Shown piece by piece: positions 1 through 64,000 of a stretch of 64,000 nucleotides of DNA. The stretch's first letter is position 1; every line of letters begins with the position of its first letter. The stretch comes from Promethearchaeota archaeon (GTDB lineage: Archaea > Asgardarchaeota > Lokiarchaeia > Sigyniarchaeales > SOKP01), in assembly GCA_019058245.1 (NCBI GenBank), contig JAHPZJ010000030.1:171208-235207 (forward strand), read 5' to 3'. The notes beneath the pieces are model-generated. The model was given only the letters and a program-made list of their open reading frames with translations, was not told the DNA's origin and searched no databases. The position numbers and the translations under genes were made by a program.

Positions 1-102
1 ACCTTTTTAATTATAGATATTCTAAATCTTAAAATAGATGATAATATTTTAAATCCTATATTTTGTGGATATTTAATGTTCTTGATAACGTTAATAATAT
101 AA

Positions 103-678
103 ATGTGTGAATATGTGTTTGGAATGAGTGAAATTCGAATAAGGCCTCCAGAAGAAGTTGCAAAGAGAGTAGTAGTATTATTAGGGATATTTCAAGCTGC
201 TACCGGTAGAGAAAAAAAAGAAATTATAGAAATTTTAAAGGGTAATAATTTATGGGAAAAAACTTCTGAGATTGAAAAAAAATTTTTGTTAAGTCATAGT
301 GAAGACACAAAATTCGAGGCCATACAATTTGGTTGGCGTTCTGAGACTGTTTTTATATTATTGTGGGCTCTTAAATTAGTTGAGCAAGAAGAAATCCCTG
401 TAGATGAGACAAATTTAGATTTGATTATTGATCTTTTGAAGGATAGTGAATATTACAAAAAAATAGATATAAAAAATGCTCAATTAAGAAATAGCGATGA
501 AATTTTAAGATTATTAGATCAAATTCAAATCATTAACTCGGAATTGAGAGATGCTTCAATTAATAACAAGAAACCACCATATAACTATCATCCTTCCATT
601 ATATACGAATGGAACTATGCTCTAAATTGGTTGGTAAGAATCAATGAAAGCTGGGACTATATAACGACAGATTCATAG
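103..678 (+). CDS. DUF4272-like hypothetical protein
   Basis: Motifs 'W R S E ... LLWALKLV', 'LRNSDEIL', 'E WNYALNWL ... WDYITTDS' resemble the DUF4272 family. Confidence 0.65.
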   Translation: MCEYVFGMSEIRIRPPEEVAKRVVVLLGIFQAATGREKKEIIEILKGNNLWEKTSEIEKKFLLSHSEDTKFEAIQFGWRSETVFILLWALKLVEQEEIPVDETNLDLIIDLLKDSEYYKKIDIKNAQLRNSDEILRLLDQIQIINSELRDASINNKKPPYNYHPSIIYEWNYALNWLVRINESWDYITTDS

Positions 679-896
679 AAAATTGAAATGAAATTATGTA
701 AGATTTTCAATAAAATAAAAAATTATGGGACTGTTATTTTAGTTTTTAATGAAAAATTCTAAATGAGGAAATTTAATGGCATTCCTAATATTAATACTCT
801 AACTTCAGAAATAGATGATTTAATGCTCTTAAATTAAGCATTTTTTCTCATTTATAAAGAATTTTTTTAATAATCAAGTAGGAATAAATCTCATCC

Positions 897-1847
897 TTAT
901 ATATTCTTTGTAAAATTTTTATGGAGATTGTTTTTTCCCACTATATAAATAATACTCAATATCATAATACTAAATATTAACAGCAAAAGGCCAAGATTTA
1001 TTCCAGGTATTCTTGGAGTTTCATCTTCACTATGTCTGTTTTCATTTCCACAAACCCAAAGCATCTCGTTAAATTCAAAATTAATAGCTTTTTCTGTAAT
1101 TGGTAAATTAGTTTGATTAATTTCACTGTAGAGATTAAAGTGCAAGTTATCTCCATAATCTAAACCTACTATCGCTTGATTACTAGATATACTAAGCACA
1201 TCTTTATATTGAAATTTGATATCACCAGCGCCAGAGTGAAAAAATAGAATTGCCTCAAAAGATCCTACATATGATGGTCTTGACTTATTATAGGTATATA
1301 CATCTTTATATTCAATTATTAAGCGATTCGGTGATGTAAAAAATTCATAATATACTGTTCCACCTCCTCCTAAACTCTCTGAAGTTGTTAAGTTATCTAC
1401 AAATAAAGCTATAGTAGGAGAAATATGAAAGTCTAATGAAGGTATATGCACGCTCATCGAAGTTATGTTTCTACTAGGAAACACCAAATAACCATTACTT
1501 ACTACAGTACAGCTGCTATAGTCTCTATCATATATTCTATAATCCCAAGGAAAGAGTAGACTTTGATAATTGAAAGACGTATCTGAGATTTTCTCTAAAA
1601 TTGTTCCTGTCTCATTAATCTCAATCCATGAATAAATAGCTTCAGTATCCATAAGATATCCCGCACCACATGAAGAAGAAGCGTTAATTTTTTCTTTTTC
1701 AATTAAAAACTCATCTTCAAATGATTTATTGATATAAAGTAAATATGAGAAATTAATTGAGAAAATCAGAAAAATAAATACTGTAAATATAATATTGTTT
1801 TTTTTCAAAGATATACCAAGAAATTTGAAATTATTATAATCTACCAA
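897..1847 (-). CDS. Exported beta-rich surface protein with C-terminal Loki-CTERM-like sorting signal
   Basis: N-terminal TM segment; extracellular domain (YSWIEI, SNGYLVF, FEAILF..GDIKFQY); C-terminal IPG + TM + basic tail. Confidence 0.6.
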   Translation of the reverse strand: MVDYNNFKFLGISLKKNNIIFTVFIFLIFSINFSYLLYINKSFEDEFLIEKEKINASSSCGAGYLMDTEAIYSWIEINETGTILEKISDTSFNYQSLLFPWDYRIYDRDYSSCTVVSNGYLVFPSRNITSMSVHIPSLDFHISPTIALFVDNLTTSESLGGGGTVYYEFFTSPNRLIIEYKDVYTYNKSRPSYVGSFEAILFFHSGAGDIKFQYKDVLSISSNQAIVGLDYGDNLHFNLYSEINQTNLPITEKAINFEFNEMLWVCGNENRHSEDETPRIPGINLGLLLLIFSIMILSIIYIVGKNNLHKNFTKNI

Positions 1848-2064
1848 TCAGATTTAGTATATAAATAAACCTTTTTTAAAAATTAAGTCAATAGTTTTTA
1901 TGTGTGAGTTATTTGCTATTGAATTTTGACAAGGATTAATTTTTAATTTTGAAAAGTATCTAAATGAGTTAAAAAAAATATTTTTGGCCTTTATTTTAAT
2001 ACAATAAAAATTTAAGTAATAACTATTTTATCTTTTAATGAAAGAATATACATGAGGAAATTTA

Positions 2065-2556
2065 ATGGCTCAATCAGAAGATGATAAAAATTTCTGTTGT
2101 CCCAAGTGCGGTAAAATTGGTACCATTACCTTTTTAAAAGCAAATGGGGATAAAATTATGGTAAAACAAAAATGTTCACAACATGGAATAAAAAGTTTTA
2201 AGGTGCCTCTATTACAAAAAGATAGTTTTATTCCTCATTTTCGCAAAGGAGTTTTTCGTTGCCCTGAATGTGGACAAAATACTATAGTGGAAAGCGCCAA
2301 AATGTCAGGACCTTGGATGATTGTAAAAAGTGCTTGTCCAACTCATGGTAATAATTTACCAGAACAAAGAATTTGGAGTACCTTATATGTTGATATTTCT
2401 AACTATACAGATATATTCAAGAAAGAAATTTCAAAAAAACAAACAGACCAACCCCAACCTACTCTTAGTGATGAAAAAAAGTTTTGTCCTAATTGCGGAA
2501 CACCACTAAAAGAAGGTGGTGAATTTTGTGATACATGCGGGGCTAAAATCGTTTAG
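2065..2556 (+). CDS. Multi zinc-ribbon protein (two CPxCG...CxxHG units plus C-terminal double zinc ribbon)
   Basis: CPKCG..CSQHG, CPECG..CPTHG, CPNCG..CDTCG. Confidence 0.75.
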   Translation: MAQSEDDKNFCCPKCGKIGTITFLKANGDKIMVKQKCSQHGIKSFKVPLLQKDSFIPHFRKGVFRCPECGQNTIVESAKMSGPWMIVKSACPTHGNNLPEQRIWSTLYVDISNYTDIFKKEISKKQTDQPQPTLSDEKKFCPNCGTPLKEGGEFCDTCGAKIV

Positions 2557-2666
2557 ATAAATAATTTTTATGTTCACCTTTCTTTTTTCAAAGTATAATA
2601 AGAATTATTCAAAACAAAAGATTGATATGATTTTTTACTTTCATTTCAAGGAATTAATATTTATCA

Positions 2667-5582
2667 TTAAAAAAACGCATCCATTTTTTTAATACCTTTT
2701 ATCTCTTCATATGTTATACCTAGAGCATCTAAAACCTGTTCTAACGCTGAAATTAGAAGATCTTTGTATTTTTTAGTATCTATATCTTGGAGTTTAGCTA
2801 AGTCAATAGCTTTTGTTCCAATTGATCCCTTACTTTTAATAAAACTTATGGTTTCTCCTTTTTGAAATTCTTTTCCAGTTGCCGCTTTTAATTCTAATGC
2901 TGCTCTTACATGTTGAGGAATAACTTTTGTATAACTCTTAAGATCTTTTTGCAAAGCAATGTTTATAACATAATCTTCTAACTTGAAAGCATCTGGTTTT
3001 CCTATCTTTTTTAGATTGTTCCTTACAATTTCTTTAATCCTATCTTTAGCTTTCAAAAATTCATCATTAGTGGTGATCTGCTTCAATATTTCGATCATTT
3101 CACTAAAAGCTTTTTTAATAAAGTTAGGTGTGTTTTTCTTCTTAGCAACAAGACCTTTTATATCTACATATTTAGTATTTTTATAAATTCCAATATAGTT
3201 TTTCTTTCTATCAGAAAGTGCAAGAAACTGATAGGTCTTTTCCTCTTCTAAGTCAAGATCTAATTCTTTTCTGCTCCATTCTGATATTATTTTCATCTGA
3301 TCATTAGTTGGATTTAAAAGAAAAACGCTATCAGTATCCCCATAGAGAACTTTCACACCTATATCTTCCGACTTCTTAATGGTTTGTTTTATTGAATATT
3401 GACCTATTGAAGTAGTACTTTCTGCAACAGGAAGACAAAATAGAGGAAAATTCTGAGAGCCAAAAACACCATAACTTCCATTAATAAAAACTTTAAGAGC
3501 TTGCTGAATCGTATGATAATAACTTCTTTGTTTTTCTGTTAAATTTTTATCGGTTGATTTGGGTTTAAAATATTTAACTCTGATATCTCTAAAAAAGCCT
3601 ACAACATAAGCAAAGATTCCCATTTTTTTAGTACATATATGATAAGGGGTTCCTTTTACAAGATTATCTTCATCTTCTTTATGAGGACATAATACTGTTT
3701 CGTATGATAAGTTATATTCTTTGATAATAGAAGGGTAAAGTGAAGCAAAATCCATCACTACGACGTCAAAATGAATTCCAGGAACAGGTGGGATAACATA
3801 AGCCCCTGCAAATGTTTTTCCTTCAATAACCGCTTTTGAATAGCCTCCAGTTTTTAATTCAGCGATTTCTGATCTACGAGGTATTAAATAATTTTTTCTT
3901 CTATGTTCAAAATAAAAAATATTTTGAATCCATGTTGATATTTGGCGCCTTACTGTTTCATGAATAGGCATTTTGGTAATTCGACATAATAATACAATTA
4001 AATTCCAGACAAGTGAGTTATTAAATTTTGTTAATTCTAATGTAAGTATTGAATCTTTTAAATTATACCACGTTAGAACATCATATTCCATTTCATGTAT
4101 TTCTTCTTCATGCGCATATTTCATTTCTCCCAATAATGCATCGCTAATCGCGTTTAATGAACTACTTTCATATGCACCTCCAAAAGCATATCCAGAAATA
4201 CTTCGATTAAAGAAAAAATTAAATAGGTCAATATGGATTCCCTTTCTCAAGTCACAATCAGATCTTGATAAGAACCCAAAACCTCTCTTAATATGGATAG
4301 GATTTAAATCTTTATCAATTTTCAATTTATTTGCTCTATGAAACATATAAGTTAGATCAAAATTATCTCCGTTGAAGGTAATAACTACAGGATATTCCCA
4401 TAATAAACGAAAAGTCTCTATTAATAATTCTTTTTCACTTTTAAAGAAAACTAATTTGGCGTCTGACGGAAATCTCTTATGTAGTCCATGAAAAAGGAAT
4501 CCTTCTCTTTCTAAAACATATACTAATTTTAATCCATCTGATGCTACAAAAGAAATGCTAATAATTGCTTGTTTTGCCTGACGAGGATCTGGGATAACAA
4601 AATCTTCTGATCCTAAATTTACTTCGATATCCATAGCTATCCGTTTTACATCTGGAATCGGTGTAAGAAATATATCTAAAAACTTTTCCGAAAACTCTTG
4701 AAGTTCTGACGATTCATTTTTGAACAGATTCCGTAATTCTTTTGCCATATTTTTAGATTCTTCTGAATCCTCTTCAAAACTCAACTTTTTGATTTGACCA
4801 CCTTCAATAGAATATATTAATCCAGGAATTAGTTGTCTATCGAAAATATAGTTCAAATGATATCTAATATCTGCTTCCCATGCTTTTTTATTGTTTTTAC
4901 TTAAAATATTTCTAATATTTGTACCAGAACCACCAATATCTGACGGTGTTTTACCATATATTTTTGTCATCGATATTTCTGTATCTTTTAGCAGATCAAT
5001 TCTCTTAATTTCTTCAAATCTAGTAAAACCTTCATAATCTGTTAATTCTATAATATTCTGTAAATCTGCTATTGATTCCTTACTTAAGCAATAAGGTTCA
5101 TGATCAGTAGTATCAATCCATATTCTTATATCATCAGTTTTAAGATCATAAAATTTACAGTATGCTTTATTTTGACTTCCATCATAATCAACATCAAGCA
5201 ATATACCTCTTTCCATATCTTCAACGATTTCTCCTTTTTCAATAAGATAACGAATATATTTTGAAGAAAAATTTTCTCTTAAAACTTTTGGTAATTTAAT
5301 ATTTCCTTCTTTTAAGCCAAATTGTTTGTCATTCCCTTCAAAAAATAAGTTTGAAGGAATCTCCTCTGAAATAGGCTCTAATTGAGGCTTTGATTCTTTA
5401 GCTTTATGTTCTTTTATAGCTTTCGGTTTATCTTTTGGGCTTTTTTCTGGAGTTTTATCAATTTTTGGTTTCTTTTCTGATTCTGACTTCTTTTTTTTCT
5501 TTTTTGTATCTTTATCATCAACAAATGAAAATAATGATGTTTGGGATTTATCATCGGGTTTCTTCTTTTTTGAAGGTGGCAT
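2667..5582 (-). CDS. polB1: Family B DNA polymerase, PolB1-type, with intact proofreading exonuclease motifs
   Basis: ExoI DIE, ExoII FNGDNFD, ExoIII YNLKD; Pol A DFASLYPS, Pol B K..INGSYG, Pol C YGDTDS, KKNY; N-terminal 'HEPYC' and 'WEADIRYH' typical of the archaeal PolB1 group. Confidence 0.92.
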   Translation of the reverse strand: MPPSKKKKPDDKSQTSLFSFVDDKDTKKKKKKSESEKKPKIDKTPEKSPKDKPKAIKEHKAKESKPQLEPISEEIPSNLFFEGNDKQFGLKEGNIKLPKVLRENFSSKYIRYLIEKGEIVEDMERGILLDVDYDGSQNKAYCKFYDLKTDDIRIWIDTTDHEPYCLSKESIADLQNIIELTDYEGFTRFEEIKRIDLLKDTEISMTKIYGKTPSDIGGSGTNIRNILSKNNKKAWEADIRYHLNYIFDRQLIPGLIYSIEGGQIKKLSFEEDSEESKNMAKELRNLFKNESSELQEFSEKFLDIFLTPIPDVKRIAMDIEVNLGSEDFVIPDPRQAKQAIISISFVASDGLKLVYVLEREGFLFHGLHKRFPSDAKLVFFKSEKELLIETFRLLWEYPVVITFNGDNFDLTYMFHRANKLKIDKDLNPIHIKRGFGFLSRSDCDLRKGIHIDLFNFFFNRSISGYAFGGAYESSSLNAISDALLGEMKYAHEEEIHEMEYDVLTWYNLKDSILTLELTKFNNSLVWNLIVLLCRITKMPIHETVRRQISTWIQNIFYFEHRRKNYLIPRRSEIAELKTGGYSKAVIEGKTFAGAYVIPPVPGIHFDVVVMDFASLYPSIIKEYNLSYETVLCPHKEDEDNLVKGTPYHICTKKMGIFAYVVGFFRDIRVKYFKPKSTDKNLTEKQRSYYHTIQQALKVFINGSYGVFGSQNFPLFCLPVAESTTSIGQYSIKQTIKKSEDIGVKVLYGDTDSVFLLNPTNDQMKIISEWSRKELDLDLEEEKTYQFLALSDRKKNYIGIYKNTKYVDIKGLVAKKKNTPNFIKKAFSEMIEILKQITTNDEFLKAKDRIKEIVRNNLKKIGKPDAFKLEDYVINIALQKDLKSYTKVIPQHVRAALELKAATGKEFQKGETISFIKSKGSIGTKAIDLAKLQDIDTKKYKDLLISALEQVLDALGITYEEIKGIKKMDAFF

Positions 5583-5748
5583 AACAAACCAATAAAGTAT
5601 AATATTTTAATTTCTAATATAAATAATTATTGTCTTATTTATTTTAATACTCTCTAATCATTCTTTAATATTTAATTTGAAACTCTGGAGTAAAGATACT
5701 CTGCAAAGAAAGAAGTTCTAGTAATTAGATAAATATAAAAATTCGATA

Positions 5749-6096
5749 CTAATTTCTATTACTTATGATATTCTTTATTTCTTCCAAAAGAAGGTGCTTT
5801 TCAGCGATATACCAATTTATCTGACTTCTACTAGGATTTTCATGATATATTATCTCAGCGACTTTCTTAATTTCATTTTTCGAAGGAGGAATTAGTTGCC
5901 CATTAACATCATCTCTTAATAATAAGATAAGATTATCTGTTTCTAATGGTTTAATATCAAATCCATCCTTGATGTTATTATTAATTGTCACGCAAAGTTC
6001 TGCGAGCCTCCAGACGCTTTTTTCAACGCTTTGGTTCTCTTTATAAATTTTGAATGCTAATTTTGTTACATCTTCTTTTGTAAACATTTTGTTCAT
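5749..6096 (-). CDS. Small protein with two DUF2934-like helical repeats
   Basis: 'EDVTKLAFKIYKEN...W RLAE' and 'NEIKKVAEIIYHEN...W YIAE'. Confidence 0.55.
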   Translation of the reverse strand: MNKMFTKEDVTKLAFKIYKENQSVEKSVWRLAELCVTINNNIKDGFDIKPLETDNLILLLRDDVNGQLIPPSKNEIKKVAEIIYHENPSRSQINWYIAEKHLLLEEIKNIISNRN

Positions 6097-6253
6097 TCAG
6101 AAACCTTATTTACACTAGAATTATTAATATGTTAATTAATCAACAAAAAGATAAATAACCTTTTAATTATTACGATTGGTTATTTCACTGGTCTAAAACC
6201 ACAAAATTAAAAATTTATAATAGTTTCATATAAAATAATAATTATTAAAAAAT

Positions 6254-6357
6254 GCCTCCGTGGCTTAGTGGTAGAGCAGCAGACAGGGGTTCATTATTCA
6301 ACCAACCCTGCATTTGTAATCTGCCGGTCGTGGGTTCAAGTCCCACCGGGGGCTCCA
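6254..6357 (+). tRNA. tRNA-Thr(UGU) with 29-nt non-canonical intron (6285-6313, position 32/33) and encoded CCA
   Basis: Acceptor GCCTCCG/CGGGGGC, D-arm GCTT/GAGC, anticodon stem GCAGA/TCTGC, T-arm GTGGG-TTCAAGT-CCCAC, U73 discriminator, CCA. Splicing gives loop C-T-TGT-A-A. BHB motif found at the junctions. Confidence 0.93.
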
Positions 6358-6472
6358 TTATTAGTTATTCAATTATAATTCGTCCTATTCTCGATTTACT
6401 AATTATTAATAGAACTGCACCTCTACCTATTCAGAAATAAAAATAAAAAAATAGTTTTTGGTTTGATTTATA

Positions 6473-7012
6473 TTAAATAACTATTATAACTGAAGATTCA
6501 AAATCAGTTGAAATCATACAATTTACTAATAAAAGACAGTTATAAATTTCTCCATCGCATTCTCTCAGAGTTTGAACAGTAACAGTATGAGATCCTGTGG
6601 ATAATGAATAATCCGCATATTGTAATGCTACTGAATAAATAAGAGAATTAGCAGAGGAACTTGTTGCTCCTACAGTAGTACTAGCATTATCATATGGAAC
6701 ACTATCAATTACTAGACGAAAATGCATATAAGCAACTGAACTAACTGGAACTACATCTGCTGTACATGTGAATAGAAAATATACGCTTTCTCCCTCTTTT
6801 ACATCAAAATTAATACTTATACCAGTGATGGTGTACCATGCATCTTCTGCTGTAGATGTGAAATCCGCTTCTCTAAAATCCGTATAGGTTCGCTTGACTG
6901 CTGAACTTGAATCTGAATCTGGACTGAATGTGATAAATGTGAAAACACCAAGACCTATTGCACCAACAGCTACTATTAAAGCAAGAATACCTATTCCTGA
7001 TCCTTTTCCCAT
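6473..7012 (-). CDS. Membrane-anchored hypothetical protein (N-terminal TM, Ser/Thr-rich beta domain)
   Basis: N-terminal hydrophobic helix, SDSDSSS linker, beta-strand-rich domain ending 'LSTGSHTVTV'. Confidence 0.6.
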   Translation of the reverse strand: MGKGSGIGILALIVAVGAIGLGVFTFITFSPDSDSSSAVKRTYTDFREADFTSTAEDAWYTITGISINFDVKEGESVYFLFTCTADVVPVSSVAYMHFRLVIDSVPYDNASTTVGATSSSANSLIYSVALQYADYSLSTGSHTVTVQTLRECDGEIYNCLLLVNCMISTDFESSVIIVI

Positions 7013-7305
7013 ATTAAATCCTTTCTTTTTATAATTAGATTCTATTTATCTAAAAAAAATTATTAGTTTAATGGTCATTTATAGATATAAATATAAGTAA
7101 TTTCACTAAACAAAATTGTAAAAAGTTTAAAAAAATTAAATAACAAATTATCCAAATTGATGCTGATGAATTCAGAATTCCTAAATTTGTTATTTACCTA
7201 ATTTTAAATCTAATAGATTAAGACAATTTAATTTAACTTAAATATTCTATTTATTATATTCGAAGAATAAATAAATATAACCTAAATTATGTATGATGAA
7301 GATTA

Positions 7306-8880
7306 ATGAATAAGATCAATAGGATTATTCTTTGTATCATTGATGATGTTAGGGCTGGGCATTTTTTTGATTTTATTAATAGGGGTTTACTTCCTAATAT
7401 AAAGAAATTGATGGAAAATGGAATTTATTCAGAGAATTGCATTACCGATTTTCCTCCTATTACCTATCCTACCCAAGTTTCGTTGTTAACGGGAACTTAC
7501 ACAGGTAATTATAAAAAGGAATTATGTCATGGGGTTCCTCTCCTTAATTGGATGGATCGTGACATAGTACCACCAATATTGCGAGAATATGCCGCTTTAG
7601 ATTTACAAATATATAAAATCAATGATGATATTGGAAATAACTGTCAAACAATTCTAGAAATGATTGGAGATGAGAATACAGCGAGTATCGCACAGTTTAT
7701 TAATAGAGGTTCCAATTATATTTTTCCTAATAGAAAAACGAAACTTGCAATGTTCTACCTTCTATTAAAATATTATCCTAGTGTTAAGAAAAGATTTATT
7801 AGAGCCAATTCTGTAATTGCCCAGAAATTAATTGAAGTTTTTAAAACACCAAAAAAATTCTTTGATAATGCAGAGCCTCCTATCGCTTCTTTGATATGGT
7901 TTATGTCCTCTGATCTCATAATGCATAAGTATGGATTCGATTCAAATATATATAAATTGAATTTACTTCACATTGATAAGGTTATTGGAGTTGTAATTAA
8001 AAGTTTAGAGAAAATGGGTTATTTGGAAGAGACAGCAATAGCAATTACTTCAGACCATGGAAATTATAAAGCTAAACAAAGAAGTAGTCTAAATGATTTT
8101 TTAAAACAAAATAGGTTAACCAATTATCATCCTCTCAAAAATTTAAAAGGGAATATGGATCTTGCTTATTATTCTGGAGTAGGTTTTTTTTATTTTAAAG
8201 GGAAGAACAATTCAAATAGTATAAATAAGTGGATTCGTCCTACTATTGAAGAACTTAAGAAGTATGGGCCCAAGAGTAAAAATCTATTGGAAGAACTTTT
8301 TAAAATTCAGGGAAGTCATTTAATGTATTATAGAGACGATAATAACACATATAATAAAGGAGTAATTCATCTTAAAAGAAAGATTGAATCTACAGGCAAA
8401 ATTATAACAGGAAGGATTGAATATGAAGGAAAAGGGATTGATTATAAAACACGTTATATTTTAGATAATGATAATAAGGATATATTTGATTTTATCAATG
8501 ATAAGCAAGCAAGTAAGTTATTAGATAATAAATTTCACTCACCTCAAGAATGGTTAGAAGCAACTTATCATTTGGATTACCCTATCTATCCCGATTTAAT
8601 ACCAAGACACTTTAAAAATCCTAGAAGTGCAGATATTATCCTTAGTAATAATGAATCTGTAAAATTTGGAATACATCATGGAAAGCATAAAAGCAAAAGC
8701 TTGTATGATCACGATATAGGTTTTCGAAAATGTATGGTTGTTCCTTTAATTATAGGTGGTTCGTTAGAAATTCCTCATGAGCACATTCAATATTGTAAAA
8801 TAACAGATATTGTTCCTACGTTATTAAAACTTATTGGAAAAAAACCTCACAACAGTGTAATTGGTTCAAGTTTAGTATAA
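7306..8880 (+). CDS. Alkaline phosphatase superfamily, nucleotide pyrophosphatase/phosphodiesterase-type
   Basis: 'ILCIIDD', nucleophile motif 'PPITYP', 'D LIMH', 'TSDHG', 'DH..G', 'ITDIVPT'. Confidence 0.85.
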   Translation: MNKINRIILCIIDDVRAGHFFDFINRGLLPNIKKLMENGIYSENCITDFPPITYPTQVSLLTGTYTGNYKKELCHGVPLLNWMDRDIVPPILREYAALDLQIYKINDDIGNNCQTILEMIGDENTASIAQFINRGSNYIFPNRKTKLAMFYLLLKYYPSVKKRFIRANSVIAQKLIEVFKTPKKFFDNAEPPIASLIWFMSSDLIMHKYGFDSNIYKLNLLHIDKVIGVVIKSLEKMGYLEETAIAITSDHGNYKAKQRSSLNDFLKQNRLTNYHPLKNLKGNMDLAYYSGVGFFYFKGKNNSNSINKWIRPTIEELKKYGPKSKNLLEELFKIQGSHLMYYRDDNNTYNKGVIHLKRKIESTGKIITGRIEYEGKGIDYKTRYILDNDNKDIFDFINDKQASKLLDNKFHSPQEWLEATYHLDYPIYPDLIPRHFKNPRSADIILSNNESVKFGIHHGKHKSKSLYDHDIGFRKCMVVPLIIGGSLEIPHEHIQYCKITDIVPTLLKLIGKKPHNSVIGSSLV

Positions 8881-8929
8881 ATTATTTAAAACTAAACCTT
8901 TACCTTCTTTTATTTAAAAATAGCATCTA

Positions 8930-8943
8930 TATAGAATATATAA
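8930..8943 (+). promoter_or_regulatory. Putative phosphate-regulon box copy (TATAGAATATATAA) upstream of the ABC operon
   Basis: 13/14 match to the TATAGAATATATAG found in the pstS and phoU-regulator promoters. Confidence 0.45.
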
Positions 8944-9063
8944 GATATATAGAGATGTTAGTCAGATTTTATTAAATAAATATAATAAATAGAAGATTAT
9001 ATTTTATCACAAACTATAATTTAATTTAGTTTTGATTCATTTACAAAAGAGTAAGGCAATTCT

Positions 9064-9162
9064 ATGGAAAGAAAACTACTATATATTATCGCTTTGTCAA
9101 TTGGTTTATTATGTGGTATAATTTTAGCTTTTATTGATCATTTTATTAGATCTTTCATATAG
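9064..9162 (+). CDS. 32-aa single-TM small protein (not in ORF track)
   Basis: MERKLLYIIALSIGLLCGIILAFIDHFIRSFI; purine-rich 'gagtaagg' upstream; first ORF of the ABC operon. Confidence 0.55.
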   Translation: MERKLLYIIALSIGLLCGIILAFIDHFIRSFI

Positions 9163-9189
9163 ATAAAATCTTATTAAAATCTGTTAATT

Positions 9190-10314
9190 ATGAAACACAC
9201 ACGTAAAGTAAAAAGAGATAGTAAATTTGGAGTTATTTCTGTATTTATAATAGGATTTCTAATAGGGACATTTTCTACTAATTTTGTACTTCAAAGCAGA
9301 GGGGAAAGAACACATATAACAATAATTTATAGTTCTGAAAAGGCAAGTTGGATGACAGTTGCTTATTCTGATTTTATGGATGAGTGGCAAAATATTCATC
9401 CTGATGAACCAATCAGTATTGATATGCATCCTTATGGCTCTTCAAATTCAATCATTAGTATTCTTAATAGAGAAATTTATCCTACTATATGGAGTCCTGC
9501 AAGTTCTCTTTGGATGCCATTTTTAAACTCTAAATGGGCAGATTTAACAAATAGAAACGATCCAATAGTAAATATTAGTGCAGCAGTTAAAATAATATAT
9601 TCTCCCATAGTAATTGCTACTTGGGAATCGTTTAATAATACCTATAATATTAAGGGATTTAATGATGTACATAATCTGACAATAGATCCAGATGTGAACA
9701 TTAGAATGGCTCACACGGATCCCCGTTTGTCAAATTCAGGATTTATGACGGTGATTATGGCATTATCAGCAGCCTCTGGTATCTCTTCGGAGAATTTATC
9801 AATGTCTGATCTACAAGATTTAACTAATCAAAAATGGCTCAGAGAATTTGAATCCAGCGCTGTGGTATATGGGACTTCTACTGGTTTCTTAGCGCGTTAT
9901 ATGAAAAATGAGGGACCAACTGCTTTAAATATTGCTTTTTTATATGAAAATTTAATAAGAGATATTTCCAGTACTGCTACAGGAGGAAAAATTATTGCTG
10001 TTTATCCAGAGGAAGGAACATTATATAGCGACCATCCTTTTTGTATATTAAATGCTGATTGGATAACTGATCAGCAGAGAGTCGTAGCTGAAGCATTCCT
10101 TAATTTTTTAAATGAGAATGAAACAGTTTATTCTGCAATGGAATATGGATTTAGACCAATTAATCCTTCAATTGCATTAGATCCTGAAGTTTTTAATTAT
10201 GAAACTAATGGAATTGCCTATGATCTTAATGTTCCTGAGTTACATATACCATTAGATGAACAAGTATTAATCAAAATCCCTGATTTATGGCAATTGTGTA
10301 AAGCTACAGCATAA
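9190..10314 (+). CDS. ABC transporter extracellular substrate-binding protein (type II periplasmic-binding fold)
   Basis: N-terminal TM anchor; 'SSEKA', 'PTIWSPASSLW', 'SPIVIA', 'TDPRLSNSG', 'YPEEGT..DHPF', 'YGFRP'. Confidence 0.8.
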   Translation: MKHTRKVKRDSKFGVISVFIIGFLIGTFSTNFVLQSRGERTHITIIYSSEKASWMTVAYSDFMDEWQNIHPDEPISIDMHPYGSSNSIISILNREIYPTIWSPASSLWMPFLNSKWADLTNRNDPIVNISAAVKIIYSPIVIATWESFNNTYNIKGFNDVHNLTIDPDVNIRMAHTDPRLSNSGFMTVIMALSAASGISSENLSMSDLQDLTNQKWLREFESSAVVYGTSTGFLARYMKNEGPTALNIAFLYENLIRDISSTATGGKIIAVYPEEGTLYSDHPFCILNADWITDQQRVVAEAFLNFLNENETVYSAMEYGFRPINPSIALDPEVFNYETNGIAYDLNVPELHIPLDEQVLIKIPDLWQLCKATA

Positions 10315-10332
10315 AAAGAAATAATAATTAAA

Positions 10333-12009
10333 ATGATAAAGAAAAATTATAAAAGAAATCAATATTTGAAAGAAAGTTCTCAAGAAGAAGAGTTGAATTT
10401 ACCTTTAAGTTTAAAATTAGATAGATTCTTTTCTAAGTCAATATACAGAAAAAGTCTAGATTCTATAGTAATTCTCTTTTTTATTTTGGTTATTATAGGT
10501 CCGATAATCAACATTTTTTCAACGATTTTTCTAAATATTCCTGCTATAAATAAAGATGTTTTTAACGACCCATTGTTGGGAGATTTACAATGGCATAATA
10601 TGTTGAGAGCTTTAGGATCCTCCTTTTCAATTGCATCAATAGCCGTAGGGGTCGATATTATTATTGCTTTTCCCATATCAATCATATTAACGAGATATAA
10701 TTTTAGAGGTAAAAAAATACTTGATGCATTGGTAGATCTGCCAATGGCTGTACCTACTAGTGCATTAGGTTTTTCTATAATGTTATTTTGGGGAATATTT
10801 GGAATATATCCGGGATTTACATTGATTGTGCTTGGACACATAGTATTCACATTCCCATATATCGTGCGAAACATGAAGATTGTATTAGAAAAATCCGCTG
10901 TTCTATATGAAGATGCCGCTCAAACCCTAGGAGCACCAGGATTCACAGTATTTCGAACTATTACGCTTCCATTGATGAAGGAGGGATTAATAGCTGGGGC
11001 TATCCTTGCATTTACGAGAAGTTTAGGTGAAACTGGTGCAACAATTATACTTTCAGGTTTAATAGAAACAGCCCCAATTCTGATTGTGGGATATAGAAGG
11101 CAATTAGATTTACCCTCTGCTTCTCTATTAGCTGGAATACTAATAGTAATTTCTCTTTTACTACTCTTTTCAATTAAATTTATAACTCGGAAAATAGGAT
11201 TTCCAGTTAGTTCAGTATGGCCTAGAATAGAAAGATTTTTAAGTAAAAAGAATCTAAGACATATAAGAGATTTTTTAGCTTTAGGAATCCTTTTTGTTGT
11301 AATTCTTATCCCTGCTTTTTATATTATAGTAGAAATAATTGGTGCAAATTTTGTAGAGGAAGTTTTCTTAGGAAAAGATTATAAGTGGGCATTTTTATAT
11401 ACGAGTTTTATTTACTCAATTGAAATAGGAGCTTTAGCTGTTTTTATAAATTTAATTTTTGGAATACCTTTTGCATTTATAATTACAAAACGAAAGTGGG
11501 GAAAAGTAATCACCATTTTAGATACTATTTTAGATATCCCGATTGCAATTCCTTCAGCAGCTTTAGGATTTGCAACATTTTTATTTTGGGGTCCATCAGG
11601 CCTTGGTTTGTTTCAATCTGGATTTTTTATGATATTATTTGTACATATTGCTTTTACATTTCCATATATGGTTCGTCCAATTATTGGAGTTTTAGAATCT
11701 TCAAATAAGGGAGTTGAAGAAGCTGCTCGAACTTTAGGTGCTTCGAATATGACCGTTTTTAGGAAAATTACTCTTCCCAACATAAAGCAAGGGATTATTG
11801 CAGGATGTATAATGACTTTCACTCGCTCATTAGGAGAGACAGGTGCAACTATTGTTGTAATGGGGGGTATAAGAACCATTCCTGTGCTTATCGTAGATTT
11901 TGTTGAGGCAAATGCCTATGCCTCAGCAATATTTGCGAGTGTAATTATTATGATTTTTAGTGCATTCTTAATTTTTGCATTACGAACAGTATCAAAAAAA
12001 AGAGGATAG
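10333..12009 (+). CDS. ABC importer permease, two fused TM domains (CysT/ModB/FbpB-like)
   Basis: Two EAA loops (YEDAAQTLGA, VEEAARTLGA) and duplicated 'FTRSLGETGATI'. Confidence 0.88.
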   Translation: MIKKNYKRNQYLKESSQEEELNLPLSLKLDRFFSKSIYRKSLDSIVILFFILVIIGPIINIFSTIFLNIPAINKDVFNDPLLGDLQWHNMLRALGSSFSIASIAVGVDIIIAFPISIILTRYNFRGKKILDALVDLPMAVPTSALGFSIMLFWGIFGIYPGFTLIVLGHIVFTFPYIVRNMKIVLEKSAVLYEDAAQTLGAPGFTVFRTITLPLMKEGLIAGAILAFTRSLGETGATIILSGLIETAPILIVGYRRQLDLPSASLLAGILIVISLLLLFSIKFITRKIGFPVSSVWPRIERFLSKKNLRHIRDFLALGILFVVILIPAFYIIVEIIGANFVEEVFLGKDYKWAFLYTSFIYSIEIGALAVFINLIFGIPFAFIITKRKWGKVITILDTILDIPIAIPSAALGFATFLFWGPSGLGLFQSGFFMILFVHIAFTFPYMVRPIIGVLESSNKGVEEAARTLGASNMTVFRKITLPNIKQGIIAGCIMTFTRSLGETGATIVVMGGIRTIPVLIVDFVEANAYASAIFASVIIMIFSAFLIFALRTVSKKRG

Positions 12010-12013
12010 TCTA

Positions 12014-13159
12014 TTGCCAACTATAGAACTAATAAACGTTACAAAAACTTTTAATGAAGGTAAGGTTCTAGCTGTTGATAATATCTCTGTGAAAATTGAG
12101 CATGGGGAATATGTTTTTTTGATAGGACCTACTGGATGTGGGAAAACCACAACACTTAGAATGATTGCGGGACTTGAAGATCCTACTAAAGGTAAATTTT
12201 TGATTGATGGAAAAGACGTTAAAGGCATCCCACCAGAAGATAGAGATATGGGTTTTATTTTTCAACATTTTGAAATTTTTGATCATTTGACTATATGGGA
12301 AAATGTAACCTTTGGTTTAGAAATGCGAGGTTATAACGATAATTATATTATTAAGGAAGCTGAGAAAGCTCTCAAAACAGTTGATTTATTACAATATGCT
12401 GATGAATATCCATCAATTTTTGGAAATCCAGGTTTACAAAAATTAGGAATAGCAAGAGCAATAGCAACAGGTGCTAAAATTTTGATTATGGATGAGCCAT
12501 TAGGATCTTTAGATCCTAAAGTATCCAAAGTTTTTCGTCATGAATTAAGAAATTTAGTAAAAGATTTAGGTCTCACAGCTATACATGTCACTCATAATCA
12601 AGAAGAAGCGATGGCTATAGCCGATAAAATTATAATTATGAGAGGAGGAAAATTACTTCAGATGGGATCTCCTTATGAGTTATATGAAAATCCAAATAGT
12701 ATATTTGTTGCAAATTTTTTAGGAGAAACTAATTTTCTTCAAGGATTTGTTTTAAAATTACTTGAAAATGAAGAAATGGAGATTAGAATACGTTTAGGAG
12801 GTCCAAAATTAAAAACGCATAATTTTGGTAACAAATTTGATTTAGATGATAATATAGTAATCGCTTATCGATTTGAAGATGTATATTTATTTCCAGAAGA
12901 CTATAATTTTAAAAATAGTCAATATGATTGGTCTCAAATGGAATTATTTGAAGTAATTTTAGAAACATCAAGATTTATTGGGGCAACAAAAAGATTTTAC
13001 TTAACATTGGATAACAATGAGAAGTTTATTTCGGTAAAACCAGGAAATTTTGAGGAAAATTTCATCTCTGGAAAAAAATTGATAGTTGGAATTCACAAAG
13101 ATGATATTCATGTATTTAAAGCCCCTGATAACTTATTATCTGAACTTTCTTTATCGTAG
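12014..13159 (+). CDS. ABC importer ATPase (PotA/MalK-like) with degenerate signature motif; probable TTG start at 12014
   Basis: Walker A GPTGCGKT, Q-loop FQ, Walker B IMDE, H-loop THN; signature reads FGNPG instead of LSGGQ. Confidence 0.85.
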   Translation: MPTIELINVTKTFNEGKVLAVDNISVKIEHGEYVFLIGPTGCGKTTTLRMIAGLEDPTKGKFLIDGKDVKGIPPEDRDMGFIFQHFEIFDHLTIWENVTFGLEMRGYNDNYIIKEAEKALKTVDLLQYADEYPSIFGNPGLQKLGIARAIATGAKILIMDEPLGSLDPKVSKVFRHELRNLVKDLGLTAIHVTHNQEEAMAIADKIIIMRGGKLLQMGSPYELYENPNSIFVANFLGETNFLQGFVLKLLENEEMEIRIRLGGPKLKTHNFGNKFDLDDNIVIAYRFEDVYLFPEDYNFKNSQYDWSQMELFEVILETSRFIGATKRFYLTLDNNEKFISVKPGNFEENFISGKKLIVGIHKDDIHVFKAPDNLLSELSLS

Positions 13160-13170
13160 GTGAGAAACTA

Positions 13171-14394
13171 TTGGTAAATATTAAACTTAAATGCATCTTT
13201 AAAAAGTTTAGAAATTTCACAGCTTTAGAAAATATTTCACTAGAGATAAAAGATAAAGAATATTTTATTATTTTAGGCCCTACTGGTGCTGGTAAAACTA
13301 CTTTACTTAAACTTATTGCTGGTCTTCTTAAGCCTGATTCGGGAAAGATATTTTTCGATGAGCAGGATGTTACTAAGAAATCACCTGGAGAAAGAAATAT
13401 AGGTTTTATGTTTGAAAACTATGCATTATTTCCTCATATGAATGTTGTCGAAAACATTTCTTACAGTGGAAGAGTTCATGCTAGAGATTCTCAAACAACC
13501 AAATCATTAGTTGAACAAGTATTAATGATGACTTTATTAACAAGAAGAGACGATGCATACCCAGATGAGCTTAGTGGGGGAATGAAACAGAGAGTTGCAT
13601 TATGTCGGTCTTTACTCAATCTAGAACAAACTAAATTATTGATATTAGATGAACCTCTAAAAGCACTTGATGCCGGACTTAGAATGAGTTTAAGAAGAGA
13701 ATTACTTTTAATGGCAAAATCTAAAGAATTAGGATTAACAGTAATTCATGTTACCAATGACGAAAGAGAGGCCATGATGGTAGCTGATAGAATAGCTGTA
13801 ATTAATGAAGGAAAACTTATTCAAGTAGGAAGTCCTCATGAGATATATTACCATCCAATTAATCTTTTTGTCGCAAACTTTATGAGTGAAATCAATTATT
13901 TTGATGGAATTTGTGTTAAAAATAAAAAGCTAGAATGGGATATTCACAGTAAATCTAAACAGGGGGATAAATTCTTCAATGAGATTCAAGAAGAATCTGT
14001 TCCAATGCCAATAGATATTGGTTTTGAAAATACTTTCGCAGGTTATTTAAAAGAATCATTGTATAATAAAATTCAAGATAATGATAAAGTATTATTAGTT
14101 GTTCGAACTAACCACATGAAAATTCGATTGGGTAATCGCGTCAGTGAAAAAAGAAATGCAATACTGGGAACAATACTCCGTCGTAAATTTATGGGAGTAT
14201 TTTACCGATTCGAAATACTTGCAAAGGTAGATCATAAAGATAAAGTGATTATTGTTACTAGATCAGCCACTTATGAAATCCATAATGCATTTTTAGAGAA
14301 TTCTGAGGTAACCGTATATTTTCCTAAAGAATTGGGAATAATATTTGAGCACCCAGGTGATGAAATAATAAGAGAAGTATTAAAATTAGAATAA
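13171..14394 (+). CDS. ABC importer ATPase (PotA/MalK-like) with altered Q-loop and H-loop
   Basis: Walker A GPTGAGKT, signature LSGGM, Walker B ILDE; Q-loop FENY, H-loop VTND. Confidence 0.85.
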   Translation: MVNIKLKCIFKKFRNFTALENISLEIKDKEYFIILGPTGAGKTTLLKLIAGLLKPDSGKIFFDEQDVTKKSPGERNIGFMFENYALFPHMNVVENISYSGRVHARDSQTTKSLVEQVLMMTLLTRRDDAYPDELSGGMKQRVALCRSLLNLEQTKLLILDEPLKALDAGLRMSLRRELLLMAKSKELGLTVIHVTNDEREAMMVADRIAVINEGKLIQVGSPHEIYYHPINLFVANFMSEINYFDGICVKNKKLEWDIHSKSKQGDKFFNEIQEESVPMPIDIGFENTFAGYLKESLYNKIQDNDKVLLVVRTNHMKIRLGNRVSEKRNAILGTILRRKFMGVFYRFEILAKVDHKDKVIIVTRSATYEIHNAFLENSEVTVYFPKELGIIFEHPGDEIIREVLKLE

Positions 14395-14446
14395 AAATAT
14401 TAAATAATATTGAAATAAATAAGAAATTTAAAAAAAAAGAGTTCTC

Positions 14447-15130
14447 ATGAGTTCTTTAATGGAATGGTTTAAATCGCGTAATGAAGAAAACGCAATGAAT
14501 TTAACATTAGTTCATACTCAGAAAGTACTTGAATGTATTGTCGAATTTGATAAAGGATTATCCTTCTTACTTGAAGAAAAAAACATAGACCTCGCATTAA
14601 AGGTTTTTTTTAGAGTCGATGAATTAGAACATCAGGCAGATGGGATTCGAAGAAATATTCTTAACATGTTATCACAGGCAGAACTTCCATCTAAAATTCG
14701 AGAGAATTTAACGCATCTTGTTAAAAGAATTGATGATATTGCAAATGCAGCCAACACGAGTTCAAGAATTCTTATCTCTATGAATCATAAGGATTTTATG
14801 AATTTAGGAGAGGTTATCCATAAAAATATCTTAGAAATTTCAAAAATTTCGGTAGAAGCTATTAAAAAAGTAAATCTTATGGTAAATGAACTTTTAAAAG
14901 CAGAAGAAGAAAAAACACAACAGCTAGGGCAAGAAGTTAACCTTTTAGAACACCAATGTGATGAAAAACATTACGCAATCAGTCGAAGTTTGGTATCAAA
15001 TAATCTTGATATAAATCCATTTAGTGCAATAGTGATTTATAATTGTATATCAGCTATGGAAGCTATTAGTGACAATGCTGAAGACGTTGCGGATTATATC
15101 ATTATGTTGACAGTAGCAAAAAAAATGTAA
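14447..15130 (+). CDS. DUF47 family (PhoU-like) phosphate transport regulator
   Basis: Duplicated 'LEHQAD ... DDIA' and 'LEHQCD ... E AISDNAEDVAD'. Confidence 0.85.
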   Translation: MSSLMEWFKSRNEENAMNLTLVHTQKVLECIVEFDKGLSFLLEEKNIDLALKVFFRVDELEHQADGIRRNILNMLSQAELPSKIRENLTHLVKRIDDIANAANTSSRILISMNHKDFMNLGEVIHKNILEISKISVEAIKKVNLMVNELLKAEEEKTQQLGQEVNLLEHQCDEKHYAISRSLVSNNLDINPFSAIVIYNCISAMEAISDNAEDVADYIIMLTVAKKM

Positions 15131-15137
15131 TTCTAGT

Positions 15138-15746
15138 TTACATGTTTTTTTGCTTTTTTACATTATCCTTTAGAAGAATAATCGATTCCTCTCTCGCTTT
15201 CAGAAGAGATCTCTCTTTAATTCCTGCCATTTCTTTAGAGGGTAAGATTTTTTCCTTAATTACTTTTTTAAGAAGTAGATACTCATCTTTTCTGCTAATA
15301 AAAGGATCTACTTTTTCCTCATGAATAAGTTCTTCAATAGTTGTATTTTTTCCATTACAATTGCCTTCTGTTAGATCAAATCTAAAATTATTATATACCA
15401 AAAAGCAATGTACCATTGGTACATAAGGAATATTATATTTTTTTAAAATTTCATTAGTTCCATTTGAGATTTCTTCCGTAAATTTGTAAACCCCTACATG
15501 CTTATAGAGGGGAATGTCAAGTTCTTCAGCCAAACCTGCAATTATTGCATGCTTAGTTGTACAAGTACCTATATTTTCTTTAAACAAAATCATCCTATCC
15601 TCATAATCGGTATTATATCCATATTCAATATTATGGACAAAATCACAGGCTTCTCTAAATGATTTAATTCCAAGATCTATAAATTTTTTTGATATTTGTC
15701 CAATAGGTTTAATTTGAACATCAGGTAAATTAGAATATGTGTCCAT
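15138..15746 (-). CDS. Hypothetical protein, possible transglutaminase-like Cys-His-Asp hydrolase
   Basis: 'GTCTTKHA', 'HCFL', 'FDLT' in papain/transglutaminase-like order. Confidence 0.55.
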   Translation of the reverse strand: MDTYSNLPDVQIKPIGQISKKFIDLGIKSFREACDFVHNIEYGYNTDYEDRMILFKENIGTCTTKHAIIAGLAEELDIPLYKHVGVYKFTEEISNGTNEILKKYNIPYVPMVHCFLVYNNFRFDLTEGNCNGKNTTIEELIHEEKVDPFISRKDEYLLLKKVIKEKILPSKEMAGIKERSLLKAREESIILLKDNVKKQKNM

Positions 15747-15889
15747 TATAATCTGATTGATTATTTAAATAACTTTTATTCTTATCACTTAATTATTATT
15801 TATTAAATTAATTCCTAAAAAATATAAGTAAAATTTAAGGAGTAATTTTTTACAAATCTAGATTTTACTCACTAGAGAGAAAAAAAAAA

Positions 15890-16543
15890 TTAAGAAATCT
15901 CTTTATGTTCTCCAGTTACCATGTAATGAACTTTCTCAGCAATTTTACATGCATGATCAGCACTCCTTTCTAAAAATCGTGCAATCATACCAAAAAAGGC
16001 ACAAGATGTTATTGTTTTAGGATCTTCCATCATATATGTTAAACATTCTCTGAATATTGACCATCTCATTTTATCGATTTCATTATCCCTCTCCTCAAAT
16101 TTATCGATGTATTTAATATCCGACTCATCAAAAGCTTTAAGTGCATCTTCAATCATTAGTTTTGTATGTTCCCACATATGCTGTAAATTTACAAATGGGG
16201 CAGGATAAGGTTGTTTTTTTGAAATTTCCTCCACAACTGATGCAATATCTTTTCCATATCTCCCTATCCTTGCAAGATAAGTAATCATTTTTAATATTGT
16301 TGCTAACCTTCTGAGATCTATTGCCATGGGTTGATAAAGAGCTATTAATTTCAAAGCCTTCGCTTCAATATTAGCATCCATCTCTCTTATCTTATGTTTT
16401 CTTTTCTCTGTAATTTTAGCTAATTCTATATCCTGAGTAGATAACGCCTTCATTGAATCATCTAACATTCCTAAAGCTAAATTACCCATATCAAGAACTT
16501 CTTTTTTTAATTCAAAAATTTCTCTATGTAATTCTTTAGCCAT
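15890..16543 (-). CDS. phoU: Phosphate signalling complex protein PhoU
   Basis: 'QPMAIDLR', 'RIGRY', 'ERSADHA'; directly downstream of pstB. Confidence 0.92.
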   Translation of the reverse strand: MAKELHREIFELKKEVLDMGNLALGMLDDSMKALSTQDIELAKITEKRKHKIREMDANIEAKALKLIALYQPMAIDLRRLATILKMITYLARIGRYGKDIASVVEEISKKQPYPAPFVNLQHMWEHTKLMIEDALKAFDESDIKYIDKFEERDNEIDKMRWSIFRECLTYMMEDPKTITSCAFFGMIARFLERSADHACKIAEKVHYMVTGEHKEIS

Positions 16544-16553
16544 AATAATTCAC

Positions 16554-17387
16554 CTAACCAAATCTTCCAGTTATATAATTTTCTGTTAATTGATTGTTTG
16601 GATTTTCGAAAATTTGCTCAGTATTTCCAAATTCTATCAATTTTCCTAAATACATAAAACCTGTATAATCACTGATTCTTGCTGCTTGTTGCATATTATG
16701 AGTTACAATTATCATTGTCCATTGTTTCTTCAACTCAAGTATTAATTCTTCTATCTTTTGTGTTGCGATTGGATCAAGTGAAGCAGTTGGTTCGTCCATT
16801 AAAAGAATTTCAGGTTCAACTGCTAAAGCTCTTGCGATACATAATCTTTGTTGCTGACCTCCTGATAATCCCATCGCAGATTCATCTAATCTATCCCGAA
16901 CCTCATCCCATAAGACGGCTCTCCTAAGGTTTTTCTCTGTAATTTCAGTTAAGATTTTATCGTCAATGATTTTATGAATTTTTGGACCATATGTAATATT
17001 ATCATATACAGACATTGGAAACGGATTAGGTTTTTGAAAGATCATTCCGATTTTTTTCCTATTCAACCTTATGTCTGCATTTTTCGAATATAGATTCTCT
17101 CCTTGAAATAAGACTTCACCCTCAATTCTGCATCCCTCAATTACATCATTCATGCGATTTAGGCAACGTAGTAAGGTACTTTTTCCGCATCCCGATGGTC
17201 CAATGATTGCTGTAACTTCATTCCGTTTGAATTTCATATTTATATCCATTAAGGCTTGAGATTCTTCATACCATAGATTCAAATTTCTGCATTCAATTAC
17301 AGTATCATCTTGGTACATATTTGAATCATTTAAATTGTTCTTGTGTTCAATTTCTAACTTATTTTTATTTTTACTTTTAAAGACCAA
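16554..17387 (-). CDS. pstB: Phosphate ABC transporter ATP-binding protein
   Basis: GPSGCGKST, 'LNRMND', 'FQKPNPF', LSGGQQQR, 'YITGRFG'. Confidence 0.96.
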
Positions 17388-17393
17388 AACAAA

Positions 17394-19529
17394 TCACCAT
17401 TGTTTTCTTTTTTCATATCTAGATCTTATAACAAATGCTACTCCATATAATATTAATACTAGTAATAATAATGTCAAGGCTGTACCAGCAGCTTCTTCTA
17501 CAGAGAATAATGCTTCAGTGAGTAATCTATATAAATGGTAAGTTAGAGCCATTACTGGTTGAAAAATAGACAAGGTAATAATATATCTAGAAGTTGTTCT
17601 AACAGCCGTAAACATAATTGGAGCCGTTTCTCCTGCACTTCTTCCCATTCCTAAGACGGCACCTGTAACAATTCCTGGTAATGCAGCAGGTAATACAATT
17701 TTACTTATTCCCTGCCATTTACTTGATCCTAAAGCTAAACTTCCTTCTCTAAACGACGGGGGAATTGCTTTAACTGCTTCTTCTGTAGTTCTTATTATTG
17801 TAGGAAGAATCATTAGACCTAAAGTTAACATTCCTGCTATTAGTGACTTTTGTAGTCCAAAAACTACTAGAAAGAGCACAACTCCAAATAAAGCAAATAC
17901 TATTGAAGGGGTACCATTTAAATTATCAATTCCAGAACGTATAATTTTTGTAACTTTGTTATCCCTTGCATATTCAGAAAGATAAATCCCAGCACACATA
18001 CCAAGGGGTAAAGCAAAAGCAATAGATCCTAAGGTAAGTTGAATAGTACCTGTGATTGCTGGGAGTATTCCTCCTTCCATTGAACTAGCCGTAAGAAAAT
18101 TAGGTCGATATGAGTCTTCCATTCCAGGAATTCTTATTAATACAGGAATACCGTTAGCGATAATATAATACAAGAGTGTTCCTACAGCAATTACAGCAAA
18201 TGAAGAACATAAATATACAATTATAAACCAAAATTTTTCTTGACCAACAGTAGAAATTCTTTTAAATATAAGCCTAGTTCCAATAATTAATGCAATTACA
18301 ATAACAGTTAGAAATATTCCAATCCAAGTACTAAGTACCCATCCTGCAAATAACAAAATTACTCCATATAGTATCCATTTCTTTTGATTTTTTGGTACTA
18401 TAGTATACATTTGGAAAGTTAACCCTAATCCTATACAAATTATTGCTCCGACAACTTTAGAAATCATATCAGGTAATATGATAGCTATAAAGACAGAGAT
18501 AATTAAAGCTATTAGCAAAATTCTATATTTTAAAACTTGACTATATATCTTAGATTCTTTAAGATTCACATGTTTTTCTTTTACTTTTTCTCCTGTAAAT
18601 TTTCTCTGAATTCTATTTAAAATAACATTTGCAATTGTATTTACCATCAATGTCATTATAAATAATGTTATTCCTAATGCAAAATAACTCCTCCATTCTA
18701 TGCTACCAGTCTCAGTTGGTCCCAAACCTAATCCAATAGTTGAAGTAATTACCGCCACACATGAGAACATGTTTGTTAATGGTTCAGGGAAAACTTTACA
18801 ATTACCGATTACTAACATCATTGCCATAGTTTCACCTAAAGCTCTACCGATACCTAAAACTAGGGCAGCTGTAATACCAGACATACCTGCAGGTATCACT
18901 ACCTTACGAATAGTTTGCCATTTTGTTGCTCCCATAGCATATGAAGCCTCTCTATAATAATCTGGAACTGCCCTGATTGAATCTTCACAGACCGATACAA
19001 TTGTAGGTAAAGCCATTATTGCTAATATTAAAGATCCTGATAACCATGTATTTCCATGATGTAAACCAAATAAATCTCTTATTATTATATTCAAGACCAC
19101 AAGACCAAAGAAACCAAAGACAATTGAAGGAATACCAGCAAGAATTTCTATGGTAAATTTAAGAACTTTCCTAAGTTTTGGTGGAGCTAACTCAGCAAGA
19201 AATATGGCAGTCATTAATCCCAGGGGTAATGCGATGATTATAGCTCCGAAAGTAACTAAAAGAGTATCAACAATGATAGGTAAAGCACCAAAATCTCCAT
19301 GCGAAGGAAGCCAATTTGTCCCTAAAAGAAATTCTGTGAGAGATACTTCAGTAAAGAAAGGGCCTCCAATCACAAATAAAAAAATTATTATTAAAAAAAC
19401 AAAAATAGTTGCAATGGAGGCAATGAAAAATAGAATTATCTTGATAAGTTTATCTCTGTCTTTTTTTAAATAAGAATAATCTTCATCCTCTATAAACACC
19501 TCATTTTCGAAAGTAGTTTCTGTGGACAT
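17394..19529 (-). CDS. pstCA: Fused phosphate ABC permease PstC-PstA
   Basis: N-half 'LAGIPSIVFG', 'GRALGETMA' (PstC); C-half 'GTPSIVF', 'RSAGETAP' (PstA); extra TM linker between them. Confidence 0.9.
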   Translation of the reverse strand: MSTETTFENEVFIEDEDYSYLKKDRDKLIKIILFFIASIATIFVFLIIIFLFVIGGPFFTEVSLTEFLLGTNWLPSHGDFGALPIIVDTLLVTFGAIIIALPLGLMTAIFLAELAPPKLRKVLKFTIEILAGIPSIVFGFFGLVVLNIIIRDLFGLHHGNTWLSGSLILAIMALPTIVSVCEDSIRAVPDYYREASYAMGATKWQTIRKVVIPAGMSGITAALVLGIGRALGETMAMMLVIGNCKVFPEPLTNMFSCVAVITSTIGLGLGPTETGSIEWRSYFALGITLFIMTLMVNTIANVILNRIQRKFTGEKVKEKHVNLKESKIYSQVLKYRILLIALIISVFIAIILPDMISKVVGAIICIGLGLTFQMYTIVPKNQKKWILYGVILLFAGWVLSTWIGIFLTVIVIALIIGTRLIFKRISTVGQEKFWFIIVYLCSSFAVIAVGTLLYYIIANGIPVLIRIPGMEDSYRPNFLTASSMEGGILPAITGTIQLTLGSIAFALPLGMCAGIYLSEYARDNKVTKIIRSGIDNLNGTPSIVFALFGVVLFLVVFGLQKSLIAGMLTLGLMILPTIIRTTEEAVKAIPPSFREGSLALGSSKWQGISKIVLPAALPGIVTGAVLGMGRSAGETAPIMFTAVRTTSRYIITLSIFQPVMALTYHLYRLLTEALFSVEEAAGTALTLLLLVLILYGVAFVIRSRYEKRKQW

Positions 19530-19778
19530 AGATTTGCGAAATTCTCATTTCTAGTATTTAATTTTTATAGAAGTGAAATTTAGACTTAATATATTGATAA
19601 TCCTCATAGAATATATTCGAATATTTACTCTATATAAAATATATAGTATTTTACAAATGGGACAAAATATCTATTTAGTGATTTATAGAATTAAGCCTAA
19701 ATTGTGTAAAAAACAAATTATCTAAAAAAAATAATAAAAAAAATAAAGAATTAAGACCTTCTTATTTAAAATGCGATT

Positions 19779-20678
19779 TTATTTCCAAATTCGGATAAAC
19801 CCTTCGGCTGCTACTTCTGCTTGTCCATGTGGACCATAAACAAAATCGATAAAAGCTTTAACCCATCCAGAAGCTGGTCCATTTGTGGTCAGATGTAGAG
19901 ATCTTGAAATTGGATAAGAACCATCCAATATAGTAGTTTCACTAGATGCAACTCCATTTATAGGAACTGCTATTACACTAGAATCAACATAACCTAACCC
20001 ACAATATCCAAAACCATATTGATTTGCCGCAACAGTTGTGACCATAACAATATTAGAAGCTACTTCTGTAAATCCAATAACTGAACTTTCATATCCAGCA
20101 TCATCTCCTAATTCTACATCAGTATCAGATAAAACTAATTCTTCAAATGTTGCTCTTGTTCCAGAACCATCAGCTCGGGTATGAACATCAATTGTCTCAG
20201 ATGATAAAGAAACATCAATATCATTCCATGTATCATAAGTACCATTGTAGATTAAAAAGACCTGTTGCATAGTAAGACCATTTGTTTGTAACCATAGAGC
20301 ATCTGGATTACTAGCGTCTATAATCACTGCAATACCATCTTTCGCAAACTTATAATCTGTTAAATCATTACCTGCAGTTGTATTTTCGCTCGGTTTTATA
20401 TTACGGGATGACATACCAATGTCATTTTGCCCGTCAATTGTGTCAGAGATACCATCTCCAGATCCTGTACCTGAAACAGAAATATCAACATTAGAATTTA
20501 TCTCCATAAAATCGGCAGCACATGCAGTTATTATAGGCTCACATGTAGTGGAACCCGTGATAATGATCGATGATGTTCCTGCTCCAGAAGGAGTGACAAG
20601 GCTAGTAACTCCCCAACCGACGAAAAACATGGCAATCATACCAACAACAGCAATAATCCATATACCATTTTTTTCCAT
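19779..20678 (-). CDS. pstS: Phosphate ABC substrate-binding protein
   Basis: 'GSTT', 'GSGDG', 'MSSR', 'RADGSGTRATF', 'YPISRSL'. Confidence 0.93.
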   Translation of the reverse strand: MEKNGIWIIAVVGMIAMFFVGWGVTSLVTPSGAGTSSIIITGSTTCEPIITACAADFMEINSNVDISVSGTGSGDGISDTIDGQNDIGMSSRNIKPSENTTAGNDLTDYKFAKDGIAVIIDASNPDALWLQTNGLTMQQVFLIYNGTYDTWNDIDVSLSSETIDVHTRADGSGTRATFEELVLSDTDVELGDDAGYESSVIGFTEVASNIVMVTTVAANQYGFGYCGLGYVDSSVIAVPINGVASSETTILDGSYPISRSLHLTTNGPASGWVKAFIDFVYGPHGQAEVAAEGFIRIWK

Positions 20679-20787
20679 TTAATTTCACAAATTTTTATTT
20701 AAAGACTTTTTTTTTAAATTGTTTAATTAGAGGTATTACTGGGAAAATATAAGAAATCACGACATAGATTATGTAGCATTATTTACC

Positions 20788-20801
20788 CTATATATTCTAT
20801 A
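20788..20801 (-). promoter_or_regulatory. Putative phosphate-regulon box TATAGAATATATAG upstream of pstS
   Basis: Exact copy on the minus strand, oriented toward pstS. Confidence 0.5.
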
Positions 20802-20965
20802 GAGAAATTCTTTATTTGGAATCTTATTCTCGACAAATAATTATTATGAGATTAATAACCATTTTAGTCTAAATCAAAAATTCTAACTATATAGATTAAG
20901 AGAAATACAATTTTACTTTTTTGTCAATCTTTCTACTAATTAATAAAACATAAATATAGATATAA

Positions 20966-20979
20966 TATAGAATATATAG
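20966..20979 (+). promoter_or_regulatory. Putative phosphate-regulon box TATAGAATATATAG upstream of the AbrB-PhoU regulator
   Basis: Exact copy on the plus strand, embedded in TATAG repeats. Confidence 0.5.
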
Positions 20980-21090
20980 AGTATATAGTTGAAATATAAA
21001 ATTGATTAATTATTTATTCTATATAATTATTTTGCAGAAATAAAGACATTTATTAATCTATATAGATAAATTAAGAGATAAGGGAAATTT

Positions 21091-22095
21091 ATGTCATTTC
21101 ATATAGAAACAAGAAAAGTACAAAAAACAGGAGGATCTTCCTATATTATATCTCTACCTAAAGTATGGATTGACAAACATGGGGTAGAAAAAAATGATAC
21201 TTTAGGAATATTATCACAACCAGATGGAAATTTGTTGATAACTCCTCAGATTGAAAATGAAAAAGGTATTAAGACAAAAGAGATCGTTGTTGATGATTAT
21301 AAGGATGAAAATTTTTTATTCCGGGTATTAATTGGAGCATATATTATGGGATTTTCTAGAATTGTATTAAAATCTAGTAAGAAATTTGAACCTTTAATGA
21401 GAGATACTATAACCAATTTCACTCAAATCGCAATAGGGCCAGAAATTATTGAAGAATCTAATAATTTCATTATGATTAAAGATTTACTAAATCCTAAAGA
21501 AATGCCTTTTGAAAAAACAATAAAAAGAATGTATATTCTTGTACAGGATATGCATGAGGATGCAATCGATGCTCTAGAAACAGGGAAAAGCGAATTGGCT
21601 GAAGAAGTAATCAAAAGAGACGATGATGTTGACAGATTACATTGGTTGATTAGTCGTCAATCCCATATTGTATTGAGAGATATAATTCTTTGCCAGAAAA
21701 TGGGGATAACTTTAGAACAAGCGAGTCATTATCAACAAATGAGTAGATTCCTTGAAAGAATTGGGGATCATGCTTCAAAGATAGCTAAAAATGTCTTAAT
21801 TCTTTTAAAACAAAAAATTGATGATAAGTTAAAGGATGAACTAAAAGAAGTAAGTAAATTGTCACTAGATTTATTGAATAAAAGTCTTGATGCTTGGCTT
21901 CAGAAAAGTATTAGTTTAGCGAATGAAAATATTGAAGAGATAAAAATATTAATCTCAATCACAGAGAAGATAAGTCTTAATACAAATGTAAATGTGCAAG
22001 TTTCAATGGCGATAGGATATATTATTGAAAGTATAAGAAGAACGGCAGAATACTCTGGAGATATTTCTGAAATAATAATTAATAATCTAGTATAA
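21091..22095 (+). CDS. Archaeal phosphate uptake regulator (N-terminal AbrB/SpoVT DNA-binding domain plus PhoU domains)
   Basis: 'ETRKVQKTGGSSYIISLPKVW'; 'RDDDVDRL', 'LERIGDHA'; divergent from pstS. Confidence 0.9.
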   Translation: MSFHIETRKVQKTGGSSYIISLPKVWIDKHGVEKNDTLGILSQPDGNLLITPQIENEKGIKTKEIVVDDYKDENFLFRVLIGAYIMGFSRIVLKSSKKFEPLMRDTITNFTQIAIGPEIIEESNNFIMIKDLLNPKEMPFEKTIKRMYILVQDMHEDAIDALETGKSELAEEVIKRDDDVDRLHWLISRQSHIVLRDIILCQKMGITLEQASHYQQMSRFLERIGDHASKIAKNVLILLKQKIDDKLKDELKEVSKLSLDLLNKSLDAWLQKSISLANENIEEIKILISITEKISLNTNVNVQVSMAIGYIIESIRRTAEYSGDISEIIINNLV

Positions 22096-22286
22096 TTCCA
22101 TAGTATTTATCTATATTAATCTTTACATAATTACTTCTGAATATATACTACGTGGAGTTGATTTATTATCTATTTTTTTTAATCCGTAGTAAATTTCATA
22201 AATCCTTAGGGCTCTTTTGATTTTTTAAGTAAATAATCTTAAGCACAAAATAATATAAGAATATAGGTTTAAGGAGAATAAATTAT

Positions 22287-22460
22287 ATGTTAAATCAAGT
22301 CCAACATAGAATAAGTAAATTAGAGCTCTCAATCAATCTTTTAGAAGAGCACTTGCGCAAATTTGGTCAACAAATAAAACCAGGACCTTTTAAATTTATA
22401 AAATATCAAATTGAAAACATGAAACGTGAAATCCAGATAAGGCGAGATTATCCTATATAA
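22287..22460 (+). CDS. 57-aa small helical-hairpin/coiled-coil protein (not in ORF track)
   Basis: MLNQVQHRISKLELSINLLEEHLRKFGQQIKPGPFKFIKYQIENMKREIQIRRDYPI; AAGGAG upstream; T-run downstream. Confidence 0.6.
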   Translation: MLNQVQHRISKLELSINLLEEHLRKFGQQIKPGPFKFIKYQIENMKREIQIRRDYPI

Positions 22461-22635
22461 TATAAGAGTAGTTTTTTTCTATTTATTTCAATGTATAATT
22501 AAATTCCTAAAATTTCATATTTACTTCAACTATATATTAGTTCTTTTTTGATGAATTTATCGTTCGAATTATATATATAATAATATAAATAATTATAACT
22601 CCAAATCTAAATTTATTAGAAAACTATTTTGTTTT

Positions 22636-23946
22636 TTGGTAGCTCTTATGGAAAATAATACAATAGAACTAAAAAAGTTCTATATTGGAATATTTTCACT
22701 AACTTATTTCACTCAAGGTATTACACAGTCATTTTTTACCACAATTATACCAATTTATTTATTACAATTAATTACAACATTAGATGCTGGTAAGGTTTCT
22801 TCAGTTATGTCAATGATACTTCTTCCTTTTGGAGTGAAATTTATCTATGGGATACTTTCAGATAAATTTGGTTTAAAAAAAAGGGGAAGGAGAAAACCTT
22901 GGATAATTTTTCCTTCAATTATATCTGGTTTACTATGGATAATTCTTCCCTTTGTATTAACACCTAGTAATGCTATGTTAATGGTAACATTTCTGGGAGT
23001 TTTAATTGTTATTGGAGTGGCAATAGTAGACACTGCAATTGATGGTTTTATTCTCGATCTTTATCCTAAAGAAAGACTTGGACGAGTTCAAGGAATATGT
23101 TGGGGATTTAGATCTTTAGGAATTATTGCTGGTGGACCATTACTAATAGTACTTTTTTTAGGTTTGAGAAGTGTTGTAGAATTTTCTTTTATAATATTAG
23201 GATTTGCAATGATTGTCTTTCCTTTTTTAGTTTTAATTATAAGAGAAACAAAAAAGCCATTATCCATAAATGCATTTAAAAATCTGAAAGAAATTTTTTA
23301 TGCGCGTAAAAATTGGAAAGTATTTGGTTTTTCATTATTTAATGCAATTAGTGATGGGGTAATTTTTGTAATTCTACCACTTTTTGTTCTCATTCAATGG
23401 GGGTTAGTTGGAGCTACAGGATCTGAAATTGTTCTTATTGAAAATTTTAATTTATATGCTCCGAACGCTCTAGTTGCTTTGATTATTGGTTTAGGTATTA
23501 TTATTGGATCTTTAATTGGAGGAAGAATTGCAGATCTAAAATCTCGAAAACGTAGTGTTTATTATTCTATCATTATTGAAACAGTCTGTTTTCTACTTTT
23601 TCTAATTCCAGTGCCCTGGTATATTTTATTGATATTTTCATTATTTATAGGAATTGCCTCTGGTTGGAAATATTCCGCATATTCAGCTGTAATTGGTCAG
23701 GAATCACAACTTTATCCTGAAATGGACAGTTCCTATTATGCAACCTGTAGTTCTTTTACTAATTTAGGTACTACATTAGGATTACAACTCACAAGTATTT
23801 TATTCTTAAGTTTCGCTGGTCTCTCGGTATTTGTAACTTATGCGTTTATTTTTTTAATAATGGGAATCTTAATTAATGTAGATCTGCTTCCCTTTAATTT
23901 CATGGATCCTAAGGAATATGAGATAAATAGAGCGTTAATTGAATAA
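22636..23946 (+). CDS. MFS transporter (AmpG/BT1-like)
   Basis: ~12 TM; 'GILSDKF..GRRKPWI', 'DTAIDG', 'GGRIADLKSRK'. Confidence 0.85.
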   Translation: MVALMENNTIELKKFYIGIFSLTYFTQGITQSFFTTIIPIYLLQLITTLDAGKVSSVMSMILLPFGVKFIYGILSDKFGLKKRGRRKPWIIFPSIISGLLWIILPFVLTPSNAMLMVTFLGVLIVIGVAIVDTAIDGFILDLYPKERLGRVQGICWGFRSLGIIAGGPLLIVLFLGLRSVVEFSFIILGFAMIVFPFLVLIIRETKKPLSINAFKNLKEIFYARKNWKVFGFSLFNAISDGVIFVILPLFVLIQWGLVGATGSEIVLIENFNLYAPNALVALIIGLGIIIGSLIGGRIADLKSRKRSVYYSIIIETVCFLLFLIPVPWYILLIFSLFIGIASGWKYSAYSAVIGQESQLYPEMDSSYYATCSSFTNLGTTLGLQLTSILFLSFAGLSVFVTYAFIFLIMGILINVDLLPFNFMDPKEYEINRALIE

Positions 23947-24076
23947 AGAAATTGATTTTCAAAATTTTTTTAATTTTTTCTATCATTAATTAAATTTGTG
24001 TTCCTTTTTCGTAATGTTTTTATTATTTAGATTATGATTATTCTAATACATTTCTTAACCCAATTTTAAAAAGTAG

Positions 24077-25267
24077 GTGTTTTCAATTAAATTAGAATAT
24101 TCTGAAAGATATAAAAGACTTCCAACCTATATTTTTGTTGAGATAGAACAATTACTTTCAGAAAAAAGAAAAAAAGGGGTTGATATTATTCCTTTGGGAA
24201 TAGGAGATCCTGATATTCCGACTCCTAATTTAATTATCAATGAATTAATAGATCAAGTGAAGAAACCAGAGAATCACCAATATCCCTCAAGCATGGGAGA
24301 AGAAGATTTTAGAGAGGGCGTTGCTAACTGGTATAAGACTAGATTTCATGTTGATTTAGATCCAAAAGAAGAGATTTCAAATATAATTGGAGGAAAAGAA
24401 GGCGTAGCTAACATTGCTAGAGCATTTGTGAATCCAGGAGATATAGTTCTCTGTCCTAATCCCGGATATCCTGTTTATGAGAACGGAGCAACAAAATTAT
24501 GTGATGCCTATCCACATTCAATGCCACTTTTAAAAGAGAACGATTTTTTGCCGGACTTAGATATTATTGATACAAAAATTCTTAAAAAAGCAAAATTAAT
24601 GTATTTGAACTATCCTAATAATCCTACTGGTGCGATTGCACCAAAAGAATACCTAAAAAAAGTGGTTGATTATGCTCAAGATTATAACTTTTTTATAGTT
24701 CATGATAATCCTTATTCAGAATTTACATTTGATGATTATATAGCACCTTCAATTTTACAAATAGATCAGAATCATGTTGAAATCAATAGTGCATCTAAAA
24801 TGTTTAATATGACAGGATTTCGATGTGGATGGATTGCTGGAAATAAAGAAATAATACAAGGAATAAGAAAGATTAAATCTCAAATTGATTCAGGATGCCC
24901 TACTTTTATCCAGAGAGCCGTACTTAAAGGATTAAATGAGTATAACTCTCAAAAAAAACCAGAAATAGTTGAGAAAACAGTAAAAATATATGAAAAACGC
25001 AGAGATACTATGATTAAAGGATTAAATAATATTGGTTGGTTAACAAATACACCTCAAGCAACGTTTTACGTCTGGATTCAAATACCTGATAAATATCTTA
25101 ATAAAGGTTGTATGAATTTTGTAAAATCTTTAATAGAAGTTGGAGTTGTTCTCACTCCAGGGATTGGATTTGGTCAATATGGGGAGGGTTTTGTTAGAAT
25201 AGCTTTAACACAGTCAGAACACCGTATAAAAGAAGCAATAGAACGAATTGATAAAGTGATAAATTAA
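24077..25267 (+). CDS. dapL: LL-diaminopimelate aminotransferase (class I/II PLP aminotransferase)
   Basis: 'LGIGDPD', 'GGKEG', 'YPNNPTG', 'DNPYSE', 'SASKMFNMTGFRCG', 'GEGFVRIAL'. Confidence 0.75.
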   Translation: MFSIKLEYSERYKRLPTYIFVEIEQLLSEKRKKGVDIIPLGIGDPDIPTPNLIINELIDQVKKPENHQYPSSMGEEDFREGVANWYKTRFHVDLDPKEEISNIIGGKEGVANIARAFVNPGDIVLCPNPGYPVYENGATKLCDAYPHSMPLLKENDFLPDLDIIDTKILKKAKLMYLNYPNNPTGAIAPKEYLKKVVDYAQDYNFFIVHDNPYSEFTFDDYIAPSILQIDQNHVEINSASKMFNMTGFRCGWIAGNKEIIQGIRKIKSQIDSGCPTFIQRAVLKGLNEYNSQKKPEIVEKTVKIYEKRRDTMIKGLNNIGWLTNTPQATFYVWIQIPDKYLNKGCMNFVKSLIEVGVVLTPGIGFGQYGEGFVRIALTQSEHRIKEAIERIDKVIN

Positions 25268-25314
25268 TTAATTTAAAAAAAGTTAATAAAATATTAAGGA
25301 ATCTTATTTTTTTT

Positions 25315-25494
25315 TTAGTCCAGTCTTTTTTTCATTTTTAGTCTCAAGGCTTCTAGTCTTCTCTCATCTTTTGCCTCAAGACTTTCTGAAAAATCATTAG
25401 GAATGTCAATAGACATCATGACTGGAGCTTTATAAGAATCCCAATCTTTATAATAATCCAATATTAGATCAATTTCACTTGATTCTTCCTCCAA
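25315..25494 (-). CDS. 59-aa small protein, acidic N-terminus and basic C-terminus (not in ORF track)
   Basis: TTG start 6 nt after a perfect GGAGGTGA; MEEESSEIDLILDYYKDWDSYKAPVMMSIDIPNDFSESLEAKDERRLEALRLKMKKRLD. Confidence 0.65.
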   Translation of the reverse strand: MEEESSEIDLILDYYKDWDSYKAPVMMSIDIPNDFSESLEAKDERRLEALRLKMKKRLD

Positions 25495-25517
25495 GAATTT
25501 TCACCTCCATTTTTTAT

Positions 25518-25725
25518 TGAAGCCTTCACAAGGAGAATTAAATCTACAATTGACCAATTTCAAATAAATTTCATTGAGTTGTAGTTATAAAAGAGAACAA
25601 ATCAGGAAAAATTATAAGAAAGAGGTCAAGAGTTTTGATTTATTCTCTCTTAATACCACGGATTACCGGTAATACCTTACCTTGTGTCTTACACCAATAA
25701 TCCATAGTATAATGTGAAAAACTCA
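25518..25725 (-). ncRNA. Candidate structured RNA / cis-regulatory leader (closing stem plus three hairpins)
   Basis: Stems 25518-25530/25713-25725, 25653-25670/25693-25710, 25592-25604/25636-25648, 25544-25549/25579-25584; G.U wobbles only on the minus strand; TTTATATA box at 25750-25757. Confidence 0.5.
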
Positions 25726-25726
25726 T
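25640..25726 (-). CDS. Putative leaderless 28-aa uORF
   Basis: MSFSHYTMDYWCKTQGKVLPVIRGIKRE; ATG 24 nt downstream of the TATA box. Confidence 0.35.
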   Translation of the reverse strand: MSFSHYTMDYWCKTQGKVLPVIRGIKRE

Positions 25727-25929
25727 TATTTAAAATAAGTTTGAATAGCTATATAAATCTTCCCATTCCAATCCCATTTATCAAATTATTTTTAATTTCA
25801 ATAATTTTTCTCAAGGAATTAAGGAAAGAATAATTATAATGACCTTGTTTTATAGCAAATAAACTAATGATAAATTTATTAACATATATTTTTATTATCT
25901 TCAAAATAAATTAAAAGATTTATTGGGCG

Positions 25930-28900
25930 ATGAACTCCGAAAATAAAAATTATTCACAAGAAAAAATTAAAAAGGCTACGGAATTTCTTCAGAAGTCATG
26001 GTGGTTTTGTTTTTACTTAGTTATTGCTCCATTGATTATTGCTTTTTTAATAATAGTTATTTTTATTCAATCTGGAGTAAATATTTATATCTCATTAGCA
26101 TTTTCTGTTTTAAGTTTTATTTTTACACTACTTTTCTTTTTTAAAGTATATGATAAATACAGAAGAAAGCCATTTTTTCTAAATAAAGAGAATAACCCTA
26201 CAGCCAGAATTCATAGTTTGTTCTTAATTTCTATATTTTCTTTGATAATAACACCAATATTTTACTTAATTTCACTTATGAATATCCCATTTACTTTACT
26301 TCCTCTAATTAGTTATGCTATTCTTTATAATATCATCTATTATTATTATTATCTTCAACCATTAGATTATTTCAACTTAGAAGAGAAGGAGTTTAAACAT
26401 ACTGAGAATATCAAGTTAATGTTTATACAACCGTATAACTTTATAATATTTCTTAATTATTTAATCCATATCATTTTCTTAGGAATTACAGCATCTACAG
26501 AATTTTCTTGGCTTTTCAGTTTAATTTCAGATATAGCAGTCTATATACTCACTTTAGTATCAACTAAAGATCAAATTAGGAAGATTAAGGAACTTATTGC
26601 TGAGAATAAGTCAATTGTAAAAGATTTAATTGTTTTTAAAAAGAAATTTGTAGTTTGTATAGTTAATCTTCTTTTTATCTTATTAATTCAAATGCCTTTT
26701 GTCAGTATCATTATGTTCAGTCTTAGAGGTGTTCTATATTCAAGTTTAGAACTTATAAGTTATGCATTTTTAACAGTAATTTTCATCTTGTTCTATTTTA
26801 AATCTAGGTACTATATTAGTGTGTACTATAACACAAGACTTAAATTGTATATAGTATCTGATAATATCAATATTTCAAAAGAAAGTACGTTTATAGAATA
26901 TTTCAAGTATCAAAAACATAATTCTTATTTATCCGGAGTGTTAATTCTATTAATTACTATATTCTCTTTTTTAATTGAAATTCCTCTTTTAAATGTAATT
27001 ATTCTTCCTTTCATTTTTATTCTTCTTTATTATGAACAAAAATCAGATCTCTGTCCTAAAAAATATAGCAGATTTGTAGCTTTATTAAATTCAATTTCAA
27101 TATTGGCTTCTATCGCTTTTGGTTTAATACCATTGATATCTGAGATGCCCTTATTAAACTTTTTAATTTTTTGTCTTTCATTGTATTTTGTATTACAAAT
27201 TTTTGCTAGATATAAATATTTCATTAAGGATGATATTCTTTTATACCAAAATCTACTTGCTATAGCAAGTTTTATATTATTATTTTACTCATTCTTTCCG
27301 ATAGCTATTATCGAATATACAACCTTTACATCAAACCCAATAATAATTCTTATTTCAAATATACTTTTACATTCATTGATTATTTTAGTAACCTTCTTAA
27401 TTTCATTATATATTCTAGGGGTTCGATATTTTTATGCTAAGACCCCGAAATCATTTAAGACCTATATTATCATAATAAGTTTTTTAATTGAACTTGTTAT
27501 TTTTGCACTCATCAATTTTAGGAACTTTTTAGTATTGGGATTTATCAATTTTTTATATTCACTTTGCATCTCATCAATTTTATTCCCAATTGTTTTCATA
27601 GTTTTCCTTTTTGTAAATTATAGTCTAAATGCATTCAAATTAGAATATTTCTTAACCTTATGTTATTATATTTTTTGGATTTTTATTGTTGATTTCTTCA
27701 TTTCTCTGCTGATTATCTCTTTACTCAATATTTACATCATTGTTCTAATATTAGATTGTTTAATTTCATCCATTTTTTATTATTTTATATTGAAATTTGG
27801 TATGGAATTAGAAAAAATAAATGAATCCAAATTTAATACAAATAATAAAATCAATTCCTATTTAATTGGTATTGAGCTTTTATCATTATTTTTTACTATT
27901 TTTTTTATAGCTTTTCAATCTATCTCCTTAGCAGAAAATTTAATCTATTCATTATATTTATCATTACTAATCGTCGGTGGATTAGTCAATCTATTTTCAA
28001 AAATAGAAATTTTTTCGGAAGACCTCATTCTTAGAATAAATGCATTTATTCTATTATATAGCTCATTAATAGCTTTTTACTTCATTTTATTACTTACTTT
28101 TAATACAACTTATGTTTATATAGTTCCTCTACTGGTCTTTTCTACAATTTTTTACTTACCGCTTTTATTTTTGAAGAAGAAAAGCATATTCAAAAACTTT
28201 ATATCTAAGTTATTAAAAGTAAATAGTCTGCTATTTTCAGCAACATTATCCTTAATTCCCATTATTATAGGTTTGGAAATGTTCAATTTAGGATTATATT
28301 TTGATTTAATTTTTTTAATATTTTCTGTAATCAATTTTAGCTTATATATTGTATTCGCTCTTCTTGGTATTTACTATTTCTTATTGAAGAAAATCAAGGT
28401 TGATGAAAATCGAGTTAATCTGATTCTTAAATTACATATATTAATAGCAGTAATTATTGGAATTACAACGATATTTTATTATCCATTTTTTCTATTAACC
28501 GGGACATTCTATTGCATAGTATTACCATTGATTTTTATGTTCTGCTTCTTTTATATACCTCTTTTTTACTCTTACAAGAAACAGTTGTTTAATGTTAAAC
28601 TAGTTAAATTAGAAATAGTTTTAATTACTATAGCTTTAACAGGTTTATTTACTTCAATACCTTCAATAGTTAGTTTAGATTTAATAAATAAAAGTTTGAT
28701 ATTTTATTCTAAGGTTTTACCTGTAAATATTATAAACTTTTCCTTCTACATTTTCTTTATTTTTTTATTAATTCTTAGTAGTCTATTTAAAAAATTAGAA
28801 TTAAAAAGCAAATTTATTTTAAATTTAGGTAGATTACAATTCTTTACCATATTTTGTATTTCTATTACTACACTATTTTTCTACCCATTTTCATTGTTAA

Positions 28901-31900
28901 GTGGATTTTTTTATAAAATCCTTATTTCTTTCATTGCTTTATTGTCTTCTTGGTTTTTTATTTTCTATTATGCTTATAGAAAAGAATATTTCAATCTAGT
29001 ATTAGTAAGACTATTAACAATCTATAATTTTACTGTATTATCGTGCTTAATTATTTCGTTACCATTTATAATTGGATTAGAAGTATTTGGATTCGCAGCT
29101 AATTTCATCCTAATAATAACCCTAACACTATTAATTCTATTTGTTTTTCTTAATATTTTTGAGATTATCGCAAATAAAATTAAGTTAAAAGAAAGATATA
29201 TAAAATATTCTAAATTGCTTAAACCAATTCTCTTTTTTCTATTATCATTATTTTTGTCTTATTATATATCTACGATTTTTATTATTAGACTTACACTAAC
29301 TCCTATAACTTTTCTAGTGTTAAGTTGTAGCTTTTTAGTTTTTTTCTTATTAAGTATGTATACCCTGGAACTTACATTTTCCTATGATCCCAAATTATTG
29401 ACATTAAAAAAGTATAAAGATATTATCATTTATGGAATCATTCTTTCATTATCATCAATTTTTACTTTTTTAAGCATATCAACAAATATTCTTTCATCTT
29501 TTTTTCTAACTTCAATAATATTTAATTCATCTATTATAATTGGTGTTTTTACTTCATTATTTCTTTTATTTTTGATTCTGGGTGACAATTTAATAGAATT
29601 GAAATTACCGCAGGTAAAAATAATCTGCGAATTAATTGCATGGGTAATTATAAAGGTAATATTATGCATTTTAACATTTTTTCTTATTGACGTTTTTGCG
29701 TATCAATTCTTTATTGTAAATAAAATATTGCTAGTTTCATTAATTTTTACCGTTCTTACACCCTTAAGTCTTCATATATTAAAAAATCTGAGTTTAGTAT
29801 CATCTAAAAATAAATTACTAATAAAAAAACTAACTGAAATTGTATTTATTATTTCTTTATTAGGAATTTATACTGAAATTTCTTACAATTTATTAAATTT
29901 AATACCACTATTTTATCAGAACTCACTTTTGAAAATAGTATCTCTCACTATTAATCTGATTTTAATTTTATATTATTTTTCTATAAAGTATAATAGAGTA
30001 CTAGAAGAACATTCTTCACTCAATATTTACAGCTTTTATTTAACATCCTTCTTATTATTTTTCAGCTTTCTTTATTTTAATACTAATCTTTCAGTTTTCC
30101 TTATATTACTATCGTATGTATTAATTCTTTCTAAGAGGAGCATAATTTCTATTTTTCGGTTTTTATCATATTTCTTACTAAGTTATTATACTTTTACTAC
30201 GATTCTAGTAATTATAAATTTCTATGGGGTTACAATAGCGTTTAATTTAACAAATCTAAGTATATTCATCAATCTATATCTCTTAACGACAATTTTCGTT
30301 TTGGTTTTCTCTATTATTCTAAATATAAAGAAAAATAATACCCAAGAAAAATTTACATTATATTCTCTAATTTCTATACTCTCTTATGTTTCTCTCATGA
30401 ACTTTACAAATATTTTATCAATTTATAACATTACAATTTCACTTTTCATATTCTTATTCTTTATGGGAATTTACTTTCATCATCAAAAAGATGAACGTTA
30501 TAAATGGTTTATTAAGCCTTGTTTAATTTTGTTTATCTTTGACTTTATTAGCTTTCTATCATATTCATGGTTCTTTAATAATCAGATTTATGATACTTAC
30601 AATCCAATTTTAACTTTCACTCTTACTCTTAGTATAACAGGTTTTGGATTCGTTTTATTGTATAATGAGGCTCCAAGAAAATTTCGAAAGAAATTCTTCT
30701 ATATTATACTAGCATCAATAGTTATTGCTTTTCCAATCTTTATCTATTTTTTAATGATTGCGTCTTTATCAATGCCATTATTATCTATAGTTCCATTAAT
30801 AGTCGCAATAGATTTTGGTGTTTTTCTTTTTTATCTTTGTATTGCAATATATCACTGGAGGATTTCATGGGCAATTTGGAAATCTGGATGGTATGTGTGG
30901 AATATTCTACCTTTTGTTAACTTCTTTATTATATATCAAAGTTTTACTGGAATTGATGTATTCACTGACTCATTGCAATTTGGATTAATTCAAGTAGAAG
31001 GTTCATTAATAATTTCAATGATAATATGTTCTTTATTTTTCTTGCCAGTATTGTATACAAAAATTAAAAAATATTTTTTTTATATAATATTTATTATATG
31101 GGGTGAAAGTCTATTTTTACTCTATTGGGTTAACTCAAATTTATTTGTCAGTGATCTAGTATTAAGAAATTTATCTTTTGTTTTATTTTCAGTTATACTA
31201 TTAATGCCTTTATTCGCGGGATTTAAATATTGGAAAATGGTGTCGATATTTTGGCTTTTATTAACTATAATTAATAGTTTATTTTTATTGGGCTATTTAG
31301 TTTCTATTGGGGTCAATTTAGAAATGGTAATTTCAATTGACATTTTAGTTTTTGGGTTATTTTTTATTGTTTATTCATTTTTTCCAAATATAAGATCCTA
31401 TGGAGTTATATTAATAAGTGCCTATCTTATTACACTTTCAGGTATTTTCTCCACAGTTTTATTCATTTTTTATTTATTATTATTAGATCCCATATTTTCT
31501 GTGAACATTAGTTTTATCATAGTTGGTTTAAGTCTTTTTTCCTCAAAATATTTAAAATTATCGAATAGAATTATAGATCATAGTCTCTCTTGGGTATTAA
31601 TATTCAACTTAGCATGGTTAACTTTCAATACTTTCAATCTATTTCCAGGATTTGTTGTGTTTGCATTCTCTTTAGCACTAACTGTTTTTGGATTTTCATT
31701 TTTCATCTTTAATCACTACAAAATGAAAATGCCTATTAGAATTATAATTCCAAGTTCAATTATCACGATTGGGGCTTCTCTTTCAGTCACCTCTTTTATA
31801 TCTTTAATTTTTAAAGCATCCCCCGGGATATTAATCTCTACGTTTTCTTCAGTATTTATAGTATTCTTATATTTTTTAATTAAAGAATATCGATATTTGC

Positions 31901-40513: not shown

Positions 40514-41947
40514 ATGTCTGAACCATCATTAGAAAATTTGTTAAGGGATGCCAGAGTTGATCTGGTATTATCTAGAATAGAGAGTAATCCATCTGTAATT
40601 AGTGAAGTTATTAAATATTTGGATAGTTCAATAAGATCTATAAAATTCAATTCAATTAACGTTTTAGGGCAAGTAGGAGACAAATCCAAAACCGCTGTTC
40701 CTAAGTTAATAAAACTTTTAGAGGATGAGGATTGGAGTATTTGTCGAGAAACTGTACGTTCTTTGGGAAATATTGGAGAGCTTGCAAAAGATGCAATACC
40801 CAATCTATCGAAATTGCTTAATAGTAAAGAAATATCTATTCGCAAAGAAGCCGCAATAAGTCTTGGTAAAATAGGAAATCCAACTAAAGATTCAATTTCA
40901 GGTTTAGTTAAGGCATGTAATGATGATAGTGAGGAAGTTCGAACTGAAGCAGCAAGAAGCATTGGAGAACTAGGGCCAGAAGCTCAAGGATCTATACCAC
41001 AATTAATGAAGTGTCTTAAAGATGCAGATTGGGCGGTTAGAACAGCTTCTGCTCAATCAATTAGTAAGATTGGAAAAGGATCTACAATAGCCATTCCTCA
41101 ACTGATTCAATCATTAGAAGACAAAGATTGGAGAGTACAATACAGAGTAATAAATACATTGGCGGATATTGGTCGAGAAGCTGTTCAAAGCCTTTTAGAA
41201 GTATTAAACCATAAGAAAAAAAATGTCAGAATTGGAGCAATTGATGCTTTAAGTGAAATGAAAATAAGTGATCCAGAAGTTATAAATAGGTTAGCTATTC
41301 TATTAAAAGATAAAAAAGAAGCTGTACGAGGAAAAGCCGCATATGCTCTTCGAAATATTGGAAAAGATAGCATTCCAGCCTTAGTTAAAGCACTTGATAC
41401 AGCTAATAAAAAAATGCAGATCGTAATTCTTACAGCAATAGGAGGAATTGGTAAGGATGCAGCAGAGGTAATCCCCACTATTATAAATTTTCTAAAGCAT
41501 CCTGAACAAGATAATGAACTTCCACTCTCACAGTCGTTCTTTGGAAGAATAGGACAAGCATTTTCAACATTTTTTACTGATCCAACCTCAACAAAAAGTA
41601 AAATTCGTGTTGAAGCAGCAAGAACTCTCGGTAGAATTGGACCAGAATCGGAAAATGTTATAAAAGCCCTTGAAATAGCATTAAGAGATCCAAAGAAGAA
41701 TGTTCGTCGGGAAGCCGCTCTTGCGTTAGGTAAATTTGGATCATTATCAAAAATGAGTATTCCATCTTTGATCAATGCATTAAATGATAGAAGTCCAGAT
41801 GTAAGATGGAGAATTTCTGAAGCGTTGGGTAAGATAGGTGAAAAAACAACAGAAGTTGTTTCAATCCTAAATGAATTAATACATGATAAATGTGATTATG
41901 TATGTGAATCAGCTTATAATGCTCTTGATGAATTAACTGGTGAATAA
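40514..41947 (+). CDS. HEAT-repeat (PBS-lyase-like) protein
   Basis: Repeated 'P.L...L.D....VR..AA..LG.IG'. Confidence 0.9.
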   Translation: MSEPSLENLLRDARVDLVLSRIESNPSVISEVIKYLDSSIRSIKFNSINVLGQVGDKSKTAVPKLIKLLEDEDWSICRETVRSLGNIGELAKDAIPNLSKLLNSKEISIRKEAAISLGKIGNPTKDSISGLVKACNDDSEEVRTEAARSIGELGPEAQGSIPQLMKCLKDADWAVRTASAQSISKIGKGSTIAIPQLIQSLEDKDWRVQYRVINTLADIGREAVQSLLEVLNHKKKNVRIGAIDALSEMKISDPEVINRLAILLKDKKEAVRGKAAYALRNIGKDSIPALVKALDTANKKMQIVILTAIGGIGKDAAEVIPTIINFLKHPEQDNELPLSQSFFGRIGQAFSTFFTDPTSTKSKIRVEAARTLGRIGPESENVIKALEIALRDPKKNVRREAALALGKFGSLSKMSIPSLINALNDRSPDVRWRISEALGKIGEKTTEVVSILNELIHDKCDYVCESAYNALDELTGE

Positions 41948-42221
41948 AGAAGATCTTAAGATAAAATTTTAACAATTTATTTAAAAACTTTTTAACAATT
42001 TAGAGAATTTAAAAAATAACTTATTGAATCTTAAATTCAATTTTTATTAACAAAAATCCAAAATTAATTGATTTTTTACAAAGAATATCGTCTTTATATT
42101 TTCTAACTATTTCTTAGTAAAATTGAATTAAAGATCAGCCATAACCTTATTATTGGATCGAAATTTTTATTAATATTATAAATGTAAATTTAAAAATTAT
42201 ACAATAGATGGTTTTAAGAAA

Positions 42222-43922
42222 ATGAGTGAAACTAATCCCTATGCAAGTAAACCTTGGTTAAAACATTATGATGAAGGAGTTCCAGCTAGTATTGATTATC
42301 CTGAAATTAATATTAGTAAATTTTTAGATGATTCAGCAAAGGAGTTTGGAAGTCGATCAGCTATTTGGTTTTTGAAAGAGAAAATCTCTTATAAAAAGTT
42401 AAAAGATTTCACTGATAGGCTTGCTACAGCATTAGTAGACTTAGGAGCTAAAAAAGGTGATGTTGTTGCTCTAATGATGCCAAATTTTCCTCAATTTATA
42501 ATAGGTTATTATGGTATTTTGAAAGCAGGAGGTATTGTTACTTCAGTAAATCCTCTATATACAGAACATGAATTAGCATACCAATTAAATGATGCAGGAG
42601 CAGAAATAATAATTGTCTGGGATAACCAATTAGATAAAGTATTAAAAGTAAAAGAAAGAACTCGTCTCAGATATATAATCATTTCCAATGTCTTTGATTT
42701 TGCTCCAAACGCTAATCCTCTCGGTAAAAGAGAACCTCCTGAAATCGCTGGAACATTGCAACTATTAAATCTGATAAATAAAACCAAACCTAAACCTCCT
42801 AAATTTGAAACAAATGCAAAAGAAGATCTAGTATGCCTTCAATATACCGCAGGTACTACAGGATTACCCAAGGGGGCAATGCTAACACATTATAATATTA
42901 CATCGAACGTTTATATGGCTGCAGAATGGGTTAAGAATGTACTAACAAGGGGGAAGGAAACTACTCTTACCAGTATGCCTTTAGTTCACATTTATGCCCA
43001 AACAGTCTGTATGAATTTGGGTATATATCAAGGATCAACTCTCGCTTTACATCCTGATGCCAGAGATCAAAGAGCTTTATTTGAAATAGTAAAAGCAACT
43101 CATCCTACTGCTTTTCCTGGTGTACCGACGTTTTATATGCGATTATTAGAACGCGATGATCTTGAAGATTACGTTAAAGATCTTAAATCACTAAAAGTTT
43201 GCAATACTGGTGCTGCTCCAATGCCTCCAGAAGTTCTAAATGAATTTGAAGAAAGAACCGGAGCTGTTATTTTAGAAGGATATGGAATGACTGAAACTTC
43301 ACCATCAACAATTTCCAATCCATTCGGAGGACAAAGAAAAATTGGTTCTGTTGGACTCCCATTTCCTGATACTGAAGTTAAGTTAGTTAATATTGAAGAT
43401 TATAACCAGATCGTACCTCAAGGGGAATCAGGTGAGATAATGATAAAAGGACCTCAAGTTTTTAAGGGTTATCTTAATAAACCCGAAGCCACCGCGAATC
43501 AATTAAAAGATGGATGGGTTCTTACAGGTGATATCGCAGTAATGGATGAAGATGGCTACTTTTTTATCGTAGATAGAAAGAAAGATATGATTAATGTAAG
43601 TGGATTTAAAGTATTTCCAAGAGAAGTTGAAGATCTATTATTTGAACATGAAAAGATAGAAAAGTGTGCTGTTATTGGGGTTCCTGATACTCTAAAGCCT
43701 GGAAGTGAGAAAGTAAAAGCTTACATTGTATTAAAAGATGATTTTGCAGAATCACCAGAAATAGAAGCTGAAATAAAAGAATATTGTAGAAAAAATTTGT
43801 CTCCTTATAAAGTACCAAAATTTTTTGAATTTAGAAAAGAACTTCCAGAATCTTTTACAGGAAAAGTTCTTAGGAAAGATCTAAAAGAAATTGAGGCATC
43901 GAGAAGAGGAGAAGAAATCTAG
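42222..43922 (+). CDS. Long-chain fatty acid--CoA ligase (FadD-like)
   Basis: 'YTAGTTGLPKG', 'EGYGMTE', 'TGD', 'DRKKDMI..SGFKVFP.EVE', 'YKVP', 'GKVLR'. Confidence 0.9.
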   Translation: MSETNPYASKPWLKHYDEGVPASIDYPEINISKFLDDSAKEFGSRSAIWFLKEKISYKKLKDFTDRLATALVDLGAKKGDVVALMMPNFPQFIIGYYGILKAGGIVTSVNPLYTEHELAYQLNDAGAEIIIVWDNQLDKVLKVKERTRLRYIIISNVFDFAPNANPLGKREPPEIAGTLQLLNLINKTKPKPPKFETNAKEDLVCLQYTAGTTGLPKGAMLTHYNITSNVYMAAEWVKNVLTRGKETTLTSMPLVHIYAQTVCMNLGIYQGSTLALHPDARDQRALFEIVKATHPTAFPGVPTFYMRLLERDDLEDYVKDLKSLKVCNTGAAPMPPEVLNEFEERTGAVILEGYGMTETSPSTISNPFGGQRKIGSVGLPFPDTEVKLVNIEDYNQIVPQGESGEIMIKGPQVFKGYLNKPEATANQLKDGWVLTGDIAVMDEDGYFFIVDRKKDMINVSGFKVFPREVEDLLFEHEKIEKCAVIGVPDTLKPGSEKVKAYIVLKDDFAESPEIEAEIKEYCRKNLSPYKVPKFFEFRKELPESFTGKVLRKDLKEIEASRRGEEI

Positions 43923-43953
43923 AATAATTTTCAGCGTTTTTTAAAAATATTCT

Positions 43954-44112
43954 TTAAGTAAAATTTTTTTCTTTCCATTTTTTTATAAAATCTTTAAAGC
44001 TGTTTTCAGGGATACCAAGAGAATTTGCTATTTTATGATTTAATAACTTATTTGATTTAGATTTATCTCCAAAAGACTGTTGCCAATCATAATAGCTTAT
44101 TGCTTTAGACAT
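43954..44112 (-). CDS. 52-aa small ORF with HTH-like C-terminus (not in ORF track)
   Basis: MSKAISYYDWQQSFGDKSKSNKLLNHKIANSLGIPENSFKDFIKKWKEKNFT. Confidence 0.4.
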   Translation of the reverse strand: MSKAISYYDWQQSFGDKSKSNKLLNHKIANSLGIPENSFKDFIKKWKEKNFT

Positions 44113-44506
44113 AATAATAATATTAAAATTTACTTAAATAAACCAAGATAGTGTATCAGTTTTCTAATAATCTATATGATAAATATAATCTATCATATCA
44201 TAATTACAAATTTGTATATTTAGGTTTAAGTCTTACAATCTATTAGTCGTGCCAAAAGGACAAAAAAATGAAATAAGCAAAGATATATAATAGAAAAAGT
44301 TCATATACTACGTATTAGAAATATATCCGACAAAAATTATCGATTTCTAATTTTCTATTATAGAATATATTTTTTTAGGTCGTCCTGCTTGTTCTCCTTT
44401 TATAATTTTTTCTTCTTTTTTTTTACAATATCCTAATCTTTATATCTTTGTGAATAATTAGTATAAGATAATTAAGAATAAGAGTAATATAATTGGTTGA
44501 GAGAAA

Positions 44507-45382
44507 ATGATACCTAAGCTGGAATTTGGAAAAACTGGACATTTGAGTACACGAATTATTTTTGGAGCTGCTGCTCTTAGTAATGTTACTCAAGCTGAAG
44601 CGGATCAAACCTTCGAAGTCCTTCTTAAATATGGAATAAATCATATTGATACAGCTGCAGGTTACGGTGAATCAGAATTACGTATTGGCCCATGGATGGA
44701 GAAACATCGTAATAAATTCTTCCTTGCTACAAAGGTATTTAGACGGTCGTATAAAGATGCCCTTAATCAGATAAATAGTTCACTTGAAAGATTGCGAGCA
44801 ACTTCAATAGATCTAATTCAATTCCATAATTTAACGTCTAAAGACAGCTGGAAAAAAGTAATGGGGTCTGATGGGGCATTGAAAGCTGCTATTGAAGCCC
44901 GTGAACAAGGATTGGTTAAATATATCGGGGTAACTGGACATGGATATACGGTAGCTGCTATGCACCAGAGAAGTTTAGAACAATTTGAGTTTGATTCAGT
45001 TCTTTTACCCTATAACTATGTTATGATGCAAAATTCAGAATATGCAGCAGATTTTGATAATCTCTTGGAAATATGTAAAGAGCGAAACGTAGCAGTACAA
45101 ACAATAAAATCTTTAGCACGTGGTCCATGGGGGAAAAAGAAAAGGATACGATCTACCTGGTACGAACTATTTAAAGATCAAGCTGATATTGACCGTGCTG
45201 TTCATTGGGTTTTAGGAAGAGAAGGTATTTTCCTGAACTCTAGCGCCGATATTCATATTTTGCCCAAAATACTTGATGCTGCTATACGTTTCAAGAAAGG
45301 TCCTCCAGAAGAAGAAATGCAAGGAAAAGTTATTCAGTTAGGAATGAAACCTATATTTGATGGGAGATCTTTAGTCTTGTAA
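44507..45382 (+). CDS. Aldo/keto reductase
   Basis: '[14 protein letters not shown]', 'LATK', 'SLERL..IDLIQFH', 'IGVTGH'. Confidence 0.9.
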
Positions 45383-45442
45383 TTTTGAATTTTAACTAAA
45401 ATTTTAAAAAAGAAACATTTATATTTTTTATCATTATTATAT

Positions 45443-45471
45443 CAGTCACTGGTAGTCCAGTAACTGGTAGT
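45443..45471. promoter_or_regulatory. Tandem palindromic operator (CAGTnACTGGTAGT x2) before padR
   Basis: Direct repeat at 45443-45456 and 45458-45471, each containing the CAGTnACTG palindrome, abutting TTTTATAA. Confidence 0.6.
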
Positions 45472-45530
45472 TTTTATAATAAGTAAAATTTTTAGTCATA
45501 AATACAATTGTCTATGATTTTTAGTTAACT

Positions 45531-46112
45531 ATGGTTGAAAATTATCATAAGAATTTTGAAAAAGTAGTAAAAAAAAATTTCATTAATATCTTTATCCTTA
45601 GTATTCTTGAGAAAGGTCCTTCTCATGGTTATAAAATCGGACGTGAAATAGAAAAGCGTACTCTAGGGATATGGGAACCAAGAGCATCAACGCTATATTG
45701 GATACTTAATAATCACAGGGAAAAAGGATTTATAAAACTCATTGAAGATGATAAAAATAGAAAAGTTTACAAGATTACTGATAAAGGTAGAGAAACTTTA
45801 AAATTAATGAAACAAACTCAGCGAAACATACGTAAAGCTTATCGTCATTTTTTAACATCTTCAATTATAAACGATGGTTCTATTGATATAGAAGAACTCG
45901 AGCACTTTAGTGAAGTTCCAAATATCCAGATGTTACCAATTGCATTAAAGGCAGATAAGTTTAATGGGAAATTAACTCTAAATGAAAGACTCCAGATTTT
46001 AGAAAAGATGAAAGCCTCAATTATAGAAAATCGAGATCGCTTGAATAAATATATTACTGATTTTGATAATACAATCTCACAAATTAAAAATGAATTGGAT
46101 AAAGAAAATTGA
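45531..46112 (+). CDS. PadR family transcriptional regulator
   Basis: 'ILSIL..GPSHGY.I', 'STLY..L', 'RKVYKITDKG'. Confidence 0.9.
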   Translation: MVENYHKNFEKVVKKNFINIFILSILEKGPSHGYKIGREIEKRTLGIWEPRASTLYWILNNHREKGFIKLIEDDKNRKVYKITDKGRETLKLMKQTQRNIRKAYRHFLTSSIINDGSIDIEELEHFSEVPNIQMLPIALKADKFNGKLTLNERLQILEKMKASIIENRDRLNKYITDFDNTISQIKNELDKEN

Positions 46113-46162
46113 TATAAAACAATTAAGTAAAAAAAAATAAAAAATAGAGTTGAAATAATTAA

Positions 46163-47134
46163 ATGAGTGAAGATATAATTAAAAAAAAAATTACTTTCCT
46201 TACTTTTCTTATATCATATAGATGTACAAATGAATGCAAGCATTATGCATTACAAGCTTCTCCAAAACAAGACAACATTTCAATAGAATTAGAAGATGTA
46301 AAAAGATACATGAAAGATATTACTTCTAATTATGATATAGGGGAAGTAGGTTTTTTTGGAGGAGAACCATTTCTATATTTTGACTTGTTGGTTAGTCTCG
46401 TTGAGGAAGCGAAAAAATATGATATTCCAAAGATTGGATTACCAACAAATGGATTTTGGGGAAAAAATAGTTCAATAGCCAAGGATTATGCCTTAAAATT
46501 AAAAGAAGCAGGTTTAAATCACATTGGCTTTAGTATTGATGCTTTTCATCAAGAATTTATTTCACTTGATGTCGTTAAGCGTGCGATAAAAGCAACTTAT
46601 GATGCTGGAATTGAATGGATACATTTGATTGCTCATACTGTAGGATCTAAAAATGAGAAAAATTCTTTTAACGAACAAACAAAGAAAATTATTGATGTTC
46701 TTTCAAAAGAATTTGAGTCTTTAGAAACCATCACTACTGATCTACAAGTAAAAGGTAGAGCTGCTAGAGAACTTGAAAGAAACTACACAATGACGACGAA
46801 ACTCTTTGATAGATGTCTTTACTTTAAGACACCAATGTTTATGATAGATCCTTATGGATGGGTTTTTCATCAATCATGTCTGGGAATTTGTATAGGGAAT
46901 GCTAAGAAAAAATCTTTATCTGAAATAATAGAGAATTTTAACTACAGAAAACATCCAATAATAGGAAAGTTAGTTGCTAAGGGAGGGCCTCAAAATCTTC
47001 TTGAAATGGCAATAGAAAAAGGATATAAACCGCAGGATGGATACGCCGATAAATGTCACCTCTGTTTTAGTGCATTGAATTATCTCCGCCCTTATTATCC
47101 TAATATCATCGAACCTTCTAATTTGTATTTCTAA
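46163..47134 (+). CDS. Radical SAM protein with incomplete cluster motif (CxxxCxxY)
   Basis: 'RCTNECKHY', 'GGEPF', 'TNGFW', 'SIDAFH', SPASM-like C-terminal Cys 'CHLC'. Confidence 0.8.
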   Translation: MSEDIIKKKITFLTFLISYRCTNECKHYALQASPKQDNISIELEDVKRYMKDITSNYDIGEVGFFGGEPFLYFDLLVSLVEEAKKYDIPKIGLPTNGFWGKNSSIAKDYALKLKEAGLNHIGFSIDAFHQEFISLDVVKRAIKATYDAGIEWIHLIAHTVGSKNEKNSFNEQTKKIIDVLSKEFESLETITTDLQVKGRAARELERNYTMTTKLFDRCLYFKTPMFMIDPYGWVFHQSCLGICIGNAKKKSLSEIIENFNYRKHPIIGKLVAKGGPQNLLEMAIEKGYKPQDGYADKCHLCFSALNYLRPYYPNIIEPSNLYF

Positions 47135-47247
47135 GTATTTTCAAAACCAAGCCATTTTGGGAAAATTAATCATTTTTCTTTTTTTTTAATTCCGAACTTG
47201 AAATATTGGTTAAACTTATTTTGTCTTATTTAATTTAAAATCATAGT

Positions 47248-49836
47248 ATGTTTATTTATTTAGAGAATTTAGAAGAAACGGAAAATGATAATAAAGAATT
47301 ACTTTTAATTCCAAAACCTCGCTATTTTAGATTGAAAAATGTTAAAAAATGGAAAATTACAGAAAATTCAATACTATATACGGATTTGGATCGTGAATAT
47401 TTCTTTATTATTGAGCAATTCCAAGAAAAGTTGAATTTTTTTGGATTTAGAAAAGAGTTAGAAATCAATCATGTAAATAATTTTAATCAATTACCAAAAA
47501 TCAAATCAATTAAAGATACAGTTTATTCCAATTTTCCTGATGGTTTTTATAACAAAATCTTAGATGAAAAAAATTATATAGAACAAGGTTATATCTTAAT
47601 TTCCAATAATTCTACAATCTATATAGAAGCACCATCTTATCAAGGAATATTCTATGGATTCCAAACTTTGATGCAGTCATTAAATTCAAGTCAAAATAAA
47701 TTATCCATAGCTGAAATCAATATAATTGATTTTCCTCTATTAAAGATTAGAGGGATCTCTGATGATATTTCAAGAGGTCAATCACCTACAATTGATAATT
47801 TAAAAAAGTTCATCAAAGAATTAAGCTATTATAAAATAAATCAATATTATTTAGCCTTCATAAATGATATGTTTAAATTTTCAAATTATCCTGAAATTGG
47901 GATAAACATAGGTAGATACTCAAAAGAGGATATATTAGAATTGCAGGAGTTTGCTAATAAATGTTTTATACAGTTGATTCCTATTTTTCAGACTGTAAGT
48001 AATTGGGATAACATTTTACATCATCCTGATTATTGGAAATATGGAGAATTTCCTGGTTCGGATAGTTTAAATTTAAGTAATGATAAGATCTATGAACTTT
48101 TGGATGGAATGATTGGGGAGTTAAGTACAACCTTTAAATCAGAATATTTTCATATTGGAGGAGATGAAAGTTTAGATGTTGGAAAATTAGCTTCAAATAA
48201 TTTAATAAAAATAATAGGTATTGGGCAAGTATATCTAAATCACTATAAAAAAGTATATGAAATTGTGAAAAAACATGGATATAAAAAGGTGATTATCTAT
48301 CATGATACTCTCTATAAATATAAAGAACTTATTGAAGGTTTGCCAAAGGACATAATAATAAATTATTACAATTACAAATTTAAAAATGAGTATCCAGAAT
48401 TAAAGAAAATTAAGAATTATGGTTTTCCAATAATAGTGAGCCCCTCTATCATCGATTATAATCGAATATTTCCCACTATTGATAAATATGAGAAAAATAT
48501 AGTTAATTTAATTAAAAGTGGTTATGATAATGGAGCAATTGGGGAAATTACATCGAGTTGGGGTGATTATCGGAATAAGGAGATTAGAGAAAACCGATTT
48601 TATGGTTTTATATATTCTGCGATGGTGGGATGGGATCCAGTAAAAGAAATTAATATTCTATATTTTTGGAAGAGTTTATTTTTACATTTTTTTGGAATAT
48701 TCGACCCTAAATTAATTAAGGTTTTTAGTATTTTTCGCTCAATACAAGAAAAGCGTCAATTACATATTCGTCCTACTACTTATTATAATCATTTTTTTGC
48801 CCACCCTTTTTCAAAGAATACTACAAGGCATTATAGAAGGATAAAAACTACAAAATTTGAAAAATTAATATCAAATTTGAACGATATTATTAAAATTTGT
48901 GAAGAGCTAGAGGACAAAGTCCTTAAAAATAAAATTAACATCCGAAATTTAGCATTTGTTTTAAAACACATTGTCATCTTCTGTGAAAAAAGATTAAGTA
49001 CAAAACTTTTTATAAAGTTGAAATTTTTTAGTGAGAAAAACAAAAAACAAAAAATCATTGATATTAATGAATTTATTACTAAATTGAATTTATTGATAAA
49101 TGAATATGAGTGCTTATGGTTATCATGTGCAAAAAAGGAAGGTTTGGAACCTGTAAAAACTTTATATTGGTGGTTAATAAAATTTTATGAAGATAAAATT
49201 AAAGATATACAAAATAGTAAAATTTGGATAGATCCTAATATCCCAAGTGAGTCAATATATTTAGATAAGGAAACTCTACATAGTGCTCATACTACTTATT
49301 ATACGAAAACAGTAAATATTGAAGGAGAGATAAAGAATGCATATTTACAAGTAATTGCGGGTACATATGCTAAAATTTTCGTAAATGAAACCTATATTGG
49401 TCATATAATTACGAGACATTCACTTAATGTTGTTGTGAATGATAAAAATATTCAAATTTTTGATATAAAGAAATACCTTAATCGAGGGAAAAATGAAATT
49501 AAGATTGAAAATTCTGATTTTATAGGAGGGATTGGCCCTATTAATGTTTATGGTGAAATTGAATTAGTAGATAACCAGAGGATTAAATTAAAAACGGATA
49601 AATCATGGTTGGCTAAGAGAGAAGAAAGTGAAGATTGGAGGAATGTAAAGAGCCTCGGTAGACCTCCTAAAATTACAGGAGGATTATATTATCCTGATTT
49701 TAAAAACTCTCTGCCATCGAGAGAAAATCATGTTTTAGCAAATTTCAATTCACTTGTAAGTAGAAAATCGAAAAAATCATTTTGGTTACTAAAATTAGTA
49801 TTTAAACTATTCAATCGATATAGTATTATAGAATAG
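47248..49836 (+). CDS. Glycoside hydrolase family 20 (beta-N-acetylhexosaminidase-like) with C-terminal beta-sandwich
   Basis: 'LLIPKP', 'GIFYG.QTL.Q', 'IIDFP..IRG..DDISRG', catalytic 'HIGGDE'. Confidence 0.85.
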
Positions 49837-49915
49837 GTATGGACATGTAAGTTCCAATTATAATATTAAAGTTTATATAATTTTATCTAATAGTTATTTT
49901 AATAACTAATAATTA

Positions 49916-50476
49916 ATGGATCAAAAAATGAGTAATCAAGGACAAGAAAAAATTAATGTAAGAGATTGGATTACCCTAAGCACCGTAATGATAGGAGCAG
50001 TATTAACAATCCTAGCTTTAATTTGGCAAGTACCACCTCCTACGGGTAATGGAATAGTTACTAGTACCTTTTTATTAATGGTATCATTCATTTTTTTTGT
50101 AAACTCTGTATCTACAAATTCTAAAGCTCAATTTGAAGTTAATCAAGGAAAATCCTCTGAAGAACGTATTCAACGTTTTGTAACTTTTGCTGAATACTCT
50201 TTTGGCTTAGGATTCACTCTTGTCATTACGGGTTTTGCAATTCTTGGCTATGAATATTTGTTAGGCTATGTTGGTCGTGAATTGGCCACATTATTACTCC
50301 CAATTACGTTTTTAGTAACAACTTGGGCAATTATATTTATATATAATCTAATAAATTATTTTGGTAAACCCCTTGGAGCATTAAGAAGCTTAAAGCGCAA
50401 TCTCTGGATGTTTTTAGAACTATTTTGCTTGGTAATTATTATATCAGACTTCTTTGAGGTTCTCTTAATTCCATAA
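49916..50476 (+). CDS. Hypothetical membrane protein (~5 TM)
   Basis: Hydrophobic segments; no recognised motif. Confidence 0.6.
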   Translation: MDQKMSNQGQEKINVRDWITLSTVMIGAVLTILALIWQVPPPTGNGIVTSTFLLMVSFIFFVNSVSTNSKAQFEVNQGKSSEERIQRFVTFAEYSFGLGFTLVITGFAILGYEYLLGYVGRELATLLLPITFLVTTWAIIFIYNLINYFGKPLGALRSLKRNLWMFLELFCLVIIISDFFEVLLIP

Positions 50477-50489
50477 ACCTTCTTTTTTT

Positions 50490-52898
50490 TTAAATAAAGC
50501 ATGACATATCTTTCTGAATAGACTTCTTATTATAATCAGGTGTCAGTAATTCCTCAAGTTCAGGAAACTCAAAAGGGAACATGTTTTCAAAAGCTCTTTT
50601 CAATAGTTCGACATATTTCTTTCTATCATATTCATGCTTTTTATCGTCGTAGAGATCTGAAAGGATAACTTTTTTTTCAGGAAAATTTGGATTAGCATCA
50701 GCGTTAAGAATTATATATCTCACATTTATTCCTGCAGATGCTACTACACCTGATCTTTCTAGTTGTCTGGCAGCAACAGCTTGGAAGCTATTTACTTTAT
50801 ATTGATTTGGACTTCGAGAGATTTTCTGCTTAATCGTTAACTCATCACGAGATACTTTCCCGGAGTACACTCTCTCCACATATTCGTAAAGTTTTTTTTT
50901 GGCTTTTGGAATCCTTTCAATAAACTGAGCAACAGTATGTGAACCTTGAAATATATTAATAAATGCATATTGTGCATCTTTCACTATTTTTGGCATATCT
51001 CTCCGCCTTACTTCGATGCCTCTCACCTTTATTTCACCATCACTTTTTATCCCCCAATAATGACTAAGGGCTGGAACATCTGGTTCTGCTCGGGAAGGTA
51101 GGAAAGTGATAACATTATATCTTCCCTCCCAATGCATAGGAATACTAGTACTATCAGATATTTCATTTGCAATTTCCTTTGTTATTTTCTCAAATTCTTC
51201 TGGAGTTCTTCCTTTTGTATCTTGAAGCCACATTGAATCAACAATTCCATGGATTACTTTACAACCATATTTTTTTGCAATCTCTGCCGATCTCAATAAA
51301 AACTCACGAGCAAAAGCACAAACTGTTTGATGTGCCTCAATCTTGCCAAAACGAGCATTCTTAAATCCTAAATATCCAAAGCTTACTACAAGCACCCACT
51401 TTAATGCAATATCCGTGAATTTGTATCGAAGATCATCATGTGTCTTGTTATATTCTTTGCACTCTAAACGTTTTTTCAACGGTAGGCTAATTGATTTTGA
51501 AATAATACCCTCACGTTTAGTACATATATGGAAATTGGTTCCTGGTACTTTAATTCCCGTACCATCATTTTTACAGCATTTACAGTTAATTGTCTCCGAA
51601 GAAATGTTAAAATTTGCCATTAATGAGGGATACATCGAAGAAAAATCTAATTCTACAACTTGATCAAAGACTCCGATTAATGGTTCAAATATATGACCTC
51701 CTCGATCATTTGTAATTAAATCCATACCACTTCGAAAACCTTCGGGGCTCTTCTTGAAAGGTGGGATAAGATGATCGAGTTTATATGCATTATAATATTG
51801 AATTGATTGCAAAGCACCCCCAATTGTTATTCTACATAATCTTTGCATTGGTACTCGAGACACTCTTGCAACTTCAATAACTCCAGGTATATTACCCTCA
51901 CTAAAATGTAGACTGCCATAGGTAGTAGTATCTAAATGAAAGCGTCCTGTAAAATAGACTTGTGTTTTAGAACGTCGCATTATTATTCCATATGACATAT
52001 AATGATCTGAATTTCCTGATAGATTAAAGATGCAGTTTTTTAGTGGTGTTTTTGTGCGAGAAAAATAGAGATCATTTGAAACTCGATTTACTGATGCTCG
52101 AGCAGCTAAGTAAGGAAATAAAAATTCATCTCCTCCATGTGTTAATATGATATCAGGATCCAATCGCTCAATTACCTTACTAATAGTCTTGATGGTTTCA
52201 GCTTCATCAGCTTTATCGATTAAAATCTTTTTTTTTCTCAACCCATCTGCTCTAGGGATGTTAGCATTTTCATCTTTTTCAATAATACTTACTTCTGCGT
52301 ATGCCAGAGGGTCGTTATAATATGATCTCATTCCGCGCTGCTCTATTTTAATATCAAGCCATATAGCTTTTAAAGGAGGTAACTCATAAAACAATTCTTC
52401 GTTGTTATCTTTTAACTCTAATGACTGTAGACGCATTGAGTAAAAGCCAGTTTTTTTATTATCCTCAAACTTGACCTTAAAATTGCAAAGAGACATTGGA
52501 AATAGATCATTTATGTAAAAATACATCTGAGAGATTGGAAGATCCGTGTTATACAAAGTAAACAAGTCAATCTTTTCGATTTCTTCGATTGTCTTCTTAA
52601 ATACAGATGGTTTTACTACAGAAACTCCAAAAATTTTTGTTTTTTCATGATCTTCGAGTTTCACATATTTTTCACAGATTCTAACAGACATCACATTGTC
52701 ATGTGATCTAAGAATTTGTTTGAATCTTTTGAAGTCTTTACCAACATGTTGTTTTGGAACTGCGAAAAATTCAGGATGAAAGTCATGGTAAATATTCACT
52801 ACCTTTTGCTCCTTTACGGTTTTCACCCAAAGAATGACTCCATTACTATGTGTGGTAACATCTAACAACCAACCATCAAATTGATCTTGGAAATTCAA
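50490..52898 (-). CDS. polB2: Family B DNA polymerase, PolB2-type
   Basis: Pol A 'LDFSSMYPS'; 'KWVLVVSFGYLG'; altered Pol C 'HGIVDS'; 'RGIEVRRRD'; degenerate exonuclease motifs. Confidence 0.88.
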   Translation of the reverse strand: MNFQDQFDGWLLDVTTHSNGVILWVKTVKEQKVVNIYHDFHPEFFAVPKQHVGKDFKRFKQILRSHDNVMSVRICEKYVKLEDHEKTKIFGVSVVKPSVFKKTIEEIEKIDLFTLYNTDLPISQMYFYINDLFPMSLCNFKVKFEDNKKTGFYSMRLQSLELKDNNEELFYELPPLKAIWLDIKIEQRGMRSYYNDPLAYAEVSIIEKDENANIPRADGLRKKKILIDKADEAETIKTISKVIERLDPDIILTHGGDEFLFPYLAARASVNRVSNDLYFSRTKTPLKNCIFNLSGNSDHYMSYGIIMRRSKTQVYFTGRFHLDTTTYGSLHFSEGNIPGVIEVARVSRVPMQRLCRITIGGALQSIQYYNAYKLDHLIPPFKKSPEGFRSGMDLITNDRGGHIFEPLIGVFDQVVELDFSSMYPSLMANFNISSETINCKCCKNDGTGIKVPGTNFHICTKREGIISKSISLPLKKRLECKEYNKTHDDLRYKFTDIALKWVLVVSFGYLGFKNARFGKIEAHQTVCAFAREFLLRSAEIAKKYGCKVIHGIVDSMWLQDTKGRTPEEFEKITKEIANEISDSTSIPMHWEGRYNVITFLPSRAEPDVPALSHYWGIKSDGEIKVRGIEVRRRDMPKIVKDAQYAFINIFQGSHTVAQFIERIPKAKKKLYEYVERVYSGKVSRDELTIKQKISRSPNQYKVNSFQAVAARQLERSGVVASAGINVRYIILNADANPNFPEKKVILSDLYDDKKHEYDRKKYVELLKRAFENMFPFEFPELEELLTPDYNKKSIQKDMSCFI

Positions 52899-52899
52899 C

Positions 52900-53172
52900 C
52901 TAATCTTTTCTTTTAATTATTTTTTCTAATTCTTTCACTTTTTCTTCTAATAGCTCGATTTTTTTTTCCTGTTCAATAGCAAAAGAGATAAATAAAACAT
53001 CTGACAACAGTGGACGTGCACTCATGCTGCCTGCATCTGCATGTATTCGAGCAAAATTCATCAATTTGTCGAATATCTTCTGTTCTTCTGGACGTAACGC
53101 TCTTTTGAAATCCTTCCAACTTTCAATTTCATGTTCTAAAGCAGGTCTAAAAGAAGGTACAGTTCTACCCAT
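52900..53172 (-). CDS. Small PolB2-associated protein (arCOG07300-like)
   Basis: 'MGRTVPSFR...W..FKRALR.E....FD.L...AR.H' directly upstream of polB2. Confidence 0.8.
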   Translation of the reverse strand: MGRTVPSFRPALEHEIESWKDFKRALRPEEQKIFDKLMNFARIHADAGSMSARPLLSDVLFISFAIEQEKKIELLEEKVKELEKIIKRKD

Positions 53173-53411
53173 TATTAATCATCCGATTCTATTAGAATCC
53201 CAGAGAATGAGTATTTCAGATAATTAAAAGGAGAATACATTGCAAATTTTCTAATTTCTGGGTGATATATTTTATTTTAGTATTTTCATTTCAAAAATAC
53301 AATCCTTAATAATTTATTTGATATATTTACCCTCCTACTAAAAAAAACAAAATTCAATCTTTAAATTTTAAAATAAAATTTTAAATTTACAGATGATCAT
53401 ACTAGTATATT

Positions 53412-54146
53412 ATGGTTGAACAAATTATATTACTAAATTTTATCGGTATGATTTTTGAGCTTTGTATCATTGTTTTGACTGTGGTTCTGTTAATACTCAT
53501 ATTAAAAAAGTATTTTATTAAACGTCATAAGCTAACTCGCCTACTATTTATAATTTTCACAGGTTACTTTGTTGCAATTATCTTTTCTTGGATTTCAAAA
53601 GTTCTTGTAGTTACACAAGTAAATATGGTACAAGATGGTTCAATAATTGCATATCTATACAATATAATTGTAGACTTTAGGTTAAGTGAATTCTTTGTAA
53701 CGATTGCCATTTTTTTATCTTATATATTAAAAGTAAATGTATTCGAAAAAGGATATAACACAATTCAAAAATATATCATAATAATTTACGGGATAATAGC
53801 AAGTATTTATGTCTTATTTATATATCAATATGACAATACATTTTTAGACATATTCGCATTTTTAATTGTTTTTATATATATGGTTATGGTATATGCCCCC
53901 TTTTTACGAAGATCAATAGAATCTTATCGAGGAGTGGATGAAAAACAATATAAACAGGCTTTTTTGTCATTAGCAATTATGTCATTAAGTTTTATGTTAA
54001 TATTTCTCAGTTTTGCAATCGACCGAGTATTAATTTTTTTAGGGAGTCCGGGTTTTACTGTATTTTATTTTCTAGCTTGGAGTTTTGTAATAGTAGGGAT
54101 ATTTTTTGCTTATAGAGGTTATGTTAAACCAAAATCTAGAGAATAG
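53412..54146 (+). CDS. Seven-TM membrane protein
   Basis: Seven hydrophobic segments counted by eye. Confidence 0.7.
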   Translation: MVEQIILLNFIGMIFELCIIVLTVVLLILILKKYFIKRHKLTRLLFIIFTGYFVAIIFSWISKVLVVTQVNMVQDGSIIAYLYNIIVDFRLSEFFVTIAIFLSYILKVNVFEKGYNTIQKYIIIIYGIIASIYVLFIYQYDNTFLDIFAFLIVFIYMVMVYAPFLRRSIESYRGVDEKQYKQAFLSLAIMSLSFMLIFLSFAIDRVLIFLGSPGFTVFYFLAWSFVIVGIFFAYRGYVKPKSRE

Positions 54147-54231
54147 TAATTTTAAATTTTTAAATTACTAAATATTAAATTAATTTGTTTTTATTATAAT
54201 AATTTGAATGTTAATTAGATTAGATTAAGCT

Positions 54232-54654
54232 GTGATTTCTGTGGAAAAAATAATACAAGATATTTGGATAATAAATGATGCTGGAGCTGTCCTATATCAG
54301 CGTGTTTTTGGTAAAGATCTAGAAGAACAATTAATTGGAGCTTTATTCTCAGCATTGAATCTTTTAGCAGAAGAGTTAGAAACAGGTGGCTTATCTAATT
54401 TTGAATTAAAAGATATAAAATATTTTATTATAAAAAAGCATGGGATATCTTTTATTGTTAATTCCTCGAAAAAGACTAAGGAAAAAAAAGTTAAAGAAGA
54501 GTTAAATAGAATTGTAAATAAGTTCTTTAATTTATATTCAAAAGAGATACTTAATAACTGGGATAATGATTTAAACTTGTTTGCTGGTTTCGAAAACCAC
54601 ATTAAAGATAGTTTACAAGACACTATAGATAAATTTGAAAAAGCTTTTTGGTAA
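54232..54654 (+). CDS. Longin/roadblock-like domain protein (Asgard ESP type)
   Basis: 'IWIINDAG.VLY', 'LIGALFSAL...AEEL', 'L..I...F...Y', 'W..D...F..F'. Confidence 0.7.
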   Translation: MISVEKIIQDIWIINDAGAVLYQRVFGKDLEEQLIGALFSALNLLAEELETGGLSNFELKDIKYFIIKKHGISFIVNSSKKTKEKKVKEELNRIVNKFFNLYSKEILNNWDNDLNLFAGFENHIKDSLQDTIDKFEKAFW

Positions 54655-54659
54655 TATAC

Positions 54660-55406
54660 CTAAAACCAGTAATCAATCGTCGTATTCTTCAAAGGAGCTT
54701 TTTTTTTAGGTTTGCGAGGTTTCCACTTTAATTCTCTATTTTCAGGCAAGTAAGGATGCTGAACAAGTGTATACTCTACATATCGTTCATTATCATTTAT
54801 CATTACTAGCACATTTCCAAAATGGGAGAGAATTTTTCCTCCCTTCGGTCTATAAAGAGAATTATCATGTAAAGGCGCCGTTATAATAATGAGGGGTTTT
54901 GTCTTCCAGAGTATTTGTTTAATTCCATCTATCATTCTCAGAAGATCTTCGAATGTCTGCTTTTCGTAGCCTTCAAACATGGTTGTAATCCCAGAAATCA
55001 ACACCACTTTGACATCTTCAAGTGTGGAAAGCTTATTTTCTAAAATTTCAACCATCTGGTCAAAAGTGAACGATCTGCTTATGAGAATGTTCTCTAACAC
55101 TTTCCGAGGAGATAAATTCTGTGAAACCGCAAACTTACTTATATTATAAGGATTAAAACGATTATTTCCATCAATGAAAGCGACTTTAATGCCCCCTCCA
55201 AAACCTCCATTGTTAAAAGCTTTTTGGGCAATAACTGCTGTTGTTAATAAAATATTGGTAGTTAGCTTCTTATCTCCATAGAGTAAATAAACTAGATCGC
55301 GATGAAATCCCCCTGAAAGCAAATTATCTAATGTGGTATCACCACTTGAAATGAGTTGAGAATGAGTGTTCCTCATAAGAACTTTGAGACCAGAATCAAA
55401 CGTCAT
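54660..55406 (-). CDS. Inactivated RadA/RecA-like ATPase (PolB2-associated)
   Basis: 'ISSG...LDNLLSGG'; broken Walker A 'YGDKKLT'; 'FIDGNNRFNPY', 'ISRSFT..Q', 'GGKILSH'. Confidence 0.8.
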   Translation of the reverse strand: MTFDSGLKVLMRNTHSQLISSGDTTLDNLLSGGFHRDLVYLLYGDKKLTTNILLTTAVIAQKAFNNGGFGGGIKVAFIDGNNRFNPYNISKFAVSQNLSPRKVLENILISRSFTFDQMVEILENKLSTLEDVKVVLISGITTMFEGYEKQTFEDLLRMIDGIKQILWKTKPLIIITAPLHDNSLYRPKGGKILSHFGNVLVMINDNERYVEYTLVQHPYLPENRELKWKPRKPKKKAPLKNTTIDYWF

Positions 55407-55744
55407 TATATGAAGTAACTATTCTTCAAAATAAAACAAAAATACACCGACAATTTTCTGAAATATGCACAATTTATCATCAGATTCAATTATCGTTTTG
55501 TAGTTTAGGAAAGAGTTTTCATTTAAAAGGAATATTGATTTATGGTCACAGAGAGGGGTGATTAAAAGTAAAAATAAAAAAAATAAATGAATTATTAAAT
55601 TTGTATGTCAATATACGCTTTATATTGAAACTTTTAGGCAATAGGCAAATTTTTATTTTTTATCTTTTTTATTTTAGTAATTCAAATATTTTTATAAATT
55701 CTAAAAAAATTTAGTTTTATAACAAAATTGGGTGAATTTAATAG

Positions 55745-57703
55745 ATGAATACTCTGGAACACATATTAAAACCAATTAAAGTTAGGTCTCTAGAGATTCC
55801 AAACCGCCTGGTAATGCCGCCCATGGGAACAGGGCTCGGAAATCTAGATAGCACAGTAAGTGACGCGAATATAGCCTACATGAAACGCAGGGCTAAGAGT
55901 GGAGCAGGTCTCATTATTACCGAGATTACGGAGGTACATCCCTTGGGATCGGTGAGTCCCGTCTGCCTGGGCGTGTGGGATGACAAGTTTATCCCGGGGC
56001 TAAGTAAGTTGGCTGCTGTGGTGCATGCAGAGGGGGGCAAGATAGCCATGCAACTCCATCACTGTGGTCGCGAGAGCTATTTGAAGACAAAGAACCATAC
56101 CGCAATTGGTCCGTCCGCTGTACCAAGCTATATTTATGGATTTTTGGGTAGTCCACGCGAGATGACTTTAGCAGAGATAAAGGAAACCATCATCTCCTTC
56201 GGTGCAGCAGCTAAACGCGCAGTAGCTGCTGGGTTTGATGCGGTCGAGCTCCATGGCGCGCATGGTTACCTTCTTATGCAATTTCTGTCAGCCCACTCTA
56301 ATAAACGTACCGACGAATATGGTGGAGACTTCAAAGCACGAGCCCGCTTCATGCTCGAGTGTTTGCGCGAGGTACGCAATCAGGTAGGCAATGACTTCCC
56401 GATCTCAATAAGGTTATCGGGCGAGGAATGTATCGTGGATGGATACACCATCAGTGATATCAAGACCATCATCCCGGACTTGGTCGATGCGGGTGCAGAC
56501 ATTATTCACGTGTCATTTAGTACCCACGCAAATTTTAAAGTAAGCACTGACACCCCGAATGCGAGTGCCCCGGTGGAATATGAGCAAGGATTCAAGGCAG
56601 AGCTTGCTTGTCAGATCAAGGAAGTTACCAAGGTTCCGGTTATTGCAGTCGGGCGTTTCACGGATCCCTATTTCATGGACAAAGTAATCGAGCGGGGGGA
56701 CGCAGATTTCATTGCTGTGGGGCGTCAGCATCTTGCAGATCCAGATTTTCTTAAGAACGCCCGGGAGGGGCATCCAGAAGACACTTTCGAATGTCTTGCC
56801 TGCAATCAGGGGTGTATTGAACGAGAAATATTAGAGCATAAATCTATCCGCTGTGCTATCAATCCGGAGACTGGTCAAGAAATGATATATCCTCAAAAAC
56901 GAGCCGACAAGAGTCGCACGGTATGGGTTGTGGGCGGAGGCCCAGCCGGTCTTATGGCAACATCTGAGGCTGCTCGATTGGGACATAAGGTCACCCTTTT
57001 CGAGCGGGAAAAAAATACCGGTGGGCAGATTCGATATGCCCAACAAGCACCTCATAAAGCGGTATACGGAAGGTGGATCAACACGCTAGCCCGACGATGT
57101 ATAAAAAATGGGGCGATCATTAAAACTGGAACTGAAGTTACTGAAAAGATGATTGAACAGAATAAACCAGAAGTCGTAATTCTAGCCACTGGCGCTGATA
57201 AGGCCGAATGTCCCGCAGAGGGGATCACGAACTCAATCGTATGCGATGCGTGGCAAATTTTAAATAGCGAAGTTAAACCGAGAAATCACGCCTTGGTCAT
57301 CGGTGGCGGTCTTGTCGGCATGGAAACTGCAGATTTCCTGTGCGAGAAAGGAATAGAGGACGTGACATTGGTCGAAATGCTAGCCAAACCACCAGTAATG
57401 CCTATTTCTGCTCATGGTACAATGTTATACCGACGATTGAATGCTGCAGGAGCAAAACTTATGTTCAATACCCAAGTCCAAAAGATCGAGGCTGCATCTG
57501 TCGTTATAAGTACTGATGGAAAAGAACACAGACTCGAACCCATCGACCAAGTGATAGTGGCAGTAGGAGTTACGCCGAGGAATGACCTTAAGGCGTTTCT
57601 CAAACAAAAGGGGATCCACCATTTCATTGTCGGAGATGCAAACGAACCCCGCCGTATTATTGAGGCTACGGAAGAAGGCGCAAAAGCAGCCTGGCAGATC
57701 TAA
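55745..57703 (+). CDS. NADH:flavin oxidoreductase (OYE/2,4-dienoyl-CoA reductase-like, FMN + 4Fe-4S + FAD)
   Basis: 'NRLVMPPM', 'HGAHGYL', 'N.RTDEYGG', 'CLACNQGC...C.INP', two GGG Rossmann motifs. Confidence 0.9.
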   Translation: MNTLEHILKPIKVRSLEIPNRLVMPPMGTGLGNLDSTVSDANIAYMKRRAKSGAGLIITEITEVHPLGSVSPVCLGVWDDKFIPGLSKLAAVVHAEGGKIAMQLHHCGRESYLKTKNHTAIGPSAVPSYIYGFLGSPREMTLAEIKETIISFGAAAKRAVAAGFDAVELHGAHGYLLMQFLSAHSNKRTDEYGGDFKARARFMLECLREVRNQVGNDFPISIRLSGEECIVDGYTISDIKTIIPDLVDAGADIIHVSFSTHANFKVSTDTPNASAPVEYEQGFKAELACQIKEVTKVPVIAVGRFTDPYFMDKVIERGDADFIAVGRQHLADPDFLKNAREGHPEDTFECLACNQGCIEREILEHKSIRCAINPETGQEMIYPQKRADKSRTVWVVGGGPAGLMATSEAARLGHKVTLFEREKNTGGQIRYAQQAPHKAVYGRWINTLARRCIKNGAIIKTGTEVTEKMIEQNKPEVVILATGADKAECPAEGITNSIVCDAWQILNSEVKPRNHALVIGGGLVGMETADFLCEKGIEDVTLVEMLAKPPVMPISAHGTMLYRRLNAAGAKLMFNTQVQKIEAASVVISTDGKEHRLEPIDQVIVAVGVTPRNDLKAFLKQKGIHHFIVGDANEPRRIIEATEEGAKAAWQI

Positions 57704-57835
57704 TCTATAGACTAAGGTTGAATCGTAACCTTGATCTTCATAAATATTTAATATTACATCTTAAAATTTTCCTTTTTTCATACCCTCAAATAAGCTTGTA
57801 AAAATTGAAATATATATCACTCAAATATGAATATA

Positions 57836-58306
57836 TCATAATTTAATAATGTCTATATTCGAGCTTTTTACTAAATCTGCTTTTACGATGTTTTCCATAT
57901 TATAACCTTCTTTGTAGATTAATCGCTTAATTTTTGCGTTGATAATTAATTTTAAACAACTCATACAAGGAAATGTTGTAGTATAAAGAGAAGTATTACC
58001 TTCAATTGCAGTTCCATGGAGTGCGGCTTGAATTATACAATTAATTTCAGCATGCACCCCTCTACAAAGTTCTGGTTTTTCACCAGGGTTAAGATGTTTT
58101 CGAACACATGTATCTGGTGTACAATGTGGTAATCCTGACGGAGCACCATTATATCCTGTTGACAAAATATGGTTGTCTTTAACTAGCACTGCCCCAACAT
58201 TCCTCTTTATACAGGTTGATCTCAATGCTACCACTTCAGCAATTTTCATAAAATAATTGTCTTTTGAAATTCTATGATTAGTAGATGAATTCAATTCTTT
58301 TATCAA
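57836..58306 (-). CDS. dCMP deaminase family protein
   Basis: 'RSTC..R.VGA', 'TGYNG', 'HAE.N', 'PCMSC'. Confidence 0.9.
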   Translation of the reverse strand: MIKELNSSTNHRISKDNYFMKIAEVVALRSTCIKRNVGAVLVKDNHILSTGYNGAPSGLPHCTPDTCVRKHLNPGEKPELCRGVHAEINCIIQAALHGTAIEGNTSLYTTTFPCMSCLKLIINAKIKRLIYKEGYNMENIVKADLVKSSNIDIIKL

Positions 58307-58800
58307 CTTTTTCTACTATTGATTTTTTTTAAAAATATTTCAGAATATATTAGTTAGAAAACTATTGTGATTGATTTATTTTATAAAATATGTTATTCTC
58401 TTATGATTTTAATGTATTAATGTTTGTGGATGAATTTGAAAAATCAAAATAACAAAAAGAAGATAACTGTATTTTTTACATTTATTATAAATTAGCTTGA
58501 AAAAAAGAATGTTATTTCATAACTGGATTCTTTAAAACTCTGGTATGCTATGGGATACTTAATAATATTCTCAATTAAGAATTAATCTTGCTAGAATTAT
58601 AAATTTTTGATCTAAATTGTGTGAAAGGATTGTTTTAAAAGAGAGAATGAAAAACAAAAGTTAATAATGATTATTTTTATTTATTGAATATAATATAATA
58701 ATAAAAAAAACTCAATTAAGTAAAATTCAATATTTTGGAAAACTAAACAAATTTATAATATTGAATAATTGCTTTAATATAGTGAAACAAATTAATTACA

Positions 58801-59364
58801 ATGGTGAATTGGCAGATTTCAGCTACTAAGTCGTTTATTTATAAAGTATGTGTTGTTGGTGATGGCGGAGTTGGAAAAACAAGCATGGTTTTAAGGTATT
58901 GTGAAAATAGTTTTAAAGAGAATTACATTATGACAATTGGTTCTAATTTTTCAACAAAACAAATAGAATTAGAAGATTATCCAAATTATCTTATTAAACT
59001 GCAGTTATGGGATCTTGCAGGACAAAAGCACTTTAGCTTTGTACGTCCTCCATTTTATCGTGGAGCTACTGCAATTGTATATGTCTTTGATCTTACACGA
59101 CGGAGCTCCTTTCAAAATATATTAGACTGGAAAGCTGAAGTAGAGAAAGTAATTGGTAATGATAAGCCATATTTACTTGTTGGAAACAAAATAGATTTAG
59201 CAGAACAGGGGAACCGAGAAGTTGGAGAACAAGATGGTGAAGCCTTAAAGGATGAAATAAAAGCAATCGCATATTACGAAACGAGTGCTAAGCAAGATGT
59301 AAAAATCGAACCTGTTTTTAAAGATATTACATTAGCTATTTTAAAAAAGACTAAAAAGATTTAG
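58801..59364 (+). CDS. Rab-like small GTPase
   Basis: G1 GDGGVGKT, G2 TIG, G3 WDLAGQ, G4 NKID, G5 TSAK; RabF-like KLQLW, FYRGA, VFDLT. Confidence 0.92.
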   Translation: MVNWQISATKSFIYKVCVVGDGGVGKTSMVLRYCENSFKENYIMTIGSNFSTKQIELEDYPNYLIKLQLWDLAGQKHFSFVRPPFYRGATAIVYVFDLTRRSSFQNILDWKAEVEKVIGNDKPYLLVGNKIDLAEQGNREVGEQDGEALKDEIKAIAYYETSAKQDVKIEPVFKDITLAILKKTKKI

Positions 59365-59482
59365 CTTTTTATTTGTTATAAACAATAAATTAAAATTTGG
59401 AAAAAAATTTCTTATAATTATCACATAATATCTTTCAAGTAATTTAGAAATTTAATTTAATTTATATAATAAGGTAATTTTT

Positions 59483-60202
59483 ATGTTTGGTGGAACTCAG
59501 CGCGCCTATGATCGTGCGCTTACAGTATTTAGCCCAGAAGGAAGGTTATACCAAGTAGAGTATGCTTTGGAGGCTGTTAGAAGAGGAACTCTTGCTTTAG
59601 CAGTAAAATCAAATGATGATGTATGTATTGCGGCTCAGATTAAAGTACCCTCAAAATTAATGGATGCTGATTCAATAGATAAAATATTTCAAGTTGATGA
59701 ACATATCGGAGTAGCTATTTCTGGTTTACATGCCGATTCTCGAGCACTAATCAATTACTCACGAGTTCAAGCTCAATCATTTAGATTAACCTATGATGAA
59801 CCTGTGAGACTCAATATGTTAGCTAAAGCTGTTGCTGATTTATGTCAAATGTATAGTCAATATGGGGGAATAAGACCTTTTGGTTGTGCGCTTTTTTTCA
59901 TAGCAATAGATGCGGGAGGCCCGCAAATTTATACTACTTCACCGAGTGGAATATATCGTTCATTTAAATCATATGCAATAGGGACTGGAGAAGCATCAGC
60001 AAGAGAATATCTTATTGAAAATTATAAAGAAGAAATGAGTTTTGAAGAGCTAATAAATTTTACTTTAAAAACACTTAAAGAATCAATTGATGAAGAGGCA
60101 ACTAAGGAGAATATCAGATTGGCATATATTAAGGATGCAGATAAACAGTTCCATATGTGTAATAAAGAAGAAGTGGAAGAATTTTTAAATAATTTAGCAT
60201 AA
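59483..60202 (+). CDS. psmA: Proteasome subunit alpha
   Basis: 'YDRALTVFSPEGRLYQVEYA', 'SGLHAD', 'RPFGCA'. Confidence 0.96.
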   Translation: MFGGTQRAYDRALTVFSPEGRLYQVEYALEAVRRGTLALAVKSNDDVCIAAQIKVPSKLMDADSIDKIFQVDEHIGVAISGLHADSRALINYSRVQAQSFRLTYDEPVRLNMLAKAVADLCQMYSQYGGIRPFGCALFFIAIDAGGPQIYTTSPSGIYRSFKSYAIGTGEASAREYLIENYKEEMSFEELINFTLKTLKESIDEEATKENIRLAYIKDADKQFHMCNKEEVEEFLNNLA

Positions 60203-60315
60203 ACTTTCTTTTTCTATTTGTTATAAAAGAATTTATTTTTTAAATCTATTATATAGATATTAATATAATATCTAGAATTTTTCATAAACAACGAAAAAAT
60301 AAATAGGCAATTAAA

Positions 60316-60708
60316 ATGGCTAAGAAGAAGATTAGAGAAGAATTCGATAAGTTATTTAAGAAGGGTGATGAAAAAGCAATCAAAAAGCTTTTAGATAAAA
60401 ATCCATGGCTTCTTGGCGAAGTTTCGCAAACTATGGATGCAGGAATGATAGAACAAAATCAAATAATTGCTGCACTTGGAGTAATGGAAGATGAACTTGG
60501 AGGTTCTGTACCAATTGATGAGATTTTATTTAGTTTAAGGGTAGATTTCAATATTCGTAAAAGTGAAGAAGATGTTCATGAGATATTAACTAGTGTTGAG
60601 AATTTGAATCTTGTAAAAAGAGATGCTAATGGTTGGAGTTTAACGAGTGAAGGAGGGAGAATATGTGATGATTATCTAAATAAAAATCTAGGAAAATTTG
60701 ATTTATAA
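60316..60708 (+). CDS. Hypothetical protein with C-terminal winged-helix-like domain
   Basis: 'L..V...NLV......WSLTSEG' wHTH wing pattern; N-terminal 'GD..AIKKLL..NP.LL' helical hairpin. Confidence 0.55.
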   Translation: MAKKKIREEFDKLFKKGDEKAIKKLLDKNPWLLGEVSQTMDAGMIEQNQIIAALGVMEDELGGSVPIDEILFSLRVDFNIRKSEEDVHEILTSVENLNLVKRDANGWSLTSEGGRICDDYLNKNLGKFDL

Positions 60709-60832
60709 TTGCTTAAATATTTATTTTCGTTATATAATTTTTAAATAGGAAAGGAAATAATTTAGAAAATTTGTATTGAGAATTTTGTTCAACAAGTTCA
60801 TTCTTAATTCTCCTTAAAAATAGATGAGATTT

Positions 60833-63800
60833 ATGGAAGAGAAAAGAGAAGAAGATTTAAAGGAAGAATTTGAAAATGAGGATTTAGATTTAACTAAAGA
60901 TGCCTTTTTTTCTAGTATGATTGAGATGGAGGAGGAAATTGCTATTGAAGCATATGAATTAGTGGAGCATGCGATTAATTTAATAAATACAGGGTATTAT
61001 GATGATGGAATTGAAATTCTTCGTCAAGCAATAGGATTATATACCCAGATTAATAAAGAAGATGAAATTAAAGCTATAAATGAAAAAATTTCAGAGGTTT
61101 ACATACTTAAAGAAAGAGCATTTAGAGAAGGTGAGATACTAGCAGAAAAAGAAACTGGAAGTATTGAGGTAGATGAAGAAAGTATTGTAATTGAAGATAC
61201 TAAATCGATAAAAGAGCCTGAATTTCATGAAGAAACCAAAAATGAAACTGATTTAATTAAAACCGCAGACCAATTAATAGTCGAAGCGCATAATTTAACC
61301 AATAATAATAAATTTGAGGACGCTCTTGATAAGTATGATGAAGCTGAGAGAATTCTTGAGGAACTTGGAGAAGAAAGCGAAATAAAGCGATTATATCAAT
61401 TAATTGAAGAATGTTATGAAAGAAAGGCTGAATTTCTACGAAATATTAAAAAAGAAATCGTAAATAGTGAAGAATTAGAATCACCATTAGATGAGGAACT
61501 GTTAAAAGAAAAAAAATTAGAAGAATATCTTGAAAGCAAAAAGCGTGAAGAAGAAATATCATCTAAAGCATATAAGATATTAGATGAAGCGGTGGAATTA
61601 GTTAAAGATCATGATTATGATAAAGCTATAAACTTATATGAAGAAGGAGCAAATTTATTTAAAGAATTGAACTGGGTATATGAATTTAAGAAAATTCAAG
61701 ATACAATTGAGCAAATAAAAAAAGAAAAGATCATATATCTTCAATCTATTGAAAGAAAAAAAGAACAAATTGAAAGAGAATTAAAAATTGAAAAATTACC
61801 TAATCAACAACTTAATGAATTGGAGGAACAAGAAAAATTTGAACAGATTGAAAAACTAAGAGAGATACAGGTCCAAAAAAATGAACAAGAATTATTCAAA
61901 GATCAGATTGAAAAAATGGTAACAGAAGCTACTAGAATAAGTCATGAGTACGAAATAGAGATGCAGAAAGCTATTAAGAAAGGAACCTTAGTGGAAGAAT
62001 GCATTTATCCTAAAGTGATTGAAATCTATAAAAGAATAAAGGAATTACTTCTTGAAAAAGGATGGAATAATGAAGCAGAAATTTATAATAATACAATTGA
62101 TGTTTATATTCAAAAGTTTAAACAGGATCAAAAAATTAGACAAATTGAAGCTGAAAAGGAAATAAAGCGGAAAGAGGTAGAAGAATTGATTAAATTCAAA
62201 AAAGAAGAACTTAGTATAGATTCAAAAATTGATAGACAGAAATCATTAGAAGAACAAAAAAGTTTAGAAAAGGAAAAGAAAGATTTTGAAGAAACTATTG
62301 ATACAATGATAAATCGTGCAGAAAAAATGGCACGAGAATATGATGTTGCTATGAAAAAAGCTATAAAGAAAGGAAAATTGGCAAATAATCCTCCATTTTT
62401 AAATATAATTAGGATTTATGAAAAAGCTAGAGAAATGGTATTGGAGAAAGGAAAAAATAAGGAAGCTGATGTATATAATGATCGAATAGCTTTTTACAAC
62501 CAGAGATTAAAAAAAGATGGTAAATTAAGAGAATTTGAGGTTCAAAAAGCTCAAAGAGAAAAAGAAATTGAAGAGATGCATAAAATTGGTAAGAAAGAAG
62601 GAATTAAGGAAGAGAGAATAAAAGCTTTAGAAATGAAAAAAGAAGAAGAAGAATTTGAAAAATTTATAGTTGAAAATGTCAATAAAGCTGAGAAAATGGT
62701 ACGAGAATTTGAAATTGCAAAGAGAAAGGCATTTAGAAAAGGGGTAGTATTAGAAGAAACCCCTTACTCTGAAATAATTGAGATTTACAAAAATTTAAGA
62801 GAAAAAGTCTATACAAGAGGTTGGAAAGAGCAGGCAGAGATCTATGCCAATCAGATAAAACTTTATCGAGAGAAATTAGAGAATCATAAAAAATTATTAG
62901 AGGTTGAGGCTCAAAAAGCTCAGAAAGAAAAAGAACTCGAAGAAATGCATAAAATAGGAAAAATTGTAGAAGTTGATCAAAAAACGCTGGAATCGATTAA
63001 GAAAAAAGAGGAAAAAGATGAATTCCAAGATTTTATTATAGAGACGATTAATAAAGCAGAAAAATTAGAGAGAGAATTCGATTCTGCAATGAAAAAAGCT
63101 ATAAAAGAAGGAAAAATATTGGAAGAAACCCCTTACCCTGAAATAATTGAGATTTACGAAAAATTAAGAGAAAAAGTGTATGCTAGAGGTTGGAAAAAGC
63201 AGGTAGAGATCTACGCCAATCAGATAAGACTTTACCAAGAAAAACTGGAGAAACATGAAAAACTATTAGAGGTTGAAGCCCAAAAAGCTCAAAGAGAAAA
63301 AAAAATTGAAGAGATGCATAAAATCGGTAAGAAAAAAGGAATAAAGGAAGAGAGAATAAAAGCTTTAGAAAGGAAAAAAGAAGAAGAGGAATTTGAAAAA
63401 ATAATAATTGAGAATGTCAATAAAGCAGAAAAATTAGAGAGAGAATTCGATTCTGCAATGAAAAAAGCTATAAAAGAAGGAAAAGTACTACAAGATACCC
63501 CTTACCCTGAAATAATTGAGATTTACAAAAATTTAAGAGAAAAAGTGTATGCTAGAGGTTGGAAAGAGCAAGCAGAGATCTATGCCAATCAGATAAAACT
63601 CTACCAAGTAAAATTGGAGAAACATGAAAAATTATTAGAGGTTGAAGCCCAAAAAGCTCAAAGAGAAATACAAATTGAAGAGATGTACAAAGTAAGAAAA
63701 ACTGTAGAAGTTGATCAAAAAACGTTGGAATCGATTAAGAAAAAAGAGGAAAACGATGAATTCCAAGATTTTATTATAGAGATGATTAATAAAGCAGAAA

Positions 63801-64000
63801 AATTAGAGAGAGAATTCGATTCTGCAATGAAAAAAGCTATAAAAGAAGGAAAAGTACTACAAGATACCCCTTACCCTGAAATAATTGAGATTTACAAAAA
63901 TTTAAGAGAAAAAGTGTATGCTAGAGGTTGGAAAGAGCAAGCAGAGATCTATGCCAATCAGATAAAACTCTACCAAGTAAAATTGGAGAAACATGAAAAA
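60833..64000 (+). CDS. Large Glu/Lys-rich helical (TPR-like/coiled-coil) protein with 123-aa tandem repeats; truncated at window end (not in ORF track)
   Basis: ATG at 60833 (alternative 60824), MEEKREEDLKEEF...; same frame at the window end (1056 codons); TPR-like 'A..L...G.YDDGIEILRQAIGLY'. Confidence 0.8.
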   Translation, partial: MEEKREEDLKEEFENEDLDLTKDAFFSSMIEMEEEIAIEAYELVEHAINLINTGYYDDGIEILRQAIGLYTQINKEDEIKAINEKISEVYILKERAFREGEILAEKETGSIEVDEESIVIEDTKSIKEPEFHEETKNETDLIKTADQLIVEAHNLTNNNKFEDALDKYDEAERILEELGEESEIKRLYQLIEECYERKAEFLRNIKKEIVNSEELESPLDEELLKEKKLEEYLESKKREEEISSKAYKILDEAVELVKDHDYDKAINLYEEGANLFKELNWVYEFKKIQDTIEQIKKEKIIYLQSIERKKEQIERELKIEKLPNQQLNELEEQEKFEQIEKLREIQVQKNEQELFKDQIEKMVTEATRISHEYEIEMQKAIKKGTLVEECIYPKVIEIYKRIKELLLEKGWNNEAEIYNNTIDVYIQKFKQDQKIRQIEAEKEIKRKEVEELIKFKKEELSIDSKIDRQKSLEEQKSLEKEKKDFEETIDTMINRAEKMAREYDVAMKKAIKKGKLANNPPFLNIIRIYEKAREMVLEKGKNKEADVYNDRIAFYNQRLKKDGKLREFEVQKAQREKEIEEMHKIGKKEGIKEERIKALEMKKEEEEFEKFIVENVNKAEKMVREFEIAKRKAFRKGVVLEETPYSEIIEIYKNLREKVYTRGWKEQAEIYANQIKLYREKLENHKKLLEVEAQKAQKEKELEEMHKIGKIVEVDQKTLESIKKKEEKDEFQDFIIETINKAEKLEREFDSAMKKAIKEGKILEETPYPEIIEIYEKLREKVYARGWKKQVEIYANQIRLYQEKLEKHEKLLEVEAQKAQREKKIEEMHKIGKKKGIKEERIKALERKKEEEEFEKIIIENVNKAEKLEREFDSAMKKAIKEGKVLQDTPYPEIIEIYKNLREKVYARGWKEQAEIYANQIKLYQVKLEKHEKLLEVEAQKAQREIQIEEMYKVRKTVEVDQKTLESIKKKEENDEFQDFIIEMINKAEKLEREFDSAMKKAIKEGKVLQDTPYPEIIEIYKNLREKVYARGWKEQAEIYANQIKLYQVKLEKHEK
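62392..64000 (+). repeat. Intragenic 369-bp tandem repeat array
   Basis: 'cccttac' anchor at 62761, 63130, 63499, 63868; 63421-63631 identical to 63790-64000. Confidence 0.9.

Follow-up and report, generated by a model that had tools for sequence, protein, structure and literature searches.

A conserved, unannotated transcription unit of a Lokiarchaeia family whose leader RNA is most likely a ribosome-read attenuator

The window analyzed here is a 64,000-nucleotide stretch of contig JAHPZJ010000030.1 (positions 171,208 to 235,207, assembly GCA_019058245.1) from a Promethearchaeota archaeon of the Lokiarchaeia. Its minus strand carries a compact unit of promoter, leaderless upstream open reading frame (uORF), structured leader RNA and a gene for a 59-residue protein. 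In window positions and in the direction of transcription the elements are:

25762-25777, minus strand: ATGGG-N6-ATGGG repeat adjoining BRE/TATA on the upstream side; candidate binding site of a transcription factor, subfamily-specific
25750-25757, minus strand: TATA box, 30-33 nt before the uORF ATG in 29 of 29 close orthologues; transcription start inferred
25640-25726, minus strand: leaderless uORF of 28 codons, its stop inside arm P3a
25713-25724, minus strand: 5' arm; its partner is either 25519-25530, giving the closing stem, or 25494-25504, the 3' half of the ribosome site
25712-25714, minus strand: His codon, the sole one of the uORF (codon 5)
25653-25710, minus strand: P2, the 18-bp hairpin inside the uORF; length differs among relatives, uORF frame intact
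25637-25649, minus strand: P3a, the putative switch arm with two alternative partners
25604-25636, minus strand: U-rich loop, candidate archaeal termination tract; 25612-25629 forms the 5' strand of the loop-distal helix
25591-25603, minus strand: P3b, local partner of P3a in predicted state A
25550-25568, minus strand: A-rich segment that pairs with the loop, as a pseudoknot in state A and as the inner rod in state B
25532-25544, minus strand: P3alt, distal partner of P3a in predicted state B, complementary also to the Shine-Dalgarno site
25519-25530, minus strand: 3' strand of the closing stem in the minimum free energy fold
25501-25508, minus strand: Shine-Dalgarno site GGAGGTGA, 7 nt before the start, present in all orthologues
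25315-25494, minus strand: ORF of the 59-residue protein with near-cognate TTG start, two predicted helices, flexible linker and no known family
25275-25281, minus strand: T7 run after the gene, probably the normal terminator, judging from archaeal U-tract terminators (PMC7515710)

A first-pass annotation had outlined the unit from its letters, and every element lies on the minus strand where it had been put: the TATA box with the uORF ATG at 25726, 24 nt downstream, the closing stem, the 18-bp hairpin (25693-25710 paired with 25653-25670), the 13-bp hairpin (25637-25649 with 25591-25603) and the ribosome site followed by the TTG-started ORF. A hand count likewise reproduces nine non-Watson-Crick positions in the three long stems, eight of them G.U. 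The minus strand folds with -61.3 kcal/mol (z -6.32) and the plus strand more weakly with -46.2 kcal/mol (z -3.36), none of 200 shuffled sequences being as good in either case. No Rfam family matches the leader at the gathering score (best E 4.9). Other parts of the picture had to be redrawn. The four-stem drawing is not the fold of lowest energy, which instead pairs the 5' arm of the 13-bp hairpin with 25532-25544 to form a long rod (-66.3 kcal/mol versus -59.5 kcal/mol when the local 13-bp hairpin is enforced), and the fourth hairpin is absent from the consensus structure, its bases being the conserved partner of the U-rich loop. The uORF does have 28 codons, from 25726 to 25640, and passes through the 18-bp stem as described, but it extends beyond the stem, its stop falling within the arm of the 13-bp hairpin. 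On the sequence comparisons set out below the leader is better read as a two-state switch than as a fixed four-stem fold; this two-state design, the wider leader family, the near-cognate start and the His codon had no place in the earlier picture.

An intrinsic terminator, that is a G+C-rich hairpin followed by a U-run, is not found between 25200 and 25900, and the U-tract of the leader sits within a 33-nt loop. A single 177-nt contig spanning 25498-25668 at a depth of 3.3 came from one sequencing run of uncertain type and is not taken as evidence of expression. Pairing of the 5' arm with the ribosome site is found in 25-28 of 29 sequences per pair in the RNAalifold consensus, with almost no covariation. 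Upstream of the promoter at least one ATGGG is present in 98% of orthologues, two copies in 59% and an inverted form in 27%, and the repeat occurs in 0% of the LeuRS and FrhB-type leaders introduced below; the TATA-adjacent intergenic repeat is single-copy in the genome. Many relatives (L003-L012) in addition carry an inverted TTGTCA/TGACAA repeat about 90 nt upstream of the TATA box, which is degraded in the source genome.

Promoter, uORF, leader and 59-residue gene are kept together across one Lokiarchaeia family, and the unit is thus a conserved, though unannotated, transcription unit. The protein is single-copy in 48 of 53 genomes of the genus and in 37 of 42 of the sister genus, and a broader profile finds it in 51 of the family's 68 genomes but did not detect it in 232 other genomes searched within the phylum. 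Named records with the protein are mostly Promethearchaeota (Lokiarchaeia) metagenome-assembled genomes, including Loki_b32; a few bear other submitter labels and are grouped in the same family here. The unit typically lies between a gene that appears GH4-like from its N-terminus and a convergent gene for LL-diaminopimelate aminotransferase. In most relatives the GH4-like gene is divergent and encodes 440 residues; it is missing in the source genome (window 25800-25930), where the ATGGG repeat stays by the small gene. Elsewhere in the neighbourhood, 25930-34530 encodes a 2866-residue protein in which nearly all segments are hydrophobic and whose first 1190 residues have no Pfam match, and 22287-22460 holds a 57-residue ORF with relatives in a few congeners and no family.

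The 59-residue ORF is under purifying selection (dN/dS 0.29-0.40). Among 85 orthologues the best start near position +7 from the Shine-Dalgarno site is CTG in 33, TTG in 29, ACG in 15 and ATG in 8, with an upstream ATG overlapping the site also present in 15 of the 85; in the source genome TTG or CTG starts are found for 4 of 45 long ORFs led by GAGGTG. The protein is charged and hydrophilic and has no hydrophobic helix in the predicted model, which places helices at residues 7-16 and 39-58 around a flexible linker (pTM 0.34). It has no Pfam or NCBIfam family and no PDB relative by sequence, Foldseek found no match to its fold, VIA gave a best Z of 2.9 with an rmsd over 11, and an Atlas search had no usable match. 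Two long repeat proteins retrieved by a representative search are unrelated. Profile comparison links the family to the product of a tandem paralogue (E 1.9e-5) and not to a 45-residue paralogue (E 0.19). As a guess, the protein may bind a larger partner by way of a short linear motif. Could the unit instead be a type I toxin-like mRNA silenced by its own fold, as had also been suggested? A small ORF, a sequestered ribosome site and a weak start would suit such a reading, but the short predicted helices are not those of a small hydrophobic membrane toxin, there is one syntenic chromosomal copy per genome, and the same RNA heads housekeeping genes, making this explanation very improbable.

What makes the uORF more than a chance frame? 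In 85 of 85 orthologues its ATG frame stays open as far as the P2/P3 junction. Of the two alternative frames, one is closed in all 85 and the other in 84, and no stop is seen in the ATG frame where about 14 would be expected from the observed substitutions; loci cut by contig ends were left out of these counts and none was dropped for want of a uORF. By such evolutionary criteria the uORF is translated. The peptide itself is only weakly constrained (dN/dS 0.64-0.71), its length ranges from 23 to 32 codons, and its C-terminus has changed frame at least three times, ending just before or within P3a. Since the frame is selected while the peptide is weakly constrained and its end shifts frame, the act of translation matters more than the product. 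The position of the stop, by comparison, is kept: P3a begins within a few nucleotides of it in all four leader classes (medians -2 to +2). A frameshift, readthrough or intron joining uORF and main ORF was rejected: leaders differ in length in all three frames, and the main start is preceded, three codons upstream, by an in-frame stop. In L003, L033 and L100 the uORF/P2 module resembles that of a distant clade and switch and protein resemble those of close relatives, suggesting module exchange.

A stop placed on a regulatory sequence is reminiscent of TnaC, SpeFL and CruR (PMC12360218), and a nascent uORF peptide might arrest the ribosome there in response to a small molecule or metal, with His as ligand. 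In bacteria such stalls shield termination sites (PMC12360218), and His is always present in the uORF, with Cys and Trp in 81%. Unlike in those systems, however, no conserved arrest motif is apparent in the archaeal uORF, no residue stays at a constant spacing from the stop, and the frame changes at the C-terminus together with the weak constraint leave arrest by the peptide improbable.

The two-state design rests on helices compared in 46 diverse leaders, with pairing of slid sequences (40-55%) as control; the slid control weighs more than shuffles because related sequences inflate covariation counts. P3a and P3b are paired at 92.7% of positions, 8 of 13 pairs having changed on both sides. 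The loop and its A-rich partner are paired at 75.5%, with 14 of 18 pairs changed on both sides and slid controls at 42-54%. P3a and P3alt are paired at 76%, with 6 of 11 pairs changed on both sides, and this helix beats shuffles in 70 of 85 orthologues. As P3b and P3alt are rival partners of P3a, their helices are mutually exclusive; all three helices covary above the slid controls. The two states are nearly equal in energy (A minus B on average 2.2 kcal/mol, the pseudoknot not counted). Predicted unpairedness of the loop is 0.94 in state A versus 0.25 in state B, in calculations by ViennaRNA that leave out the pseudoknot, through which the U-tract might be masked in state A as well; a run of at least five U lies in the loop of 92% of orthologues and 94% of LeuRS leaders. 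The cost of opening the ribosome site is higher in state A in 29 of 38 orthologues and lower in 2, with a small gap in the window (5.7 versus 5.0), where blocking P3a as by a terminating ribosome raises it from 5.1 to 12.5. State A is the first to form during transcription whether a ribosome is present or absent, and the polarity of the switch therefore hinges on kinetics. Leaders with internal deletions that lose P3alt or part of P3b (L175, L084:2566-2790) are possibly disabled switches.

The same RNA is not confined to the 59-residue gene. A covariance model matches in 111 of 126 genomes of the family and in none of 24 other genomes searched; the scaffold was likewise not found in five genomes of other families, nor in leuA leaders. 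Across the family only 5 columns are invariant. All 55 further matches that were fetched and traced lie directly upstream of a gene. The switch precedes 36 LeuRS genes, where Leu makes up 59% of the last ten uORF codons (10% of the proteome), 13 FrhB-like genes with 46% Ile (proteome 11%), and 27 small-protein genes with 41% Val and 40% Leu. A Shine-Dalgarno site is absent from the LeuRS and FrhB-type leaders, in which alternative helix and U-tract are nevertheless retained. The source genome has a second copy at G000:C22 ~30641-30850 (plus strand; L119:2142-2376) with an Ile/Leu/Val-rich uORF, located after methylmalonyl-CoA mutase and before an FrhB/FpoF-like Fe-S gene and meaB. In one genus a tandem second cassette consists of a Val/Leu-rich uORF, the same switch and a paralogue of 59-68 residues with ATG start (L068:3006-3421, L074, L077, L079-L081, L084, L086, L087, L108, L109). 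At L090, L093-L098, L126, L138 and L161 Val/Leu leaders precede proteins of 41-50 residues whose last residue is a conserved Trp; a distant relative of the 59-residue protein, itself without a leader, often comes next. L160 is a bacterial-type LeuRS gene with switch and Leu-run uORF; the probable bacterial-type LeuRS gene of the source genome (C14) has no switch.

The leader is accordingly regarded as the 5' part of a short mRNA and as a cis-acting, ribosome-read attenuator, a reading that we hold most likely from the comparative evidence, with a probability of roughly 0.7. Among the interpretations offered by the first-pass annotation the uORF-coupled attenuator is favored on account of the selected uORF frame, the covarying exclusive helices and the presence of the switch before LeuRS genes with Leu-run uORFs. 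A ligand riboswitch, a toxin-mRNA fold and a stand-alone sRNA fit worse, as the RNA always lies between promoter and gene, its sequence varies while pairing is kept, and the protein is hydrophilic. A ligand- or protein-binding RNA with an incidental uORF, or an sRNA, would account for the strong conserved fold with its pseudoknot potential, and a released attenuated leader could even act in trans as the S. meliloti trpL RNA does (PMC7968998); but the few invariant columns, the selection on the uORF frame, the match of uORF codons to the downstream gene in LeuRS members and the invariable position before a gene argue against it, and we give it little credence.

How would a ribosome operate the switch? 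Comparison supports a ribosome that translates the leaderless uORF, a stop on P3a and two conserved partners of P3a, and the place and dwell time of the ribosome on the uORF during transcription would select between them. In state A, the local hairpin, the U-rich loop would be open to the termination nuclease aCPSF1/FttA and the freed P3alt would cover the ribosome site, turning the 59-residue gene off. In state B, the long rod, the U-tract would be paired and the ribosome site easier to open, turning the gene on, with the weak start codon keeping output low. Archaeal ribosomes cover 15-16 nt from the P-site codon (PMC7261190); since P3a starts at the uORF stop, a ribosome at the last codons or the stop should mask it. 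In LeuRS-type leaders, whose control codons abut P3a, a starved and parked ribosome would thus mask P3a and switch the gene on. In the 59-residue leader a stall at the Ile-Lys-Arg-Glu end would likewise give on. Archaeal terminators are U-tracts without hairpin that are read by aCPSF1, and a lokiarchaeal orthologue brings about termination at U-tracts when placed in a methanogen (PMC7515710); termination by FttA is mechanistically Rho-like (PMC13681488). An aCPSF1 gene is present in the source genome, scoring over the cut-off.

The output shared by the family cannot be masking of the Shine-Dalgarno site, as LeuRS and FrhB-type leaders without such a site retain alternative helix and U-tract; early termination at the U-tract is the probable common output. 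A switch or coupling device acting on translation alone, in which the ribosome on the uORF would make the Shine-Dalgarno site of the 59-residue gene accessible or inaccessible without any termination, has its own merits: the site is present in all orthologues, both 5' arm and P3alt are complementary to it, its opening cost differs between the states, and mycobacterial leaderless sORFs provide a precedent (10.1101/834739). P3alt is, however, necessarily C/U-rich for pairing with P3a and outdoes P3b against the site in only 59 of 85 orthologues, and the members lacking the site retain the switch, so that we consider this alternative unlikely as a complete account. For the 59-residue leader itself termination first is the modestly favored output, masking of the ribosome site only a doubtful one, and RNA stability or another output more doubtful still.

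Which signal does the leader read? At least one in-frame His codon is present in the uORF of 114 of 114 orthologues of the 59-residue leader, as against 3 of 28, 1 of 34 and 3 of 13 in the other leader classes (7 of 75 together). The codon is found at four shifting sites, namely codons 4-6, codons 9-10, the loop, and a position six codons ahead of the stop; where a lineage has lost the early His, another is present elsewhere (L344, L362, L019, L104/L360). Under a tree-conditioned null with independent sites and site counts held near those observed, about 20 His-less uORFs are expected, and zero was never reached in 5000 simulations with any of three windowings; this test was framed after the fact, on a tree that included the uORF, and returns small P values for Leu, Pro and Gly as well when their sites span window boundaries. 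A looser unconditioned test gave P 0.015, not significant after 20 tests. Several of the His sites fall on paired or conserved nucleotides, consecutive His pairs occur in only part of the orthologues, the window has a single His versus four in the source genome's own his leader, and the 59-residue gene has no known link to histidine. No His-containing uORF was found before hisS (24 loci) or directly before hisG (10 loci). Histidinol dehydrogenase is found in the source genome, yet in 1 of 10 congeners searched, and His supply may on that account often be limiting. Because the test is post hoc and generous to residues whose sites straddle windows, His is treated as a likely rather than an established input.

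Histidyl-tRNA supply, acting via the required His codon, would then be the most likely special input. The codon lies too far upstream for a ribosome stalled there to mask P3a, and as state A forms first it would persist; His shortage should therefore turn the gene off, opposite to LeuRS members, or act as a second input added to stalling at the uORF end. A sensing of Lys, to which the nearby dapL pointed, was rejected as that gene is convergent and the terminal Lys is missing in half of the orthologues, and so was sensing of Trp, Cys or Pro, each missing from 5-19% of uORFs.

It could also be imagined that Ile/Leu/Val are the only signals of this leader, as they are for its paralogues, and that the His codon is a by-product of pairing and ancestry. 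These residues are enriched in the last ten codons (52% where the stop precedes P3a and 39% where it lies inside, versus 26% in the proteome), and the control codons adjoin P3a as in LeuRS leaders. Paralogues are far richer, however (71-85%), a single Ile adjoins P3a in the window, and the Ile/Leu/Val codons of 59-residue leaders derive from the paired P2 arm in either frame. Moreover, lineages without the early His do hold one elsewhere, and the loop motif is in frame when the early His is lost and out of frame when it is kept. As a full alternative to the main reading we find this rather unlikely. Overall, an involvement of His comes close to even odds as the input, Ile/Leu/Val alone appears less probable, and a response to general ribosome speed less probable again.

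Other leaders of the lineage may read amino acids as well. An unbiased genome scan recovered a leaderless uORF of 33 codons with seven terminal Leu before leuA-leuC-leuD (L273:915-1016; G000:C10 ~40915-41016, plus strand); this uORF and a hairpin at its stop are kept in 29 of 29 complete loci of the family, on a scaffold that differs from that of the 59-residue leader. Before the his operon (G000:C30 ~141160-141220, minus strand, outside the window) a short frame without ATG but with a possible GTG start has four His in its last seven codons and a hairpin at the stop. The sister family has Val-rich uORFs before valS (L320, G055) and a probable valS (L333, G050), and Ile-rich short frames before ileS in three genomes (L304 in G055, L310 in G037, L266 in G044), not seen at the other ileS loci checked. 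The uORFs before leuACD, the his operon, valS and ileS suggest that leader-peptide control is a habit of the lineage, in which control codons run to a stop overlapping a hairpin arm, so that a ribosome parked there would keep the hairpin from forming and turn the gene on.

Classical leader-peptide attenuators are leuL, ilvL/ivbL, hisL and pheM-pheST. Like these, the paralogues have control codons that match a synthetase or biosynthetic gene and helices that exclude each other, and the short 5' uORF typical of trpL, hisL and leuL is, by evolutionary evidence, translated here. In contrast to them, there is no intrinsic terminator, the control codons reach a stop that overlaps the switch arm, and the 59-residue leader has one mobile His codon and one Ile by P3a in place of the codon cluster seen in LeuRS paralogues; no Rfam leader family matches it. 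By analogy the leader most likely works like mgtL/corL or the mycobacterial leaderless sORFs, outside the classical class. In the Rho-dependent mgtL-mgtA and corL-corA leaders of enterobacteria (PMC12360218) translation of a short uORF similarly reshapes the leader to expose or hide a termination-factor site, a toggle to which the predicted change in loop exposure would correspond, whereas the archaeal leader has a leaderless uORF, an unrelated scaffold with a pseudoknot-capable loop, aCPSF1/FttA on U-tracts as candidate factor instead of Rho, and an amino acid rather than Mg2+ as the proposed signal. In the mycobacterial polycysteine sORFs, termed a 'ribulon' (10.1101/834739), a leaderless uORF also comes first, a stalled ribosome blocks a helix, several loci read one tRNA pool, and the ribosome site is masked; the leaderless uORF (TATA-ATG spacing fixed) and the helix hiding the Shine-Dalgarno site (pairing predicted) recur here. 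Unlike there, one homologous scaffold is reused with Leu, Ile, Val or His inputs, some members lack the Shine-Dalgarno site, and the 59-residue leader has no run of control codons but a single His in the window, two consecutive Cys being taken as the threshold in mycobacteria (10.1101/834739).

What does this unit mean for the Lokiarchaeia? No published paper on this leader family and no tested archaeal case of leader-peptide attenuation, a kind known from bacteria, were found in the open literature, and the coupling of archaeal transcription to translation still figures as a proposal (PMC13681488). Such coupling would become directly testable with a natural switch that ties a ribosome to U-tract termination. 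The RNA scaffold is new to Rfam, the small proteins under its control form an unannotated family, and it would be unusual for a sensor to rest on one His codon that is required yet mobile. The lineage is the closest to eukaryotes, where uORFs too gauge amino-acid supply. Tentatively, and against the odds as we see them, the Lokiarchaeia may possess a ribosome-read amino-acid network in which one scaffold gates termination by aCPSF1 and in which the 59-residue leader takes two inputs, a single position-flexible His codon and the codons located at the stop acting with opposite sign. If true, a two-input leader would drive a small effector protein with a deliberately weak start and, together with the Leu/Val-gated paralogues, would constitute an archaeal amino-acid-status response that uses neither ppGpp nor GCN2.
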